NCBI GenBank assembly: GCA_041391465.1
Contig: JAWKNX010000018.1
Coordinates: 563-64,562 of the forward strand
Length of the DNA stretch: 64,000 nt
Direction: 5' to 3'
From: Bdellovibrionales bacterium
Lineage (GTDB): Bacteria; Bdellovibrionota; Bdellovibrionia; Bdellovibrionales; UBA1609
Part shown: positions 1 through 64,000 of the stretch, one piece after another
Position numbering within the stretch: position 1 is the first letter of the stretch
How the letters are laid out: every line of letters starts with the position of its first letter
The notes under the pieces: model-generated
The model's database searches: none
The model's input: only the letters and a program-made list of their open reading frames with translations
Told to the model about the DNA's origin: nothing
Program-made: the position numbers and the translations under genes

Positions 1-127
1 TTAAAGTGCCATTTCTAAACTCTCAAATGTGTTTGAATTAAATATAGGTGTTGTATAAACCCATCGAGGGTCAAAGAGGTGATAAATTGTTTGCGGAGAG
101 TGAAAAAATGACATTTATCGAAGATGT

Positions 128-160
128 AAAAAGAAAGGCCCAACGCAATCGATGGGCCTT
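128..160 (-). terminator. Probable intrinsic terminator after the repeat-rich gene
   Basis: Arms AAGGCCCA (135-142) and TGGGCCTT (153-160) with an A-run at 128-132 (U-tail on the minus strand), just past the stop at 187. Confidence 0.6.
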
Positions 161-186
161 CTCGCTTATTGTTTATTTGCGAAGAA

Positions 187-865
187 TTAGTAGCAGCCTA
201 ATTCGTAACATCGATAAGACCACTCATAGCAGTAGTTCAAAGCTTGTTGTTGCGCACGTCTTGGGACTTGGCCAATCGCTTGGAATCGTTCCCCGCGTGC
301 ATTTTCTGCATAACAAACATAGTTAGGTGCTGGGTATCTTCTGTGCGGTGGTCTTGGTCGCACAACGGGCGGTCTGTGTGGCGGACGTGGGCGCACAGCA
401 GGAGGTCTTCTCGCTGGAGGGCGAGGACGTACTGCTGGTGGACGAGGACGTACTCCATCTCGACGACCATCGCGACCTCTATCTATGCCTCGGTCGTTTC
501 GCCGGTCTCTACCGCGATCCACGTTGTCTCCACGCCGATCTCTTCCACGGTCAGCATTGTTATCTCGACGTCCATCACGGCCACGATCAGTATTGTTACC
601 TCGGCGTCCGTCACGGGCAAGTGCCTCTAGCCTCACTGCTCATCAGGTTTTCTGTGAGAAGCATTTCTTCTGTTAAGAGCGAGTTCCCTCTGCCATTGGG
701 TCAAGTGCGCCCAGCTCGTAGAGGAGCTCCGTTAGGTCATCTGCTTGGACCAGTTCATGTCTTACATCATCATAGGTAAACTCAACCTGAGCCTCTTCAG
801 CTTGGAGCAGCTCTCGCAAAAGTAAGGAGTGCAGCGGTAAAGTACTTTCCGACTGTTATTTTCAT
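187..865 (-). CDS. Secreted repeat-rich protein: acidic N-region, DRGRD and RPRPP repeats, Cys-containing C-terminal domain (frameshifted)
   Basis: ATG at 865 (MKITVGKYFTAALLTF, signal-like) after a G-rich RBS; ORF 187..636 carries the repeats and YVCYAENARG...CYELGCY. Confidence 0.65.
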
Positions 866-1039
866 TTTTCCCCCAGAAAAAAGTGTTAGTGCCTGGTTGA
901 TACCAGTATTTGGATTTACAGAAAGTGTTGGAAGATTCATGCCAATAGCAGTGTTGTTATTTTTGCGTAAAAACAAAGCAAAATACGGTGCCATGTTGAC
1001 CGAAAAAGGAAATATTGGTGTCAAAGTGATCGATTATTT

Positions 1040-1709
1040 GAGAGGAATAACAATTACGTAAACCCCAGCAGTAAAAATAAATGCTTGATTCCACAGCTCA
1101 GATACTTCGTCCTCTAATATGTTTTTCATAAAGGAGAATCGAGAAATCCAAATCTATCATTGGCTGAAACATTGAAAGAGCTCACCGGTTTTACCAAAAC
1201 CGGCTTCGGCTTTTAAAACAAAGTCACCGAGTTTAAAAACATATCCTCCATAGGCTCCTAATGTATGAAGATCCGAGCTGATTTCGTAGTCATCAAGTAA
1301 ACTAAAAAGAGATTCAAATCATAATCTTGAAGATCTTGTCGGTCCACGTCCCGCGACCCCATAGCGTTGCTATAAGAGCCTCAAAGTAACCATTATCGAC
1401 TTGGCCCTGATACCCAACTCGAAGATCGACGACAAAAGAATCACTGAGAGTTTGCGAGAGTATATAGGCTCCCTCCGCATTGGGCCCAAAAGTCATAAAC
1501 TCTGTGGCACCAGAAGTAAAACTGGGAGAATAACCTAAGCCGCCCGCGATGTATGTGGTGTCATTGAAAAAAGCTTTAAATCGAGCTCCGATTTGTGTCG
1601 GCAAAGACCAGCCAGCGTCGATCTCGTATCCGGTGAAGGTATCTGCAAAACTGACCGAGCCAAAGGCAACGAGACTACTCATTAATACATTTCGGAAAAG
1701 GCGACCCAT
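1040..1709 (-). CDS. Hypothetical exported protein, possible outer-membrane beta-barrel (frameshifted, 3' end approximate)
   Basis: Signal peptide MGRLFRNVLMSSLVAFGSVSFA followed by alternating Gly/aromatic strands. Confidence 0.45.
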
Positions 1710-1838
1710 TTTAAGCTCCTGTTGGCATAAATTAGCTAAACGTTGGTTTCAGATTTTAGCGAATTGTAATGAATAGGCAAAAGGAATGGCTTCGGATGCG
1801 GCGCACAGCCCTGTATAATCGCCACCTTTCCTTGAATT

Positions 1839-2525
1839 TTGCGACAAGATCTCCTAATTTCTGCCCTCGCAAAGGAGAGTCTGTTGATCGATGTATACCC
1901 TTATTTAGAAGGCAAAAAACATGTCATTTGGGATTGGAATGGGACTCTTTTAAATGACCTTAAAGCGGTTTTACATGCCTTGGGTAAGATCTCTGAAAAA
2001 CTCGGGAAGGAGCCGATCGACCGACACACATATCTTTCACATTTTAAGTTTCCAGTTCAGGATTTTTACCGAGATATCGGTTTTTTTACGACAGAAGAAG
2101 AGTTTGATCAGCTTTCTGAAGATTTTCATTTGCACTATCAGGATTTCATTCACACGGCCGAACTCTACGGTGGGACAAAACAAATATTAGAGCAGGTCAA
2201 AAAAATGGGCGCAACCCAGTCTATTTTGACAGCCGCATTTCAACAACACATCGACCGATGGCTTGTCGACTACGAGATCAACCATCTTTTTGACTTCGTT
2301 TATGGACTCCCGGATAAATTAGCAAAAAGTAAGCTTGAGCGCGGAAGAGAGCTTATGAATTTGGCCAAGGTCGATCCGCAACAAACAATTTCACTCGGTG
2401 ATACGACCCACGATTATGAAGTGGGAGCAGAATTGGGTGTGCAGGTGGTGTTACTGACCAATGGTCACCAGCATGAAGATCGACTCAAAGATGTCCACCA
2501 CGCAGTTTTTCGGCGAAAATACTAA
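1839..2525 (+). CDS. HAD-family hydrolase (phosphoglycolate phosphatase-like)
   Basis: Motif I variant WDWNGTL, Lys in SKL, motif IV GDTTHD. Confidence 0.88.
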   Translation: MRQDLLISALAKESLLIDVYPYLEGKKHVIWDWNGTLLNDLKAVLHALGKISEKLGKEPIDRHTYLSHFKFPVQDFYRDIGFFTTEEEFDQLSEDFHLHYQDFIHTAELYGGTKQILEQVKKMGATQSILTAAFQQHIDRWLVDYEINHLFDFVYGLPDKLAKSKLERGRELMNLAKVDPQQTISLGDTTHDYEVGAELGVQVVLLTNGHQHEDRLKDVHHAVFRRKY

Positions 2526-5340
2526 AAGTCTTTTTGCGTGCTGAGCCAAAAAACCGACAGAGGGTCGAGAGTGTCTTGGTCCTCTCGACTCAATACATTG
2601 GCGCCATAGGAAATGCTCAATGGCAGAGTGAATTTGTGGAAAAACAATAACTCAAATGTAAGGCCGAGTTGGTACTCAGCAAAATCAAAAGGTTTATAAA
2701 AATCGCTAGTTGGGTCAGAAACATTGGCAAATATATTGTACTGCAAATTGATAAACGGCCCCCAACGGCGCAGACCAAAGGGAATGTAATTGAAGTAAAA
2801 ATTCTGCATAAAGCCTTTGGGGCACCCACCCCGGACATAAGCGGCTTGGGTAGAGGTCTTCATCAACATTTGTACTTAAGGTATTAAAATCAACAGTGCT
2901 CAATTGAGTCGTGAGTAAGCTGAATTGACGAGGTTGATACGTGGTTGATCACCATAGCCGCCTGCCAAACGCAAACTTAAATAGGTCCTGCGATCCAAAA
3001 TCTTTTTGGCCACTCAATGCAAATGCGCCCACACTCGTGTTTTCGTATGCGGTTGCGTTTAAATTAAAGTTAAAACTTTTTGCCGGTCGGAAACTAAGAC
3101 CCAAACTGTATTGGTAGTTAAGGTCATAAGACAATCTGGAGTACATCTCGCTGTCGCTGGCAATGCTGCTCGAACTGTAGGATTCGGTTCCGTAATATAA
3201 ACTCAAATCGATGGATTGACTCCAGAGGCCTTTCAACGTGAAGTGGGTAGCCTCAAAGTCAGTGAGGCTAGATTGTCGTACTCGAAGACAATTCATTTAT
3301 TTTTTCATCTTTGAGAGAGTAAATATAGGCCAAAAGGTAACACTGAGAGCCTGTTTTCTGAGTTGGCGAGCAGGCGAGCCCCAGTTGGTGAGACTTTCTT
3401 GCAATCTTTGATGTAGCTAAGCCAGTGTGTTTTGCAAAAGAGGATCGTTCCATGTTGTCGAGAATCCCCCAGTGAAGTATGTTTTCTCTTCAGTGCCACC
3501 GGAACCATCAGGTTCATCTTCGACAGAGATAACAAAATAGGGAAGAGTTTGACTGTACCTTAATTGTGAAAGGGGACTGTATTCTTTCACTTTCAGTGAT
3601 GCGGGGTCGACTGGCGGAGTTCGAGCTAAGATTTCATCGAGATTTTGGGGGCTGTCGATATCTCTAAAACGATAAATAACCTGGTGAGGCAGTTGTTCTG
3701 GCAATTCCTCCAAAGAGAGTGCTAGTTTTTTATATTGGTACCCTTCAGAAGTCACAGCGTTGACCAATAGGGTTGCTGCAAAGTCAGAGTAAGATAATAC
3801 TTTAGCTTCAATTATATTGTCGGCGGGGTGCATTCTGTAGGAGCGCCCATTTCTAATCAGAAATAGGCCACTTCCGCCAGGGGTGTTGCCGACAATAATG
3901 GGATCGTTTCCAATAAAATCGGTGACTTTAGCGAACTGTCCGGTGAACGAAAACACCGCTTCATCCCGTCGGATGAGATGACGTTCTTTACCGACCTGTC
4001 GAAAAAAATAGGGAGTCCCATCTGGAGAGTAAATGGCTCGCGAGTGGGCCACTCCAATGGGTTGTCCGTTTTCATAGAGAATGTTTTCACTTAAAAAACC
4101 GTTGTTCACATCAAAATATAAGACCTGATCGTCTTGAATATCTTGAATGATTTTCCCCATAGTGTCGGGATCGACTTCGTATCCCTTTTTGTACAATCCA
4201 GTAACGGTAGCGAGACCTTGTGGGGTGTCCACCATATGGCTTCCCAGAGTGTGTATGGCGCCTTTGTAAATAAAGGGTGTACCAAAGAGCCAATCTCTCG
4301 CCGTCGACAACACTTCGCCGGTTTGTTTTGAAATAAGGTGCAGCTCACGTTCATTGATGAGGTCAGTTGTGATCAACTGAATCGAATCTTTTTGCGCGGA
4401 CATGCCCGCATAGGAACGGCTAAAGGCAATCTCCTCACCATCTTGTAAAAGGATTTGCCGCTGGGCTTCAGCGGAAAAACTTTTTTGAAACTCTATGAAG
4501 AGATCGTCAAAAGTAGAACCAAAAGTTTCTTCGAAACTTTTATTGAGTAGGAAAGGGTTAATCCAGCGAGAACCATTGTTTAAGTAAAACTGATTTATTT
4601 GATCGACTCCATATCGTCTCGATAAAAATTCGAAAAAATGCCCACCAGTACTTACTTTGGCCAAATGGGAACTCGAGCGTGTCGTTCAAGAGATAAGTTT
4701 CATCGAGTTTACCGGATGCTGCCACGGCATAATCTCGGGCCCTTAGAGGTGCGCTATACAGCCGCCCACCCACATCGAAGTTGGACTCATTCCAGGTTGC
4801 ATTCCCCTCGAGCATAAATGTAGGTAGCATTAAGTTAGCGCTGTAAACATAAAAATGCAGGACAATGGGATCGCAATGTTGGTTCCTAAGATGGTCTTTA
4901 CCTGACTTGGAAACCAACTTTTGGCACTCAATTGATAAAGATGTGCGGATTCGTGGATGACGAGTGCCTCACGCACAGCTGCGCTCTCCGAACAATTCGA
5001 GCATGCCGGCACCACCTGGGTACAAAATTGTTAAATGATTTTGGAGTCATCAGCAAATGCATTGGCAATTTGGATTTTTAGTTGAGGTGAGGCCCACGCC
5101 GGTGTTCTCATCGAGGTTCCAGGAAAAGATTTTTTGTAGAGATCATGTACGCTGCGATTGAGCCGAATAAAGTCATAAATAGTGTTTTTATTTTCTGAGG
5201 AGTACGTAAATAAAGTCTTCGTCATTTATATAACGTGGTACTTGTTATCACCTGGGGTGTTGCAGCTCGGATTGCGCCAGTGGAAGAATCCCCCGTAATT
5301 AATATTATTAATCCCAGTAGTAAATTCCTCTATGGTGCAT
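2522..5340 (-). CDS. Large exported protein: gluzincin-like HExxH domain, propeller-like middle, probable C-terminal beta-barrel (several frameshifts)
   Basis: Collinear fragments 5031..5225, 4830..5015 (LVIHESAHLYQL), 4558..4917 (MLEGNATWNES), 3417..4664, 2949..3296, 2522..2869 ending in Phe. Confidence 0.6.
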
Positions 5341-5388
5341 GAAAAACAGTTACTCGATAGATAATCATTAGCAAGCGAGATCATAAGG

Positions 5389-5774
5389 ATGGGAGTTGCC
5401 ATTGTTTTATGTATATTTATTTGGGTTTGCAGGAGTTGGAGCTTGGACAAGGTGGTTGATTTCTGGGCATCTCAATACCATAATTATCATTTTGTGGGGA
5501 CCTTTGTGGTCAAAACATGTTGGGCAGTTTTTGTGCAGGTTTATTGTTGTTTGGGTTGCTTCGTGAAAAATATTGGATCTCTAAAACCCTCCATGAGGCG
5601 CTTGTGGTGGGCTTTTTAGGCGCGTTCACGACTTTCTCTGCATTTAGCGCTGATAGTTTGCGACTTCTTCAAGCGGGTGGGATTGGCGGTGGTTTGCAAT
5701 AAATGTTACAGGTCAGTTTGTTTTAGGGTTAGGACTTTGCTTTTTTAGGCTTTATGATCGCATCCCATCATTAG
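5389..5774 (+). CDS. crcB: Fluoride efflux channel CrcB/FluC (frameshifted)
   Basis: GTFVV..MLGSF and the signature GFLGAFTTFSAF. Confidence 0.85.
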
Positions 5775-5944
5775 AAATACCTAGTGATGTTAGAGAGTTA
5801 CAACCTAAACCTCATTTGTTTGCTATGGCCTTTTTACAGGAAAATTTTGCAGACAGGCGTTAATGGAACCCAGCATTGAAAAAAATGAAACTTTGAGTTA
5901 TAACCGTTGGGCTTTTAGGGAACACAAAATTTTAGGAGGTCGGG

Positions 5945-6229
5945 GTGGAGAATATAACTACACCAGGAGAGGTTGATGCTCAAGCTACGCCTGCTGTCAG
6001 CGAAACAGTAGTCATTGCCGAACAAGAAGTTACAGAAATTACTGAAGTTTCTATTGAAATGACAGGCGTGGAGGTGGAAGCTCCATTTGAAGAAATCAAT
6101 TCCATCGATGAAGACCTTAAAAAACTCGATGAAATAGAAAACATTCTAGACTTAGAAGAAGCAGAGTACTCCGGTAATTTACATTGGCAAAAACAAAGCC
6201 CGTTTTTTGCGTATGCTGACTTGGTATAA
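5945..6229 (+). CDS. Small acidic hypothetical protein
   Basis: AGGAGG RBS before GTG; Glu-rich 94-aa ORF. Confidence 0.5.
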   Translation: MENITTPGEVDAQATPAVSETVVIAEQEVTEITEVSIEMTGVEVEAPFEEINSIDEDLKKLDEIENILDLEEAEYSGNLHWQKQSPFFAYADLV

Positions 6230-6501
6230 AAACAAAGAGGAATGGTTAGGATGTCTGTTGAGGAGTTTCTCAAAGCTTTTCAAGCAACAATCCAAGAGCT
6301 GTAGAATTCGTGCTGAATAAATTGGATTACGAAATGGAGCTAGAAACGGGACTTTGGACATTCTTCCCAGCGCTCGCCAGAAAAAGACGAGCTGAAAATG
6401 TGTAAAGTCCACGAAAAAATGGCTGTGCATTTGATTTCAAAAATGCAGTTAAAATTAAATCAGGTCGTCGATAATTAATCGATAAAAACTGAAAGAAAAA
6501 G

Positions 6502-6534
6502 AAAAGCCCAAGCTCTAAAGTGCTTGGGCTTTTT
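6502..6534. terminator. Bidirectional intrinsic terminator
   Basis: AAAA-GCCCAAGC-loop-GCTTGGGC-TTTTT next to the stop of the minus-strand gene at 6538. Confidence 0.8.
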
Positions 6535-6537
6535 AAT

Positions 6538-6906
6538 TTAAAAATAAATATAAACTAATCCAAGGGCAAAGATTGCGGGAAGGGCCTGTAGATAAAAAAT
6601 CGTTTTGCTCACCGTCTTCCAGCCAAATAATCCAGCAACAATCACAAACACGAGAAACAGTGAAACCCATTTGGACCTTTCTTCTGGGGTTTCATATAAA
6701 AACAGTGCAAATAATAATCCGGTCGCCAGAAACCCATTGTACAGCCCTTGGTTGGCGGCGAGGGGAGCCGACTCTTTTGCGAAAGATTCTGAGAGTTTAA
6801 ATACTTTTTGCCCTGTGGGTCGAGGCCACAAATACATTTCTAAATATAAAAAGCCAAAGTGTTCGATGGCGATGATAAATACTAAAATTTCAACGAGTGT
6901 GTCCAT
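6538..6906 (-). CDS. DUF1304 family membrane protein
   Basis: EH..FLYLEM..W and AANQGLYNGFLA.GL motifs; QALPA near the C-terminus. Confidence 0.88.
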   Translation of the reverse strand: MDTLVEILVFIIAIEHFGFLYLEMYLWPRPTGQKVFKLSESFAKESAPLAANQGLYNGFLATGLLFALFLYETPEERSKWVSLFLVFVIVAGLFGWKTVSKTIFYLQALPAIFALGLVYIYF

Positions 6907-6999
6907 AAAAGCTCTTTTCTGATCGATGATGACAAGAATAATCTGTGGTGTGCAATCCGGTCATGTTCGAAGTCTGCCTCTGCAATGAAATAAAAAAAA

Positions 7000-7760
7000 T
7001 TACGAATACTTGATGGGCCCATCCACGCGACCATGTATAAATTGCTGTACGCGCGGGTCAGGGTGGGTTTTTATGGTTTCGGGGTTACCTACTTCAAGGA
7101 CTTCGTCGTCGACCACCATTAAAATCCGGCCGGCCATTTTATAGGCCACATTTAAATCGCATGTAACGACAATCAGGGTGGTATTAAATTTATTTTTTAA
7201 TTCTAAAATGTAATCAGCCATAGCATCGCTCTGAACGGGATCTTGGCCGGCAGTAGGATCATCGTAAAACACAATCTCTGGTGAAAGTGCAAGCGCTCTT
7301 GCAATGCCGAGACGTCTCTGCATCCCACCGCTGAGTTCATGCGGGAACTTATTGGCGTCCTCCGAAAGGTTGACCAGTTTAAGGAGCTCTTTGACTCGAA
7401 CCTCTATTTTGTCATCCGGCATAAAGTGATGCTCGCGGAGTGGAAACCGAATGTTGTCGCCGACCGTCATAGCATCAAACAGGGCGTTGTTTTGAAACAG
7501 CATACCAATTTTTTCAGCCAGTTTGTGCTTTTCCTCGGATTCAAGGGATTGCCAATCTTCACCTTCGATCATGACTTTTCCGGTTTTAGGCTTATGAACT
7601 CCTGCTAAAGACTTGGCAAAACCGTTTTACCATGGCCGCTTGGGCCAATAACTACGGACTCACCTTTTTCAATTTTTAAGGAGACGTTTGCTAAAATGAC
7701 CTGACCACCGAGTTCTATCGTGACATCTATCATTTCGAGAATTGGTACTTGGGCACTCAT
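7000..7760 (-). CDS. mlaF: ABC transporter ATP-binding protein, MlaF/Mkl-like (frameshift near 7600)
   Basis: Walker A GPSGHGKT upstream of the called ORF; LFQNNALFD, LSGGMQRR, YDDPTAGQDP, HPDPRVQQFI.GR.DGPI. Confidence 0.75.
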
Positions 7761-7895
7761 TTACTCACCTTTTTGCACAATGCTCCGAAATCATCGCAGA
7801 AATCAGACCTGTTGAAAACCACGATTTCTTAAATAAAAACTGTTGTCTGGATAAAAGTGTGTGTTGCAGTTTTGTGATGATTGACGATTCTAAAT

Positions 7896-8998
7896 ATGAA
7901 AACCTTTAGGTTTTTTGTAGAGAATGTTGATGCTGCTTGTTTTACCTATGTTTTGAATAAAGATGGCACTGACGGCATCAATTTTATCAATGAAAAATGT
8001 GTCGACCTTTGGGAAGTCGGTGCGGATGAAGCTAAGCAAAACGTAGAGGTACTTTGGTCCATGATTGATCCATCCCAACTAGATGGGGTGCGTGAATCTG
8101 TATTAGCCTCTGGACGAGACCTGACACCGTGGCGCTACTCTTGGAAAATTACTACCCCTTCAGGGAATGTGAAATGGCTTCGGTCTAAAGGAATGCCGGT
8201 CAAGGGGAAGATGATTCCGTGGTTTGGAATACCTTAGTTGAAGACATTACGGTGATCAAACAGCTAGAAGACGAAAGACTCCGGATCAGAGAGTTGATTC
8301 AAAAAACCGAAAAAAACCTAGCCCTGGCTGATTTGGCGGGCTCTGTTATCCACGAAATTAGTAATCCACTGGCGATAATCCATGGATGTAGCAAACGAAT
8401 GTTAAAGAACCTCGGTGAATTAGAGAAAAATGCCACCACGGCGGCGCTCATTAAAGATGTGGATCGTATTGAGTATACTGTTGCACGAATTAACAGTGTT
8501 ATTTTATCTTTAAAAAATATTTCTGGTAAAAAATCGCAAGCGGCAGAAGTCCGTTCGGAGAATTTATCCGAACTCTTTCAAGAGGCTATACAAAACTATA
8601 CGGATTCAAGAGACCAACGAGATATAATCGACATTCGTTTGCAACCAGAGAACCTTGATGCCTGTGTTTCAAAAATTGAATTTGTTCAGGTTATTGGTAA
8701 TTTGTTAAAAAATTCTCTTTATGAACTGAAAATTAGCCAATCCATGGATAAAAATCGATGCGGAAAAGTGAATGACAAAATCTGCATTCGATTCACTGAT
8801 TCGGGAAAGGTCCCAGACTTGGTCGCAGAAAAAATGTTCAACGAAATGTTTACGACAAAACCATTGGACAAGGGCACAGGTCTGGGTCTCATACTTTCTA
8901 AAAAATTAATAGAGTTTATGGGCGGGCGGATGCAGCTCAATCGACAAAGTGAAAACACTCAGTTTATTATTACCTTACCGGCTAGAAAGCCCGTCTAA
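7896..8998 (+). CDS. PAS-domain sensor histidine kinase (one frameshift near 8215)
   Basis: PAS-like N-part (TPSGNVKWLRSKG); H-box HEISNPL, N-box NLLKNS, FTTKPLDKGTGLGL. Confidence 0.85.
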
Positions 8999-9230
8999 CC
9001 TACATAAATGCACGTTTTGTGTTTCCTGAGTTTGCCTCAAGATGAGTCACAAAGGTCTTGCAACAGTTCTAAATTGGAGACATCTTTTGATTTGTCTCAC
9101 AATATCAAGAGGATACACGATAGTTGTCAAAATTAGATAAAAAGGCCTCACCCTCGAAATGGACCGCCGATACCTTTTTTGTGAGTCAATTATGACTTGA
9201 ATGATTCAACCATAGGCGGAGGTTAACAAT

Positions 9231-9647
9231 ATGGCACGTGTGATGTGTTTTACCTAGTCAGCGAAAATTATCAGCTGATCGAAAGAATGAAGTCTTTTTT
9301 GCCACGCACAAGGTAACTTGCGAAGTATATACACCATCCGAGTGGGAAAAGCGCATGAATGGTCAAATGCAATCATCGCTCAGCACTGGACAGGCTCTGT
9401 TCAACAAGGTGCTACGATTATTCCATTTCCAGGTGGAAATACCACAAATTCTGTGAGCGGCGATGGTAAAGTAAAGACAATCAATGAGCTTGAGAGCATT
9501 GCAATCGAAAATGCTATTTTTGAGTTCAACGGTAACTTAACAGAAGCAGCGCTAAAGCGTGGGGCATTGGACGTGCGACACTTTACAGAAAAAGTAAAAC
9601 AATATAACATTGACCCTTCTTTAGCTCGTAAGAAAAGAGCTGCTTAA
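9231..9647 (+). CDS. Fis-type helix-turn-helix protein (frameshifted)
   Basis: GGAGG RBS with ATG at 9231; TINELESIAIENAIFEFNGNLTEAA is typical of HTH_8/Fis C-termini. Confidence 0.7.
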
Positions 9648-9708
9648 TTAACTTCTGCCAGGATGGTGAATTTTAAGAGTCATTTGACATTGATGTTGTT
9701 TTTTGAGG

Positions 9709-9734
9709 GCCAGGTAGAACACCTGGCTTTTTTT
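9709..9734 (+). terminator. Intrinsic terminator
   Basis: GCCAGGT-AGAAC-ACCTGGC followed by T7. Confidence 0.75.
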
Positions 9735-9987
9735 GTCTTTTTTTAGGCAGGTTTTGATTGGTTAGAATTCATCAACAGAAAAGTTCTCGCATTGCTGCAG
9801 GTATGGGCGCATGTTGTCTTCGCATGCTATCATCAAAGATGACAGCACGCGGATACACCATGCACATACCGAGCTAATACTCGAAAATTTCAGTTGATGA
9901 ATTCTCACCAATTAAATCCTGATTAAAAACTTAAGGAAAAAGCCAGTAAATGGTGTTTTGCGCAGGGATAAATGCCGATAAATAGGC

Positions 9988-11238
9988 GTGAGACATCAGC
10001 GATTTTTCATCCCAGGGATTTTATTTTTATTTATATTTGCGGCCTTTGTTTTTACTTCGGGTCAGCGACCAAGCTATGCGTTTAAAATGGTGTGCGATTT
10101 TGTAGAAGAGAGATACTACCTGGCGGATGAAAACCTGACCAAGTGGCACGACCTGTGTTTAGAAGTGGGGGATGCTCTGCCATTGTTTATATCAGAAGAC
10201 GAAACTGTGCGTGCACTTCGACAGGTATTGGGCATACTGCCTGTCTCTCACTTAGATGTATACTCACCGGTTGAAGAAAAGCGGGCCTGGCAAGGCATTG
10301 GTGAGGACACCGGGCTGCGCGCCGAACTCGTGCAGGATTATTTTGTAGTTACGCAAGTGTTAAGCGAGAGCCCGAATCGAGATCAGATAAAAAAGGGCGA
10401 CATTGTTTTTAAAATCAACGGCGAGTATGTCACTCGAGCCAATCAAGTTATGTTTGAAGCGGGGGAGTGGGCGGTGCTTCGGCTGAAGTCCGTGGTAAGT
10501 AAATCCGACGGATTTGTTCAGTCGGATTTTGATGAGTTCACTGTGCAGGCGAAAAAAGCAGAAATCAACGTAGATGCTAGTAACAAAGTTTATCAGTATG
10601 CGCCTGAGGTTTGGGTGCTGCAGTTGGGGAGTTTTAAAGCCGAGTGGTTTAAAGAGCTCAATTGGAAGGAGCTGGTGGGGCAGTTTATTGATAAACCCCA
10701 GTTGGTGATAGATTTACGAGGTAATTTAGGTGGAGATTTTGCGGCACTGCTGCGGGCACTGAGCCCATTTTATTGCCAGCCCACATTGATTGGGTACATC
10801 AATGCCCCAAGGCGCGAAGTGAAAGAGCCCATGGCCTTTCCGGATGCGGTGGAGGCGAAGAAACAATTTGAAGTTTTAGAGGTGGCGCGCCAGGTGATGT
10901 TGATCACCTATGAAGGGTATGGGTGTTTTAAAGGAAAGCTTTCAGTGTTAGTGGACGAAAACACTGGGTCATCGGCCGAGATATTTGCCCAAGCCATGAA
11001 AGAAAAAGGAGTCCGTGTTTGGGGCGAGCGAACCAAAGGGGAGGTGGTCATGTCGGTGTGGTATGACATTTCTTATATTTTGGGGAAGGGTTATAGTATC
11101 TCTGTCCCGGAGGCCACTTATTCCACAGTGAGAAACAATGATCTTGAGGCCTATGGAGTGATCCCTGATCGGGAGTTGTACTACCAACTTCAATATGAAT
11201 TGCACGGCAAAGACTCTTGGATAGAGGCGCTGAGGTAG
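9988..11238 (+). CDS. S41-family peptidase with PDZ-like domain
   Basis: IDLRGNLGG, VLVDENTGSSAEIFA, GERTKG, GVIPD motifs; N-terminal hydrophobic anchor. Confidence 0.88.
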   Translation: MRHQRFFIPGILFLFIFAAFVFTSGQRPSYAFKMVCDFVEERYYLADENLTKWHDLCLEVGDALPLFISEDETVRALRQVLGILPVSHLDVYSPVEEKRAWQGIGEDTGLRAELVQDYFVVTQVLSESPNRDQIKKGDIVFKINGEYVTRANQVMFEAGEWAVLRLKSVVSKSDGFVQSDFDEFTVQAKKAEINVDASNKVYQYAPEVWVLQLGSFKAEWFKELNWKELVGQFIDKPQLVIDLRGNLGGDFAALLRALSPFYCQPTLIGYINAPRREVKEPMAFPDAVEAKKQFEVLEVARQVMLITYEGYGCFKGKLSVLVDENTGSSAEIFAQAMKEKGVRVWGERTKGEVVMSVWYDISYILGKGYSISVPEATYSTVRNNDLEAYGVIPDRELYYQLQYELHGKDSWIEALR

Positions 11239-11347
11239 CAGCCAGTAGAAAGTGTTTCATTTTGAAACACCGAGTGTTGAACTTCTAATTAAAAATAAGC
11301 GTGTGCCTGGGGTTTGTACGTTCAACTCCTTCTGATTGACTCTCTAT

Positions 11348-11363
11348 TGGCACCTAAGATGCA
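11348..11363 (+). promoter_or_regulatory. sigma54 (-24/-12) promoter candidate
   Basis: TGGCAC-CTAAG-ATGCA, exact GG-N10-GC spacing, upstream of GTG 11396. Confidence 0.65.
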
Positions 11364-11395
11364 ATTAAATAGGTCGAGGAATGAGGGGGAGTGTC

Positions 11396-12324
11396 GTGAA
11401 ATTCAAATCAAAAACTTTAATGTACGCCGTAGTTTTACTTGCTCCGATTTTGTTTTTTCAAAACTGCAGTGATGTGGAGTTCGGTCAAATCGAAAGTTCT
11501 GTTTTGGCCCCGCAGGGTGACCCTGTTGATATAGCAGGGCAAGTGCCTCTGTGATTCCTGAAGAACCCGAATGTAACCTTTGATCCCAGTTGTTACGCGC
11601 CAGAAGTGATCTATCTGCCACTTGTGGAGCAGTGGGCATCCTTGGCTTTTTTGAAGATAATGTGACAAGCCCTAAAGTTGGAGACCGTGATTACAACGAT
11701 GCGGTTTTTAATTATAAAATTGCTGAGCAGTACAACTCCTATAATCAATTGGTGCGGATTTTTATTGAGCTAGGGTGCGTGAAAAGATCTCGGGCAATAA
11801 CCACCGGTTGTTTTTATACCCGAATGGTGACCCATCGCTTTCACTTTTCAAATATTTAAGTGAGCCTGGCGGCCATACCTGGCAAAGCCAATGAAAATCA
11901 CCGGGCCCGACGGGGATATAGAAAGCATTGAGAACGTCGATCATTTTCTGATTGTACCGGCGACGAAAAACTCATAGTGGGTGAGCTTATAAAACTGTAA
12001 GTGGATTTGGTCGACTAGAGGACCTGACAAATGCGGTGGCAAAAGACCATATTGATTTTCGTGCCTACCGGCTTGATTTTGCAAAATCATGGGCAGACCC
12101 AAGGTATCGACATCTCTGAGATCAACTCTTCGGACGAGATGCTCGCCAACGATGGATACCCTCTTGGGTTTATGATCCTGGCGGATTGGCAACCGCCTGC
12201 TGAGACCCAATTGATTGATAATTTATACCCAGGGTTTGAGCTGTACCGGGACTATTTAAGCCTACCACCAGACGAACGTGTCATGACCGACGAGATCCTC
12301 TACTGGTTCAATATCACCAACTAA
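11396..12324 (+). CDS. Hypothetical lipoprotein (frameshifted)
   Basis: GTG start after GAGGGGGAG; KFKSKTLMYAVVLLAPILFFQNC lipobox-like leader; fragments 11590..11859 and 12031..12324. Confidence 0.55.
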
Positions 12325-12341
12325 ATTTCAAATTCGCATTC

Positions 12342-12399
12342 AAAGGTGCGGACCTACTTTTGGGACGATCCGCATCCAATAAAGTAGTAGGCACCTCAT
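12342..12399. repeat. REP-like imperfect palindrome, copy A1
   Basis: First 38 nt (AAAGGTGCGGACCTACTTTTGGGACGATCCGCATCCAA) are identical to 16749-16786; ends GGCACCTCAT. Confidence 0.85.
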
Positions 12400-12413
12400 T
12401 TTTTATCGTTAAA

Positions 12414-12871
12414 TCATCCAAAATCTTTGTAATCGAAAGGGATATCCTCCCAGGCAGTGCCGTCTATTACATCACATAACTCATTCTCAAAGAGGCTTCG
12501 TAACAAATTCAGAATAGGCTTCGTAGTCCGAATCTTCAAACACCTTTCCTGGGTCACTTAAATTGGTATAGGTTTTCAATTTTTCGTCCCAACTATTTTG
12601 GGATTTGCTTTCACTGGTTTTCTTTGAATTTCAAATAATTTAAAATGGTGAAAGCATTTTTATCTTTGAAATACTACAATTAATGATTTGTTGATTCTTT
12701 AGTATTGAAAATCTAATTTTCCGTTTAATATCGGAGTTTTCAAAAGTAATCGCATGGGAGAATTTGTCGAAAAGTTTAAAAGGTTCAGGCCGACTTAATT
12801 ATGTAGCCTCGATCATTCAAATGCTGACGAATTAAATCAAAGGATTGGTTTAAATTTTCTATTTGCTTCAT
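12414..12871 (-). CDS. Unannotated ~150-codon gene, candidate orphan immunity protein (frameshifted or degraded)
   Basis: AAGGAG RBS with ATG (MKQIENLNQSFDLIRQHLNDRGY); 3' end reads ENELCDVIDGTAWEDIPFDYKDFG-stop. Confidence 0.5.
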
Positions 12872-12905
12872 CAACTCCTTTCTCATAAAACCCGCTACAC
12901 TCTAT

Positions 12906-12963
12906 AAGGCTTGGACCTACTTTTGGGGCTAACCAAATCCAAAACAGACAAATAGTACTTCAT
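12906..12963. repeat. REP-like element, degenerate copy A2
   Basis: Aligns without gaps to A3: GGACCTACTTTTGGG...ATCCAAAA.AGAC...TCAT; overlaps the stop codon of 12960..13274. Confidence 0.75.
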
Positions 12964-13274
12964 TGAGACCGCGTGTCATTTTTTAATTTATCAAAATAGT
13001 TCGAATATAGATTTTCAATCTCACAGGCATCATCATAGATATCTCTATCGAAATTATATTCACCAAAAAACCTTGAAAAACCAAAAACAGGGCTAGTTGG
13101 TTTAAATCTATTCTCTCGAATTGCTTTGATTCTCCCTACAACCACAGCCAGAGCGCGCGTATTTTGATCAGCCTTGGCAACATCGGCATGTTCCGCATCT
13201 TCAAAAGAAATATTAAATCTATCCGATATCTTTTTCGCCAGCTTCACTAACTTCGAATTTATTTCTTCAGTCAT
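12960..13274 (-). CDS. Putative cognate immunity protein
   Basis: 104-aa ORF overlapping the stop of the upstream toxin gene. Confidence 0.65.
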   Translation of the reverse strand: MTEEINSKLVKLAKKISDRFNISFEDAEHADVAKADQNTRALAVVVGRIKAIRENRFKPTSPVFGFSRFFGEYNFDRDIYDDACEIENLYSNYFDKLKNDTRSQ

Positions 13275-14870
13275 TTGTAATTTTCCTCGAACTCCACAGC
13301 CAATTTACACTAAAGTTTTCAAAAAGGTATTGAACTCCCTGCCCTGAAAGGTCGCGTCCCAATATATCATCAGTCTGTGGGCGTGCCATCCCCTTTATAG
13401 CGCTAACTTCGGTACCTTTTGGAATTTTTGCCACGCTAACGACATCTCGGGCACCCCACACTCTCGCTAAGGCGAGCTGTTCATGTAGATCATCTATGGT
13501 ACTTATACTGTTTGACTGTTCCAGGGTCGTCCAATACTTCATTGTACCCATATTTTCGGAGTCGTGAAATTTGACCAAGATTAAGTCTTCGTCAATGGCA
13601 CCTTGGATTCTTCTGTATCCAGGTTCAAAGTTTCGAACTTCTCTTTCGATATGACTAGAATAATTTATTCTTAACCCTCCGTCGGAATGCTTAATAAATC
13701 CATCAGAGCCATTTGCCAATGATGTTACAAACCTTTCGATTCCGCCTTCTAAAGTCGAGCCTCCAGGTGCTAACTTGTCTATCGCTCTAAGTCCCTTTGA
13801 CAACACTGACCCGAACCCAAGTGTTACTACACCAAACACAGCAAACCCACGCCCCCATTTATCAAGCTCTTCTCCATCAATTAACCGCTTACCGGTTATG
13901 GCTTCATAGGTATCTTTTCCGAATCCCACAAATGGGACAAACCCGAGTGTTATGTCGGCCATCTCTACTGCAATTTTTTGGTAAAATTCTGCGGCTTCAG
14001 AATCAGCACTCTCGAAACTAACTCGTCCTTCTTCTATAGCAGTTAACCCAATAGCTTTTGCTTTTCTTTGTTGTGGTGATAGAACATGACGACTTTCAAA
14101 GGCTTCTTCAATGCGAGTCATATCTGCGAGGTAATTGCCAGAGAGTGAATCCTTTATTGATTCTGAACTCGATTTACCTTGCAACACTTCCAATTGTTCC
14201 AGCTCAGCACTTGAAAGATTGGATACGGAAATACTAAAAGTACTTTCAGGAGAAACATCAACAGTGGTCTGTTGAGTAAACTCACCCAATACCTGAACTA
14301 GTTTTTCCGAAGCCTCTAATCGTTGAGTTCCAGTGGCTCGAGCGGTTTCGATTATTATTGGTTCAATATTGTAAATATGCTCATTGTAAGCCCTGGCTAA
14401 AGAGGCATCATACCCACCTTTACGAAATCTTTTATTTCTTTCCCTTCGCCAACGGTGGACTTCCTTGGGGAGACTCAATCGATCTTTATCCTCACGATTG
14501 CCGAACAAATATGTATTTGCAAGGTCGATTTGATTCGCCCTAAACATCTCGCGGTAATTTGAACTTAAACTTGAAAGGTCTGGATAAAAATAATTAAACC
14601 AGTTAGAATAAGGAGAAACATCTGGAGTTTCGGGTAGGTCAACTACTGGTGGCGGAATATCTGTATCGCTTGGAGCATCAGGCAGCAGGAGGCAGCCCAT
14701 CTGGCAAATTGCTGAAGCCAATAAACTCTGGTGGGATAAAGGGATCCACTTCCAGCAGTGGTGGCACGATGTAAAGGCTCTATCCATTACTATCATGTCT
14801 ACACAAGCATTCGCGGGGGCACTAACTACACATAAATAAGTAAATAGAAAAAATAAAAATAAACTCCTCA
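13267..14870 (-). CDS. Polymorphic toxin with pre-toxin TG (PT-TG) domain
   Basis: ADITLGFVPFVGFGKDTYEAITGKRLIDGEEL is a PT-TG signature; distinct ~130-aa C-terminal domain; in-frame signal-like LRSLFLFFLFTYLCVVSAPANA upstream of the called ATG 14796 (true start uncertain). Confidence 0.8.
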
Positions 14871-15257
14871 GTGATCGACCTCACTTTTTAAAAGTGTGTG
14901 TAGGCTGAATGCGAGTTCTTCAGTATAATTTAGGCAGTTGGCTTCGAGCGCCAAACTTTTACTTTGAAATTCTCTGCAAAGATTTTGCAGCATAAATCTT
15001 CCATCCAGTGTCCTGTAATTGGAGCGTAATGAATTTAATGTCGTATTTAAACCATTCGAAGGAAATTCCAACCCACAGAGTGTCCTCCTTGATTCAAAAA
15101 CTTTCTCTAAAGTGGGGAGAGCCTCAATAATTAATCTAGCTCCATAGATGTCATTTCTCAATTTTGCCGCCTCATATCTGATCCTTGCTCTGTGCATGCG
15201 CAAATTTAGGGAGCTATTCGATATTTTGCATATACTGGTCTTAATCCCTTTCAGCAT
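14868..15257 (-). CDS. Hypothetical helical protein in the toxin operon
   Basis: 129-aa ORF abutting the toxin gene; may be a fragment of a larger frameshifted gene. Confidence 0.45.
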   Translation of the reverse strand: MLKGIKTSICKISNSSLNLRMHRARIRYEAAKLRNDIYGARLIIEALPTLEKVFESRRTLCGLEFPSNGLNTTLNSLRSNYRTLDGRFMLQNLCREFQSKSLALEANCLNYTEELAFSLHTLLKSEVDH

Positions 15258-15269
15258 AGGCTCGCCCAG

Positions 15270-16509
15270 CCTCCAAAATAGGTTGAATCAGCAGCTCTTT
15301 ACGGCTTCTTCAAGGTTTTCGCTGATTTCAGAAGGCACTCATCGCTTTTTCATTCTCATCTTCAAGAACATTAAGAATATTTAAAAAGAGCGTCGCTTTA
15401 TATGGCCAAATTTATCATGATTTATCTCATGTGTTCGAGCTCGGAAGCCATATGGACCATCGTGCATTCTGCTGATAAATTGTTTGCGTTGATTTCACGA
15501 CATTATAGCACTCAACAACACTAAAGGATCGAGACGCGAATCTACATTTTCCAACAATTTCATCCATATTTGCAACTGCTAGAGAAAGACCCTTTGCAAT
15601 GGCTTTAATTGGGAGATGTATTTCTCGCTCATAGTGAGCTATTGCTTTAATTGTGTCGTCCGCATAGGCTGGTAGGTAAATGGCCAAAGCCAATAGTGCA
15701 TTAATAATCCACTTAAGTTTTAAACAATTTTTGACATGACTTACTCTCCCACCTAGTGACGACGGATTCCACATACTTAATTCGTCGGTGGCACTCGGCA
15801 ACCCTAGTTTCAAACTGAGATTTATTTTGCAAGTAGGCTGCTATATGGCTCTAAGAAACGCCTATCTTCTTGGGCGCCCAATAGCTCATTAGAAGTTTGA
15901 TCAATTAAGTCTTTTAAAAACTCGAGGTTGTTTGATACAGGGTTTTCGGCATCCTGGAGTAAGCCCACTATCTGTCGTTAGGGATTCTGATTTCAACTAT
16001 GATTGTGATGAGTATTGAATCAGATGACCTCTTCTTCACCAACTGTGCTTCTGTAACTCCACATCGGATATCCACAATAAGGTCCATTATGAAGTATTTC
16101 ATCACCAGTTATTTGTAATTCATGAGCTGCTACTTACTTTTATTTAGGCAAGTAGTCTATTGCTCTCAGCAAATACAGAATTTAACCTTTTTAATTTTTT
16201 TCCAGTTGATTGAATTCTCGCATTAGCTCGATCAAAAGAATCTCTTAGTGGCTTAGTGTTATTCTCTGCAGCTAGTGCTTCTGCTGAAACTATTTCCAAT
16301 TGCTGAATTGCGATTTTCATTGCATGGCGGGCTTTGCCAATTTCACTCGAACGCTCATGTGCGCATTCGCGATATCGTCGATCTTTAATTTCTCGAAGGG
16401 AGGGGCGGTCACCCCCGCGCCCCTGTGCGCACACGAAGTTTGGGGCAGCTGAAAAAATCACAACGGCTAACCATAGCTTTGCCATTGAAAATGAAATGAT
16501 CCTGTACAT
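15270..16509 (-). CDS. Exported coiled-coil-like protein(s) upstream of the toxin (frameshifted, boundaries uncertain)
   Basis: ATG 16509 MYRIISFSMAKLWLAVVIFSAAPNFVCAQ; fragments 16144..16581 and 15427..15813, the latter with a second signal-like stretch. Confidence 0.45.
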
Positions 16510-16544
16510 GAATAAACCTTTCTTTAATCTTGCCGGGGAGTGAG

Positions 16545-16561
16545 AGCAATTCGAGAACCAA
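16545..16561 (-). promoter_or_regulatory. sigma54 promoter candidate for the toxin operon
   Basis: Minus strand TTGGTTCTCGAATTGCT, GG-N10-GC. Confidence 0.55.
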
Positions 16562-16748
16562 CGGAATTTTGCCTTAACCACTTGAAAACACCTAAAGTAA
16601 ACTTATTGTATTATCCAGAATTTAAGACAATTCCAAAGTTGTGGAACTGGATCCAGATGCATAATTTACATTTACGAAATAAGTCGGGTTGCAGACATAT
16701 TTTGTTTTAGATTCATTCAGAGGTATTAAGGATGCATAAAGGTGCCAT

Positions 16749-16807
16749 AAAGGTGCGGACCTACTTTTGGGACGATCCGCATCCAAAATAGACGCCTGGC
16801 ACCTCAT
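16749..16807. repeat. REP-like element, copy A3
   Basis: 38-nt identity with A1; its left end lies in a tandem duplication CATAAAGGTGC x2 (16735-16756). Confidence 0.85.
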
Positions 16808-16966
16808 GGAATGACTGACAAAATCCGTCGCCATTTCGCGAGTTTTACAGGTCTGCCGGGACTAAAGCGGTCTGATTGAGAAACTATTTCAATTTAAGCC
16901 TGGTCATCTACTTGCACATACCTAGTTATGTTAATTTTAGGGAGTTTTAACGGGAGTAAACGGACT

Positions 16967-17874
16967 GTGCGCAAGTTAGTCATCTGTCTAATTTTTAGTA
17001 CCTTCAGCTTAAGTGCCTTTGGTGGGATCATTGGAGACAAAGATCCTCGGAGTATCATAGGACCTAATAACGATATCGAAGCTGAGGCTGGGCAAGCAAC
17101 TTTTCAAATTCGATCTACATTTGAAAACGTAGACGGTAAGGCGGGTACATCTGCCGCTATTGTGAACCGAAGAATAATGATAACTGCAAAGCATAACATC
17201 ATCGATACCAACACTGGAGAAAGAGCAAAGTCTGCGACGATAGTCCTTAACCCCGAAGCTGACTTTTTGGATCAAAAATTTATAAAAGTATTAATCGCTA
17301 AAACAGTTTGTCGTGAGGATCAGGACAAATGTTGGTTGGTTCTAGAGGAATCCCTGCCTGAGTCGGTCAGTCCATTAAATGTTTTTTTTACTAATGGCGA
17401 GACTGAAGATGAAATTGTGAAAAAATTCAAAGCCCATTTTTTTCCCAATGCGATTGGTAGCAAAATGATAGTAAACGTGAGTTTCAAAATGACACGTTCA
17501 CTGGTGGGAAGACCTTGGATCGAGCTCAAACTAATTCGCCAGCTTCTGCGGCTCGACAGGGTATCGGTGAAATCTATCAGAAATTTCGATCCTATCAGAG
17601 TTGTGATTATAGGGGAGTTGTTGATGGCGATCGGTTTGAGGGTGTTATTGCCAGTGACTGTGCTTCTCGCTATGGCGCAAGTGGTTCGGTTGAGGTGACT
17701 GAAATGGCAGGAGAAGTACTGGCTCTGGCTGTTAAGGTTTCTATGAAAGAGTATGATGTGGATATGCAACCATTCGACCTATATCGAAATGCTGGATATT
17801 CGATACCATTTGATCGAATTGACGATAAAATTGTTGCTCAGATATTATTAGAACTAATGTTCAAAGATTATTGA
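16967..17874 (+). CDS. Secreted trypsin-like serine protease (frameshifted)
   Basis: Signal peptide, IIG N-terminus, MITAKH (His motif), SDCASRYGASGS (Ser motif) in the downstream frame. Confidence 0.7.
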
Positions 17875-17962
17875 AAGTAAATGATTGTCTCGAAATGAGA
17901 CGTATCAAAAAATATCTACTAAAGTCTTAAAGTGTTTCAGAACTAGATCCGATATAAGGGAT

Positions 17963-20342
17963 ATGCATTTATCCCCAAAATATTTGATTGGCATTATTTT
18001 ATTTTTTAGTTCCATCCAATTATCTTTCGCTGGAAGTGATCATTGGGTTATGGACACTGGCTTTGCCCAGTTGTGTGAAAGTAAAAAAGGGAAGCTCTAC
18101 CAGGGGCCAAGTTGGATAGGCCTCAAACAAACAAGAGATTTTTACTGTTTTACAGATTCAGAGGTTTTTAGAAAAGACGAAAATGATCACAACAATTATG
18201 ACGATATTTCTGGTGGATTCCTGGCGGGCACTTATAAGAGGCTCGAAAAATTTGGAGCCGATAATTTAATAGCGGACTTTTCGCAATTAGAAATTAATGA
18301 AGGCAACCCATTAAATCAAATAAATGCCGGTTTGCCAGAGATTTGTACTAGTGACAGAGTTCGAAATGAAGGGATAGAAGAGCTTTGTAAGCAATGTGCA
18401 TCGGAAAATAATAATGAATCAACGGCCACCCAAGTTTGTGTTGCTCAAAGGAAAGGGCCGATCAATAACTCTGATAGCGAAGGCGCAGATCCAACAACAG
18501 CAGAGTTAATTGCACAGTGGTGCTCGGGGCTTGATGGCACTACTAGATTGGCATGTGTCCAATGTGTCCAGAATGGCGCGAATGATATTTCAAATTGTGT
18601 ACAGGAAAGAGTTAGCGGCGGGTCGCCATCTAGTGAAACAGTTGGTGGTAGTAACAACACACAAAACTCACCGTATTTCACAGGTGATTATGGCGGCACA
18701 ATCGACAAAATCTTTGCTCAGTCTTGTCAAGCAATAGAAGGGCAGTCGAGTCTTGCGAGACAGCCGACCGGAACCGATGCTGCAGGCAATGTTTTAGATT
18801 ATCAAGTGGGATCATCAGACTGCGAGAGAAAGCTCGCATCATTTAAACAAGAATGCCGTGGTAATGACTTTGAATGTGCCCACCGTTGGGCAGAGGAAAT
18901 TTGTTATAACGGCAGTCAAAACTGTATTCAGGCTGTGTATCAAGAGGCGGGATTTCGAACGTCCCAAGAGATCTGGGCGTGGTTTAGAAGCCAAGGTGTG
19001 GATCAATACACTTGGGAGTTAGTGAACGCTTCGATGAATGGCGATCGTGAAATCGCCGAACTCATTAATTGTGAAACTAAAAACGAAGAAGCGGTTCGCT
19101 GTTGTGGCGACCCCATGTCGTGCGCAGTGGGCAACAAACAAGTGGGGCAGGGGTTAAACACCGTTGTCACCTTAGGCACTCCTGGGCACTCAGGGGCCCG
19201 GTTTGGGCATGAGCATTGGTGAGTCATGCCGACTGCTAAAAGGCATCTCCTTGGGCGGAATGGCCGTCAACCAGGGGCTCTCAGCCATGTGTACTAACAA
19301 AGTGGGGCAGTGTAAGAATTTATGTGACGACTCTGAACAGCGATTGAAGACCGCCCAACAAGTGGTTAATCAGCAGTGTGGGCGGTACACAACGCTGGAG
19401 AGATCTGGCATTGGATCGCGCATTTGCTCTCAAGACCGCCAGTTTGGAGAGTACGCACGGCAAGTCCACTCCAAATCCGCACAGTGCCAAAACCAGGCGG
19501 ATCGGGCCCACGCGATGCAAGTGAACTCACTGGCGCAAGGGGCGTTCAGTGCGTTTGCGCAAAAGTGTGAAGATGAAATTAAAACAGCCGAGACGGGTTT
19601 TGAAGGTCTAGACCCAGTGGGGAATACGGCTTTTGATGGCGATTGCCGAACGGCAGCCAACGCCAACAACCCCATTTGTGTACGCTGTAATGCTGATCCA
19701 TCCGCTCCAGGTTGTGAAGGCCTGTTGGTGAATCCTAATATGAATCCCAACGGTATCGCCAGCGGGTTCGGCGAACCTCTCGGTTCGCCAGGGTTCAGCG
19801 CCATTGATACCACATTGCCTGAATTAGATAATCCTTTTGAAAACCCAGAGTACGCTGACCCAATGGCCATCGAAGCCGCGCAAAGAAACGACCCCACTAT
19901 GGGTGCGGGCAACGGCGGCGGAGCCGGCGGTATGGGCGGCCCTGGCATGGATGGAGGATTAGATCCTCTCCCCAAACCTGGAAACCCCAATGGTCAATTG
20001 CAAACAGATATTCTCACTGGTGAGCGCGGTGGTAGTTACAGTGCGAGCAGCATGGGATTTAATGGCGGCGGCGGATTCAGTTACGGGCGAGAGCCTGCGT
20101 CGCTGGCGAAGAAAAATTTAATCGAAGCCCACAAGAAAAGCGGATTTGATTTAAAGAAATACCTGCCTGGCAAACAAGGCACGGCCAAACTTCCTGGCAT
20201 GGCACGAATGCCGGCGAACATTGGTAAAACGACTGATGATATTTTTAAAATGGTATCGCGACGATATCGATTGCGCTGTATGCAAGGGCAATTTTATGGC
20301 TGCCCAGGCGGCGGTCAACCACCGGCAACTCGTGGCCCCTAG
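17963..20342 (+). CDS. Large secreted Cys-rich protein with Gly/Pro-rich C-terminal region (one frameshift near 19190)
   Basis: Signal peptide ending LSFA; ORFs 17885..19222 and 19203..20342 overlap and are compositionally continuous. Confidence 0.7.
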
Positions 20343-20431
20343 GGCTTCTCAGATTGAAACACGAAATCCCGTTTTTGTTAAACACCTGACTAGATTGTTT
20401 ACGGTCAAACACCTCTAAATTAGCACTGAGC

Positions 20432-20447
20432 TGGCACCGTATTCGCA
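20432..20447 (+). promoter_or_regulatory. sigma54 promoter candidate
   Basis: TGGCAC-CGTAT-TCGCA upstream of ATG 20476. Confidence 0.6.
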
Positions 20448-20475
20448 ATTAATAGAGGTGAGCGGGAGGCCTGAA

Positions 20476-21141
20476 ATGGACCAAAACAACAATAACAATA
20501 ACAACAATAATGTCATTGAATTTCCTAAATTTAAAAGTATTCGAGTTTTAGAAAAGTATAAAACTTCTCGGTTTGATCTTGAGCAGAGAAAAGTAGCTCT
20601 CTCAGCATCCATTGCCTCTATTTTATTTGTGATTACTTTTGCCAATTCAAATTTATTTAAATCAGGTGCACAAGATCAAGTGCAGTCGGCCAATCGTATC
20701 CCCGCATCGGTGAGTAGCACTGAGCGCAACCCAGAGTGGGAGCACAAGTTGGCAAAGCGGCTGTCTAAACTTCACTTGCGAAGTGTGGCGAGTATTGGTC
20801 AAAGACCTTCACTTGAAGACAAACTGCGATTTGAAGAACTACAAGGTAAGTATGCGATTCGATTTCAAGGTGAAAACAGATATATTTCTGAAATTGAGTT
20901 CACTAAATTAGACCCGGATGCAAAAGCGCGCCCTCGACTGTTAGGTGATAGCAAAAAGTTTTTACTCGATTATCGCGATCTGATGCCTAACTTTGAAACC
21001 CTTGAGCAGTCCACAGATTACACAAATGATAATCCATCCTATACCTTGGTCGATGCTGGTAAAAAGGTCGCACAAGTGGATTTTCAGCTGGATCGATTTG
21101 GCCGGTTGCTCAAATTAAAAGTGGTTCCAATAGAGTTATAA
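20476..21141 (+). CDS. Hypothetical single-pass membrane protein
   Basis: GGAGG RBS, poly-Asn leader, one TM segment, RIPAS motif. Confidence 0.7.
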   Translation: MDQNNNNNNNNNVIEFPKFKSIRVLEKYKTSRFDLEQRKVALSASIASILFVITFANSNLFKSGAQDQVQSANRIPASVSSTERNPEWEHKLAKRLSKLHLRSVASIGQRPSLEDKLRFEELQGKYAIRFQGENRYISEIEFTKLDPDAKARPRLLGDSKKFLLDYRDLMPNFETLEQSTDYTNDNPSYTLVDAGKKVAQVDFQLDRFGRLLKLKVVPIEL

Positions 21142-21224
21142 TTGACTCGTTTTTAACCACTTCAAAACCTTGAACGACTCAGAATTTTAGAAAGTCAGGG
21201 GCTTAATCTGCCGATAAGCCCTTT

Positions 21225-23210
21225 ATGCATGATGAGAACAATCAAGACGTAAAACCCAATACAGACGCGGAAGAGACGAGTTCGGCTCCACCGACGCCCT
21301 CAGCTAATGAGTTTAACAAACACCTTCATCTGCACACTGCTCTAGCAAGTCCTTTTGATCGGGTTGCGGCCTTCGTTGTGGATCACGCCATTATTCTTAT
21401 ACCTATCCTGGCGTTGATACTAGCTCCATTTAAAAGTGCCATTGCAAAGTTCATGTACCTGGATCAACTCACACCCATGGTTTCGTTGATGTCAACTATG
21501 GCACTGTTTGTGTTTATCTCGGTCTTTCTTTATCACTTTTTATTTTTAGTTTTATATGGTGCCACCCCCGGACGAATGTTGTTTAACTTAGAGGTTGTAC
21601 ATATCGATCCAAAAAAAGATGTTCATGTTTTGAGTTATGCTCTACGCACTCTAGTTTGGATGGTAGAGGCCTGCATGATGTTTTTACCCCACTTGGCGAT
21701 TTTTAATCACTACTTGCAACGCCCTATGCATGATCGTATTGCGAGAACAGTGGTGGTCAATACAAAAGGGGAAGTGTTTACCCCACATCCGATTGAAATG
21801 TCTTTTGCCCGTGGAATGTATTCAGCATTTATCATGTTAATCACCCTTATATTTGCCGTACCGGTCCTACAAGTGGGCTCAAGCCTTTGGGAGCAGCAAA
21901 ATACCCCTAAACCCAACGTGGCCTCGAACAGCGCTCTGTGTGAAGAAGTCACTGAAGCATTTGAAAGTTGGACTCAAAATAGCGGTAGAAAAGCCAACCG
22001 ATTGCAAGTGGCCATCACACTCTTTGCCGGCGATGAGATCGACGAAACTTGTCTCGAATCGGAAGCAGAGATGGCTTTCAACACCGATGCGAAATTGTCG
22101 ACGATCTATTTTGCAAAATCACTGGTGCATAGAAATCAAAGTGAACTCTCTGATAAATATTTTGATGGCGTTTGTCGCAACGATAAAACCTCAAAGGTGT
22201 GCAATATTACAGAACTGTTAGAGCAACCGACCACTGAAAAATGGGAATCTTTTAAAAAGTCCCTACTAGCTGCGGACGACAGTCAATCCTACTTGAAAGT
22301 ATGGGCCCTCCAACACAGTTTACGCACCAATGATTTTAATATGGCCAATGCACTGGTTGATCAACTTCAGGGGTTTCCAAAACTCGGTGGATATTTTTCT
22401 GGAGTGAAGGCGAGAGCTCTTTGGGGTGTGCAAAAATACAAAGAATCCGAAACAATGACAAGCAAAGCCCTTAAAGAAATCACCGGGGAGCAAAAACCCT
22501 ATCTTACGGGTTGGATTTGCTCAGAACAGTTGGCAAGAAGTTGTAGCTACGCTGCAGGTGAGACCTGCCAGAATTTAAAACAAGCCGTTTCGAAAGAGCG
22601 ACGACTTTTACTCATGCCGAGAGTGGCAATGGCCCATATTAAAACCAACGAGTGTGAGCAAGGGGAGAATGTGGATTACATGCCTCTGATTCGAGAAAGC
22701 GTTCTCGACGATGCGCAAGTTTTCATGATGGTGGCGCGCCGACGACAGAGCGGCAAGATGAAAGAATATCAGAACGACCTGTTTAATATGATGCGATCCA
22801 CTGAAATGAATGAAGTGTTTCGACAGGAGATCATGTATCGACTCAGTCTGGATGTTGGTGATCGACCTGAAATACGAGAAGTGCTGTTAAAGGCTTGGCG
22901 TGAATCTCCTTATAGTTTGGCATGGGCACGAACGGGGCAGCAGCTGGTGAAAAACTATTATGATCTTGGCTCGTTTGAGCTCGCAGCTAAATTGGGGGAT
23001 CGAATAATTAGTCGACAGAACTCATTAAACCCGGAATTTAAAGAGAATTTGGTTCTCGCCAATTATAAGGCGGGACGACAGCTACGGGCTTATGAAGTTC
23101 TGTCTCGTCCGGATGATGAGCCCGCATCGAATCGAAAAATAGCCAGTACCGACGAGTACCAACGCGTTGGCGAATTGTTAAATAAAAAATTTAAAGGGAG
23201 TCAGCTGTGA
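21225..23210 (+). CDS. RDD-family membrane protein with a long helical C-terminal domain
   Basis: RVAAFVVD, GATPGRMLFNLEVV, QRPMHDRIARTVVV. Confidence 0.85.
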   Translation: MHDENNQDVKPNTDAEETSSAPPTPSANEFNKHLHLHTALASPFDRVAAFVVDHAIILIPILALILAPFKSAIAKFMYLDQLTPMVSLMSTMALFVFISVFLYHFLFLVLYGATPGRMLFNLEVVHIDPKKDVHVLSYALRTLVWMVEACMMFLPHLAIFNHYLQRPMHDRIARTVVVNTKGEVFTPHPIEMSFARGMYSAFIMLITLIFAVPVLQVGSSLWEQQNTPKPNVASNSALCEEVTEAFESWTQNSGRKANRLQVAITLFAGDEIDETCLESEAEMAFNTDAKLSTIYFAKSLVHRNQSELSDKYFDGVCRNDKTSKVCNITELLEQPTTEKWESFKKSLLAADDSQSYLKVWALQHSLRTNDFNMANALVDQLQGFPKLGGYFSGVKARALWGVQKYKESETMTSKALKEITGEQKPYLTGWICSEQLARSCSYAAGETCQNLKQAVSKERRLLLMPRVAMAHIKTNECEQGENVDYMPLIRESVLDDAQVFMMVARRRQSGKMKEYQNDLFNMMRSTEMNEVFRQEIMYRLSLDVGDRPEIREVLLKAWRESPYSLAWARTGQQLVKNYYDLGSFELAAKLGDRIISRQNSLNPEFKENLVLANYKAGRQLRAYEVLSRPDDEPASNRKIASTDEYQRVGELLNKKFKGSQL

Positions 23211-24205
23211 TATTTCCATTTTTAATTCCCTTCCTCAACGGTTTTAAATCTTTTTTTTAAGGCTCCTATTACGTGGTCCATTTTTGCGGTGAATTTATTA
23301 ATTTATTTATCGAGCTACGACATTAACAGCCGGTTAGATCGTGAGTGGCAATTACAGACCAGCGATGTGGCGCTAATGAGTATGCAAGGTAAGATTTATG
23401 CTGATTATGTTTTAAAGAATAAATCGTTCTATGATCAATTTACTATTGATCTAGCTGGGCAGGTGCAAAAGGGTTATAAACAGAGCTCTTTAATGATGGC
23501 AACGTTTGCCATGAAGGACCCTGATTTTGTCAACGTGGGTTCAGCGAATATGGCTTATAAAGACCCTGTGGCATTTGATTTTTGGCGCAATAAATTTAAA
23601 ACCATTCTTAACTCAAGAGTTGAACACCCGAGCTATTTACTAGGAGTGAGCTATAATAACTCTCTCCCATGACGTGGATCACGTATCAGTTTGTTCACGC
23701 GGATCTGATGCACTTTTTATCGAATATGATTTTTCTTATGTTCTTTGGTGCTTTTATAGAGCGACTCTGCGGGAGCTTGGCCCTTTTACTAATATACTTA
23801 GGCTCTGGGTTTATCGGAGCTGGAGTGTTTGTGTTATGGAGTGGAGTTTCTACCGTTCCGCTTGTCGGTGCCAGTGCTGCCGTGAGCGGAATCATGGCAT
23901 TTTTGTGTGTTTATTTGTGGCAAAGACCTATTAAGTACATTTACTGGTTATTTATTCCCATTCGTGGTTACGCGGGCTTTGTTTACCTACCGGCGTGGGT
24001 GGCTTTTGTGGCCTGGGCCATGACCGATTTATCGGGTTACTTGGGCGAAACCTTTGTGGGCGGAGTGGCTTACACCGCTCACTTGGGTGGTGACATTACT
24101 GGTGCGCTAGCGGCACTAGCAGTATTGGCTTACAAAAAATACTTCTTAAAACAAACTTTTAAAAAGAACCACCGCGGGTTTATATCCGGCCAAGTGAAAG
24201 TGTAA
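23207..24205 (+). CDS. Rhomboid-family intramembrane serine protease (frameshifted)
   Basis: FVHADLMHFLSNM, VGASAAVSG, AHLGG; GTG start overlaps the RDD stop (GTGA). Confidence 0.88.
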
Positions 24206-24502
24206 TTCAGAACCTATCAACTCGCACTTTCGTTTTATGAAGATTGTGAGAAGATTAAATTAACTGGTCCAATTAAAAACCAATTTGAGAGAGCTTCACT
24301 AAGCATTGTTCTTAATCTCGCTGAAGGTTCAGGTAAACCTTCAAGAAAAGAGAAAGCTCGATTTTATTCGATAGCAATGGGATCTTTAAGAGAAGTGCAG
24401 GCGATAATTACAGTGAGTCGACAATCACAGCTTGAAGATCAAGCCGATAAACTGGGGGCATATCTTTATAAATTAATAAAAAATCCTTGTGGCGGAAGTT
24501 AA
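24206..24502 (+). CDS. Four-helix-bundle protein (23S rRNA IVP/TIGR02436-like); start codon missing, not in the ORF track
   Basis: Manual translation FRTYQLALSFYEDC...NQFERASLSIVLNLAEGSGKPSRKEKARFYSIAMGSLREVQAI...DKLGAYLYKL. Confidence 0.82.
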   Translation, partial: FRTYQLALSFYEDCEKIKLTGPIKNQFERASLSIVLNLAEGSGKPSRKEKARFYSIAMGSLREVQAIITVSRQSQLEDQADKLGAYLYKLIKNPCGGS

Positions 24503-24527
24503 TTCCGCTACATTTTTTTGCCAGTTT
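24406..24527 (+). repeat. Direct repeat copy 1: 3' end of the four-helix gene plus terminator
   Basis: Matches 25605-25724 with 3 substitutions and a T7/T5 difference. Confidence 0.92.
24489..24519 (+). terminator. Intrinsic terminator overlapping the four-helix gene stop
   Basis: GTGGCGGAA-GTTAA-TTCCGCTAC then AT7. Confidence 0.65.
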
Positions 24528-24580
24528 GCCAGTTTGCCAGTTTGCCAGTTTGCCAGTTTGCCAGTTTGCCAGTTTGCCAG
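24517..24580. repeat. Tandem repeat (TTTGCCAG) x8
   Basis: Eight perfect 8-bp units. Confidence 0.97.
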
Positions 24581-24776
24581 AGCAAGCGAAGACCTTGGCA
24601 TCCAGCTGATCTTTGCGAATAGACTTGAGGCTAAAGGAAGAATTGAGCGGACATACGACTAGAAACTCTACTTTGAGTTCTACAAGGAAATCCACGGGCT
24701 TTTTGACCACCTCCACGAGCATAGGGTCACAGGGAAGCCTATTAATCTGGAAAGGAAGAAAATGGGGGCATAGCTT

Positions 24777-25391
24777 TTATCGTACTGCGCCAGATGGATT
24801 TGAATTGTTGTCATATACGGGAATTCGCGGCTGAAAAGGAAAATACCCTTTCCCCTTCTTATTAGTTACCTCAACATTTTGAAGCCAATGCAATCCATCA
24901 AGTTGGGCACAACGCCGATAATATTCGTAATGATTTTCATTAAAATTGGTTTCATTTAATTTTGAGCGTGCAATGAAGTCGGCAATATAACGAGTCATGT
25001 TCTTCTCTAGCCGGTCATCAATTTCATTAGATGTGGACCTACAATTAGGTATTCTTACATTTGCTTTTCCGCGCATACCAAAAACATTCACCCCTGGGTC
25101 TCTGTAGGCATTTGCTCCTTGGCCAGATGTTTCATTCCAAATTAAGTTATACCCTGAGCCTGTTTGAATTAGAGCCGCCCGTTTTGTGGGTACATATTTG
25201 CTATTACTGGAACCTGGGTTTTCATATTCCAAAAATAAGTCCCTCTGCATTCTCTCCCAACAAAGATCTACAGGATCAACATTTATACATTTTGCACCGC
25301 TAGAACTATCACATTTTGAATCTTGAGCATGCGAGGTGCTCAGTAATCCTATAAATACACACAGACCGATAATAATATTTAGACTTTTCAT
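24777..25391 (-). CDS. Hypothetical secreted protein (cargo between the direct repeats)
   Basis: Signal peptide ending SHA; 204-aa intact AT-rich ORF. Confidence 0.75.
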   Translation of the reverse strand: MKSLNIIIGLCVFIGLLSTSHAQDSKCDSSSGAKCINVDPVDLCWERMQRDLFLEYENPGSSNSKYVPTKRAALIQTGSGYNLIWNETSGQGANAYRDPGVNVFGMRGKANVRIPNCRSTSNEIDDRLEKNMTRYIADFIARSKLNETNFNENHYEYYRRCAQLDGLHWLQNVEVTNKKGKGYFPFQPRIPVYDNNSNPSGAVR

Positions 25392-25604
25392 GTTTATATT
25401 CTAATCGGATATGATCCCATTTATATATCGATCAATATCAAATCAAGACTTTCGGGATAATTTTATATAATAAAACCAGAACTCATCTCGACGTAAGTCT
25501 ATTCAGTTGAAACATAAATATTAGGACTCGAATGCAACTTACTGCAATCACTGACGGGACATTTTCCCAGGAAAGTTAAAGGGACATAATCGCTGGACAA
25601 TCAC

Positions 25605-25724
25605 AATTACAGTGAGTCGACAATCACAGCTTGAAGATCAAGCGGATAAACTTGGGGCATACCTTTATAAATTAATAAAAAATCCTTGTGGCGGAAGTTA
25701 ATTCCGCTACATTTTTGCCAGTTT
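25605..25724 (+). repeat. Direct repeat copy 2: orphan 3' fragment of the four-helix gene, terminator and one TTTGCCAG unit
   Basis: See copy 1; overlaps the putA stop codon. Confidence 0.92.
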
Positions 25725-28709
25725 ATTCTTCCTCGGCTGGAGCAAATCCACGGCGCATGGTATTTTCAGTGATCACTCGAGGCTCCATAAACTGTTTCAA
25801 GTAATCAGGGCCACCGGTTTTACTACCAACACCTGACATTTTAAAACCACCAAAAGGATGGCGATCAACAATTGCACCAGTAATCGAGCGGTTGATATAC
25901 AAATTACCCACTTCAAACTTCTTTTTTACGAGTTCAATGTTACCCGGGCTTCTTGAAAACAATCCGCCTGTCAGACCATATTCAGTGTTATTAGCGACCT
26001 CAATGGCTTCTTCAATGTCTTTAACTTTTATGACTGCCAAAACCGGTCCAAACAATTCCGTATGGGCGATTTCATCATCGGGCTTTACATCAACAACAAT
26101 AGTCGGAGGAACATAGTATCCCCCTTCAATGCGCGGTCCCTGATAAGCAACTTTGGCATAACTTCGTGATTTTTCAACGTGAGTGAGGATCTTGTTCATC
26201 GCCTCTTGGTCAACTACGGGACCGAGATAAGCCGATGGATCTTCTGCAGAAGATTGCTTTATACTCTTTGTCGTCTCAACCAATCGTTCAACAAACGGCT
26301 CATAGACTTCTTCAAGAACAATTACTCGCGAACAAGCGGAGCATTTTTGACCTTGAAACCCAAATGCCGAATAAACAGTGGATGCAACGGCTTCGTCTAA
26401 ATCGGCATCGTTGTCGATGATGAGAGCGTTTTTGCCACCCATTTCTATAATACATCTTTTTACATTTTTTGGCCGGATTGAGTGCGACCGGCTTTTTCAA
26501 TGATATGTAGGCCCACTTGTTTTGAGCCGGTAAACGCAATCATATCGATGTCTTTATGGCCGGTGAGAAACTCACCAATCTCTTCACCCAATCCAGGCAC
26601 ATACTGTACAACACCGGCAGGAAGACCGGCCTCTATCAGAAGTTTCATCAGCTCATGTGCCACAATAGAGCTCTGCTCTGCCGGCTTCATAATGACGGTA
26701 TTACCAGCGACAATGCTAGCGGTGACCATTCCAGTAAGAATCGCCAACGGGAAGTTCCAGGGGGCGATTACAAGCGAAACCCCACGCGGTTCATAAATAT
26801 AATGGCTGTGTTCGCCGAGAACTTTTCCGATTTTCTCGGGTTGGGCGAGGTGACGCATTTCTTTGGCGTAATATCTGCAAAAATCAATGGCCTCTATAAT
26901 ATCGCCATCTGCTTCAGCCCAGGGCTTGCCCACTTCAAGGACTTCTAGAGCTGAAAGTTTATATCGATCTCTTAAAATTAATTCGGCCAGCCGATCTACA
27001 AGAGCTGCTCGCTCTAAAGGATCCGTGTCGGCCCACCCCCTAAATGCCGCCTTCGCATCGACCAAAGCTTTTTCAGCCTCCGCACAGCCGGCGATACCGA
27101 TATGGCCGACCACTTCGTCTTTTTTAGACGGATTTTCTCGCGTAATTGTCCGGTCAGTGGTTACAGGCTTGTTATTAATAATTACCGGGTATGTTTGACC
27201 GAGATTCTTCTTCCACTCCTCGAGGGCGGCGTGCATTTTTTCACGTGGCTCAGGCTCAGTAAAATCCAATGGGGCTTCATTGTGAAACTCTTTTTCCAGT
27301 TGATGTTTGCCAGTGGAAACTGCGAGATCAACACTTGGGTCACGCATCAGCTGTTCCAGTTCCGCACCCTCAACAAATTTAGATCGTAAAAACGATTCGT
27401 TAGAAGTGTTTTCAAGGAGACGCCTTACTAAATAAGCCATTCCAGGGATCAGTTCACCTACGGTGGCATACTCACGTACACGATAGCCTTTTTGTACAAA
27501 GGCGGCTTTGAGTTCGTCGGCCATCCCGTAAAGCATTTGAATTTCAAAAGCATTTTTCGCAAGCCCAATCGACTCCGCATAGCAAGCACTAGCAGCCAAA
27601 GAACGAACATTATGAGAGGCTAATGCCACTTTAATGTGTGGGCAATTGTCCAAAAGCAATCGCGCACATTTTTCGTAATTTGCATCTGATTCTTGTTTAT
27701 TCGTGTAAACCGGGATCGGCCAATCTTTTTGGCTAGTGACAATATTTTCGTAATCCCAGTAAGCACCTTTGACTAAACGAATGCTAAATGGAGTCCCGCG
27801 TTCTTTGGCAAATGCGACCAGTTTTTCAGCATCGGCATAAGAGTCTCTCAGGTAGGCCTGGAGGACGATTCCCCAATGGGGATAAGATTTAAAATCAGGC
27901 TCCATGAGTAATTGTTTAAATACATCAAAAGTTAAATCCTTGTGGTGAAAGGATTCCATGTCGATATTGATAAAAACACTGCGTTCTTTGGCTAAATAAA
28001 AAATCGGTCTTAAACGCTCTTTTAATGTTTCGATGGAACCTTGCCAGTCTTTTTCATTCACTTGCGAGTAAAGGCTGGTGAGCTTTACCGACACATTGAC
28101 TTTGGGGATTTTGCCCATGGCATCCTCATCGAGGAGGGGGTTGTGTGTCCAGCTCTCAGCATCTTTACTGATCCAATTAATGATTTCTGTATAGCGAGTT
28201 TGATAATCGATCGCTTCTTTTTCGGACAGGGTGGCTTCACCTAAGAGGTCAACGGTAAACGCGATGTTGTTAGCTCGTTGGGATTTCAAAATGGGCAGTG
28301 CACTTTTTGGGTTCTCACCGGTGATAAACATCTTAGCCATTTGTTGCACATTTTTGCGAATGGCTTTTGCCATGAGCCCTGGAGCCAGTGCTCCCACTCC
28401 CACGCCCACGTTAAAAATGTTGGCAATGTCGGCACCTTTGCCCTGTAAATCATTAAAATATTCTTTAATGTGTTTAGAGACTTCTTGGTTGGAGTTCAGC
28501 GTAGGTAAAACATCGACAAAGCGAAACATGCGCGTTTTAAAATCTTCGTTTTGCATGCTCCATTCCATGATACGCCCATACCACCAGTCCTTGCGAAAAA
28601 ACCCTCCTTTGGCCGGCGCTTTTTCGGCTGCGGAGAAGATCTCTCTACCAAACTGAGTGATCTGTTGCTGATTGTTGTTTACATCCGAGTTGTTTGTTAA
28701 ATGCGACAT
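25723..28709 (-). CDS. putA: Bifunctional proline dehydrogenase / P5C dehydrogenase (frameshift near 26455)
   Basis: RLVKGAYWDYE, YLVRRLLENTSNESF, IAPWNFPLAI, FTGSKQVG, GGKNA, GQKCSACS, ELFGPV. Confidence 0.95.
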
Positions 28710-28950
28710 AGCCCCTTCTTTCTGAGCCGGAATACTGGATTTACGAAAAAACCTCGATTTAGACGACTGAGTTTCGGTTTCCACGGAATCTACCCCCACT
28801 GAAAAGGAAAAAACAGTTGCAGTATTGGGATTAATCCATGAAAAAGGCAAGAATATTAAAGGGGTAAAGTCCAATTATTGGCTGCAGCAATGCTGGATGA
28901 AGAAGCACTGCATAACCCTTTGAAATCACATGAGATTTTGAGGTTTATTT

Positions 28951-29859
28951 ATGGTAAAAACAGAAAGTCGTTCTCGCTATCAAAAGGTCATCTCTCTCTC
29001 AGGAGGATTTCGAGCCTGCTACGTGGACGGGACTCAAGCGGTCGGTCAATTGCAATCCCTCCAAAACTCGTATCCGTTGGCAAGTATTGCAGTGGGTAGG
29101 GCCATGATGGGGGCGGGGCTGATGGCCATTATGCTGGATGATGATGAGGGGCGAATCAGTGTTCATTTTAACGGGGATGGACCTTTAGGAACAGTTTTTG
29201 GTGAGGCCAACTACAAAGGCCAAATGCGGGGATATTGTACCCATCCACAACTTCAACTCCCCTATGTTCCGAGTAAGCCGCTGAGCCTAGGTAAAGCGAT
29301 TGGTCACGGCCCTCTCACTGTGGTTCGAACATCAAAAAAATTCGCGGAGCCGCAGCAGGGTGTGGTGCAAATCCAATCCGGTGAAATTGCAGAAGATCTC
29401 ACTTTTTTTATGACAGCCTCCTATCAAATTCCTTCAGCGATTGTTTTAGGCGTTGGAGTCAATGAGTACGGAAGAGTTACCAGTGCGGGGGGTCTTTATG
29501 TTGAAATGATGCCGGATGCGGATGAAGACTCCATTGTGCAGATTGAAAGCAACTTAAAACAGGCACCGGCCATCACGGAGCTCGTTAAAAATCATTTAAA
29601 CGTGCAAGAGATTTTTGAAGTGTACTTTAAAGGCTTCGATGATTTAAAAAATCTAGAATGTGATGCTATTGCTGAGTTTCGTTGTCAGTGTAATCAGCAT
29701 CGATTTGAGACTTCTTTGCAACTTTTCCCGCTCGAAGAGCTCGTTGAAATGCAGACTAAAAATGAGCCGATTCAAGCTCATTGTGAGTTCTGTGGCAAAC
29801 GATACATAATACAGCCTCCCGCTATTGGTCGAGTGATACGAATTAAACAAGACCTGTAG
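28951..29859 (+). CDS. hslO: Hsp33 redox-regulated chaperone
   Basis: GDGPLG, SGEIAEDL, zinc ligands CQC and CEFC. Confidence 0.93.
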   Translation: MVKTESRSRYQKVISLSGGFRACYVDGTQAVGQLQSLQNSYPLASIAVGRAMMGAGLMAIMLDDDEGRISVHFNGDGPLGTVFGEANYKGQMRGYCTHPQLQLPYVPSKPLSLGKAIGHGPLTVVRTSKKFAEPQQGVVQIQSGEIAEDLTFFMTASYQIPSAIVLGVGVNEYGRVTSAGGLYVEMMPDADEDSIVQIESNLKQAPAITELVKNHLNVQEIFEVYFKGFDDLKNLECDAIAEFRCQCNQHRFETSLQLFPLEELVEMQTKNEPIQAHCEFCGKRYIIQPPAIGRVIRIKQDL

Positions 29860-29962
29860 GTGTTCTCTCTATAAAAGAGGGTTGATTTACCTTGTAAGGT
29901 CTCGGTATCATTAACAATGTATTTACAATTAAAGCATTCCAATTGAGTGGAAAGGCGAATTC

Positions 29963-30649
29963 ATGGCGCAAACTAAAGTTCTCATCGTCGATGATGAGCA
30001 GGCCGTTAGAGAATATTTATCTACAGTACTAGAGGATGAAGGTTTCGTAGTCACTGCAATCTCAAGCGGTGAAACACTTTTTGATACATTGAAATCTTTT
30101 GAGCCCAATATCTTACTGATGGATTATCGAATGCCGGGGCAAAGCGGTGTCGAGCTCGTAAAATCAATTCGGACTTACGCGGATTACAAATCACTTCCCA
30201 TTATCATGGTAACGGGAGTCGCCGGTGAAGACGAAAAAGTGGCAGCCCTAGAAACCGGGGCCGATGACTACCTGGTGAAACCTTTTTTGCCAAAAGAATT
30301 AGGAGCTCGAATTCGGGCGGTACTTCGAAGGGTAAGTACAGAGCCCAGCGCAGATTCCTCGACGCTTGAAAACAAAGGTCTTTCTGTGGATCTTAAATCC
30401 CACTCTGTAAAATTAGATGGCGAAGAAATACACCTGACTTTGACAGAGTTTCGAATTCTCAGTGAGCTTTTAAAACAAAAAGGACAGGTGCTCTCTCGTG
30501 ATCGATTGCGTGAGACGGCACTGGGAAATTTAAACGTAACAGATCGAACCATCGATGTGCACATGGCCTCTTTGCGTAAAAAACTCGGCCGCTGCGGAGA
30601 TGATATTCAAACTGTTCGCGGAGTCGGGTACCGACTTTCTGTTGATTAA
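29963..30649 (+). CDS. OmpR/PhoB-family response regulator
   Basis: LIVDDE, MDYRMPG, GADDYLVKPF, RTIDVHMASLRKKL, TVRGVGYR. Confidence 0.95.
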   Translation: MAQTKVLIVDDEQAVREYLSTVLEDEGFVVTAISSGETLFDTLKSFEPNILLMDYRMPGQSGVELVKSIRTYADYKSLPIIMVTGVAGEDEKVAALETGADDYLVKPFLPKELGARIRAVLRRVSTEPSADSSTLENKGLSVDLKSHSVKLDGEEIHLTLTEFRILSELLKQKGQVLSRDRLRETALGNLNVTDRTIDVHMASLRKKLGRCGDDIQTVRGVGYRLSVD

Positions 30650-30662
30650 TAACAAGAAAATT

Positions 30663-30780
30663 AAAAAGGCAGCAGGAGGCCGGGGAGCTTGCTCCCCTTC
30701 CTGGCGGTGGTGGGTTGATTGTGGTGGGCTGGTGGCTCTTTGCAGGACTCCACGATTGTGGTGCGAGCCGGTAAGTTACT
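30663..30780 (-). ncRNA. Candidate structured small RNA (~118 nt)
   Basis: sigma54 motif upstream; 5' hairpin GGCTC-GCA-CCAC/AATC/GTGG..TGC..GAGCC; C/A-rich linker; 3' hairpin CAGGA..GGGGAGC/AA/GCTCCCC..TCCTG; T5 tail. Confidence 0.6.
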
Positions 30781-30790
30781 GACCTTATAG

Positions 30791-30807
30791 AGCAAGCCCG
30801 GGGCCAA
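30791..30807 (-). promoter_or_regulatory. sigma54 promoter candidate for the sRNA
   Basis: Minus strand TTGGCCCCGGGCTTGCT, GG-N10-GC; predicted +1 near 30780. Confidence 0.6.
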
Positions 30808-31093
30808 CTTTATTGGTGTCATTCTGACCTGAAGTCCAAACAAGGTGAGTTATAAGCTTTAAATATAAGGATGGATCGGGGTTCTGGAGCGAAACGACAC
30901 CCTGTAATCCTTTCTGTTCGTTTTGATCATGGTTTGTATAAGATAAATTTATAATTAAAAGCGATGTTCAATGAACATGTCGTACTCTCTCGCTGTCTGT
31001 CTTTAGTCTAGAAATCCAGCTGATCCTTTCAACAGGCCCCTTCCAGGACAAGAATATTCATAACCAACGAACTTTCTATAACGGGGTGAATCA

Positions 31094-32517
31094 GTGGTTA
31101 AAAACCAAATTCAAAAAATTATTTTCATTTTGCTAATCAGTTGCAGTGCCGCAGCCAACGAAACTTCAGATCGACAAGAGAAACATAACTTGGCCACCGA
31201 GTCTTTTTAAGCTTCACTTTTTTCATAAAGGTCGTGGCATGATGATGTCGCCGGACCTCATTCATGTTTATCAAAAGCAATTGGATAAAATTGAGCCCGG
31301 CGCTTCCTCCATGGATCCGGCAAAGTTTATTCAAAATCGTTGGGGACTTATTTCTGGGGAAAACGGAGTTTATGGACTCAACACCGTTAGGTATGAAGAC
31401 TTTGATGTGGGTGCTGTTGGATGTGTTGTTTGCCATAGCGGAAAAGCCGCTGGGGAATTTATAGTTGGGCTGGGCTCAAAAAATGTAGACGTTGTCCGCA
31501 TGGCCAAAGATCTTAATCGCCTCGAGAAGTGGTGGAAGGTATTTGGCAAAAAAATAAAGAGAAATCAGAAGCCTATAAAGATGTAGAGCAAGCGGCTCTT
31601 TATTTTTCGGAATATCTGTCTAATAAAAAAGTAGGGAACCTCACTCAAGGGTTGGTCCCGGTCTCTTTTATTAAAGGGTGGTTCTATCGGGTGAGAGGCG
31701 AAGAGTTGCCGGAAACCACTCCTCGGGGTCAGGTCAAGGTGCCATTTCTTTGGGGCTACGGAGAAAAAGAAAAGTGGGTCAGTTTTGCGACGGCTACGGC
31801 AACGGCAGTGAATTGGGATGGGCTGTGGCCGTGGAATTGGCTGCTGGGCAAACTGTAGAGTCGGTTCGCGAATATTATCCGAAGGCTGTTGCGGCAGAAA
31901 AAGCCTTTGAAGACTTTCTACCGCCCAAATATCCATTTTCTATCGATAGCGAAATGGCAGCCAAAGGAAAAACAATTTTTAATCAGACCTGTGCTAAATG
32001 CCACGGAGAATATCAAAAGGACGAAAACGGATATCCTATTTATGAGCCACCCCAATTCGTCAATTGGAAGCATGTTAAAACCGATTACGATCGCCTGGAA
32101 GGCAACAATGAAGAGTTCAATTCTCGTGTCGATTCAAACCCATTAAGTGACATTCTATTTCGCAATCTCAAGCAAGAGGGCTTTTTGCTCCACGGCTCGA
32201 AGGGTTTGGTCACGATTTCCCTATCTTCATAATGCCTCTGTTCCAAATATGTTGAGTCTGCTCTCTCCACCTGAAGAGCGTCCAGAGGTCTTCTCCTTGG
32301 AAGACGCAGGAGCGGGAGCGCTTCGACGAGGTGGCCATGGGGCTAACTCTCCCGAATTCAGCCCTCGGCCGGGCAAACCTCAAGCGAAAAGCTATATTTG
32401 AGATCGACAGGTCTACTATACGAAGCGCGAGGGGCACTCCAGTGAGGGGCATGACTTCTCTACCAATATTCCTTTGGAGGACAAAAAGCTATTATCGAGT
32501 ACCTCAAAACTCTTTAA
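31094..32517 (+). CDS. Di-heme c-type cytochrome, RoxA/MauG-like (several frameshifts)
   Basis: CVVCH and CAKCH heme motifs, FPYLHNASVP, C-terminal EYLKTL-stop. Confidence 0.8.
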
Positions 32518-32598
32518 AAGGTACGGACACACTTGTGCGGAGCAGCCGCTAAGGCGATTTTGCACTCGCTCCGCACAAGTGTGTCCGTACCTTTTAAA
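32513..32598. repeat. REPIN-like long palindrome B1
   Basis: 31-bp perfect inverted arms TTTAAAAGGTACGGACACACTTGTGCGGAGC with a 24-nt spacer. Confidence 0.92.
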
Positions 32599-32855
32599 AA
32601 GGGGCCTGGGGAGTCGGCCTTTTTGGTCGCTCAGGGTGTTTACAGTTTGGTCACGGAGATAAACATAGTGATTACAGACACTTAGATGTTTGTCTCAATT
32701 TAAAACGCCATTTTCAAGGGTGCCTCCGTAAATTGTCAAACACTGCTCATTTGCAGTACGATTCCGGCACTTACAAAAAAGTCAATAATATCAGCCGTTT
32801 AAAATCTGGCTCGTTGGTTTCCAATTTGCTCTAAGTAAGGGCAGGAGATAAACCA

Positions 32856-33493
32856 ATGAGCCGACGTCCCTGTAGCTTGAAATTAAAGTACCTATTGCGA
32901 ATCACCTCGTTGATATTTTTGGCAATGGGTGTGGTGGCCTGTCAAAAAGAGATCCATCCGGAGCCTCTTGTAATTTCGTACAGAACTCCTATGAACAACG
33001 GGTATCTTGGGGGAGTCGAACCTTGGACTTCTATGTCCATGAATCAGTTCCACAAGATTATTATATGATAATTCGTGAAGCGGCCAAAAAATGGAACGAA
33101 GCCATTGGCCGAGAAGTCATTCGCATTGAAATTGAAGGTGTGGCCGGCGATATCAACGACCGACGCGACAACATTTCAATGATTTATCTATTGAGCCAAT
33201 GGGATAACGACAATATTCGTGAACAGGCAAGAACCAGTGTGCGTTGGCGTGGAACGGAAATCATCGAGTCCGACATCTTATTAAATGATGAGTATTTTAA
33301 TTTTTCTGTGGATGTGAAAACCCCTCAATTCTACGTGGACTTGGAGAGTTTATTAATTCATGAAATGGGCCACGCGCTGGGCTTAGCCCATGTTGAAGAG
33401 ACGGGGAGTGTAATGTATCCCCAGCTCGCACGCGGTCAGGAGAGAAGGTTGGTGGCTGAAATCGACCTGGAATCCTTAAGTTGCGAGTATTGA
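32856..33493 (+). CDS. Matrixin (M10/metzincin) lipoprotein metalloprotease (frameshift near 33020)
   Basis: VVAC lipobox; HEMGHALGLAH and Met-turn SVMYP. Confidence 0.88.
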
Positions 33494-33635
33494 GTGTGAA
33501 ATAAGTTCCAATATGGATCGCGTGGAGCATCAGAAACCGTGAATGTAAGTTAATTTAAGTTTTTTTGCTAACAAAACATGGATAGACTTTTAACCGCACG
33601 CTAACTTGTTTAGCGGACTTTGAGCAGGAGATAAA

Positions 33636-33833
33636 ATGCAGAAACAGACCACCCAACTCGTTTCATTAAAGCCAATGCCTCTAAAATCGAGGATAGAGCC
33701 AGCTCCTGCGTCATCAGGTCAGGATGTTCTTGGTCAATTTAAGGCGAACCTAGCTCAAGTTACCGAGCTTCAAAAAAGACTGAACTTCATGGTACGAGAA
33801 GTCAGTGGCCTGGTTAAACCACGAAAAGCTTAA
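33636..33833 (+). CDS. Small hypothetical protein
   Basis: AGGAG RBS; helical C-terminus. Confidence 0.6.
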   Translation: MQKQTTQLVSLKPMPLKSRIEPAPASSGQDVLGQFKANLAQVTELQKRLNFMVREVSGLVKPRKA

Positions 33834-33834
33834 A

Positions 33835-35511
33835 TTAACCTTCTGCCTCATTGGTAATTAATAGATCCTTGTTAACCTCAGGCTCTGGAAGTTGAGAGCC
33901 GGTTTCCCATTTAGCTATATTTTCTCGGTGAATTTGCGCAATATCAGTCGCTTGTCTTTTTGTTACTGTACCCAACTTTGGAATAACAACACTCAATTGA
34001 CCGTTTTCATAATGACGATTGATATGCTTTTCTGAAACGGGATGATTCAGCTGAATTTCTTCGCGAAAAGTTTGATAGTTATTGGTTTCCAAAGTACGTC
34101 CATCTTTTGTGACTTTATCTTTAAATCGACGTTTCCCTGAGACCACTAATTTATCCTCTTTAACAAAGACATCAATGTTGTCCTTTTCGTGTTCTGGAAT
34201 ATTCACCTCAAACACATACCCGCTAGCTTGTTCTGTTAGTGAATTACCAAGGCCTTGCAGGCGATAAAAAGGGTCTTCTGTAGAATCCTGGTAAGGGGCA
34301 TGTTCTTTCATGAGGTCCACTTTTTGTTGGACTACGGCATCGATATATCGATCTTTTTGTTGCCGGAGCGCCTTACTCTGCAATTGCTTGTTCGTCGAGT
34401 ACACTCGATCAAATTCGTTTTTCTGATTGGCCAACTCTTTACTAAAAATTTGGTCCTGTCTCGCCATCTTTTCTCTGTGTAATTTGGCGGATCGCTCTTG
34501 CTCTACGATTTGCCGCTTCTTTTGTTCGTTCAGCTCAGATTCGTGGAGTTTTTTCTGCTCTTCAAACTTGTGGTCGTATTGCTTTTCTTGAAGCACTAGT
34601 TTTTGTTCGCCTTCTTGATGGCTTCTCTTGAATTCGTTACGGTAGTTTTTTTGAATACGCTCTATTTCGGATCGGGATTGCTCTTGTTCGTGTTTTATTT
34701 GAATGTCATTTTTTTCTTGTAGACTCATTAATTTGAATTCATTTTCTTTTTTGGTCTTGGCAACTTCTTCACGAGTTCTTGTTTTTAAATTAGAAATTCT
34801 CTGGTTGGACTCAAGGCGCTCAATTTCAGATTGTTGCCCATGTTTGGCGCGCAAATCATTGATCCTTTCAAGGCCTTCAATGCGTTGTTTTTCATATTGA
34901 TTTTGATATTTTGAGCTTTGCTCTTTAATGCGTTTTTGTTGGGCTTCATTAATTTCTCGTAACTCAGCGTTTGATTTCTTTTTAGTCGTATCGATCTTCC
35001 GAGTGGATTCTGTACTGATATGTTCTATTTTTTCTGCTTGCTGTTTACGATAGTTGTTTATATGTCTGTTTTGGTCAGCTTGAACTTCCTGCATTCTCTT
35101 TTGGGAGTTTTCGAGAACCCGCTTTTCTCTCTGTTGAGTGCGTGCTATTGAGGCCTCAACATTTTCCTCCTTGGTTTCAAGGGCGGCCTTTAATTGTTCA
35201 ATTTGGCCCTGTCCAGTTTCTTTTTGGTTTTTTATTTGCTTTGAATAGGCATCTTTCAAATTTCTTAATTTGTAATCATGTTGTTCCTGCAGAGCTTCGA
35301 TCTTTTTTTTGGACTGCGATTTGATGTGGTTAACTGCAGCAGCGCCGCTAGTTCGAGCTTTGGCTTCACGTGTGGCATTGCTGTCTTTGATTTGTTGCAA
35401 ATTACGGTTGTGTTGCTCAATGACCTCTTGACGCTTACTTCTATACTGATCGTTCAGCTGTTGCAGATCATTTTGATTGCGTTGTCTTGCAAAATTCACA
35501 TCGTTTGCCAT
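33835..35511 (-). CDS. Long coiled-coil protein with a C-terminal Hsp20/alpha-crystallin domain
   Basis: About 410 aa of Q/E/K/R-rich helical sequence, then YVFEVNIPEHEKDNIDV...LVVSGKR...YENGQLSVVIPK. Confidence 0.8.
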   Translation of the reverse strand: MANDVNFARQRNQNDLQQLNDQYRSKRQEVIEQHNRNLQQIKDSNATREAKARTSGAAAVNHIKSQSKKKIEALQEQHDYKLRNLKDAYSKQIKNQKETGQGQIEQLKAALETKEENVEASIARTQQREKRVLENSQKRMQEVQADQNRHINNYRKQQAEKIEHISTESTRKIDTTKKKSNAELREINEAQQKRIKEQSSKYQNQYEKQRIEGLERINDLRAKHGQQSEIERLESNQRISNLKTRTREEVAKTKKENEFKLMSLQEKNDIQIKHEQEQSRSEIERIQKNYRNEFKRSHQEGEQKLVLQEKQYDHKFEEQKKLHESELNEQKKRQIVEQERSAKLHREKMARQDQIFSKELANQKNEFDRVYSTNKQLQSKALRQQKDRYIDAVVQQKVDLMKEHAPYQDSTEDPFYRLQGLGNSLTEQASGYVFEVNIPEHEKDNIDVFVKEDKLVVSGKRRFKDKVTKDGRTLETNNYQTFREEIQLNHPVSEKHINRHYENGQLSVVIPKLGTVTKRQATDIAQIHRENIAKWETGSQLPEPEVNKDLLITNEAEG

Positions 35512-35625
35512 GTGTTTATTTTAGCATGTGAGATTGACGGAATTTATCTACTAGCGCCGGATTCAGCTCAATAGAAAACATTTATGACTACGGTCGAGGG
35601 TAGATATTGCCTAGACTTTTGCAAT

Positions 35626-35889
35626 CTACTCAGCTTGGCGGGGATTGTTACAAATGGGTTTAAAATAGCTGGCGTTGTTATAACACATCCAGGTGTCACT
35701 TATTTGAATTATTTCTCCGGGTCGAAGTGCATAGTATTCAGGAAACTGAATGTCATCAAGTGTACTTAATATTGTTCTTTCTGTGCCCGTCTGTGGGTTG
35801 ATGATGAGAAGCTGAAAGGCTCTGTAGTCAGCCAGTGAGTTCACAGAAGGTAATAGTAGAATCAAAAATAAAAGTATATTTTGCTTCAT
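35626..35889 (-). CDS. Small secreted hypothetical protein
   Basis: Signal peptide, two Cys; sigma28-like promoter directly upstream. Confidence 0.7.
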   Translation of the reverse strand: MKQNILLFLILLLPSVNSLADYRAFQLLIINPQTGTERTILSTLDDIQFPEYYALRPGEIIQISDTWMCYNNASYFKPICNNPRQAE

Positions 35890-35896
35890 TAATTAA

Positions 35897-35924
35897 TTAT
35901 CGGCTGACCAGCATTGAGACTTAA
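35897..35924 (-). promoter_or_regulatory. sigma28 (FliA)-type promoter candidate
   Basis: Minus strand TTAAG-N15-GCCGATAA. Confidence 0.65.
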
Positions 35925-36128
35925 TGGGTCACGCTTTACAGGCGCCCTGACAAGTTGTCTCTAAATGCCGCAAATGCACGTCAAAATTGGCATTCAAGAA
36001 ATTTTTGATGTGTGATTTTGGAGATAGTTCTTCGTGTAAGTGATTGTTTAATAAAAAAATAGCATATAAATAAAAAAGTATGAGATCGGTGAATGATGTC
36101 GTTGAGATTGAGGATTGGCGACTTTGTA

Positions 36129-36371
36129 ATGAGTGATATTAAGCAGTCTATTACAAATTTAATTCGGACCTGTCGAATTGAAAGTGGTATGGTGCAGTCT
36201 GAAGTGGCAAAACGGGTAGGTATATCCTTTAGAACCTATCAAAGAATTGAGCTGGGTGAAGTTGTTCCTAGAACAGATGTCATGATTCGCTTGCTTGATC
36301 TTTTTGGGTTAGAAGCTAAATTAAAATTTGTTGATATCTTTTCGAGAGAAAAAATGGGTGAGAACAAATAG
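36129..36371 (+). CDS. XRE-family HTH regulator
   Basis: R...GMVQSEVAKRVGISFRTYQRIELGEVVP. Confidence 0.85.
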   Translation: MSDIKQSITNLIRTCRIESGMVQSEVAKRVGISFRTYQRIELGEVVPRTDVMIRLLDLFGLEAKLKFVDIFSREKMGENK

Positions 36372-36475
36372 CTTCCTTTCGATCTGTTTCAAAAACATAC
36401 ACGGCCTTTTGTTTTTCTCAACTTTTTCACCTCCAAACCTTTGTCGAGCTCAATTAAAAACCGATATTTTAATTA

Positions 36476-37682
36476 ATGAAGATATATCGTGAGCATGAGA
36501 TCTGGAATTGGCCTCAGGTGATTTTAAACGGCCTCATCCGCCCTAATAGTTTTTTTAAAAACTGTACATGGGAGGGTTCTGTATTTCTAAGTGCCCTTTA
36601 CTGTGTTTTTGGTTTTTGCTTCTACTTATACATGCAGCTCACTCATAAATATGGAGCTCATTTTTGTGTTGAGGGCAACGCTATTTCAATTAGCGTTGCT
36701 TTTTGTTGTTGGCTTAATACTGGATATTTATGCTAAGAAATTTCAAATAAATTTATCCCCTGCAAAGCTTTCAAGTTATTTAAGCTATGTGATGATGACC
36801 TTCACAACGGTCATGTATTTTTCTTTAACTTTTGAAATGTGGAACCAAGCTGTGGCCGCAACTCTTGCCGTGTGGGCTACATTTGGGTTTGTCCAAAGTT
36901 TTATTGGGAAGCCGAAAAAATCGTATTTTATATATATGGTAAAATGTGTTGCTGGGATCGTTGTTGTTGCCCCAGCAATATACATGAATTTTTATATGGC
37001 CCGATTGCAGGTAAAAAACCAAGAGTTGCTAGTCGACCTGAGAAAAGAAGAAAGTAAAGATATCGAAAGGCGAAAAGAAGTTCAGGAGTACGTCGATACC
37101 TTTGCCACATCGCCAAGTAACTTTGAGAAAATCATTCGGCGCGGACCTTTGCGAGTTGGGGATCGGTTCAAGTACTCGGCACAGTTCAAACGAGGCAGTA
37201 AAGTAATCGACGGCGAGGTGATCATTTGGATTAAAAAAATCTCAGGTGGGAATATCCATGTCATTGTAGATTCAAAGTTTGATAAAAATAAAAGAGAAAG
37301 GTTTGAGAAAGTGTTAAGTTCGTTTAGCCTGAACGAAAGTCAATCCTTGCTAAATAAAATCCAAAAACCCACGCACAACGTTGCGTTTGCGCTGATTACG
37401 ACGGCGCACCTGTCTTTGGACCCACTGCCTGAATACCAGCGAATGGATTATCAATCCTATCTAAAACATATTAAAACCCGCCGGGCATCCAGTGGTGGGG
37501 TTTCGGGATACGAAGTATCGGGGTTACCAAACCTGGTCTACTTGAGCGAAGACCAGGCGGAAAAAACAACAGTCGCCGTATCAACACTCGTCGGTCTCCC
37601 ACTGGCGGTCAAAGGTAAAATGCCTGAGTCCAATATTTTGTACGATATCCGTCTGAGCAAATTCAAAAAAGGTCGCTATTAA
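36476..37682 (+). CDS. Hypothetical multi-pass membrane protein with a soluble C-terminal domain (frameshift near 36590)
   Basis: Several TM segments in 36591..37682; upstream ATG 36476. Confidence 0.6.
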
Positions 37683-37794
37683 TATTAATGAGTAAAAGTG
37701 TATCAGTTTGATATTTAGACCTGTGGATTTTGTTAAGAAGTTCTTTAAATGATACTATAGGTATCAAACAAATCTTCTTTTTTAAGGTCCGTAA

Positions 37795-38958
37795 ATGCCG
37801 AAGGCTATTTTGTTTATTTCTGTTTTCTTTATGGGAGTCCTGTCGCACTCAACCCAAGATGGTCTTATTCGACCCATATATGTAGGTGAAGAAGAAAAAA
37901 ATCAGGGCCAACATTACTCGCAGTTTGCATTTGGTCCAAATGTTTACACCAGAGATTGGGAAGCGGCACAGCTCGAAAAGTTTGAATGTCCAATTGAAGA
38001 TGTTAAAGAGGCGGATTTCCCCTATATCTTCCAAACCATGTACGGCACCAGAGACTTAACAAATCCACAAACCCATGAAGGCTTAATAGAGCTTATTTTA
38101 AACATACACAATCTTCGAGTAATAGTTCAGAGAGATCCATCCATAATCCAAATTAATTATAAATCGAAAAAAGGTGAATTGAACAAAATGTCAATTGGTC
38201 AATCAACTAACTATTCTAGTGAAAGTGGAGTAACTAAAATTTCAACAAGTGGAAGGATTGTTACTGAGTGGAAGGAGCTGATTCCAAAAGAGGAATTTAA
38301 ATCTATAGAAGTATCTTCAAATGTATTCAAGGGTGCTCGAGCGGAGCCAAGGTTTTACGAGTGGCATGACTTTTCGACTTCTGCTTGTAATATGCTTCAT
38401 TATGCTTTGAGAGATGGGGACTTAAAGCTAGTTCCAAAAAAAGACGAAGCGGGAGTGGAGATCCCTAATGCATTTGTTCTCGAGCAATACTTCCCAAAAG
38501 AGGAACAAATTGCGACGCCTTATCCGGCCATGCCCCTGATTCGGCCTAGAATCAACTGCCCTTTGCCTGATGGACGAAAAATTGAGCGGGACGCACTGTT
38601 AGAGGCCTTGGAGGTGAGTGCGACGAGAAGATATGTACGAAACAACAGGGACACCCAAAAAGTGTACATGGTGTCCTATCGTCAGCTGGTAGAAGATATG
38701 TTTAAGCAGTTAGATGTAAAATTGGAAATTGTGAACCCATCTATTGAGTTTAATATGCTTAGAGCGCTTAACAAGGAACATGGCAAGAGGGTAACGGAAG
38801 AACCTGTTGAATATAATGCAAGTCGTTTTTATTGTGACGATTTTCGGTGGTATCTGTTCCACGGAAACATGGAAGCCACTGTAAAAAGTCTTAATCCTCT
38901 AGAAGTTTTAATTCAACCTTATGTTCCTAAACTGGTGACGTTACCTTTGGAGAACTAA
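37795..38958 (+). CDS. Hypothetical secreted protein, paralog 1
   Basis: Intact 387-aa ORF with signal peptide; collinear with the next gene. Confidence 0.8.
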   Translation: MPKAILFISVFFMGVLSHSTQDGLIRPIYVGEEEKNQGQHYSQFAFGPNVYTRDWEAAQLEKFECPIEDVKEADFPYIFQTMYGTRDLTNPQTHEGLIELILNIHNLRVIVQRDPSIIQINYKSKKGELNKMSIGQSTNYSSESGVTKISTSGRIVTEWKELIPKEEFKSIEVSSNVFKGARAEPRFYEWHDFSTSACNMLHYALRDGDLKLVPKKDEAGVEIPNAFVLEQYFPKEEQIATPYPAMPLIRPRINCPLPDGRKIERDALLEALEVSATRRYVRNNRDTQKVYMVSYRQLVEDMFKQLDVKLEIVNPSIEFNMLRALNKEHGKRVTEEPVEYNASRFYCDDFRWYLFHGNMEATVKSLNPLEVLIQPYVPKLVTLPLEN

Positions 38959-38961
38959 AAA

Positions 38962-40098
38962 ATGTCGAAGTCTATTTTGTTTGTTTCAATTTTTTTGTTA
39001 GATGTATTTGCCCAGTCCAACCCTTTGGGATTGTTTCGGCCAAATTTTAATTTACCAGAGGCGAATGAAAAGATTGAAGGGGTAGAAATCACAAGTTTCA
39101 GGCAATTTGAAGTGTTCTTTAATGAATACGTAGTGAAGTGGGAGCAGGAGCAACTGGATAACTATAAGTGCCCCATTGAGAATGTTAATGTAGGTGACTA
39201 TCCTTGGATCTATAGAACTTTAAGCCATACTGACGAAAAAGGGCGGGGGGTTCCTCGTAAAGATCTCATTGAACTTATCTTAAACATTCATAATTTAAAA
39301 GTCATTGAGGAAGAGGAACCGCAGATAGTAACAAAAAGAGTTCCTATGATCATCGATGGTAGTTATAAACAGATTCCAGTGGAAGGATTAGTTGTTTCGA
39401 ACTGGAAAGAGAAAGTCCCCAAGAAGAAGCTCATCAAATTGAAAGTTTCATCTGATATTTTTAAAGGAGCCAATGATCTGCCTATCTACGATGGTGTGAG
39501 AGGCCCTTGGGGTTCTGCATGTTTAACACTATACCATGTGGTGAAGAACGGTTACCTGAAGCTTGTTCCGGTAAAAAATGAAGAGGGTAAGGTGGACCCC
39601 CAATGCATTTGTTTTGGAGCAGGGTCTTCCTAAAGAAACAAAGATTATGACAAACTACCCTGTGATGCCTCTTGTATGCCCACGGGTATTCTGCCCTCTT
39701 AGGGAAGGGGAAAGAATCAGTCGTGAGTCTCTTTTTAGAATCGTTAAAGTACACGGCACCCAGAACGTATGTGACTAATGAAACAGGGACGCAACGGTTT
39801 ATCTGGTGAATTATAAACAATTGGTAGAAAACATTTTTAAACAAATGTGAATGTGAAGTTAGTAGTTGCCGGGGAAACGGCAAGTTATACGATGCTGAGA
39901 GGTTTACATGAAAAGCATACCGAGTGGGTGTTCGATACTCCGGTTGAGTTCAATGGGAAACAATTCTACTGTCGAGACCTGCAATGGTATTTACAGGACG
40001 GAGATATGGTAGCAACAGTTAAAAGCTATCATCCGTTAGTGATTTTGTTGGAGCCCTATGATGTTTATCTTTCGAAACAAAATTATAAGGCAAACTAA
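38962..40098 (+). CDS. Hypothetical secreted protein, paralog 2 (frameshifted)
   Basis: Fragments share CPIE, LIELILNIHNL, SAC..YH..LKLVP, YP.MPL..PR..CPL and FYC.D..WYL..G.M.ATVKS with paralog 1. Confidence 0.78.
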
Positions 40099-40147
40099 CC
40101 CAAATGCGGATAATTTATTGTTCCGACTAAAAGAGAAGAGTTTGAGT

Positions 40148-41353
40148 TTATCGTTTTAAAAAAATTGATAGCTCTGATTTAATTTCGTCAAAAGAAGTTT
40201 CAAAGTTAACCTCATCGGACTGGTTGTCGAGGATATTGGGAGCAACTTTTTTATAAAAGTTTTTTTGAAGAACTTCAATATTATATATTTGCCAACAAGG
40301 GCTAGGGTAAGAAGGGTTAGGGTTCAAATATTTGTTTGGGATGTGGCTGCCGGTTTTTATTGCCATCAAACATGACTCTGCATCACTATACCCCTCGAAT
40401 TGACTTTGACTCCACTCAAGTTGTCTTTCGTAATACTTTTCAGGTTTGAAACCAGATTTGACGAATAGTCCAAATCCAGATATATCGCCTTCAATTTCTA
40501 CTAGCATTTCAACGTCGCGATTGCTAATAATTGAGTTTTGTAGCTGATCCAATTGATTAAAAATTATGGATATTTCATCGTTTTCCTCATAACCACTAAC
40601 GGCTATCAAGTTCTCAAGAGCCCTAGCGACAAGATCATTTTCCAAAATTGATTGCCCGCCAAGTAATTCAATGACGTCTTCAATATATACGGAAGAATTT
40701 TCGATCAAAATATTCTGGTATTTGGCAGAAATCGCAGATGAATACGAAGAGTTTGATGCAATGGAGTATCCTAAATTGTCTATGGCTTTTTGGATTATAT
40801 TAATGAGGTCTGTGTCCCCGAATCTTCTCACTTGCTCAAGTAATTGCTCAGCCGCGACATAGGTAGTCTCATTTTTTTTCTGAAGTAAAAAGAGTGCGTG
40901 ATCGTATAATTCTCTATATTCAAGGTTTTCAGCGAGTACCCGATGAAGGTTGCTAGGGTTTCGTCCTCGATTGTTGATAATGTGACCCAATTCGTGAGAA
41001 AGGACGGCTATGATTTGCGATTCGTTTTTTAGACTTAAAATAAATTTTGGATTTACTAAAATCGTCCCTGAATTGTTGATAACTCGCATGCCAGGGGCTT
41101 CATTGGAGAGTACGATGCAAATATTTTCTCTAGAATAGTAGCCTTGGAAGATGTCTGCATTTTTGCGAGTTATAAAATCGACTATTTGATTTAGGTAGAT
41201 CTGTGCCTTCAAATCGGCTTTGATTTGTGAGGATGTATCGCATTTTTTAAGGGGAGCATTAATGGGGACAGAGATGTGTGAATTGACAGAGGTTAAATCA
41301 GCCCAATTATCAAGGGGCATTAGAAATATCATCAAAGTTAAAAAGACCAACAT
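40148..41353 (-). CDS. M48-family metallopeptidase
   Basis: LKNESQIIAVLSHELGH and downstream EIEGD. Confidence 0.75.
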   Translation of the reverse strand: MLVFLTLMIFLMPLDNWADLTSVNSHISVPINAPLKKCDTSSQIKADLKAQIYLNQIVDFITRKNADIFQGYYSRENICIVLSNEAPGMRVINNSGTILVNPKFILSLKNESQIIAVLSHELGHIINNRGRNPSNLHRVLAENLEYRELYDHALFLLQKKNETTYVAAEQLLEQVRRFGDTDLINIIQKAIDNLGYSIASNSSYSSAISAKYQNILIENSSVYIEDVIELLGGQSILENDLVARALENLIAVSGYEENDEISIIFNQLDQLQNSIISNRDVEMLVEIEGDISGFGLFVKSGFKPEKYYERQLEWSQSQFEGYSDAESCLMAIKTGSHIPNKYLNPNPSYPSPCWQIYNIEVLQKNFYKKVAPNILDNQSDEVNFETSFDEIKSELSIFLKR

Positions 41354-41367
41354 AATCAGATAATAGG

Positions 41368-41383
41368 TGCAACGATAATGCCA
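41368..41383 (-). promoter_or_regulatory. sigma54 promoter candidate
   Basis: Minus strand TGGCAT-TATCG-TTGCA. Confidence 0.6.
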
Positions 41384-41452
41384 GCCTCAAACCAAAAATA
41401 GAGGGATTATATGGGTGCCTGGTGATCTAAGTGCCATTTTTTGCTGACACTT

Positions 41453-41761
41453 TTAATGGCGATATTCTGTTGCGATCATGGCAGTGTTATCAAGAATATG
41501 AAAGTAAGCTCGAAGTAACATTTCATAGGACTCTTGATCGAGGCTTTGCAAATAGAGCTGTTTTTCATGAAACGATTTTTTATTAATTAAATTGTGAAAA
41601 AGGTCTTCAAGGCGCTCAATATTAGGTGGTGTGAAAAAGTCGATATCTTCGGTGGGAACTCTTAATATCTGGGCAATGTTGCTGTGATCCCATAGCAGAT
41701 GTAATCCGTTAAGGGACTGACAAAGTAGATATTCTATGTTTTGTAAACTGATCTCATCCAT
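41453..41761 (-). CDS. Hypothetical protein
   Basis: Intact 102-aa ORF. Confidence 0.7.
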   Translation of the reverse strand: MDEISLQNIEYLLCQSLNGLHLLWDHSNIAQILRVPTEDIDFFTPPNIERLEDLFHNLINKKSFHEKQLYLQSLDQESYEMLLRAYFHILDNTAMIATEYRH

Positions 41762-41876
41762 GGCGTATCAAATGCTCTTTGCCTCAATTTGATCCGAATC
41801 CATTCGGTACAATTACACCTAAGCCTCTTTAATTTTGACCCTTAACTATTGCTTTGTGCAACATTAAATAACCTCC

Positions 41877-41904
41877 GTTGACACGCTTTGTCGGCACCCC
41901 ATAA
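41877..41904 (+). promoter_or_regulatory. sigma32-type promoter candidate
   Basis: GTTGAC-N14-CCCCATAA. Confidence 0.55.
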
Positions 41905-41925
41905 ACTTAAGAGGTGAGGTACTCA

Positions 41926-42828
41926 ATGGCAAAATCCAAATCAGAAGCTGAAAAGACCAACGAAATCGTTATTGATCGAGACAATGGTTTGGTTTTTCAC
42001 AGCGAAGAAGAGCTCTATAAACACTTTGAAAAAGACATCGAAGTGCTAGAGGAGAACTTTTTCAAGTGGCGAAAAGACAGTGATATTTCTGAGAAGGATT
42101 TTGAAAAGTTCGAGCATCGTCTTACGGAAACATTAGAGGACCCGGACGAAATCTGGCGGGACAATGAAACATTAATTAACGATGTCCCAGTTTGCATCTA
42201 TTTAAAAGTCTTCGAAAAGGAAGCCGCTAAAAAGAAAAGGCTGAAAAAAGTAAAGTCGGAAGAGGGCGAAGAGTCCCATCCAGATGAAGAGGATTTGGAA
42301 TACTATGTGGCGGTTACGTATCTGACGGATGATATTCCGAGTTTTATCTACCTTCACTTTCCAAGTACGGACCTGGACTTGGTGGAGAGATTTAGGGATG
42401 GAGATTTGGTGTTCTCGCGCGCTATGGAGCAAGTGCCTCCAGGGGCAATTATGGGAGATGCGTTGACCGAAGGGGACGATTTGGCCCTCGGGTTGTATGA
42501 ATCCATGATGGTGGTGCGGAGCTCATCAGATATCACAGAGAAAGATTTTGCTGAGTACGCTGAACTCCGAGAGCGGGCTGTTGAAGAGGCTGATGAAATT
42601 TGGCGTCGAGATGATGGCATGGGTAACATTTTGGTGACCTTTGTTAGAGATTTTGGCGATGAATATGAAGCAGACCTTTGGTATCTCGTTGTAACGGTGG
42701 AGGATTCTCCATCAAATTCGCACTCACTCTTATTTTCGTTTCCGACGCAAGATAAATCCCTATTGGATCGATATCGGATTGGTGAAAACCTGCAGGCCGA
42801 AGAGGTGGTGCAGGAGTCATCCCACTAG
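41926..42828 (+). CDS. Acidic protein with an internal duplication (possible PBECR2-like fold)
   Basis: Two homologous halves: TLEDPDEIW...FPSTDLDLVERFR.G and AVEEADEIW...FPTQDKSLLDRYR.G. Confidence 0.7.
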   Translation: MAKSKSEAEKTNEIVIDRDNGLVFHSEEELYKHFEKDIEVLEENFFKWRKDSDISEKDFEKFEHRLTETLEDPDEIWRDNETLINDVPVCIYLKVFEKEAAKKKRLKKVKSEEGEESHPDEEDLEYYVAVTYLTDDIPSFIYLHFPSTDLDLVERFRDGDLVFSRAMEQVPPGAIMGDALTEGDDLALGLYESMMVVRSSSDITEKDFAEYAELRERAVEEADEIWRRDDGMGNILVTFVRDFGDEYEADLWYLVVTVEDSPSNSHSLLFSFPTQDKSLLDRYRIGENLQAEEVVQESSH

Positions 42829-42900
42829 GTACGGACACACTTGTGCGGAGCACATGCTAAGACTATTTAGCATGTGCTCCGCACAAGTGTGTCCGTACCT
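42827..42900. repeat. REPIN-like long palindrome B2
   Basis: 34-bp perfect stem AGGTACGGACACACTTGTGCGGAGCACATGCTAA with a 6-nt loop; 25-nt arm identical to B1. Confidence 0.93.
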
Positions 42901-43733
42901 TAGAGCATTTGTTCGCAAAAGGAATTGGTTTCCAGGTAGAATTCATCGTCGGTAAGACGACTTCCCATGAGATTATAATTTGGGTGGAGTAACAATAAGT
43001 TGTTGGAGTCATGAGTCTCTTTATATTTGATCGGATTCGCATAAAAAGGCGGTATTAAAGCAGGCTCGCCAAAGCAGCTCCTCCAGCCATTAAGGTACAT
43101 ATTTACCGCTACCGCTTGATAACTTATTGTTACGTTTTGCAAGATAAATACAGAGGCTTCTAAAAAGTCGGTGCTATTGTCACCATATGTTCCCTGTAGC
43201 ACACCATTTGATATTCTTGAATGTTTTGAAATAAACCTAATGTCATCTCGTCAAATTCTGATGCATCAATTGGGCTTGAAACAGTAGGTATTTGTCATTT
43301 AAAAACGCAACATAATATCGAAGATTTATGTTGAATGCGAAATTGAGTAGGGCTCGGGGCATTGAAGATGTTTCCACGCGAACCTGTTCGTGCCAAAGGC
43401 GCAATTCGATTTTTGTACTGTTACCATTTAAAAACTCACTCGGTAAGTTTGTGATCTGCAGACGAAGATTTGATTAAGATCGGTGGCCTGGGAAAATGGG
43501 TCGACATAAGTGCTCACTTCAGACCCGACATACTTGTAAGCCATGTCATCAAATCCATTACATAATGCCAATCGTCCGTTCACGTTTCACTTGAAGGGTC
43601 TGTTAACACATCAGGAATATCTCAGCTGCTTCCATCATAAGTGCCGTAGTCGCCCACGAGTACTCGCTTGGCCACAACCCAACAAAGTGGCACAGAGTAA
43701 ACTGATTGCAAAAATTGATTGATAGCGTTTCAT
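42900..43733 (-). CDS. Hypothetical lipoprotein (frameshifted)
   Basis: ATG 43733 MKRYQSIFAISLLCATLLGC lipobox; C-terminal fragment 42900..43202. Confidence 0.55.
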
Positions 43734-43771
43734 TGACCGTCCCCCATTTGACATTGCCTACCTTATTAATA

Positions 43772-43787
43772 GGCAAGGTTTGTGCCA
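43772..43787 (-). promoter_or_regulatory. sigma54 promoter candidate
   Basis: Minus strand TGGCAC-AAACC-TTGCC, near-consensus. Confidence 0.7.
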
Positions 43788-43983
43788 GGTGAGTTTGCTC
43801 AAATCTATTTAAACGAACTGTGGGCCATTAACTTTGTATCAAACTGAAACACTATTAAGTGGTGACTGCATTTTTTTTTGAGTTTTGACGGGTCTGCATC
43901 GAGTTAATTGATGTTATGCTTGTAAGCCCATGTAATTATTAATTTAATTAATGGGTGTTTAATTTCTAAACGTTTGGAAATAC

Positions 43984-44841
43984 ATGCGACGCTGGATTCT
44001 GCTTTTAATTGGATGTGTGAGCCTCTGTGGCTGCGCTGGTGCGAGTAAACTTCGATCCACTGGTGATCAACAGCTTTCAAAGGGGATCTTTTACCGTCCC
44101 GTTGAAGGCTCTCGAGAGACGCAAACCTACTTGAGTTATTCTGAAACACGAAAGTATGAGGAAAACGAACTGATTCATAAAAAAATTGAAGAAGTGGCCT
44201 TCGACGTTGAGGCCCTCGTAAAGAAAGTGGATGAAAATTTGGGTCAAGTATTAGTGGAGGTCACAACTAGAAATAAAAGGGGAGATGTGGACCTGCACGC
44301 TTTGGCCTTTCCAGAAAATGACGAGACGTTGAAGTTTGTCTTCGATGAAAAATATAATGTCCTTTTGGCCGATCAGTTCCCGCGAACATCCTTGTTCTAT
44401 ATTCCGCCTGTGTTTTTACCATTGGAAACAGTAGAAGTTGGAGGGACTTGGAGCAACAAAAAGGAGTGGTTGGGCTTGTATAATAATCTTCCTCTGCGGA
44501 TCGACGTCACCAGCATATTGCAAGACATTGTCCACTGTCCCGGGGGAGAAAAGTGCGCGAATATAGAGGTGAGTGGTCGAGTGAATATAACGGGGGAAAT
44601 CACAAATTTTACTCAGTTGGATAGCCTGCTCCACGGTCGCTATTTGCTTGGCGTCGACACAGGTACCATTTATTGGTCGGCCATATCGAGTAAGGAAATA
44701 CTGACTTCTTCGGTGGACCGAGTTGAAATTGACTCCTGCCTCGTCTCCTATTTAAAAAAGCCTGAAGGCCAGTCGCTTGCAGGGGCAAACAAAACATTAA
44801 AATGTGATCATAAACTTGAGCAAGCTCCGAGCTTGCCCTAA
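43984..44841 (+). CDS. Hypothetical lipoprotein
   Basis: LCGC lipobox; intact 285-aa ORF. Confidence 0.75.
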   Translation: MRRWILLLIGCVSLCGCAGASKLRSTGDQQLSKGIFYRPVEGSRETQTYLSYSETRKYEENELIHKKIEEVAFDVEALVKKVDENLGQVLVEVTTRNKRGDVDLHALAFPENDETLKFVFDEKYNVLLADQFPRTSLFYIPPVFLPLETVEVGGTWSNKKEWLGLYNNLPLRIDVTSILQDIVHCPGGEKCANIEVSGRVNITGEITNFTQLDSLLHGRYLLGVDTGTIYWSAISSKEILTSSVDRVEIDSCLVSYLKKPEGQSLAGANKTLKCDHKLEQAPSLP

Positions 44842-47163
44842 TTGATTTCAATCCAAGTCACACCATCGCCTCCGGTGAGCTTAGTGCCAGCTTGCCATTT
44901 TTTTACGTAGACACTTCGAGACAGGTACTGCCGAATGGAGCGCTTTAGCTTATCGGTGCCGTGGCCATGTACAACTTTTACTCGATCCTCATCTTGAATG
45001 GCTGCTGTGTCCAATTGCAACTCGAGTTGCTCGATGGCTTCCTCTACGGAAAGTCCTCGGATATCGACAACACGATCGGAGTCAGCGGGTGTGTAGGAGA
45101 TTCTTTTATTGCTCTGATTTAAAATTCTTTTTGTGTTGTTTTGCCCAGTTCTGGGTGGCTTTAGTGTTTGCCATGGCACCGTCAACCGCATGGATTGAGA
45201 GAGGACTTCGACCTCTCCTCGGCCGTTGGGGTGGCTTTGTACAATACCATCACGGGCTACGGATTCGATGTAGACTTTAGATCCCTTAGGAAAAACTTTG
45301 GCAAAGTCTTCAACAGATTGCGCCGGTTGAGTTCTGTCTGACACATCTTTTGACGTTACGATTTGTGGGAGTTGAGATTTTACCTCTTGCAGTTTTTCGT
45401 GTTTTTTGAACGTATCGATAACTTGTGCTTGTTCGATCATCTCGTCTATTTGCTTGTTGGCTTTTTTTAATTCGGCCTGCAGTCTTGCATCTTTTTCTCG
45501 ATCAAACTGTTGAATGAGCTTTTCATACTTTTCTTTTTTGCTTCTCACTAGATCTTAATTGTTGAGTGAGTTGTTCGCGCATATTGATGAGATTCTCTTT
45601 AAGCGAGTCGACCTCTATAATGCTCTTTTGATGTCGCCTTCGCTCAGGCGACAACAGCTCCAGAGCGAGATGGATCCTTGTTGATCCACTCCTACGTTGA
45701 GCTGTCTGAATAGCGAGGGATTCTCCGGGGACACCCATTAAAAATTGATAGGTGGGCTTACCCGTTGTGGAGTCGTACTCAAGACTGCCATTGATTAGTC
45801 CGCAGTTTGCTCCCAACCCGTCTTCAGCGGCGAGAGATGTGAGGTGATGATGGCAAAACAGTTATTCTCCAAATATTTTAATATAAAAGCTTTGGCGAGG
45901 GCAGACCCTTCTTCTGGGTCCGTCGAGCCACAAATTTCATCCACAAGAATTAATTGTTGGGTCCCCTGCGCAGAGAGTGCAGAGTTTAAAACTTTCAAAT
46001 GTCCAGCGAAGGTACTCAAGTTTTCATCAACACTTTGCATATCGCCAACAGCAATATGAAAATCTTCAATGATGGGGAGCTTGGAGTTTTTTTCAGCACA
46101 AATAAAAAGACCGGTGCTTTGCCATTAAAGCAGCTAATCCAATGGACTTTAATAGAATTGTTTTTCCGCCAGCATTTGGACCGGTTAAAAGTAAAATTCT
46201 ATTTTCTGTGTTCAACTCAATCGTGTTTGCCACAACCTCTTCATTTTGAAGGATGAGGCCGGGATGTTTAACTGCATATAGGTGAATTTCATTCTCTGAA
46301 AAGTCACAAGGGTTGGCCTTAAGAAGTTGCGCAAGATGCGCCTTCGCATACAGTAAATCACAAGTAGAAAGAATCTCTTGAGCAATTACAAAGTCGTCGT
46401 AAAGCGTAAACAAATACTTGCGAGTTCACTGAGTAAGTATTGAATCTCTTGGTCGATTTCGTCTTCAACTTGACGAAGGCGATTGTTTAAGAGGAATCAC
46501 CTCCTGAGGTTCCATAAAGACCGTTTTATTGGACTGAGAGCTACTGTGAATGATTCCTTCAAAATGCCCTTGCATATTGGCTTTAATGGGAATCACTCTG
46601 CGCCCTTCCCGGGTGGTGACAAATTTATCTTGAACTAGCCCTTCCATCTCGTGTTTTTTAACGAGTGAATCCAGTGTATTTGAGATGGATTTATTTAAAC
46701 TGTTCTTTTCGTGATAGAGATTATATAGCTTTTCTGAGGCATCGGACCGAATTGTTCCATCGGAATTAATAATCTGATCGATGGCAGAAAGCGGCTCTTC
46801 AGGGTTCAATAACTCTTGTGATAGAGCCTTGTTGATATTTGTATTGTTGGCTTCGAGTGTCTCTTTTAAAGCTAAGGTCTCAATGCAAAAATGCCTTAAG
46901 TCTCTCAATTCGATGGCCTTGAGTTGCGCGGCTTTTTCAAGGCGATGAGCCCATGTGAAAAACAAGTCAAGGGATTCCATGGAAGGGCGAGGATGGTTCA
47001 TTAACAAAAGTCGAAAATTATCTACTTTTTCAAACTCTTTTTTTATATCTGAGGCAGTGTTAAAACTGCGCAAATCAGCCACTTTGTCTTGTGTCACTTC
47101 AGCAGAGCAGAGCTCAGTTAAATGTTTGAGGATGATTTGCCAATCAATGGCATTCCAGCTCAT
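44838..47163 (-). CDS. mutS2: Endonuclease MutS2 (multiple frameshifts)
   Basis: TIRSDAS, SSQSNKTVFMEP, TGPNAGGKT, STFAGH, DEICGSTDPEEG, Smr domain DIRG...VVHGHGT. Confidence 0.92.
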
Positions 47164-47165
47164 TG

Positions 47166-48707
47166 TTAATCCCTTTTTGACGTTGATCGAGGGATTAGAA
47201 ATAGCACCAACATAAGGCTCAGTGCAACCTCAGGAAGGTACGGGAACTGCTGATAGAGCGTTTCTTTGGGGTTTTCTTCCAGGGGAATGTCGTAATAAAT
47301 CGCCTGTTCAGTAAATAAGCTGCTTTTTTTATAGGATTTTCCTGTTGCATCCATAGCTGAAGTAAATCCAGTATTGGTCGCCCGAATCGTTGGACGCCGA
47401 AATTCCAAGGACCTTGAAAGGGTCATAATCATGTTTTGAAATGGTTCTGAGGTGGGTCCAAACCAAGAGTCATTTGTGACGTTGATAAATACGTTGGCTC
47501 CAGCATCAGAAAGCCCTTTTGAAAAAATCGGAAACAAACTCTCGTAACAAATTTGTGGTCCTAAACTAAACCCATTAACGGGTATTGCTTCGGGGCCATC
47601 ACCCCGTTCAAACGACCCAAGCCCCAGTTTTTCTTCTAGTTTAGGGAAAGACGATATGATAGGAAAATATTCGCCAAAGGCGAGCAAGTGAGTTTTCTAT
47701 ACGGCGGGAGTGAAACACCCTTTGAATCGATGACGAACAGAGAGTTGCTCACGCTGAGTCTTGCGAGGTTTCATAGTACCCTCCTGTTACTAGAAATTAT
47801 CCTAATAACTGTCGGACAAAATTGATCAGGCGCCGTTGATTTTGAAAACCTAGGTATATTCAGTGAGGCGATATGGGAATGCTGTTTCAGGCCATATAAT
47901 TAAATCAAATGGGTTTATTTTGCATGGTTGGCAACAGCTTGCGTGAACGTATGTATCGATCAACGATTTCGCCTCGACAGCACCCCGTTGGGCTTTTTCT
48001 TTTTGCAGATTACCAATGTTACCCTGAATAACTAAGGCGTGAATTCGATTCTGGGATGTTGAGAGATCGGGTTTGATAAACCAACCCATAGCATTTAAGC
48101 CGATAAAAATGGAGACCAATATCAGCACCAGTTTTTTTAGCAATTAATGGGCGCGATTTTCGAACTCCCAAATGTAGCCTCCGGCCGAATACAGAATTGT
48201 TTACTCAATCCATCAACGCCCACCACGCACTCTGCGGTTTGGCGAAGCGGGAGTTGGAGCCACACCCACGTGTAGCCAAAATTCCAGGGGAACAAGGTGA
48301 TATAGAGCTTCTCTCCAATGGCAAACAAGGTGGCACCCACCCGAGTACCAACCCGTGCTGTGGCTTTTTTGCTTCAACTTCGCAGCTAAACAAATGCACA
48401 TATGGGAATGTAATTAATGGCGACGACACAGAAAAAACGGCGTGACTAATAGGGCTATTGGCCAAGGGATGTTCCTTCTTTGCTGACATAAGCGACCCAA
48501 TAAAAACTGAAAGGTGAGTGAACGCTGTAACAAAACCACCAATGACTGATTTTTTTACGGACGTTTCATTTTTAAAAACAAAAATAGAGGAACAAAGGCA
48601 AACAATGCCGCCCATGGAGGAAACGGAATGTAACTGGTGCCGATGAATAAACCAGATAAAAATGGAAGTTTATAATACCTCAAAAAAGCGAGGAGTTTTG
48701 TTTTCAT
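47166..48707 (-). CDS. lnt: Apolipoprotein N-acyltransferase (multiple frameshifts)
   Basis: LFPWNFGY, IQGNI, IIWPETA, LAFGEYFP, ICYESLF, NVTNDSWFG, RATNTG. Confidence 0.9.
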
Positions 48708-48928
48708 AGAGAAACTGTAGCACCATCAGTTACCGTCGCCAAATTGGAATAGCCGCAATAATGAATTCACATTATAACTATTTTAACCTTTGTTTAAATT
48801 AGCGGCACTACGAGCCCATAGGTGATGAAAATAGATTTAATATTTTGAAGTGTCGGGTGATGACATTCGCTCATGGAGTAATTTGGATCATTTTAATGAT
48901 AGAGAAAATCTAGACAACCTTCACCCCA

Positions 48929-49820
48929 TTGAAGGGGGGCTTGCCCAGCAAAAACACGTCAATGTACGTTGTCACAGTTTGCTTAAAGCTCTTCTCTGTA
49001 GATACCCGTGAGATTAAAGAACCGCGCCCGCAATTTCAATGCAATCAGTGTGAAGATCAGTTTTATTTAATGTTTCCTGAGTGTTTGGGGATTGGCGAGG
49101 TCGTTGGGTTTCCCATGCATTTGCAATTACATCCATGGAGACCTCTCCGGATGCGGCGCAGCAAGAGATTGTTATCCTCAAGGAGAACCGGTCCTACCTC
49201 AAGTACAGAAAAAGAACCCGAGGTGCCGAATAACTCAAAAATTGTAAAAAAAGAAAACTCTTCTGTTGATGATAAAGTGTTTGCTCGCAGCCGTTGTTTC
49301 ACTGTCCTCGATGCGAAACTCCAGAAGCGTCGGCGCTAAGAGGTGTTCGAGTTGTGGAGTGGTTTTTGAAAAATTAAATTAATCGAAGAAGCACATCAGC
49401 CCAATCACCCCAGCTTAACCAAAAGTTAAAGTTGACCTGGATGGGGTGATGAACCACTATGAAGATCGGGATGCCCACGATCAATTCGTGCTAAAAAAGT
49501 GCCAATCTGAACAGCAATTGGATTTCGCGGCCTTTACAAATATCGTCGTATTTTAAATGCCCATGGGGGAGACGAGATCGCCAATCGCATGATTAAAAGA
49601 TCGAAAATATCACTTGCTCTGCGGCTTCCTCGGGAGCTATCGCAACATAGAAAAAAACCAAAATCAGCAAAACTCGGTTTCGTTGGACCACTTTGTTGGT
49701 GGCATTAGGTATTGGGCTCATAGGCATGGGCTACGGTATTGAGCAATTGCGTAACCTCATGGGCGTCGGCATGGCCCTTGTGTTTTTGAGTTTGGCTCTA
49801 CGACTTACATTTAAATATGA
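48929..49820 (+). CDS. Zinc-ribbon-containing membrane-anchored hypothetical protein (frameshifted)
   Basis: CxxC pairs (FQCNQC and others) and two C-terminal TM segments. Confidence 0.5.
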
Positions 49821-50329
49821 TTTGAAAATCGAAAATATAACACAGTATTTTTGCTCTGGAAATATTCGTGACTCTATATAGAATAAAGAATTCGTGGTTA
49901 TTTTTAAAAGTAAGCGCTTCAACCCCATACCAAACTAGTATGATGAAATGTCTGAGCAGCTTTTAGAGCTCATTGAAAATGTCGAGGATTTCGAAGAATC
50001 GAACAAGCTATCGATCGAGAGGGTCGAGTGCTTTGACACTCAGCTACTGGGACTCACTTGAATCCATTTCTGAGTGGAAGAAGTGCTGGCATCGCCACCT
50101 CGAAGCTCAAGACTAGGTAAATCGGTTTGGCTATTTAAATTATGCCGTAGAAATCCTGTGAGATTCTGCGTAGCTATTCTAAAAAAAATAATTAACTGAA
50201 TTGTCGACAAATATATGGCTTTTAGAAGACTGAGTTTCATCGTTTGCGTAATGACTCAAATGGCGCAAGTTGATTGAATATGTGGAGAGATAAGTCTTAT
50301 ATTCCAGGGCGGCCTTCGACTTTATCAAT

Positions 50330-51726
50330 AATCGCTCTCTAGAGGGTGTAAGGTCTTTTTTGATGTGATTTAACAGCGCATTTCCAAAACCACTGATGGC
50401 ACCAGGCATTGTCATCGCTAAGGATTCTGCCACCTGTCGGTCCGGGCAAATTGATTGGCCTTCATCTGTGCTGTGTTTTGCGCTATCTTTCGGTCACTCC
50501 CATGCCCTGATCGAGAATGGTCAGTGCTCTGTAGGTGTTAATTTTTCGATGATATCGGATTTTATGGACCAAAGATGGTTCCACATCACTGTGTTTTGGA
50601 ATTATTTGATGATTTGCGGTGCTTTTAAATCAAAATTCGCCTTAATAAGTGCAGCAACACCACTGACGAAGGCCGTGGCCTGCGAAGTCCCAGTCATAAC
50701 ACCGTAGCCGCCTTTTTCGCGAGGCAGGATTGGAGGTAGATGTTGTTCCCTGGGCGTGCGATATCAACAGTCTTGATGCCAAAGTTACTGCTCGATAAAA
50801 TGTTTTGCTGCGATCAATGGCTGTTGTCCACTGAAAACCATTACTATCCAGATCATAATCTGCGGGATAATAACCTTTGACGTCAGAGTTGAGCTCGCTC
50901 TCATTGCCAGCGGCGGCATTTCTAAATATCCCTTTTTCTTGGGCCTTTTTAATATACGTGCCTCTTCTTGTGGGCTTTTCTCTAGTCCACCACCGGAGTA
51001 GTTAATAATATCTGCACCCATCTCAATAGCATATTCAAAGCCGAATGGTATTTTTCAAGTTGTTATTCATGGTCGACTTAGGATCATAATACTTCAAGAT
51101 CATTAGGCTCACTTTTGGCGCTATACCAATGCCGATATTGTTTCCTCCAACGGCGCCAATGATTCCAGCAATATGAGTGCCGTGCCCATGGTTATCGGTG
51201 AGGTCGTTGTGTCTACTACGAGTTCCAACCGTGAAGGTCACCGATAAAACCATTTTTATTATTTCGTTTTTCGTCGGGATTCACCCATAGGTTCGCTTGG
51301 ATATCAGGGTGTCCAATATCAATCCCCGTATCGATAACTGCGACGACGACTAAAAGCCTTTTTCGACCTAGGAGTCACACTCAAGCCTTTTCAGCGTCGG
51401 TAACTGCGAGCCCCAGTTTTTGTTCATATTAGGGTCGTTCATTAAAACCATTTTTTCGGTGGAGAGTGAAGAGCTGCTCATTTCTCCCAACTCCAACTGG
51501 CGATTGGCGTAGTTGCCATCATTGTTTACTTTAATTTCAAAATCATGACATGGGAATCTTTGATGTCAGAATTCGCTGAGGTAGTTGCGGTTTCCTGCGT
51601 ATCAGAGTTTGCATAAGCTTGTAAATGGCTTTGCCGGTTGATGACGACTGAATAAGTGCCAACCCAGCCATCACGATCATCGACATGCCATTGCGCTGAT
51701 TAAACGGTTTGAATTAATTCGCCACT
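50330..51726 (-). CDS. S8 subtilisin-like serine peptidase (heavily frameshifted, ends approximate)
   Basis: VAVIDTGID (Asp), DNHGHGTHIAGIIGA (His), GVMTGTSQATAFVSGVAAL (Ser). Confidence 0.85.
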
Positions 51727-51926
51727 GCCTATCTTACCCACATATAAAAGCAATGCTGGTACCATAGGTGAGATGCTGTAAAGTAGCTGTTGATATTGCA
51801 GGGTAAGAGGGTGTTAGTCCGCGCTTTGACAACTGGTTAGTTCATAGGGAGCTGTCAACTATATGGGGTAAATTGAGGTGTCAATAAACATGAAATTGAA
51901 ATTGAAATAGGGGATAGCAAAATTAT

Positions 51927-54138
51927 TTATTCATCTGACCTACTTTTAACTGAAGCGGTGACCAGTTGGAAAGAGGCGACCCGTTTGGAAGGGTCATTCA
52001 TGACTTGGTAAGAAGCCATATTGCGCATAACCAGCCGAACATAACTACAGTTTTCTTCATAGGGGATGTCTTCGATAAACTCCACAGCGTCTCGATATCG
52101 AGTCGCCATCCATCCTTGTATGGCCCGTTCGCTGGTATAGGCCGCGACAGAAGAATAAATTGGGATTCGTTTCGCTGTAAAAGTTCTCTTAAAAAAGATG
52201 CTCTACGGTGAATGTTCACATCTGGTTTGTACAGATCAGATGCTTTCTCCATAGATATCGGCCAACTTTTTCGACATCATGAAGCCGACTTTGGGAAGTA
52301 ACTGCATTAATCCAAATGCATCGGCGGGACTTCAGTATATTGATTAGAACGTGCAGACTCTTGGCGCATGACCGCATATATGAGTTCCTCAGGCACATTA
52401 TAAGTTTGTTTGTGGCGTGACGAACCTGTTTTTCGAGGACTTTCCGGGAAAAAGTGGCGTTCAGGATAGTGGAATGCAAAAATCTTTTTCTATCCTCGCC
52501 GTTCATTTCACCCCAGTTGACTAAAAAGTTTCAAATACTCACCATTCTTAGCATCAATAGGAGAACAGTTCGAGCCATGACAAATCGTCATGCATCGGCT
52601 TTAATAATTTTTAGCGACCAGGTTGAATAAACCCCCAATTTCATGCTCTCCGGTTGCTGCCACAAGCCACTCCATATAGGCTCTGTTCAAAAATTTATTG
52701 GGCTTTGTTCGGGAAAATCAAGGATGCCAAAGCCTCGCCCGTGATGCAACTGTACGGGTTGATTCATTTCTTTGAGCGCCAATAGGCCGTAATACCCCAT
52801 GGGGTCCTCTTCCAGCCAAACACCTTGCTAGGTTTCATGGAGTCAACTCAGGCGATCAACAGGTTTCCGTAGCTTTTGCCAACCAATATCGATATCGGGC
52901 TTTATTAAAGTCGCTATCGGTTTGGTCTATAGAGCTCTCGGCTCAACGCCTATAGCAGAATACCTTTTTGTCTTTATATATAAGTTCCAGGCCAATAGCC
53001 ACCGCAAATCCTCTTTAAAGTCTTTTGTAATATCGGGTTGGTTTAATGCATGTTCAAACCAACGAATGGCGGTATTAAAATGTCCTTTTTCTTCACGCAT
53101 TCTTCCTCGGAGCCAATAAATTTTAGCCAGAGTAAAACGATTTTTAAGACTTCTCTCGAGTTGAGTGAGAATTTTTTGGGCTTGCTCTAGTTCACCTTTG
53201 GTCCACAGGGCTCTTACATGACGTATTTGCGAATCATGATAGAGGCGAGTGAGCCAAGTGCTTTTTTTGTTTCGCTTCCATTGCGACTCTATGTAACTCA
53301 CATATCGATTCATTGCTTGCAAATAAGAGTCGTCATCTCGCATTAGTTTATAGGTTTTAGCGATCCCGAAAAGCGCTTTTGCTTTAACATCAATATTGTT
53401 GTTTTTAGATTGGAATACCTGGTTATAATAATAAATTGCAGATTCAAATCTTCGACTGTGCCTAAAGTCATTTGCAACTTGTAAATATTGTTTTGGCTCG
53501 GGCTTTGGATTAAATCGAGGAGCCAACTTGTAAAGTCGAGCCGATAACGAGGAGCTCATTTCCTGGTCGTGGAGCAACAGAGCTTTTTCAAGGGCCAATC
53601 GAGTCAATTGGACTTTTTGGTGTGTTGGCAATGCTAGTTTTGATTTGTTATACGCGAATCGCATCACATCGAAGTCATCTTGTCGAATCAGCGCGTTTTT
53701 AAGTTGAATGTTCATTTTAGATTTTTCGAGCCACGGCGATACCACCTCAGACTCTAAATCGGAAAGCCAATGAACTTCACCGGAAAAAGGATCACACGTG
53801 GAATGTGCGTGAAGAAAGCTTAAATCCTTCAGTGGAAACAGGGGGTCTCTTGCCAACATGACCCAATATTTACAAGCTTTTTCCGGTTGGGTCTCATTGT
53901 AGGATTGGGCCATTTTATATTGGGCATACCAAATTCGATTGATATCTGAAGTTGTGGATGGTTTTTGCGTCTGCAACCAACTCTCAACTCTTTGTGTATC
54001 ATTAAAATCAAATGTTTCAGCAAATTGATAGGGGGGGAGTATCTGTTGGTTGGATGGCATGTGATCCACCGTTGGCCAACCGAGCAATAATGTAATGAGA
54101 GCTGATAAACCCCCTAAAAAAACCCACCCCGACATCAT
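51927..54138 (-). CDS. Soluble lytic murein transglycosylase, Slt70-like with TPR-like N-terminus (frameshifted)
   Basis: Helical N-part; fragments read YAVMRQES, AFGLMQLLP and EFIEDIPYEE..YV.LVMRN. Confidence 0.8.
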
Positions 54139-54231
54139 TAAATTTTAGCGCCTTGAACCAGCGGATACAAGGCTTGCCCCCTATATTCTAAACTCGTGAC
54201 AGGGGGCCGTAACTATTTCGACACTATAGGC

Positions 54232-55140
54232 CTAAATTTTTGGCCTAGTAATTGCCCTAGTAATTGTTCTCTCTAGTCGAGCAATACGCTCGTCGAGAGG
54301 GTGGGTACTGAACAGCGCGGCCATAATGCCACCTGTTTTATTGTTGATTTTTAATGTTTGAACAGCTTTGTCCTCGGTGTCCACGTAGTCCAATGTGCTT
54401 TGTAGTCGGCGTAGGCCAGCAATCATTTTATCCCGTCCGGCAAGGCGAGCACTTCCGGCGTCTGCACGAAATTCTCTCCACCTAGAGAACCAGTTAACGA
54501 CAATGGCGCCAAGGAGACCAAAGACAATCTGCAAACCATAGAATATGAAAAACTGGCTGACGGACCCTCCTCGGTTGTCACTGTTGCTCGCAATGAGTCG
54601 AGATACAATGTGCGCAGCAAGAAGCACTAAGGTATTGATCACACCCTGAATCAAAGTCATCGTCACCATATCGCCATTGGCCACGTGGGCGACCTCATGG
54701 GCAATGACCCCTTCCAGTTCGTCGTCATTCATGGCTTGCAAAATTCCGGTGGAGACGGCGACCAGTGAGTTATTTTTGCTGGGTCCAGTGGCAAAGGCAT
54801 TGACCTCAGGGGAGTCGTAAACACCCACTTCAGGCATCGTTTTAATATTTGCTTTTCTGGCATGTTGATGCACTTTTTCAACTACAAAACGCAGGCGGTG
54901 ATCGTTGGTTTTTGGATCAACAATTTGAACGCCATGAAAAGTTTTAGCCATCCATTTAGAGGCAAAGAGCGAAACAAAAGAGCCTGTAAAGCCCAAAAGT
55001 CCACACCAGAGGATTAAGCCTTGATAGCTCGAGACATCAACTCCAAACTGAGCCCCTATAACTGAAAATGCGATACTTATTGTGAGCAAAACCAATATGT
55101 TGACCGCTAGAAAAAAAGTCACTCGCTTTAACATAACCAT
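54232..55140 (-). CDS. htpX: Protease HtpX
   Basis: NAFATG, HEVAHVANGDMVTMTL, SRWREFRADAG, LFSTHP. Confidence 0.96.
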   Translation of the reverse strand: MVMLKRVTFFLAVNILVLLTISIAFSVIGAQFGVDVSSYQGLILWCGLLGFTGSFVSLFASKWMAKTFHGVQIVDPKTNDHRLRFVVEKVHQHARKANIKTMPEVGVYDSPEVNAFATGPSKNNSLVAVSTGILQAMNDDELEGVIAHEVAHVANGDMVTMTLIQGVINTLVLLAAHIVSRLIASNSDNRGGSVSQFFIFYGLQIVFGLLGAIVVNWFSRWREFRADAGSARLAGRDKMIAGLRRLQSTLDYVDTEDKAVQTLKINNKTGGIMAALFSTHPLDERIARLERTITRAITRPKI

Positions 55141-55173
55141 AACAAGACCTCCATCATGTTGGACTTAGGTTCA

Positions 55174-55201
55174 AATTGAGGCTGATCTATCGCCCGTCAA
55201 G
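55174..55201 (-). promoter_or_regulatory. sigma32-type promoter candidate for htpX
   Basis: Minus strand CTTGAC-N14-CCTCAATT. Confidence 0.5.
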
Positions 55202-55276
55202 GCCATACTACGAAAAAATTCTGCTATTTGCCATAAGAGTTGGTGATAATAGTATCAACTTTCAAAGGGGATTGCA

Positions 55277-56856
55277 GTGCGTTGGCCATTTTTCGGAATC
55301 TCATTCATTGTGTTTTCATTTGTGTTTGGAGTGGGTTATTTTTGGACGCCCATTTTATGGACGCTTCTCGTTTTTGTACCGCTATTTTTAATTGGAGTGG
55401 TGGACCTCATCCAAACTAAAAAGACGGTTCGGCGAAACTTCCCAGTCATTGGAAACTTAAGGTACCTGTTTGAAATGATTCGACCAGAGTTACAACAGTA
55501 CTTTGTGGAGTCTGACACCAATGGCGTACCGATTAACCGTGAATATCGATCGGTGGTTTATCAAAGAGCAAAAGGACAGTTGCAAACAAGGGCTTTTGGA
55601 ACAAAAAATGATTTGTATGCCCCTGATGCTGAGTGGGTCAGTCACTCGATGTGCCCGACCACAATTTCATTAGATGATGTGCGCGTAACTATTGGCGGCT
55701 CACAATGTCGTCGACCTTATAATGCGAGTGTTTTTAACATTTCGGCGATGTCTTATGGGTCACTCAGTGCCCCGGCTATTGAAGCGCTAAACCGAGGCGC
55801 TGCAAAGGGGAATTTTTATCACAACACGGGTGAAGGCGGAATTTCTCCCTATCACCTCAATGGGGGAGATCTGTGCTGGCAACTGGGCACGGCCTATTTT
55901 GGCTGTCGAACTCCCGATGGAAAGTTTTGTGCCAAAACTTTCGCTGAAAAAGCGGCTTGGCCACAAGTGAAGATGATAGAAGTAAAGGTTTCCCAGGGCG
56001 CCAAACCCGGAAAAGGGGGGATGCTACCCGGTGAGAAAGTGACCGCTGAAGTGGCGGCCATTAGAGGGGTGCATATTGGAAAGTCGGTGCTTTCGCCTCC
56101 AGGACATTCCGAGTTTTCCACTCCTAAAGGACTGTTGGAGTTTATTGCTAAATTGCGTGAACTCTCAGGTGGTAAACCGGTGGGATTTAAAATTTGTATC
56201 GGACGCAAGTCGGAGTTTCTTGCTGTCTGTAAAGCTATGGTGGAAACAAAAATATATCCGGATTTTATCACTGTCGATGGAGCTGAAGGTGGCACCGGAG
56301 CGGCACCGCTAGAGTTTCTCAATTCGGTCGGCATGCCGCTCAATGATGGTTTAAGTTTTGTTCATGATTGCTTAAGAGGTTATGCACTTCGAGACGAAAT
56401 TAAAATCATTGCTTCGGGCAAAGTCATCACCGCATTTCACATGATTAAAAAAATGTCGTTGGGTGCGGATGTGATAAACCCTGCGCAGAGGAATGATGTT
56501 GGCTTTAGGTGCATTCATGCACCGGTATGCAATACCAACCGCTGTCCAGTTGGAATCACAACTAACGACAAAGAACTGACGAGGGGATTGCATATTCCAA
56601 CTAAAGCAGATCGAGTGGCTAACTTTCACCAAGACACTGTGCATGCTCGCGCAAACGATCGGAGCCATGGGGTTACGTAATACCTCCGAAATTCGGCGAA
56701 AAGATTTATATCGCAGAACTGATCGAGGCACAGTTGAAACATTAGAGGATCTATATCCATGTATGGAGACGGGGCGCCTTTCTAGTGCCTGAGGAGTTAC
56801 AAAAATCTCACTAGAGTGGCAATGATGATTGCGAGTGCATCAGCGGATCATTACTA
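55277..56856 (+). CDS. FMN-binding glutamate synthase family protein (3' frameshifts)
   Basis: NISAMSYGSLS, HNTGEGG, EVKVSQGAKPGKGG, DGAEGGTGAAP, CI..CNTNRCPVGI. Confidence 0.92.
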
Positions 56857-57053
56857 ATCTAATGTGAGACGGATTTAAGTAATCCTGGTGTTGAAATTTC
56901 TTCACTCACCGAGTTCCTTCCAAAAAATGTCATAGGTTTAGAAAGAATTCATGATTCTTCTAAACCGCATACCCCCAGGCCCCTCCTTTCGAATTGATGA
57001 TGGTACAGAGCTTGTAATTGATGGCCGGGAACACATTTTTTAAGGTGAATTAA

Positions 57054-58934
57054 ATGAAGTTGAAACTGTGCGTGGCTGGATTCGTGATGTCGCTCCTTTT
57101 AGTGGGTGCAAATATTTACCATTATAAAACTCAAGAGGAGTCCCCGACCTGTCAAAATGTTCGTCAGGTTGTGAAAATGCTTTACGATCGGCACGTGGAG
57201 TCTTTGAACTCGAGTCAGGATTTTGAACACTACTACGCTCAACTATTAGATCGCGGAGTCATTCAACTATTACATCGCCTCGACCCTTTGAGGATTTTAT
57301 TTAGTAGTGAAGAAGTTCAGGGTCTAACAGCTAAAAACAGAACGCCCCTAGGTGAATGGCTCAATATCATCCGACCTGCGATACCATTTTGTCATAACTT
57401 ATTTAGGTCAGAAAAACTCAAAAAATTATTGCCCAATTTAGAGACTCAATGGAAGGGCTTTCGATGGGACTCTTCAGAAAAGCTAATGTCTGATTATATG
57501 CAATTTCTAGAAAACCCATCGCGCTGGCCGAAAGATCGCTTTGAGCGTTCAGGTTTGATTCAGGGGGCATTTGCCAGTGCACTTGAAGAGGCAAAAGAAA
57601 ATGAAGTGGAGGAGTCTGCTGCATTTCGTTTAGCCCAAAGATTGTTTCGCAGAAAACTAGAAGATCTACAAATGACAACAGAGGAAATGTTTTCCTCAAT
57701 CATTTTAAAATCGATAGTGGCCAGTATGGATGCGCATAGCAGATTCTTCTCGATGCAGGAATACAATGATGCCATTCGGTCTTTGATGTCCACGTTTGTT
57801 GGCATTGGCGTTATAGTCGCTGAGGTTGAAGATGGTTTCAAAATTGTTGAACTCATTGAAGGTGGACCGGCGGCGAGCGAAGGAATTTTAAAAGTTGGAG
57901 ATACTATTACGAAAGTAGAACAGTACTCCATTGCCGGAGAACGAAGAGAGGAGCTGGCAAAATTATTGGCTGGCCCCAGTGGTTCAGAGGTGGGTTTAAC
58001 ATTGCGAAGTAGCAATAAAGAGCGTCAAGTTGTCGTTCGCCGAGGTCCTGTAAGAACGGCCAATTCGACAATTAAATATGAAATAGCAAAAATTGATGGC
58101 AAAAAACTGGGGCGCATTAAATTAGATCATTTTTACACCGACGATAGTGGCGAAAAAAGCGCTTCGCATGATTTTGCGGCCGCCATTCAAACTCTAATGG
58201 CACAAGGTGCTGAGGGTCTCATTGTTGATTTGAGAGATAATGGCGGTGGAGTTCTCAGTGAGGTGGTGAACATCGCAGGACTATTTATTGATTCTGGCCC
58301 GATCGCCTTTGAGTACGGCACCTTAAATACGGGCTTAAATTCCTATGAAGATACAGATGGAATCTCTGCATATAAAGGATCACTTGTCGTATTGGTAAAT
58401 GAAAACTCAGCCAGTGCCGCCGAAATTTTGGCCGGAACACTGAAGACTTATAGAAGGGCCGTCATTGTTGGATCGGATCAAACCTATGGCAAAGGGACCA
58501 TTCAGGAGATTGGGCCCATAGAAAACATTTGGAGTGATTCACCGATCCATGGGGCCGTGAAACTAACTGTGGGGTATTACTATTTGCCAGATGGACAGTC
58601 GGTACAATTTGACGGGGTGAAACCGCACATCAAAATCAGCGCAATGAGTGAGAATCCAGATTTAGAAAGAAAACTACCAATGGCGCTTGCGAGGCCGGTC
58701 AACATCGGGCTTGAATTTAAACCCTATATTCCATGGCTACCAGAATCCCAGTTTAATAATATGGTTACATATTTGAAAGCAGATCACCAAGCACAGCAGT
58801 GGATCAATCCGGAATTAAAAACCGCCCAGGTGGATGGAGCATTGCTAAAAGCTTACGGGGCTCTTTCAGGAATGGTGACCTATTTTAGACTGCATCTTCC
58901 AGGACTTCTTGCAGCTCAACTGGACGACCAGTAG
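57054..58934 (+). CDS. Carboxy-terminal processing protease (S41A, Prc/CtpA-like)
   Basis: MDAHS, GIG PDZ motif, DLRDNGGG, SASAAEILAG, TYGKGTIQ, GVKPHI. Confidence 0.92.
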   Translation: MKLKLCVAGFVMSLLLVGANIYHYKTQEESPTCQNVRQVVKMLYDRHVESLNSSQDFEHYYAQLLDRGVIQLLHRLDPLRILFSSEEVQGLTAKNRTPLGEWLNIIRPAIPFCHNLFRSEKLKKLLPNLETQWKGFRWDSSEKLMSDYMQFLENPSRWPKDRFERSGLIQGAFASALEEAKENEVEESAAFRLAQRLFRRKLEDLQMTTEEMFSSIILKSIVASMDAHSRFFSMQEYNDAIRSLMSTFVGIGVIVAEVEDGFKIVELIEGGPAASEGILKVGDTITKVEQYSIAGERREELAKLLAGPSGSEVGLTLRSSNKERQVVVRRGPVRTANSTIKYEIAKIDGKKLGRIKLDHFYTDDSGEKSASHDFAAAIQTLMAQGAEGLIVDLRDNGGGVLSEVVNIAGLFIDSGPIAFEYGTLNTGLNSYEDTDGISAYKGSLVVLVNENSASAAEILAGTLKTYRRAVIVGSDQTYGKGTIQEIGPIENIWSDSPIHGAVKLTVGYYYLPDGQSVQFDGVKPHIKISAMSENPDLERKLPMALARPVNIGLEFKPYIPWLPESQFNNMVTYLKADHQAQQWINPELKTAQVDGALLKAYGALSGMVTYFRLHLPGLLAAQLDDQ

Positions 58935-58949
58935 GTCCTTGAAAAAAAA

Positions 58950-61218
58950 CTACTTTGCTCGTGTGGTTATATCCAGCTTATCTTTTTTTACTGTTACGTT
59001 GACTTCGCCCCCTTGAGTGAGCTGGCCAAATAAAATATCGTCCACCAGATTCTTTTTAATCTGATCGTCAACGACTCGAGCAAACGGCCTAGCCCCATAA
59101 GCCGGGTCGTATCCTTTGTCAAAAGCCACTCAATGGCCTTTTCGTCCACATTTAAAGTAATTTTTTCTTAGCCAACTGCTCTCCAAGTTGGTTAACGAAT
59201 TTGCGCACCACTTGCAACAACTGCTCTTTTGGAAGTTCTTTAAATTCTACAATTGAATCCAGTCTATTGAGGAATTCAGGTCGAAAGGATTTCTTTATAG
59301 CTTCAATTGATTTCGCACTTGAGGATTGATTGTGAAAGCCAACGCTTTCGTTGCGCGGCCTCAAAGGCCCCCGCGTTGCTTGTCATAATCAAGATGACGT
59401 TTTGAAAGTCCGCAACCTTACCATTGGCGTCAGTTAACCTTACCGCTGTCCATGACTTGCAAAAGTAGATTCAGTAAATCCGGATGGGCCTTCTCAATTT
59501 CGTCCAATAACAAAACAGAGTAGGGGTGTTTTGTAATAGCATCAGTGAGTAAGCCGCCTTCTTCATAACCCACGTAACCTGGGGGCGCTCCAACGAGCCG
59601 CGAGACGGAATGTTTTTCCATGTACTCACTCATATCGAAGCGCAAAAACTCGACGCCTAAGTTTTTGGCGAGTTGTTTTGAAACTTCTGTTTTTCCAACA
59701 CCCGTAGGTCCTGCAAAAGATAACTTCCCGTTGGTTTACCCTCGTGACCAATTCCAGTTCGATTCATCTTTATAGAAGCAACAAGGGCTTCAATGGCCTT
59801 GTCTTGTCCGTAAATCACTTTTTGCAACTCTTCTTTAAATTTTTAAGCTGAGTTTTGTCGGATGAACTCACGGACTGGCTAGGTACTTGAGCCATCGATG
59901 CAATGACTTTTTCAATTTCTTTCACACCTATATTTTTTGGCTTGCTATCAGATGATCTCAGTCGAATGCGAGCTCCAGCTTCATCTATTACGTCGATAGC
60001 CTTGTCGGGGAGTTGGCGGCCGTGAATATACTTTGAAGATAAGTCAACAGCCGTTGCCAACGCAGGCCTTGAGTACTTCACATTATGATGTTTTTCGTAA
60101 TGCTTTTTAAGCCCCATTAAAATATCAATGGCTTGGTCACGCGTGGGTTCTGTCACGTCAATTTTTTGAAAACGTCGAGATAGTGCTGGGTCTTTTTCAA
60201 AATGATTGCGATATTCTTTATAAGTGGTTGATCCAATACAACTTAATTGCCCATCAGAAAGCATTGGTTTCAACAAGTTGGAGGCATCCATGGAGCCGCC
60301 AGAAGTGGCCCCGGCTCCAACGACAGTATGGATTTCGTCAATAAACAAAATCGCATGCTCTTTTTCCGAAAGGGATTTAAGTACCCCCTTTAGTCGTTGT
60401 TCAAAATCACCTCGATACTTCGTGCCGGCTAAAAGAGCGCCCATATCCAAAGCGTAGACTTCTGCATCCTTGAGCTTGTCCGGCACATCACCATCGACAA
60501 TCTTTTGCGCCAAACCACCCGCGATGGCGGTTTTACCCACCCCAGGTTCTCCCACTAAGAGCGGGTTGTTTTTGGTCCGACGGGCAAGGACTTGCATGGT
60601 TCTTTCAAGCAATGTGTCTCTTCCAATTAAAGGGTCGATTTTACCCTGCAATGCCTTTTCATTTAAATTTTCAGCGAAATTATCCAAAGGGTCCATTGCC
60701 GGGTCTGTCATTGGGTCTTTGACGTCTTTGGCCGGTCCAGATGATTCTGTTGACTCCTCGGCGCCGTATTTACCGATTCCGTGAGAGACGAATTGAATCA
60801 CGTCAAATTGTTCTAATCCTTGTTTACGTAAAAAATAAACAGCGTGGCTGTCGGATTCATTAAAAAGCGCAATGAGAACATTAGATGTTTTTACTTTTTC
60901 TTGCCCAGAGCTTTGCACCTGTATAGCAGCTCTCTGTAAAAGTCGTTGAAAGGCCAGGGTCATTTCAGGATTGTAGTCCGCTTTTAAACTGGGCTCTTGG
61001 GGGGCGTCCAATGCCTTAGAGTAGGTGTCTTTAAGGTATTGATTGAGTTCTTCTCGCAAGTCGTCCACGTTTACAAGGCACTGGGTTAGAATATCTCGCA
61101 CTTCTTTGTCTTCAGTGAGTTTAAATAAAATATGCTCAAGGGTTACAAATTCGTGACCAAATTTTTTAGCCATCGAGATGGATTCATTTAAAACATTTTC
61201 CAGCTTCGGGTCTAGCAC
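58950..61218 (-). CDS. clpA: ATP-dependent Clp protease ATP-binding subunit ClpA (frameshifts in the 3' half)
   Basis: [16 protein letters not shown], second Walker [20 protein letters not shown]; downstream of clpS. Confidence 0.95.
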
Positions 61219-61230
61219 GGGCTATTCTCC

Positions 61231-61589
61231 TTAATTCGATTCTTCTTCCATAATGCATTTTAGGGGATGGCGATTATTTCTAGCGTATTCATTCACCTGA
61301 AAAACTTTGGTTTCAGCCACCTCATGCGGGTAGACACCACAGAGTCCTGCCCCCTTTTGATGGACTTGTAGCATAATATTCGTGGCTTCAGTTTCACCCT
61401 TTTTAAAGAATTTCATTAATATGTGAACTACAAAATCCATTGGGGTGTAATCATCATTGAGTAGAACCACACGATACATCGACGGCTTTTTGAGCTGCTG
61501 CTTTGGCCGCGTGAGAGTTTTTGTACCGCTGTCTGCAGAGTCTTGGTTTAAAATGATGGGGTAGTTGCTCGCCCTTTTTTGTCTGACAT
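61231..61589 (-). CDS. clpS: Clp protease adaptor ClpS
   Basis: [28 protein letters not shown]. Confidence 0.96.
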
Positions 61590-62035
61590 TTTTGCCAGCC
61601 CTCCTTTTATTAAACTTGGGACGTTTTTAGTTATTGTAAAGGCGGCCGGCACAAATGAATAGAAGTTGGGTCAATGTTCTCAATGTATTGGCAACTACGC
61701 ATGGCTAAAACAAAAATTGGTCGTTAGCAGTGCTTCAATTGTTAGCATGGCAGCTTTGACATGGCGCTAACAAAAACAGCAGGAGACTAGCCTAATGACC
61801 AGGCATTTCATGTTGAGAATTTTTCTCGTTTTACTGACAATAATGGTCACTTTTGCAGTCCGAGGAGGGTCAATATTTGCGTCAGTTGCGTATTCGCCAA
61901 TATTGGTGCGGGTTTGAGAACTGTGTAACTATTGACGACACTCAAGTTGATTAATGACCAGTACAAGTTATTGTAACACCTCGAGATTTTACTGTTTCAA
62001 AACTGCACGACTTTGTATCAGCTTTAGAAAAATAG

Positions 62036-62052
62036 TTGGTATTTCCATTGCA
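62036..62052 (+). promoter_or_regulatory. sigma54 promoter candidate for the pilin gene
   Basis: TTGGTATTTCCATTGCA, GG-N10-GC; type IVa pilin genes are commonly RpoN-dependent. Confidence 0.65.
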
Positions 62053-62129
62053 GCTACCGAAGAGAGTGACAATAATGTGAATGTCACAAACTAAACTATT
62101 AAATAAGACTAGAACGTAGGGGATTTTCT

Positions 62130-62663
62130 ATGAACATTCTTAAGTCTAACAAAGGTTTCTCGTTGATCGAACTTATGGTTGTGGTTGCGATCATCGGAAT
62201 CTTGGCGTCGATCGCTGTACCAAACTTTCAAGCGATTCCAAAGAACAACTCGTCAAAAAGAAGCGCAATCAATGCTATCTGGTATCTGGAAAGCACAAAA
62301 GCTTTTTTCCAGCAGTACAACCAGTATACATCTGACCTTGTTTCTGCAGGGTACAGACCAGAAGGAACTCCCTTCTACAACGCCGGTTTTAACGCTGCAG
62401 GGACTGAGTCTATCCGTCCTAGAAACTGGTTTGCTCCAAACAACTTGAACAACACTTTGCTTGATTCAAACATTGTTTGTGGTGCTTTGGGCTCGTGCTC
62501 AAACCCAGCATCTAATGCCATCGAAGGAGCTGCTCCGATCGCTGGTAACGGTGACACTTCTACATTTACTCTTGGTGCAGTAGGTGATATCGGTGGAACT
62601 ACGACTGACAACTGGACATTGAACAACACTAAGACGTTCAACAACCCAAGAAGCGGTTTATAA
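62130..62663 (+). CDS. pilA: Type IVa major pilin
   Basis: G|FSLIELMVVVAIIGILASIAVP; alternative frame KRFQRTTRQKEAQSMLSGIWKAQK suggests compensating indels; strong terminator follows. Confidence 0.88.
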   Translation: MNILKSNKGFSLIELMVVVAIIGILASIAVPNFQAIPKNNSSKRSAINAIWYLESTKAFFQQYNQYTSDLVSAGYRPEGTPFYNAGFNAAGTESIRPRNWFAPNNLNNTLLDSNIVCGALGSCSNPASNAIEGAAPIAGNGDTSTFTLGAVGDIGGTTTDNWTLNNTKTFNNPRSGL

Positions 62664-62686
62664 TTTAAATATAATTTAGAGTTTTT

Positions 62687-62718
62687 AAAAGCCCCCTTGT
62701 TTCTGGGGGCTTTTTTTT
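62687..62718 (+). terminator. Intrinsic terminator after the pilin gene
   Basis: AAAAGCCCCC-loop-GGGGGCTTTTTTTT. Confidence 0.88.
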
Positions 62719-62753
62719 GCCTTTTTTTCAATACAGGTTTTTACAATAAACCG

Positions 62754-63550
62754 ATGAAGAAAAAATGGGATAAAAAAGATCTGTTGCTGTTATTGGGCGT
62801 TTTTATTTTTTGCCTTCCCATTTTATATCTTCAGAGGTCAGTAAGGCGAGTTGAGTGAATCCAAAAGTTTTCTCGTCCCACCCAAAGAAATAGTCTACAT
62901 GACTTTTGGTTATGAAAACGTTTTAGCAGACTCCCTCTGGATTCGAGTCATTCAAGACTTAGACGTTTGCGACCCCTATGGGCAACATGGAGTGGAAGAG
63001 TATTTAAGCACTTGGAAGCCCCAGCGGGATTTAGATCCTCGATTTAAAACGGCAGAAAATGCAAATTTAGATGATTTAATAATGACCGAATGGAAGCCGC
63101 CCCGGTGTCATAAAGGCTGGGTGTACCATATGCTCGATCGAATCACTGATCTCTCTCCCAAGTATCGAAGGGTCTATATATCGGGTGGATTGCATTTGAG
63201 TATCGTTGTCGACGACCGCGAAGGGGCAGAATTGCTCTATGATAAGGCAGTTAAAAACCTTCCCGACAATTGGCAGTTGGCCTACCATGCCGGATACCAT
63301 GCTCTGTATGAGACAAGAAAGTTTTCTAAAGCGGCCGACATGTTTCGATTGGCGGCCCAACATGGCGCGCCCCCGTGGATCTATATGGGCTCGCAGCGAA
63401 ACTCTATGACCGCGTGGGGCGGGCTGAATTGACGATTCGCTACTTGGGCGAGTTTTTAAAAGACAACCCCGATTTTGTGAATGCCGATAAAGTGCGCGAG
63501 CGTATTGAATTGGCCAAACAAGTCCTAGAGAAAAAATCAAAATAAACTTC
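62754..63550 (+). CDS. Pilus-locus-associated TPR-like protein (frameshifted)
   Basis: N-terminal TM; TFGYENVLADSLWIR, ITDLSPKY, helical repeats; directly after the pilin. Confidence 0.6.
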
Positions 63551-63600
63551 TAACTTATTGAAATCACATAGATAAAATTTCCAAAAATGGGCCCATTGAC

Positions 63601-63628
63601 CTTGACGTTGTCACCGGACACCTCATAT
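63601..63628 (+). promoter_or_regulatory. sigma32-type promoter candidate for dnaJ
   Basis: CTTGAC-N14-CCTCATAT. Confidence 0.55.
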
Positions 63629-63668
63629 TACTCCATATGTAACATTGAACGTCGGGATTGTTGTGCAA

Positions 63669-64000
63669 ATGAGCGATGACTTTTATCAAATTCTGGGAAT
63701 TGAACGCTCCGCCGATGCGGATACTATAAAAAAGCCTATCGAAAAATGGCAATGAAATATCACCCCGATAAAAATCCGGGTGATAAAGATGCCGAAGAAA
63801 ATTTTAAAAAAGCAGCACAAGCCTACGAAGTTTTAAGTAACCCCTCTAAAAGACAACATTATGATCGTTTCTGTACTATTGATGGCCCAGGTTTTGGCCA
63901 TGGGTTCGGAGACGTCGGTGACATCTTTGATGCCTTCGGTGATATTTTCGGAGATATTTTTGGTGGAGGCACCAGTCATCGCCGACGACGTCGACAGGGT
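63669..64000 (+). CDS. dnaJ: Chaperone DnaJ, 5' part (runs off the window; one indel)
   Basis: [11 protein letters not shown]...[16 protein letters not shown]...AYEVLS, then the G/F region [16 protein letters not shown]. Confidence 0.92.

Follow-up and report, generated by a model that had tools for sequence, protein, structure and literature searches.

Transposase-end hairpin repeats around a predicted toxin-immunity island in a Bdellovibrionales bacterium, and their possible part in accessory-gene gain and loss

How did a toxin gene and its likely antidote gene come to be placed between copies of a short hairpin repeat in the chromosome of a Bdellovibrionales bacterium, and did the repeats have a part in bringing them there? 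The locus lies in a window of 64,000 nucleotides, the whole stretch of DNA analysed, from a 2.7 Mb genome that is 58% complete (G000). Three direct copies of the repeat, starting at about 12342 (A1), 12906 (A2) and 16749 (A3), bracket and partition a block of minus-strand genes, which a sequence-only reading had taken to be a stack of toxin/immunity cassettes. The sole comparator is a congener (G001) with about 70% DNA identity to G000; 2.77 of the 3.54 Mb of G001 (78%) is covered.

The left conserved anchor between the two genomes is a peptidase S41 gene (9988..11238, + strand). It is followed by a broken DUF4114/DUF4842-like gene (11381..12324, +), which lies outside A1, has its homologue on a different contig in G001, and is counted in a variable region beginning 1.1 kb outside A1. 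A1 (12342..12399, +) is a hairpin doublet of arm a, a private loop and an inverted arm c, and stands 18 nt past the stop of the left-flank ORF. Between A1 and A2 is a broken orphan ORF (12410..12886, -) that reads across three frames; the orphan gene placed there by the sequence-only reading is not intact. It is possibly an orphan immunity gene, judging from its position, and one 51-aa piece of it has no Pfam or PADLOC match. A2 (12906..12963, +) is a decayed doublet overlapping the end of a gene for a 104-aa protein (12960..13274, -), whose TGA falls within the repeat, and this gene in turn overlaps the toxin gene (13267..14871, -). Three small orphan ORFs (14868-15257, 15427-15813 and 16144-16581, all within 14868..16581, -) have no match elsewhere in G000 or in the covered part of G001, and the latter two encode signal-peptide-like hydrophobic stretches. 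A3 (16749..16807, +) consists of arm a, a private loop and an inverted arm b, with an 11-nt tandem micro-duplication of flank and start of arm a at its foot (16735..16756, +).

A scan of 12 ORFs from the block and its surroundings found no integrase or transposase family, in agreement with the sequence-only reading, no tRNA was found in the window, and PADLOC gave no match for the six island proteins scanned. The block had also been called AT-rich; its GC content is indeed lower, but only slightly so (40.0% against 42.2 +/- 1.8% for 4.5-kb windows, the 12th percentile), and we reject this as a sign of foreign origin.

The repeats themselves are much as first described. A1 and A3 have 38 identical nt in common, from 12342 and 16749, and both terminate in GGCACCTCAT, while the second arm differs between them (type c and type b, respectively); A2 aligns to A3 without gaps, with 43 of 59 positions identical. 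The 38-mer and its 14-nt loop occur only twice in the 2.7 Mb of G000, at A1 and A3, and because the 38-mer is found nowhere else its sequence points to a local duplication behind the pair. DNA folding gives z scores of -2.9/-3.0 for A1 and -2.5/-2.1 for A3, with A2 no better than shuffles (-0.7/-0.5). The outer flank ATGAG, which among 37 strict b/c arms is found only at A3, is seen again at A1 (ATGAG) and A2 (ATGAA). No Rfam family falls on A1-A3, promoter and terminator scans gave chance-level results only, and a CRISPR-like array was rejected, the spacers being gene-sized.

The toxin contains a PT-TG domain (PF14449, E 6.5e-12), as the sequence-only reading had recognized, and has at its N-terminus a hydrophobic, signal-like stretch that precedes the first ATG (14796); its start is uncertain. 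Structure comparison gives its C-terminal domain a predicted Tne2/Tse6/Rhs1-CT-like NAD(P)+ glycohydrolase fold (Z 11.1, rmsd 2.4, 105 aligned; Z 10.4, rmsd 3.0, 116 aligned) at 8-17% identity, and PDB sequence and profile searches with the domain were empty. PDB entries 6b12, 4zv4 and 6xtd are Tne2, Tse6 and Serratia Rhs1-CT, all NAD(P)+ glycohydrolase toxins. The island toxin resembles these in its C-terminal fold and adjoining small immunity gene, but differs in standing behind PT-TG with a signal-like N-terminus, and it is predicted to be an NAD-destroying antibacterial toxin. Its domain has 251 relatives and represents a widespread family that lacks a Pfam model; a scan of 25 relatives found PT-TG in 4, LXG in 2, PAAR in 2, haemagglutinin in 2, RHS in 1 and PT-HINT in 1. 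Within the order it was found in one of 321 genomes and in none of the 320 others, and a homologue search with the whole toxin returned only itself, as did a search with the 104-aa protein among 2 candidates. The toxin domain and the 104-aa protein are predicted to form a complex with a score of 0.82 (best control 0.01), the runs agreeing in at least 96% of contacts and the partner having pLDDT of at least 86; of pairs with solved structures 116 of 157 attain the score mark used, as do 2 of 215 mismatched pairs. The prediction is support rather than proof that the 104-aa protein is the likely cognate immunity partner. Together, PT-TG joined to a C-terminal domain common to several delivery systems and an overlapping ORF directly downstream for the likely immunity protein mark this as a polymorphic toxin, and the pairing proposed from the sequence stands.

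A1-A3 belong to a dispersed family. Strict patterns identify 50 loci in G000 and none in a reversed-genome control, looser patterns identify 67 and 4, and G001 has 75 strict loci in 2.77 Mb (control 0). Members are hairpin doublets with arms of 24 nt and with GTGC or GTAC at the hairpin foot, and the family occurs as singles, dimers and clusters, with 33 of the 50 loci clustered against 7.6 expected. Near pairs in G000 are inverted in 14 cases and direct in 13, neighbouring copies have private sequence variants in common, and inner flanks are common to direct neighbours at 0.83 versus 0.49 (61 pairs). Micro-duplications like that at the A3 foot occur at 10 of 168 arms versus 9 of 1693 GGTGC sites, and their ending at the arm foot suggests a site-specific nick. 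In metagenomes, arm a was located at 19 loci, almost all of them identical in origin to G001 DNA, and a viral scan gave none.

The arms are also the ends of transposase genes. Arm b, as in A3, is the terminal inverted repeat (24/24 nt) of an intact Y1 transposase gene at G000:C2:183560-184335, and arm a forms the 24/24-nt inverted ends of a transposase gene on G001:C8, agreeing with the earlier suggestion of REP-like hairpins with an HUH/Y1 transposase in trans. The transposases match PF01797 (Y1_Tnp) over cut-off, and all five proteins checked have HUH (HFH/HYH) and YxxxNP motifs; the transposases are 222-244 aa with a C-terminal extension, and Y1_Tnp is their only Pfam match. In G000, at 58% completeness, a or c arms were not found around any transposase, and two genomes with close transposases, G163 (59%) and G175 (53%), had no match to arm b. 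The transposase occupies different loci in G000 and G001.

Much of this matches the TIRtrons, with their TIR-associated tyrosine transposases (TIRYT), as outlined in PMC3733652: a Y1 gene framed by long inverted repeats, which can run into the end of the gene, dispersed repeats as singles, dimers and clusters, the YxxxNP motif, and genomes with several transposases that differ in their arms. The differences are that arm b starts GGTGCCAG, matching 6 of 8 positions of the GGGGWSAS motif present in most, not all, of the TIRs described there, that arm a starts GGTGCGGA, again in place of GGGGWSAS, that no C-terminal HTH is matched by Pfam, and that hybrid doublets combine arms belonging to different transposases. 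REP/BIME and REPIN elements with their RAYTs are similar in being non-autonomous hairpin doublets that are post-gene, locally amplified and linked to an HUH transposase (PMC3333891, PMC8266576, PMC5581495 and 10.1101/2021.07.10.451892). Here, however, there is no GTAG at the hairpin foot, copies number tens and not hundreds, and NCBIfam NF047646 (REP_Tyr_transpos) scores 62.5 and 58.7 bits, below its cut-off of 80; RAYTs are also described as fixed, whereas the transposase locus here differs between congeners. The family is TIRtron/TIRYT-like, and its transposases are probably TnpA-Y1 subclass 2.1 (10.1101/279083). Both the kind of element and gene sequestration by REP units are thus in print, the latter as a proposal for BIMEs and their flanking genes in PMC3333891. 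The accessible texts of PMC3733652 and 10.1101/279083 mention neither the bracketing of accessory genes nor 'Bdellovibrio' (0 occurrences), and the open-access literature gave no account of such repeats from Bdellovibrionota, nor any of toxin modules bounded by REP or TIR sequences, although supplements, for example of 10.1101/279083, may list such flanks.

Could the repeats be dedicated to stacking toxin/immunity cassettes, or be a cryptic integron with atypical att sites? Copies do split the toxin-immunity pair from the downstream orphan, and punctuate Rhs tips in G001, whose only two Rhs-core matches lie in an element-punctuated block next to an a-type transposase. As integrons and CALINs are generally understood, the imperfect hairpins directly after genes are also reminiscent of them, as is G001 array L022, with six co-oriented copies, most directly 3' of orphan genes; and GTTRR-GT is favoured in the flanks outside b/c arms (22 of 37 have G at -5, 26 of 37 have T at -4). 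But no integron integrase exceeds the TIGR02249 cut-off in any of four genomes (G000, 58% complete, and three others of 97-99%), the GTT motif is directed outward from the hairpin, opposite to attC, the order RYYYAAC...GTTRRRY is absent at A1-A3, and units in the window are multi-gene and nested. An integron is therefore rejected, as the sequence-only reading had also held. Nor does the evidence favour toxin dedication: a scan of 39 element-associated ORFs at G001-type loci turned up one toxin family, the majority of genes flanked by elements are not for toxins, and there is one PT-TG gene in G000 and none in three other element-rich genomes. The cargo consists of secreted orphans, small enzymes, Rhs tips and the island toxin, and because it is so general we see a TIRtron-like system that captures genes opportunistically, rather than cassette machinery devoted to toxins. 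Since A1 and A3 form the youngest pair and bracket the whole block, with A2 divergent, the arrangement is nested, not stacked adjacent copies. We regard a toxin-specific cassette system, the central proposal of the earlier reading, as largely refuted, and rate this whole class of explanation as very improbable.

A stronger competitor holds that the hairpins are passive REP-like passengers, hopping locally to positions after stop codons and tolerated in variable regions, the block having arrived by unrelated horizontal transfer and been decorated later. Accordingly, 26 of the 50 strict loci are no more than 35 nt from a stop codon, a stop triplet precedes 27 of 37 b/c arms (background 8%), many are lone copies that follow the stop codon of an ordinary gene, as are many between ordinary genes among 43 loci from other records, and the common variants are accounted for by local amplification alone, for which a two-step model is set out in PMC3333891. 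Genes flanking elements are no AT-richer than others (0.433 vs 0.425).

Comparison with G001 weighs on both sides. With the strict set, adjacency is conserved in G001 for 3 of 45 element-bearing intervals versus 1120 of 2355, and with the looser set in well-covered neighbourhoods 6 of 31 junctions are conserved versus 575 of 994 (p 2e-5), or 4 of 16 versus 58% with clusters counted once (p 0.008); the elements are thus not evenly scattered, as the earlier reading had required. On the G000 side this enrichment at differing junctions survives stratifying by gene orientation (OR 6.5, p 3e-4) and by gap length, and an element lies at an edge of 7 of 88 filled indel alleles versus 14 of 1918 unchanged gaps, a 12-fold excess; the surviving enrichment counts against passive passengers, which do not predict the excess. 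From the G001 side, the overall depletion does not reach significance (13/52 vs 353/1000, p 0.14); depletion is seen for a-type (3/24, p 0.03) and not p-type elements (9/23, p 0.83) or in covered neighbourhoods (OR 1.06), as passengers would allow. Most indels (83 of 95) are without an element and 17 elements lie in unchanged gaps, an element is left at the other genome's site in 5 of 38 gaps versus 58 of 707 in the background, and the strict empty-allele count is 1 of 88. Also against gene capture at the repeats count the variable region beginning outside A1, the near-equal numbers of inverted and direct near pairs in G000, the missing a- or c-arm transposase in G000, and the missing b-arm match in G163 and G175.

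Several inserts are bounded at both ends, giving the presence/absence breakpoints that had been predicted and that passengers would not. At G000:C5:88690-90834 two direct doublets (48/52 identical) flank DNA that in G001 is replaced by one remnant arm, a two-versus-one pattern; G001:C2:298853-302860, G001:C6:275109-282784 and G001:C6:497908-498448 have neither insert nor element in G000, and the G000:C2 transposase is itself such an insert. Less favourably, the arm types at the two ends do not agree in two of these cases, and a tRNA-like sequence adjoins one. For the island, three low-depth wastewater runs contain pieces of it and of its flanks at >99% identity; no empty site, excised circle or joint was seen in them, which at a depth of 2-5 with short contigs is uninformative. 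On balance the passenger account retains an appreciable, minority probability.

A further possibility is that the transposase only spreads hairpins, and that host homologous recombination or replication slippage – RecA-type events between repeats of 38-58 nt – gains and deletes the DNA. The direct orientation and 38 common nt of A1 and A3 would suit it, and the further leader of about 110 nt common to the units of L022 is as duplication plus recombination would give, though no such longer unit of element and leader is present for A1-A3. Yet 38 nt is short for RecA, several bounded inserts have different-type or inverted arms, and the micro-duplications ending at the arm foot suggest a site-specific nick, and we consider this reading improbable.

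Since hairpins are over-represented at sites whose gene content departs from that of G001, they are likely occasional points of gene entry or exit. We accordingly favour, at a probability of roughly 55%, the reading that A1-A3 are members of a transposase-end hairpin family serving as occasional single-strand cut-and-join points for the island and for accessory genes. The transposase or a paralogue would nick at the arm foot and spread hairpins locally; two arms would now and then be joined, so that intervening DNA is gained or lost, leaving behind direct pairs like A1/A3. In support, the E. coli TnpA-REP enzyme is described to cleave and transfer strands in vitro (PMC3333891). It is through these hairpins that the toxin-immunity block, like other accessory genes, would have come into the chromosome, with A1/A3 marking the most recent event to involve the block as a whole and A2 being an older copy. 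A bolder and rather doubtful form of this would have TIRYT-type HUH transposases and their mixed-arm hairpins carry out gene capture analogous to that of integrons but through single strands, with A1 and A3 as scars of a cargo circle that delivered an antibacterial NADase toxin-immunity pair into a predatory bacterium; the enzyme would target the position after a stop, and cargo would therefore enter without breaking host genes.

Separately, for a widespread toxin domain that has no Pfam model, predictions now exist of both an NADase fold and an immunity partner. The locus is also a compact test case: the enzyme is G000:C2, the 24-nt arms are exact, nicking has a candidate position at the arm foot, insertion is biased to stop triplets, and selectable cargo stands within a direct pair that has private sequence. 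The host role of RAYT/TIRYT transposases is presented as an open question in 10.1101/2021.07.10.451892, and TnpA class 2 is reported in about a quarter of species in 10.1101/279083. If the enzyme moves cargo, TnpA class 2 would be a route of accessory-gene gain.

Three direct repeat copies, A1 (12342..12399), A2 (12906..12963) and A3 (16749..16807), punctuate the toxin-immunity block, and the sequence-only reading had described them accurately in several respects: the copies lie where it placed them, A1 and A3 have 38 identical nucleotides in common, A2 aligns with A3 without gaps (43/59 positions agree), and the TGA of the proposed immunity gene lies inside A2. The 38-mer occurs just twice in the whole genome (G000). 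A1 joins arms of types a and c, and A3 of types a and b, head to head in a long imperfect hairpin; of the REP-like hairpins claimed, A1 and A3 fold (z -2.1 to -3.0) but A2 does not. The block departs in the AT-rich direction proposed, although only mildly (GC 40.0% vs 42.2 +/- 1.8%), and the supposed orphan gene between A2 and A1 is an ORF, but one broken over three frames. Several genes at 11381-12324, 16928-17874 and 17885-20342 are likewise frameshifted or split, being intact in the congener G001 (315 aa and 852 aa), and at 17484 an additional base appears in one sequencing run; assembly errors may therefore account for part of the breaks in this ORF and the flanking genes. Immediately right of the island, 17885-20342 encodes a large Cys- and Gly-rich secreted protein with zero family matches and with paralogues elsewhere in G001.

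The large ORF of the block contains the PT-TG domain attributed to it. The C-terminal 135 aa match 251 relatives, which occur in fusions behind PT-TG, LXG, PAAR, RHS, HINT or haemagglutinin domains, and the family has no Pfam model. The modelled domain (pLDDT 94) aligns with Tne2 (Z 11.1, rmsd 2.4, 105 aligned) and resembles Rhs1-CT and Tse6 too, all three of them NAD(P)+ glycohydrolases; its predicted fold matches that of Tne2/Tse6-type enzymes. A complex of this domain with the 104-aa neighbour is predicted, as expected of a cognate immunity protein: it scores 0.82 versus 0.01 for the best control (the mark for this score is attained by 116/157 solved and 2/215 mismatched pairs), at least 96% of the contacts recur between runs, and the partner pLDDT is at least 86. 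No copy of the domain was detected in 320 other genomes of the order, which suggests recent acquisition. Two other PT-TG proteins (P0002 and P0003) have the same C-terminal domain, P0002 with a signal-peptide-like start and a length equal to the database form of the window protein. A term search of PMC13483458, a paper about PT-TG toxins, gave no occurrence of Bdellovibrio.

A1-A3 belong to a modular family spread genome-wide, in which elements consist of one or more ~24-nt arms, each starting GTGC (or GTAC), of types a, b, c, d and p. By strict patterns G000 contains 50 loci, and the portion of G001 covered (2.77 of 3.54 Mb) contains 75 (reversed-sequence controls 0); looser patterns raise the G000 count to 67 (control 4). 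The b-arm pattern matches 9/301 genomes of the order, four with multiple copies (20, 8, 41, 30), and the 48 loci from a GTDB scan all have record titles of Bdellovibrionota or unassigned MAGs. Further window doublets (two arms as a hairpin), of a related arm type with a GGTACGGACACAC start, lie at 32520-32591, in a gap that contains an element in G001 too, and at 42828-42899, between two conserved convergent genes. Tandem 22-nt a-arm units within doublets (G000:C3:128403-128566, C11:57100-57189 and C32:23099-23211) resemble BIME amplification.

A RAYT-type HUH transposase acting in trans had been suggested as a possibility, and Y1 transposase genes flanked by such arms are present in both genomes. 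Among three Y1_Tnp matches in G000, an intact gene (C2:183560-184335) has 24/24-nt inverted b arms on both sides, the second encoding its C-terminus; one on contig C19 is frameshifted, with p-variant arms, and the third is without arms. G001 has two, one with 24/24-nt inverted a arms and the other with p palindromes. HUH and YxxxNP motifs are present in 5/5 proteins checked, and these enzymes fall short of the RAYT cut-off score; they probably belong to TnpA-Y1 subclass 2.1 of 10.1101/279083. The gene-plus-arms layout is that of the TIRtron/TIRYT system of PMC3733652, but the GGGGWSAS motif matches here at just 6/8 positions. Transposase relatives occur in 50/109 genomes of the family; the two genomes richest in b arms have close ones (53%, 52%), and two others with close ones (59%, 53%) lack any b-arm match. 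No integron integrase scores above cut-off in the 4/4 genomes searched, in keeping with the proposed non-integron system. At L205:5001-6477 and L211:5001-7597 transposase genes have additional cargo within or next to the arms, and at L205 a PDC-S59 defence candidate adjoins the gene.

At 26/50 G000 loci a stop codon is no more than 35 nt away, and b or c arms stand immediately 3' of a stop triplet in 27/37 cases in G000 and 39/80 in other records (background 8-10%), the 4/12 in G001 not being significant. Elements are also clustered, with a neighbour less than 5 kb away at 33/50 loci versus 7.6 expected, and the inner flanks of the arms of direct neighbours agree at 0.83 versus 0.49 (61 pairs, those inside one array not independent). 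Short tandem duplications at the arm foot, which we infer to be a nicking footprint, occur at 10/168 arms, including A3, versus 9/1693 GGTGC sites, a control set that contains element sites as well. The most cassette-like array found, at the end of contig C12 in G001 (L022:8040-13040), has six co-oriented doublets that follow orphan genes, mostly for secreted products; three or four units have a ~110-nt leader in common, and ahead of one copy is a perfect tandem duplication of 84 nt. Both Rhs-core matches of G001 lie in an element-punctuated block adjoining the a-type transposase (L024:1-4950, the start of contig C8), where a-type doublets punctuate a series of Rhs tips, one of them Tox-MPTase3, accompanied by immunity-like genes. 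Other Rhs tips accompany the same elements on two short metagenome contigs, and four loci in other records (L193, L199, L205, L219) have single small genes bracketed by direct pairs with private variants. Many copies are solitary, between ordinary genes.

The claimed enrichment at variable loci and breakpoints is borne out by the G000 junction tests. Adjacency is conserved in G001 for 3/45 element-bearing intervals versus 1120/2355, for 6/31 versus 575/994 where at least 40% of neighbourhood genes are matched, and for 4/16 versus 58% by cluster (OR 6.5 for depletion stratified by orientation). Across 1260 syntenic anchor pairs, elements occupy 17/959 gaps without change, 12/95 with an indel and 20/206 that vary in both genomes, and stand at the edge of 7/88 filled indel alleles, leaving out 7 rearranged indels, versus 14/1918 unchanged gaps. 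After a gene presumed from its sequence to be tpiA, two direct doublets surround ~1.5 kb extra in G000, with one remnant arm in G001; after a presumed smpB, the stop codons abut in G000, where G001 carries 4 kb bounded by an element on either side, plus a further element in its interior. Inserts at G001:C6:275109-282784 and 497908-498448 also have elements at both ends. G000:C6:29675-31352 and G001:C4:296794-307339 form a common hypervariable locus with differing genes and three elements per genome. The claim fares less well elsewhere: 83/95 indels are element-free, and on the G001 side, with cruder gene calls and G000 58% complete, there is weak depletion: 13/52 vs 353/1000 for all elements (p 0.14), 3/24 for a-type (p 0.03) and 9/23 for p-type ones, with OR 1.06 in covered neighbourhoods. 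Passive accumulation of elements in regions tolerant of insertion is a strong rival, which we consider possible at rather less than even odds; genes beside elements are not AT-rich. A remnant remains at the other genome's site in 5/38 gaps, near the 58/707 background, so an empty site keeping one repeat is not a general rule.

G001 has a syntenic counterpart of this locus, but its genes from an S41 peptidase up to the right flank are different ones, and a decayed p-type copy is found there close to the position of A3; a further genome, G149, is without the entire stretch. The variable region starts 1.1 kb beyond A1, and three low-depth sequencing runs contain no empty-site joint of the island. 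Serial stacking of modules had been proposed; since the closest pair is A1 and A3, which are not adjacent copies, a single event on the whole block fits better.

For the E. coli enzyme, PMC3333891 demonstrates cleavage and strand transfer and already proposes sequestration of flanking genes; new here are a GTGC-footed mixed-arm family in Bdellovibrionales, its junction statistics and its toxin cargo. We favour, at a probability of roughly 0.55, a reading in which TIRYT-like enzymes would nick arms on single-stranded DNA, the arms would spread locally and land after stop codons, and two would now and then be joined, so that genes between them are gained or lost, A1 and A3 being the scar of such an event for the toxin block.

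What the first reader, a model, noticed from the sequence alone, without database searches (positions are those of the whole stretch)
24206..25724. Four-helix-bundle gene as an apparent integration target: 3' end duplicated around a 1.1-kb cargo with only synonymous differences
Seen: an unannotated four-helix-bundle reading frame (24206-24502). Its last ~32 codons, terminator and first TTTGCCAG unit recur at 25605-25724, against the putA stop. The three substitutions are GCC/GCG (Ala), CTG/CTT (Leu) and TAT/TAC (Tyr), all silent. Between the copies lie the expanded 8-mer array and one secreted-protein gene. Known: elements that integrate into coding 3' ends carry a replacement 3' end and displace the original. 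Inference: the two copies come from different functional alleles, so a small recombinase-less element carrying a four-helix 3' end plus cargo recombined in. Four-helix-bundle/short-repeat units may therefore act as minimal gene-capture modules.
Basis: partly seen in the sequence, partly recalled or inferred. Interest (0 to 1): 0.72.

Follow-up and report, generated by a model that had tools for sequence, protein, structure and literature searches.

The report
Decayed cargo transposon within a duplication
The repeated gene end is real, but the DNA between the two copies is the wreck of a known kind of jumping element (transposase scraps, one passenger gene, one intact end), and it was likely joined to a second, related gene copy by an ordinary short-match recombination, so this is probably not a new enzyme-free gene-capture device.

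Summary
The repeat is real: 112 nt, three silent differences. Fused to the TTTGCCAG array are two scraps of an IS1202-family (ISNCY) transposase (NCBIfam E 7.7e-8). Copy 2 starts on the base after an IS right end (E 1.4e-7, only significant hit in the genome). The orphan secreted-protein gene lies between transposase stop and right end, as passengers do in related Bdellovibrionales elements with 16-17-bp target repeats. So the cargo is a transporter-IS passenger, and the element is not recombinase-less. The four-helix gene has no start codon, so nothing is restored. Relatives have an empty site; 0 of 109 related loci repeat this layout. Best reading (0.65): the IS hit one of two related, once-functional cassette copies, and a microhomology join between the other copy's array and the transposase removed the IS left half. 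'Different functional alleles' is probably right; 'gene-capture module' is not supported. No read covers the array-transposase junction. The scan found repeat-armed four-helix cassettes before on other DNA. Side finding: a Bdellovibrionales IS clade carrying unrelated, mostly secreted orphan genes.

The parts
23669..24205 (+). 3' part of the host rhomboid protease gene (left neighbour); its TAA directly precedes the four-helix frame. The split from 23289-23672 is likely a one-base assembly error.
   Evidence: PF01694; single 334-aa gene in a congener-type locus; +1 base at 23661 in a short-read contig
24206..24502 (+). Four-helix-bundle (23S rRNA IVP family) frame, copy 1: open for 98 codons but without start codon, ribosome-binding site or the upstream palindrome seen in many relatives
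   Evidence: PF05635 E 1.9e-15, TIGR02436 E 9.7e-17; 68 of 69 related genes have a start codon; junction confirmed in X1 and X3 contigs
24488..24519 (+). Terminator-like hairpin plus 7 T, copy 1
24517..24580 (+). (TTTGCCAG)8 array, downstream arm of the four-helix cassette; its last 11 nt read as the first codons (Q-F-A-R) of the transposase scrap
24570..24662 (+). Scrap of the catalytic core of an IS1202-family (ISNCY) transposase, 30 codons then TAG
   Evidence: NF033594 E 7.7e-8, profile 215-243, far below the whole-protein cut-off; up to 72% identical to transposases of the same order
24663..24773 (+). Scrap of the C-terminal tail of the same kind of transposase; about 150 codons between the two scraps are missing
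   Evidence: tblastn with 5 long-tailed homologues; best hit among 81,964 genome ORFs with a tail profile, E 0.0013
24777..25391 (-). 204-aa orphan protein with a predicted signal peptide; the passenger of the IS
   Evidence: no Pfam or NCBIfam family; only itself in two large protein searches; signal peptide by a crude script rule
25551..25605 (+). IS right end: two GACA-headed binding blocks and terminal ACA
   Evidence: profile of 16 relatives' right ends, window not included: E 1.4e-7, ends on the last model column, next genome hit E 1.1; blastn to L108, L117, L124, L125
25606..25701 (+). Four-helix 3' end, copy 2 (31 codons + TAA), three silent differences from copy 1
   Evidence: identical in X2 and X3 contigs
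25687..25721 (+). Terminator hairpin, 5 T and a single TTTGCCAG unit; in run X2 the hairpin is followed by a longer T run and a TTTGCCTG array instead
25723..26442 (-). 3' part of host putA (right neighbour), stop codon at 25723-25725
   Evidence: PF00171

Best explanation
The stretch between the two copies is the decayed right part of an IS1202-family transporter insertion sequence (transposase scraps, one passenger gene, right end) that likely jumped into one four-helix-bundle cassette copy and was likely joined later, by a short sequence match, to the repeat array of a second, related copy. SHOWN: transposase scraps, passenger position, IS right end abutting copy 2, empty site in relatives, missing start codon. 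INFERRED, in order: (1) A repeat-armed four-helix cassette (copy A) came to lie between the convergent stops of rhomboid and putA and lost its 5' part. (2) A sister cassette (copy B, about 97% identical) was hit at the position equal to 24407 by the IS. Copy B stayed under selection until then; it was a paralogue elsewhere in the genome or a tandem neighbour. A 16-17-bp target repeat would have formed, and its left copy is gone. (3) A crossover or deletion at the match between A's array and the transposase's Q-F-x-R codons fused A to the inside of the IS, removing the IS left end, about 225 transposase codons and B's 5' part. (4) The array behind copy 2 shrank to one unit in this strain. The result is an immobile relic in which only the passenger gene looks intact.
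For: IS identity. Right end terminates exactly one base before the duplicated coding sequence. Related elements: of 37 loci examined a right end was found downstream in 18. Of these, 6 carry passenger ORFs between transposase stop and right end, and 13 show a target repeat, mostly 16-17 bp; in 5 passenger elements the repeat encloses the passenger. The window's tail scrap matched only long-tailed transposases of the passenger-carrying clade. Microhomology: the join site ranks in the top 0.2-6.1% of array-like 14-mers in 6 of 7 tested genes of that clade, top 18% in the seventh (kin, not independent). Two constrained copies. In 6 of 17 multi-locus genomes the closest dispersed paralogues are 90-97% identical, all with more silent change than neutral expectation, and one further pair has 11 silent and 0 replacement changes at 95.7%. 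Same-organism contigs differ from the window at only 2 letters in about 4.4 kb (my sum of table 8), against 3 in 112 between the copies, which fits paralogues better than same-site alleles. Run X2 shows copy 2 followed by an array with a different unit. The genome holds another solo array of this family on C12.
Against: No contig or read covers 24307-24520 or 24581-24789, so the key array/transposase junction rests on the assembly alone. No second four-helix paralogue and no intact IS were found in this genome, which is 58% complete. Same-strand tandem cassettes, one possible precursor, were seen in 0 of 109 related loci. Three substitutions are weak statistics. The microhomology is only moderately above chance, and the GCC codon in the join may come from the array. 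The order of events is not shown.
Confidence: 0.65

Rival explanations
1. Single-allele duplication with the IS at the junction (Dup-IS-Dup). The IS inserted while 120-180 bp of the resident cassette were duplicated, with the right end at 24407 and the left end in or behind the array. The left half was deleted later, and the three differences arose afterwards.
For: Precedent: an IS481 copy between two copies of a 60-kb duplication, inserted in a tandem REP cluster without target repeat (PMC11708052, section 8). Needs no second cassette, and none was found.
Against: Three of three silent has probability 0.01-0.07 under this history. The transposase scrap differs from homologues at conserved residues while copy 2 has no replacement change. 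The X2 array unit differs from copy 1's unit. Relatives of this IS make 16-17-bp repeats, not about 115 bp.
Confidence: 0.2
2. Assembly chimera: two strains or loci (one with cassette plus array, one with IS wreck plus copy 2) were joined at the array by the assembler.
For: The junction lies in a perfect tandem repeat and is not covered by any contig laid. The population is polymorphic behind copy 2 (X2 versus X3).
Against: The assembly carries single-base indels in low-complexity runs that break rhomboid and putA and are corrected by short-read contigs. This points to a long-read assembly, in which a 64-nt array and a 112-nt repeat are normally spanned (inference). The array meets the transposase in register with Q-F-x-R, which a misjoin between arrays would not produce. 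Contamination is 0.35%.
Confidence: 0.07
3. One reading: a small recombinase-less element made of a four-helix 3' end, array and cargo integrates into four-helix genes and supplies a replacement 3' end; such units capture genes.
For: Empty sites in relatives. Silent-only differences. The 316 nt before the terminator occur with two different downstream contexts in two samples, which could mean the block has moved.
Against: Transposase scraps and an IS end account for the interval and for the exact 5' boundary of copy 2. The repaired gene has no start codon. No second copy of the cargo or the block in the assembly, and 0 of 109 related loci have the layout.
Confidence: 0.05

Closest known systems
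IS1202 family (formerly ISNCY), ISTde1 subgroup and transporter IS such as ISKpn21, ISKpn63, ISKpn65, ISShal2, ISRel10 (10.1101/2022.12.17.520857, parts 1-2 of 4 and passages read; PMC10132070, passages read)
   Same: DDE transposase homology (NF033594), terminal ACA with an internal second binding block, a passenger gene inside the element, 16-17-bp target repeats in the relatives found here.
   Different: The window holds only a relic: no left end, transposase reduced to two scraps, no visible target repeat. The passenger elements named in the text I read belong to the ISAba32 and IS1202 subgroups (5 of 166). Here a clade with 16-17-bp repeats carries unrelated, mostly signal-peptide passengers.
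IS at the junction of a duplication (SBW25-Dup-IS, IS481; PMC11708052, abstract and section 8 read)
   Same: IS between two direct copies, no short target repeat, a tandem repeat cluster at the join.
   Different: There the IS is intact, the copies are identical and 60 kb long; here the IS is half deleted and the copies are about 115 bp and differ at three silent sites.
PF05635 / TIGR02436 four-helix-bundle genes of 23S rRNA intervening sequences (PMC4990558, search listing only; PMC3936711, passages) and the repeat-armed cassettes noted earlier in this scan
   Same: Same protein family, short-repeat array behind the gene, position between the stop codons of two host genes, patchy and often multi-copy in the order (95 of 301 genomes).
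   Different: Not in rRNA; only the downstream arm remains; no start codon; 3' end present twice around an IS relic.
Integrative elements that carry a replacement 3' end of their target gene (general knowledge, recalled)
   Same: A gene's 3' end appears twice around inserted DNA.
   Different: No integrase in the interval; the displaced piece starts at an IS terminus; the gene that would be restored has no start codon.

Membership tests
IS1202 family | Transposase homologous to the family (DDE core) | tested here: met
   NF033594 E 7.7e-8 over 29 residues; C-terminal scrap E 0.0013
IS1202 family | Single intact 400-500-aa transposase ORF with N-terminal HTH | tested here: not met
   Only 30 + 36 codons remain, 31.9 bits against a cut-off of 250; hence filed as a relic, not as an intact member
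IS1202 family | Right end with terminal ACA and an internal second binding block | tested here: met
   25551-25605, E 1.4e-7
IS1202 family | Left end (TGT...) upstream of the transposase | tested here: not met
   No second significant hit on either strand of the genome; the array is fused to the transposase interior
IS1202 family, ISTde1 subgroup | 16-17-bp target repeat | tested here: inconclusive
   Cannot be seen in the window without the left end; 16-17 bp in 9 of 18 related elements with a right end, and 16 bp plus a tandem left end in 2 more
IS1202 family, ISTde1 subgroup | [quoted passage not shown] | not tested
   No ISTde1 reference sequence was aligned
Transporter IS (tIS) | Unrelated passenger gene between the IS ends | tested here: met
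   Passenger lies between transposase stop (24773) and right end (25605); same layout enclosed by target repeats in 5 relatives
PF05635 / TIGR02436 | Profile score above the curated cut-off | tested here: met
   57.4 vs 33.8 bits; 61.2 vs 24 bits
PF05635 / TIGR02436 (as a working gene) | Start codon and ribosome-binding site | tested here: not met
   Frame begins after an in-frame TAA; 68 of 69 relatives have a start
23S rRNA intervening sequence | Located inside an rRNA gene | tested here: not met
   Lies between rhomboid and putA
Repeat-armed four-helix cassette (earlier scan notes) | Two inverted repeat arms around the gene | tested here: not met
   Only the downstream array exists; no complementary array upstream
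Integrative element with replacement 3' end | Site-specific recombinase inside the element | tested here: not met
   Of the ORFs of the interval scanned (cargo, 24489-24659, 24613-24831) none hit a Pfam family
Integrative element with replacement 3' end | Target gene restored as a working gene | tested here: not met
   No start codon

The most novel reading that the evidence does not exclude
The short-repeat arrays of four-helix cassettes are active recombination sites, not passive flanks. A block of transposase scrap, passenger, IS end and four-helix 3' end was lifted from a sister cassette and slotted into this array between units 8 and 9 through 8-11-bp matches at both ends. Arrays would then be landing pads that relocate and immobilise IS-borne secreted-protein genes in predatory bacteria, and four-helix cassettes could in turn ride inside IS1202 elements (as in L062), giving the transposase-less cassette a vehicle.
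Probability: 0.1. Interest if true: 0.7.

Novelty: new member of a known kind. Interest (0 to 1): 0.32.

Why it matters
As a locus it is a relic and mostly a caution: a duplicated gene end with silent differences can be made by an IS plus an ordinary deletion, and 30-codon transposase scraps are easy to miss. Two points have wider value. First, the relic leads to a Bdellovibrionales clade of IS1202-family elements that each carry a different, mostly secreted orphan gene inside their target repeats. That is a likely route by which predatory bacteria shuffle lineage-specific secreted proteins, and I did not find it described (searches; the preprint's supplementary table was not seen). Second, it gives a concrete case of a four-helix cassette array lying at a rearrangement joint, which bears on the open question of how these transposase-less cassettes move.

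Tried and rejected
Other four-helix alleles in the own genome: none by tblastn, blastn or Pfam; the genome is 58% complete, so this is not absence. Intact parent IS in the own genome: none. Same-species contigs in JGI metagenomes: 0 hits with a pattern from the repeat. One hit with a rhomboid C-terminal pattern, L138, has another gene and no cassette at the site. Family-wide DNA search for the cassette: 3 of 108 other genomes with short or weak matches, one of them only an array. Cargo function: no family, no homologue, no usable Atlas hit, predicted model pLDDT 0.32; no fold job was sent. A 115-bp target-site duplication by the IS itself: rejected, because relatives make 16-17 bp. 5'-truncated retro-copies: rejected, because copy 2 starts exactly at an IS terminus. 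Missing start codon as a sequencing error: rejected, because two contigs confirm the junction. Copies as the left and right genes of a divergent pair: rejected, since such pairs are inverted and 48-71% identical. An RNA-run contig covers part of the cargo (X5), but contigs cannot show transcription, so I do not use it. My first IS-end pattern had a wrong spacing and found nothing; the first genome-wide tail search crashed and was redone. Literature on four-helix genes with repeat arrays: nothing on this layout in the listings; one search gave no paper that I used.

Full report
OBSERVATION. The repeat is there as described. 24406-24517 and 25605-25716 match at 109 of 112 bases. With a two-base gap in the T run the match runs through the first TTTGCCAG unit to the putA stop (122 columns, E 4e-50). 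The three differences are third-position and silent. The frame 24206-24502 belongs to PF05635 / TIGR02436. The array has 8 perfect units, both copies end in a terminator-like hairpin, and a 204-aa ORF lies on the minus strand. That protein has no family and no homologue but itself in two large searches; a crude rule calls a signal peptide. Homologues of the four-helix protein come almost all from Bdellovibrionota genomes.

IS IT AN ARTEFACT? Contigs of public runs from two studies were laid on the region; X1 may be the source sample. They bridge the rhomboid/four-helix junction (X1, X3), the junction before copy 2 (X1, X2) and the copy 2/putA junction (X3), and X2 and X3 carry copy 2's three alleles. 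Nothing covers 24307-24520 or 24581-24789, so copy 1's alleles and the junction behind the array are not independently confirmed. The window has single-base indels at 23251, 23661 and 26464 against these contigs. The last two fall where rhomboid and putA are split into two frames. I infer a long-read assembly, which makes a misjoin at a 64-nt array unlikely but not excluded. One X2 contig matches 25401-25716 exactly and then continues into a longer T run and a TTTGCCTG array instead of one TTTGCCAG unit and putA. So what follows copy 2 is polymorphic, or copy 2 also exists at another locus.

EMPTY SITE. Of 19 putA loci fetched from relatives, 15 have the rhomboid gene next to putA and none has a four-helix gene. 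In 14 the aligned ends are 20-223 nt apart; in the congener G001 a different 283-aa gene fills the gap. G001 has no PF05635 match at all. The whole insert is therefore recent and lineage-specific.

(1) The four-helix frame has no start: it begins on the base after the rhomboid TAA, and G001 has its rhomboid stop at the same place. Among related genes with room upstream, 68 of 69 have a start codon and 41 of those a ribosome-binding motif. Copy 1 is a 5'-truncated relic. (2) The 30 codons from 24570 hit NCBIfam NF033594, ISNCY transposase, at E 7.7e-8. They match transposases in 36 of 300 other genomes of the order at up to 72% identity. After one stop, 24663-24773 matches the C-terminal tail of five long-tailed homologues and is the best of 81,964 genome ORFs for a profile of those tails (E 0.0013; next 0.22). 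About 150 codons are missing between the scraps. (3) A profile built from 16 right ends of related elements, without the window, finds 25551-25605 at E 1.4e-7, ending on the last model column; the next genome hit has E 1.1. Copy 2's coding sequence starts at 25606. The layout is: truncated gene A, terminator, array | transposase scraps, passenger, IS right end | 3' end of gene B, terminator, one unit, putA.

THE IS FAMILY. IS1202-family elements have a 400-500-aa transposase, TGT/ACA ends with an inner binding block, and target repeats of 5-6, 16-17 or 27-28 bp; 5 of 166 carry a passenger gene (10.1101/2022.12.17.520857; PMC10132070). I examined 37 related loci. A right end was found downstream of the transposase in 18, a target repeat in 13 of these (16-17 bp in 9; 16 bp plus a tandem left end in 2; 13 and 21 bp once each), and passenger ORFs in 6. 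In 5 of the 6 the target repeat encloses transposase and passenger, so the passenger travels with the element. Passengers are unrelated to each other and to the window's, 6 of 9 have a predicted signal peptide, and 1 of 9 passenger or candidate-passenger proteins scanned has a Pfam hit above cut-off (a trypsin-like domain). In a tree of 27 transposases, a clade with support 99/98 holds 8 rows, 7 labelled as passenger-bearing. Two of the 7 (L161, L108) were labelled from a downstream ORF or shared downstream sequence without a right end being seen, the eighth is cut by its contig end, and two passenger elements with broken transposases (L160, L163) were left out. The window's tail scrap matched only members of this clade. 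The cargo is thus the passenger of a transporter IS.

HOW THE DUPLICATION AROSE. A simple insertion gives a 16-17-bp repeat and an interrupted gene, not a whole 3' end on both sides, so a second step is needed. The array runs in register into the Q-F-x-R codons of the transposase. In 6 of 7 tested genes of the clade this site is among the top 0.2-6.1% of array-like 14-mers, in one only the top 18%, and across all 19 homologues 11 are within 7%. This is moderate support for a microhomology join that removed the IS left end. For the origin of the two copies: three silent changes of three has probability 0.011-0.023 if both drifted, 0.04-0.07 if one was constrained and 0.4-0.5 if both were. Same-organism contigs differ from the window at 2 letters in about 4.4 kb (my sum of table 8), far less than 3 in 112. 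Dispersed paralogues in related genomes are often this close: the best pair is 90-97% identical in 6 of 17 multi-locus genomes, with silent changes in the majority in 4 of the 6 and above neutral expectation in all 6. PF05635 is patchy and often multi-copy in the order (95 of 301 genomes, up to 15 scored matches). The genome has a second, solo array of the same family on C12, and X2 shows a third unit variant behind copy 2. I therefore favour two sister cassette copies, one hit by the IS, fused by a microhomology crossover or deletion (0.65). Whether B was a tandem neighbour, a distant paralogue or an allele from a sister lineage cannot be told. A one-step duplication with the IS at the junction has precedent (PMC11708052) and gets 0.2; a chimera gets 0.07.

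THE CAPTURE-MODULE IDEA. In 79 related loci with up to 4-kb flanks, 28 have a divergent partner gene, 4 a convergent one and none a second copy on the same strand; 30 further loci with 1.5-kb flanks add none. The layout is a one-off among these 109. The only other IS association is L062, where an intact four-helix gene lies inside an IS1202-family element, between transposase stop and right end, without a target repeat.

KNOWN AND NEW. Earlier notes of this scan describe repeat-armed four-helix cassettes in many genomes, some placed between stop codons. I confirmed the stop-to-stop position and one arm here, not two arms. Paper searches showed no description of this layout or of a Bdellovibrionales transporter-IS clade. 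The preprint's supplementary table was not seen and may list such elements. The name of the gene filling the site in G001 (MscS-like) is my recollection from its sequence, not a tool result.

VERDICT. Real feature, ordinary mechanism: a decayed transporter IS at the joint of two sister four-helix cassette ends. New member of a known kind; interest 0.32, carried mostly by the passenger-bearing IS clade.

Noticed in passing
L153, L154, L155, L159, L160, L161, L163, L108: A Bdellovibrionales clade of IS1202-family elements with long-tailed transposases carries unrelated passenger genes, mostly signal-peptide orphans, between transposase stop and right end; target repeats enclose the passengers in 5 cases. 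L159 is nested: transposase, passenger, right end, second passenger, second right end, which suggests how passengers are picked up.
   Followed up: partly
L062:3737-6126: An intact four-helix gene with its upstream palindrome lies inside an IS1202-family element, tail to tail with the transposase stop; no target repeat found. A possible vehicle for the transposase-less cassette.
   Followed up: partly
L023-L101: In Bdellovibrionota 28 of 79 four-helix loci are divergent pairs (mostly 55-71% identical) around a short palindrome with a ribosome-binding motif on each side; 4 of 79 are convergent pairs.
   Followed up: partly
window 24420-24429, 25596-25605, 25619-25628: The last 10 nt of the IS end recur inside the four-helix gene 14 nt from the insertion point; this 10-mer occurs 13 times in the genome. 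Unexplained: chance, or target choice by likeness to the IS end.
   Followed up: no
G000:C12:19115-19178: Solo 8-unit array (TTTGCCCG on the minus strand) behind a flagellin-like gene, no four-helix gene beside it; likely the leftover arm of another cassette. Shorter 7-mer arrays at C24:13731-13765 and C2:36094-36121.
   Followed up: partly
window 23251, 23661, 26464: Single-base indels against short-read contigs; the last two split rhomboid and putA into two frames, so pseudogene calls in this assembly need care.
   Followed up: yes
L004 (G001) and L138, rhomboid-putA interval: The congener carries a different 283-aa gene (MscS-like by recollection) at the same site, so this convergent junction has taken up DNA twice independently.
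   Followed up: no
L165, L166: Related IS are followed, after a 16-bp repeat, by a second left end of the same element: repeated insertion at one site.
   Followed up: no

Follow-up and report, generated by a model that had tools for sequence, protein, structure and literature searches.

The window, by which we mean the whole analysed stretch of 64,000 nucleotides from a Bdellovibrionales bacterium (contig JAWKNX010000018.1), carries on its minus strand a predicted small RNA gene that converges on the gene of a PhoB/OmpR-type response regulator (Table 1). The letters quoted in the original prediction for the promoter, the hairpins, the linker and the tail were all found at the minus-strand positions given for them, and the -24/-12 spacing of the putative sigma-54 promoter leads exactly to A30780 as +1. 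As first described, CACCACAAUC occurs twice in the RNA (at 30763 and 30726) and CACCA four times, no start-led open reading frame lies inside it, and the segment is GC-rich (60% G+C versus 37% upstream). Two structural details had to be corrected: the second hairpin is present, with a real loop of four nucleotides (CAAG) instead of AA, and the GCA/UGC helix holds within the own genus, its place being taken elsewhere by an asymmetric internal loop. A covariance model search of the own genome (G000, 58% complete) found the RNA gene in single copy.

Table 1. Features of the RNA locus in the window and of the candidate activator operon.
Feature	Position	Strand	Remarks
Small RNA gene	30663..30780	-	predicted 118 nt, from +1 A30780 to U5 tail; covariance model 86 bits
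5' domain, helices P1 and P2	30734..30769	-	covariation, column counts
Helix P1	30769-30765 (GGCUC) pairs with 30738-30734 (GAGCC)	-	
Helix P2, CCAC-AAUC-GUGG	30761-30750	-	NNUC loop
Single-stranded G-poor linker, 30 nt	30704..30733	-	two CCYRYC motifs
CCYRYC motifs of the linker	30728-30723 and 30714-30709	-	
3' hairpin P3 and U5 tail	30663..30703	-	terminator-like in the window
P3 hairpin proper; U5	30703-30670; 30667-30663	-	
Putative sigma-54 -24/-12 promoter, TTGGC-N-TTGCT	30791..30807	-	GG at -25/-24, GC at -13/-12
Promoter-proximal palindrome, centre ~-42	30815..30830	-	15.5 bits; 12.5 with own genus excluded
Distal enhancer palindrome, centre ~-113	30886..30901	.	17.7 bits
Convergent PhoB/OmpR-type response regulator gene	29963..30649	+	not a sigma-54 activator
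Matrixin (Peptidase_M10) gene	33023..33493	+	separated from the RNA by a cytochrome-c insertion
Operon: radical-SAM/SPASM maturase, CHASE2 histidine kinase, NtrC-family activator	L237:441-5375 (genome G039); L445-L464		preceded by the palindrome

Taken alone, the window RNA does not fold more stably than shuffled versions of itself (z = -0.77), so that the case for a structure rests on covariation. Homologues were aligned from 90 loci, from which one without a P2 call and six near-duplicates were removed, leaving 83 sequences. In this sequence-only alignment both 5' helices covary, as a check on homologues proposed with the original prediction had asked, with two-sided changes at 10 of the 10 pairs of P1 and P2. 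The two helices are paired in 86.1% versus 74.2% after shuffling, a comparison in which the rows are anchored on P2, favouring P2 pairing, and the relatives are not independent. The covariation score reached 0.382 against 0.162 in shuffled data (0/500) and at most 0.102 when the helices were slid, and P2 was recovered unaided by RNAalifold. When 93 sequences were aligned by fitting to the model, pairing reached 94.6% in P1, 99.5% in P2 and 64.9% in P3, the length and register of which vary among homologues. The P2 loop reads NNUC and the asymmetric internal loop keeps a conserved YC; the loop C, in part selected for, and the final C of the second linker motif are found in 93/93 sequences. An extra small hairpin lies between +1 and P1 in L140, L143-L152, L159, L163, L166, L172 and L188.

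The intrinsic terminator with U tail announced for the 3' end stands for the window and fails as a general feature, a crude count giving a U tract after P3 in about 31 of the 83 homologues; since it is absent in over half of them, many would end by other means. The scan for sigma-70 promoters and terminators listed no minus-strand terminator at the window RNA, the stem of which is interrupted. The homologues of family f10 end in a GCGCGCG run without U tract.

A DNA search revealed homologues in 12 of 61 relatives, seven of which (the own genome included) show the full architecture. Two models were then applied to 151 Bdellovibrionales genomes: R1, based on sequence only and including the promoter, matched 100, and R2, based on structure and excluding the promoter, matched 104 with one strong copy each. 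The sole exception is G077, with two markedly different strong copies (C152:8818-8929 and C21:471-587). In a phylum-wide sample, R2 matched 25 of the 28 genomes belonging to the order; outside it, weak matches alone were obtained (6/123 genomes with R1 and 12/123 with R2, all with E values of 0.003-0.045), which are treated as chance. A pattern of the core, devoid of promoter bases, was also run on genome contigs and gave 100 loci, 80 of them titled. With the later model, all 18 titled Bdellovibrionota loci scored 54.5-87 bits and all 62 others at most 24.7 bits, and five non-Bdellovibrionota genomes with pattern matches stayed below 20 bits. By the titles of the records that contain homologues, the family belongs to Bdellovibrionales. 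A loose scan of viral contigs gave at least 120 loci, the best of the 80 rescored reaching 18 bits. Absences are clustered: within family f2 the RNA is missing from 23 of 26 genomes, and several small genomes lack it too. Ten RNA-negative genomes have kept the matrixin gene; even with the filters removed, no RNA turned up at a distance of up to 1.5 kb from that gene (best E 1.4), which suggests that the RNA was truly lost there.

These data bear directly on the proposal that the segment is merely fortuitous or belongs to a dispersed DNA repeat. The folding z-score of -0.77 is what such a feature would give; the single copy, the synteny, the compensatory changes and the bimodal scores (at least 54.5 against at most 24.7 bits) speak so strongly against it that its probability is practically nil. 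Two of the observations that would have spoken against the original prediction, a dispersed repeat and a lack of structural conservation in relatives, were thus not made, and the locus is very probably a real non-coding RNA gene, stand-alone and conserved in most of the sampled Bdellovibrionales genomes.

Among the 40 listed of 192 candidates, the window promoter ranks first by sigma-54 core score (28.6 bits, computed with the own genus excluded from training). A strict -24/-12 element was present within 60 nt at 14 of the 18 Bdellovibrionota loci, with one-base variants at the other four, and at 0 of the 62 titled loci from elsewhere, the pattern itself being promoter-free. Eight of the 83 homologues (L160, L180, L181, L183, L190, L194, L198 and L199) lack a sigma-54 element in the 300 nt that precede P2; a longer 5' extension or a promoter switch are candidate readings. 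The gene rpoN occurs in the own genome and in 148 of the 151 genomes of the order, and since it is nearly universal its co-occurrence is uninformative. A palindrome of about 16 nt, GggnCAAAaTGACACC, is common to the upstream regions, and the window has both copies of it. Cross-validation recovered the copy near -42 in 48 of 72 homologues (1 when shuffled) and the one between -80 and -160 in 52 of 72 (2 when shuffled). The distal copy is likely the site of an NtrC-family activator.

The homologue L152 belongs to an organism with public RNA-seq, of which 8 of the 24 listed runs were examined, all as assembled contigs. Its predicted +1 is 3183, and in four runs of one study (P3) contigs end at 3184, 3181, 3181 and 3183. 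Other contigs stop 23-48 nt short, at 3160 (study P4) and at 3159 and 3135 (study P5), and one run (P2) has coverage everywhere and is DNA-like. On the divergent matrixin side, where +1 is predicted at 3461, the contigs of three runs from two studies begin at 3463, and those of the other runs further in. That four of the eight runs, all belonging to one study, have contig ends within 2 bases of the predicted start of L152 is a weak hint of expression, because contigs show neither strand nor level, and gaps between them are no proof of silence.

The genes around the RNA were compared at 89 loci. The link to the convergent regulator holds in the window and does not extend to a general partnership, the regulator being adjacent at 34 loci, whereas a matrixin gene is among the first three open reading frames on either side at 77, mostly divergent upstream. 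The gene putA is a neighbour at 25 loci and hslO is also common. A sigma-54 consensus was found near the matrixin start at 32 of 72 loci. This neighbourhood allows two readings in cis to be weighed. According to the first, the RNA is the 5' leader (riboswitch or attenuator) of the downstream gene, as the missing U tract in over half of the homologues and the putA or dehydrogenase gene following on the same strand in some lineages would permit. The downstream gene is however variable, and convergent in the window and at most of the 34 regulator-flanked loci; a conserved alternative fold is absent, and several loci carry the entire unit in inverted yet intact form, which argues against a role in cis. 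A leader is consequently very unlikely. According to the second, the RNA would be an antisense or terminator element for the convergent regulator gene, the stop codon of which lies 13 nt from the RNA end in the window, and RNA-seq contigs extend from the convergent gene through the homologue. The RNA does not overlap the regulator coding sequence, the unit has its own putative promoter and enhancers, and the regulator is adjacent at 34 of the 89 loci only; with this synteny, such an element is highly improbable.

Genome G039 was examined in full (109 tiles). It codes for eight sigma-54 activators, five of which were profiled for co-occurrence with the RNA. One of them, at L237:3858-5375, occurs in 30 of the 33 genomes with the RNA and in 7 of the 32 without it, these genomes having been chosen by RNA status and the counts being uncorrected for kinship or genome reduction. 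On a set of 17 positive and 21 negative genomes, the four other activators gave 16/13, 17/20, 16/10 and 16/20, compared with 15/4 for this one. The RNA-positive genomes in which it was not found are G000 (58% complete), G063 (83%) and G107 (97%). The seven RNA-negative genomes keeping it comprise three fragmented assemblies and four members of a single genus (G083, G137, G157 and G161, genus g62), which offer themselves as natural strains for comparison.

The palindrome points independently to the same gene. With its own RNA promoter excluded from training, G039 has its two highest-scoring intergenic palindromes (18.7 and 17.9 bits) at the operon of this activator; two coding-region sites reached 19.6 bits and the other seven activator loci at most 8.4 bits. 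Of 20 further genomes, 13 have a palindrome of at least 13 bits immediately before this operon, the background being 0.2 per 5.7 kb; among the remaining seven, it is just under 13 bits in two, inside the first gene in one and weak or absent in four. The kinase paired with this NtrC-family activator carries a CHASE2 domain. There is also a second CHASE2/NtrC pair, paralogous to the first and nearly identical to it in the DNA-binding end, which may share the palindrome site; the activator paralogue is present in G000. The regulator at L237:3858-5375, paired with the CHASE2 kinase, is thus probably the activator of the RNA. In the corresponding mechanism, the kinase would phosphorylate the activator, which would then bind the palindrome and open both the RNA promoter and that of its own operon, giving a positive feedback; the divergent matrixin promoter is possibly opened too.

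The same palindrome is found at four other sigma-54 promoters, those of G000:C21:1910-2281 (+), L246:16225-16701 (-), L241:18783-19346 (+) and L232:17365-17997 (+), the products of which are small and secreted-looking, three of them being Cys-rich; they are possible members of the co-regulon or possible substrates of the maturase. A near-identical palindrome-like site precedes orthologous-looking genes of 122-126 aa at L253:2613 (G039) and G000:C7:132764, whose products, we assume, resemble DksA/TraR.

The operon is led by a radical-SAM/SPASM gene in G039 and at 10 of 20 other loci. Its best match is the PapB ranthipeptide maturase model, below the cut-off (185.6 of 340 bits), and no precursor peptide gene was found beside the operon. 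It is conceivable, though improbable, that the RNA is the output arm of a hitherto undescribed peptide-signal circuit in predatory bacteria, in which the autoregulated maturase/kinase/activator operon both makes and senses a cross-linked peptide. In this reading the circuit would then fire the RNA along with the small Cys-rich secreted proteins and the matrixin lipoprotein. If the peptide circuit were true, it would be quorum-sensing-like, with a Qrr-like switch working without Hfq and the fixed-spaced CCYRYC pair being read by some chaperone or target.

The linkers of the homologues are made of 40.6% C, 32.5% A and 6.9% G. At least one CCYRYC is present in 71 of 83 linkers, compared with 21.7 in dinucleotide shuffles (maximum 30), and at least two in 45 of 83, compared with 3.2 (maximum 9); in 38 of these 45 two-motif homologues the motifs are spaced by 11-14 nt. 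The CACCAC/CACCACAAUC repeat to which a function had been attributed was not retained, since one copy is part of the covarying P2 stem and CACCAC occurs in 9 of 83 linkers as against 7.2 in shuffles, without enrichment. In consequence, of the stand-alone, structured, sigma-54-type small RNA proposed from the sequence, the RNA itself is upheld and the role of its repeat is dropped. The GUGGUG expected in targets gives way to GRYRGG, because the conserved element is CCYRYC present twice. The anti-Shine-Dalgarno CCUCC is found in 0 of 83 linkers when 9.1 were expected, and therefore no plain anti-Shine-Dalgarno seed is present. Repeated, conserved and unpaired C-rich motifs are the hallmark of small RNAs with C-rich seeds of the RsaE/RoxS/LhrC/6C kind, and the linker carries them. 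The degeneracy of the motif (C/U, A/G, C/U) could reflect a tolerance of G-U wobble against a fixed GGUGGG; this pattern is ambiguous, as transitions are the commonest changes anyway and a protein could read it equally.

On this basis the two exposed CCYRYC motifs would pair with G-rich GRYRGG stretches of other RNAs, P1/P2 and P3 protecting the ends and perhaps docking a protein. Hfq was found in 0 of 5 genomes, the controls being positive, and CsrA in 4 of 5. Target searches had low power, with two genomes, one of them 58% complete, and rough start calls. Among 652 orthologue pairs between G000 and G039, GRYRGG was near both starts in 3 (3.2 expected), GGURGG was shared near both starts in one, probably as upstream codons, and no conserved double site was detected between the two genomes. 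Duplex ranking of targets in a single genome gave noise driven by wrong start calls. The neighbour genes were no better than background as targets, beyond a stronger Shine-Dalgarno sequence, and the start regions of the activator operon itself were rejected as targets.

Provided that the RNA is real, its binding to a protein is the less probable mode of action, and we lean towards base-pairing instead. In a particular form of the former, the gene and promoter are the same and the RNA is a decoy or scaffold, the motif pair, the P2 loop and the YC of the internal loop being read by a dimeric or two-domain protein. CsrB and CrcZ bind proteins through other motifs, and known decoys carry many of them. 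The 11-14 nt spacing in 38/45 homologues fits a dimeric protein equally well, the loop C (partly selected) and final C of motif 2 are invariant in 93/93 sequences, the anti-Shine-Dalgarno is avoided and a conserved mRNA target was not found. Against the decoy, there are only two motifs; the three GGA of the window RNA all lie in or at stems, so that the unpaired GGA of a CsrA decoy is absent, in spite of the CsrA found in 4 of 5 genomes; and contig depths, a poor measure, show no massively abundant RNA. A decoy or scaffold is thus rather unlikely. The complete pairing proposal, namely a conserved sigma-54 small RNA which is activated by the CHASE2/NtrC pair and regulates RNAs in trans by CCYRYC-GRYRGG pairing without Hfq, is in our judgement slightly on the probable side.

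A comparison with Rfam gave no match for the window at the gathering score, for positions 30600-31200 at E up to 10 or for six homologue loci at E up to 1, in agreement with the novelty first claimed. The RNA was rightly set apart from 6S RNA (RF00013), which lies elsewhere in 5 of 5 genomes, the own included. The Pxr model (RF01812) did not match the own genome or the region (E up to 10) or the six homologue loci (E up to 1), and as it was also silent in ten genomes around G290, the genome-search route is one without positive control.

In its control, the RNA resembles several known systems. Qrr1-5 (LuxO) and CrcZ (CbrAB) are Hfq-dependent small RNAs produced through a sensor kinase and a sigma-54 activator. 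The same chain from kinase to activator to RNA is a candidate here; by contrast, Hfq was found in 0 of 5 genomes, and no sequence or structure match to Qrr or CrcZ was obtained in Rfam. According to three reports (PMC5684412, PMC5568312, PMC11928866), Pxr of Myxococcus xanthus, with PxrK/PxrR, is likewise about 110 nt long, with a sigma-54 promoter, an upstream enhancer region and a cognate NtrC-like two-component system (candidate here), in an Hfq-less predatory lineage; its primer sequences show a C run in the 5' part and its targets are unproven. The promoter and enhancer sites are present here as sequence consensus. Pxr differs in having three stem-loops, the present RNA being built of two hairpin domains with a single-stranded linker of two motifs between them, and in lying directly behind its activator gene, where this RNA is unlinked to the activator and has matrixin, OmpR-type regulator, putA and hslO genes as neighbours. 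In anatomy, the closest likeness is to RsaE and the UCCC small RNAs of Staphylococcus and Bacillus (PMC2790875), which combine a 5' hairpin, unpaired repeated C-rich motifs and a 3' hairpin, are Hfq-independent and offer a precedent for C-rich seeds; the present RNA departs from RsaE in using CCYRYC with an internal purine instead of UCCC, in avoiding CCUCC, in its putative sigma-54 control and in lacking any Rfam similarity. By analogy, the control would be Pxr/Qrr/CrcZ-like and the anatomy RsaE-like, yet no match placed the RNA in any of these families.

Other intergenic RNAs of the same order are merRNA and APsRNA1-7 of Bdellovibrio bacteriovorus (PMC3627812). By eye, none of these eight printed sequences has the core or the linker. 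That study concerns attack-phase RNAs, growth-phase RNAs having been beyond its mapping, and calls the eight lineage-restricted. No description of the present RNA was found in the literature covered, subscription journals lying outside its scope, so that prior annotation is possible, and a 2026 preprint on non-coding families does not mention Bdellovibrio in its main text. The RNA apparently represents a small-RNA family of Bdellovibrionales that is not yet catalogued, and its candidate activator is well supported. The signals of the switch between hunting and growth in Bdellovibrio-type predators are poorly known, and the eight attack-phase RNAs just mentioned (PMC3627812) are the only small RNAs for them that were found in print. 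The present RNA extends across the order and has a defined structure, and candidates can be named for its activator, for the site bound and for the regulon. With a homologue in an organism covered by public RNA-seq, it would be a clean case for small-RNA action in a lineage whose examined genomes yielded no Hfq.

Within the window, a cytochrome-c-like gene broken into pieces over several frames lies between the RNA and the matrixin gene (31146-32450), an insertion not seen at the same place in other loci. At 25723-28874 (-), putA is split into two open reading frames of 804 and 239 aa. The split putA and the broken cytochrome gene suggest indel errors in the assembly. At 33835-35511 (-) lies a gene coding for a coiled-coil-like protein of 558 aa whose C terminus carries an Hsp20 domain.
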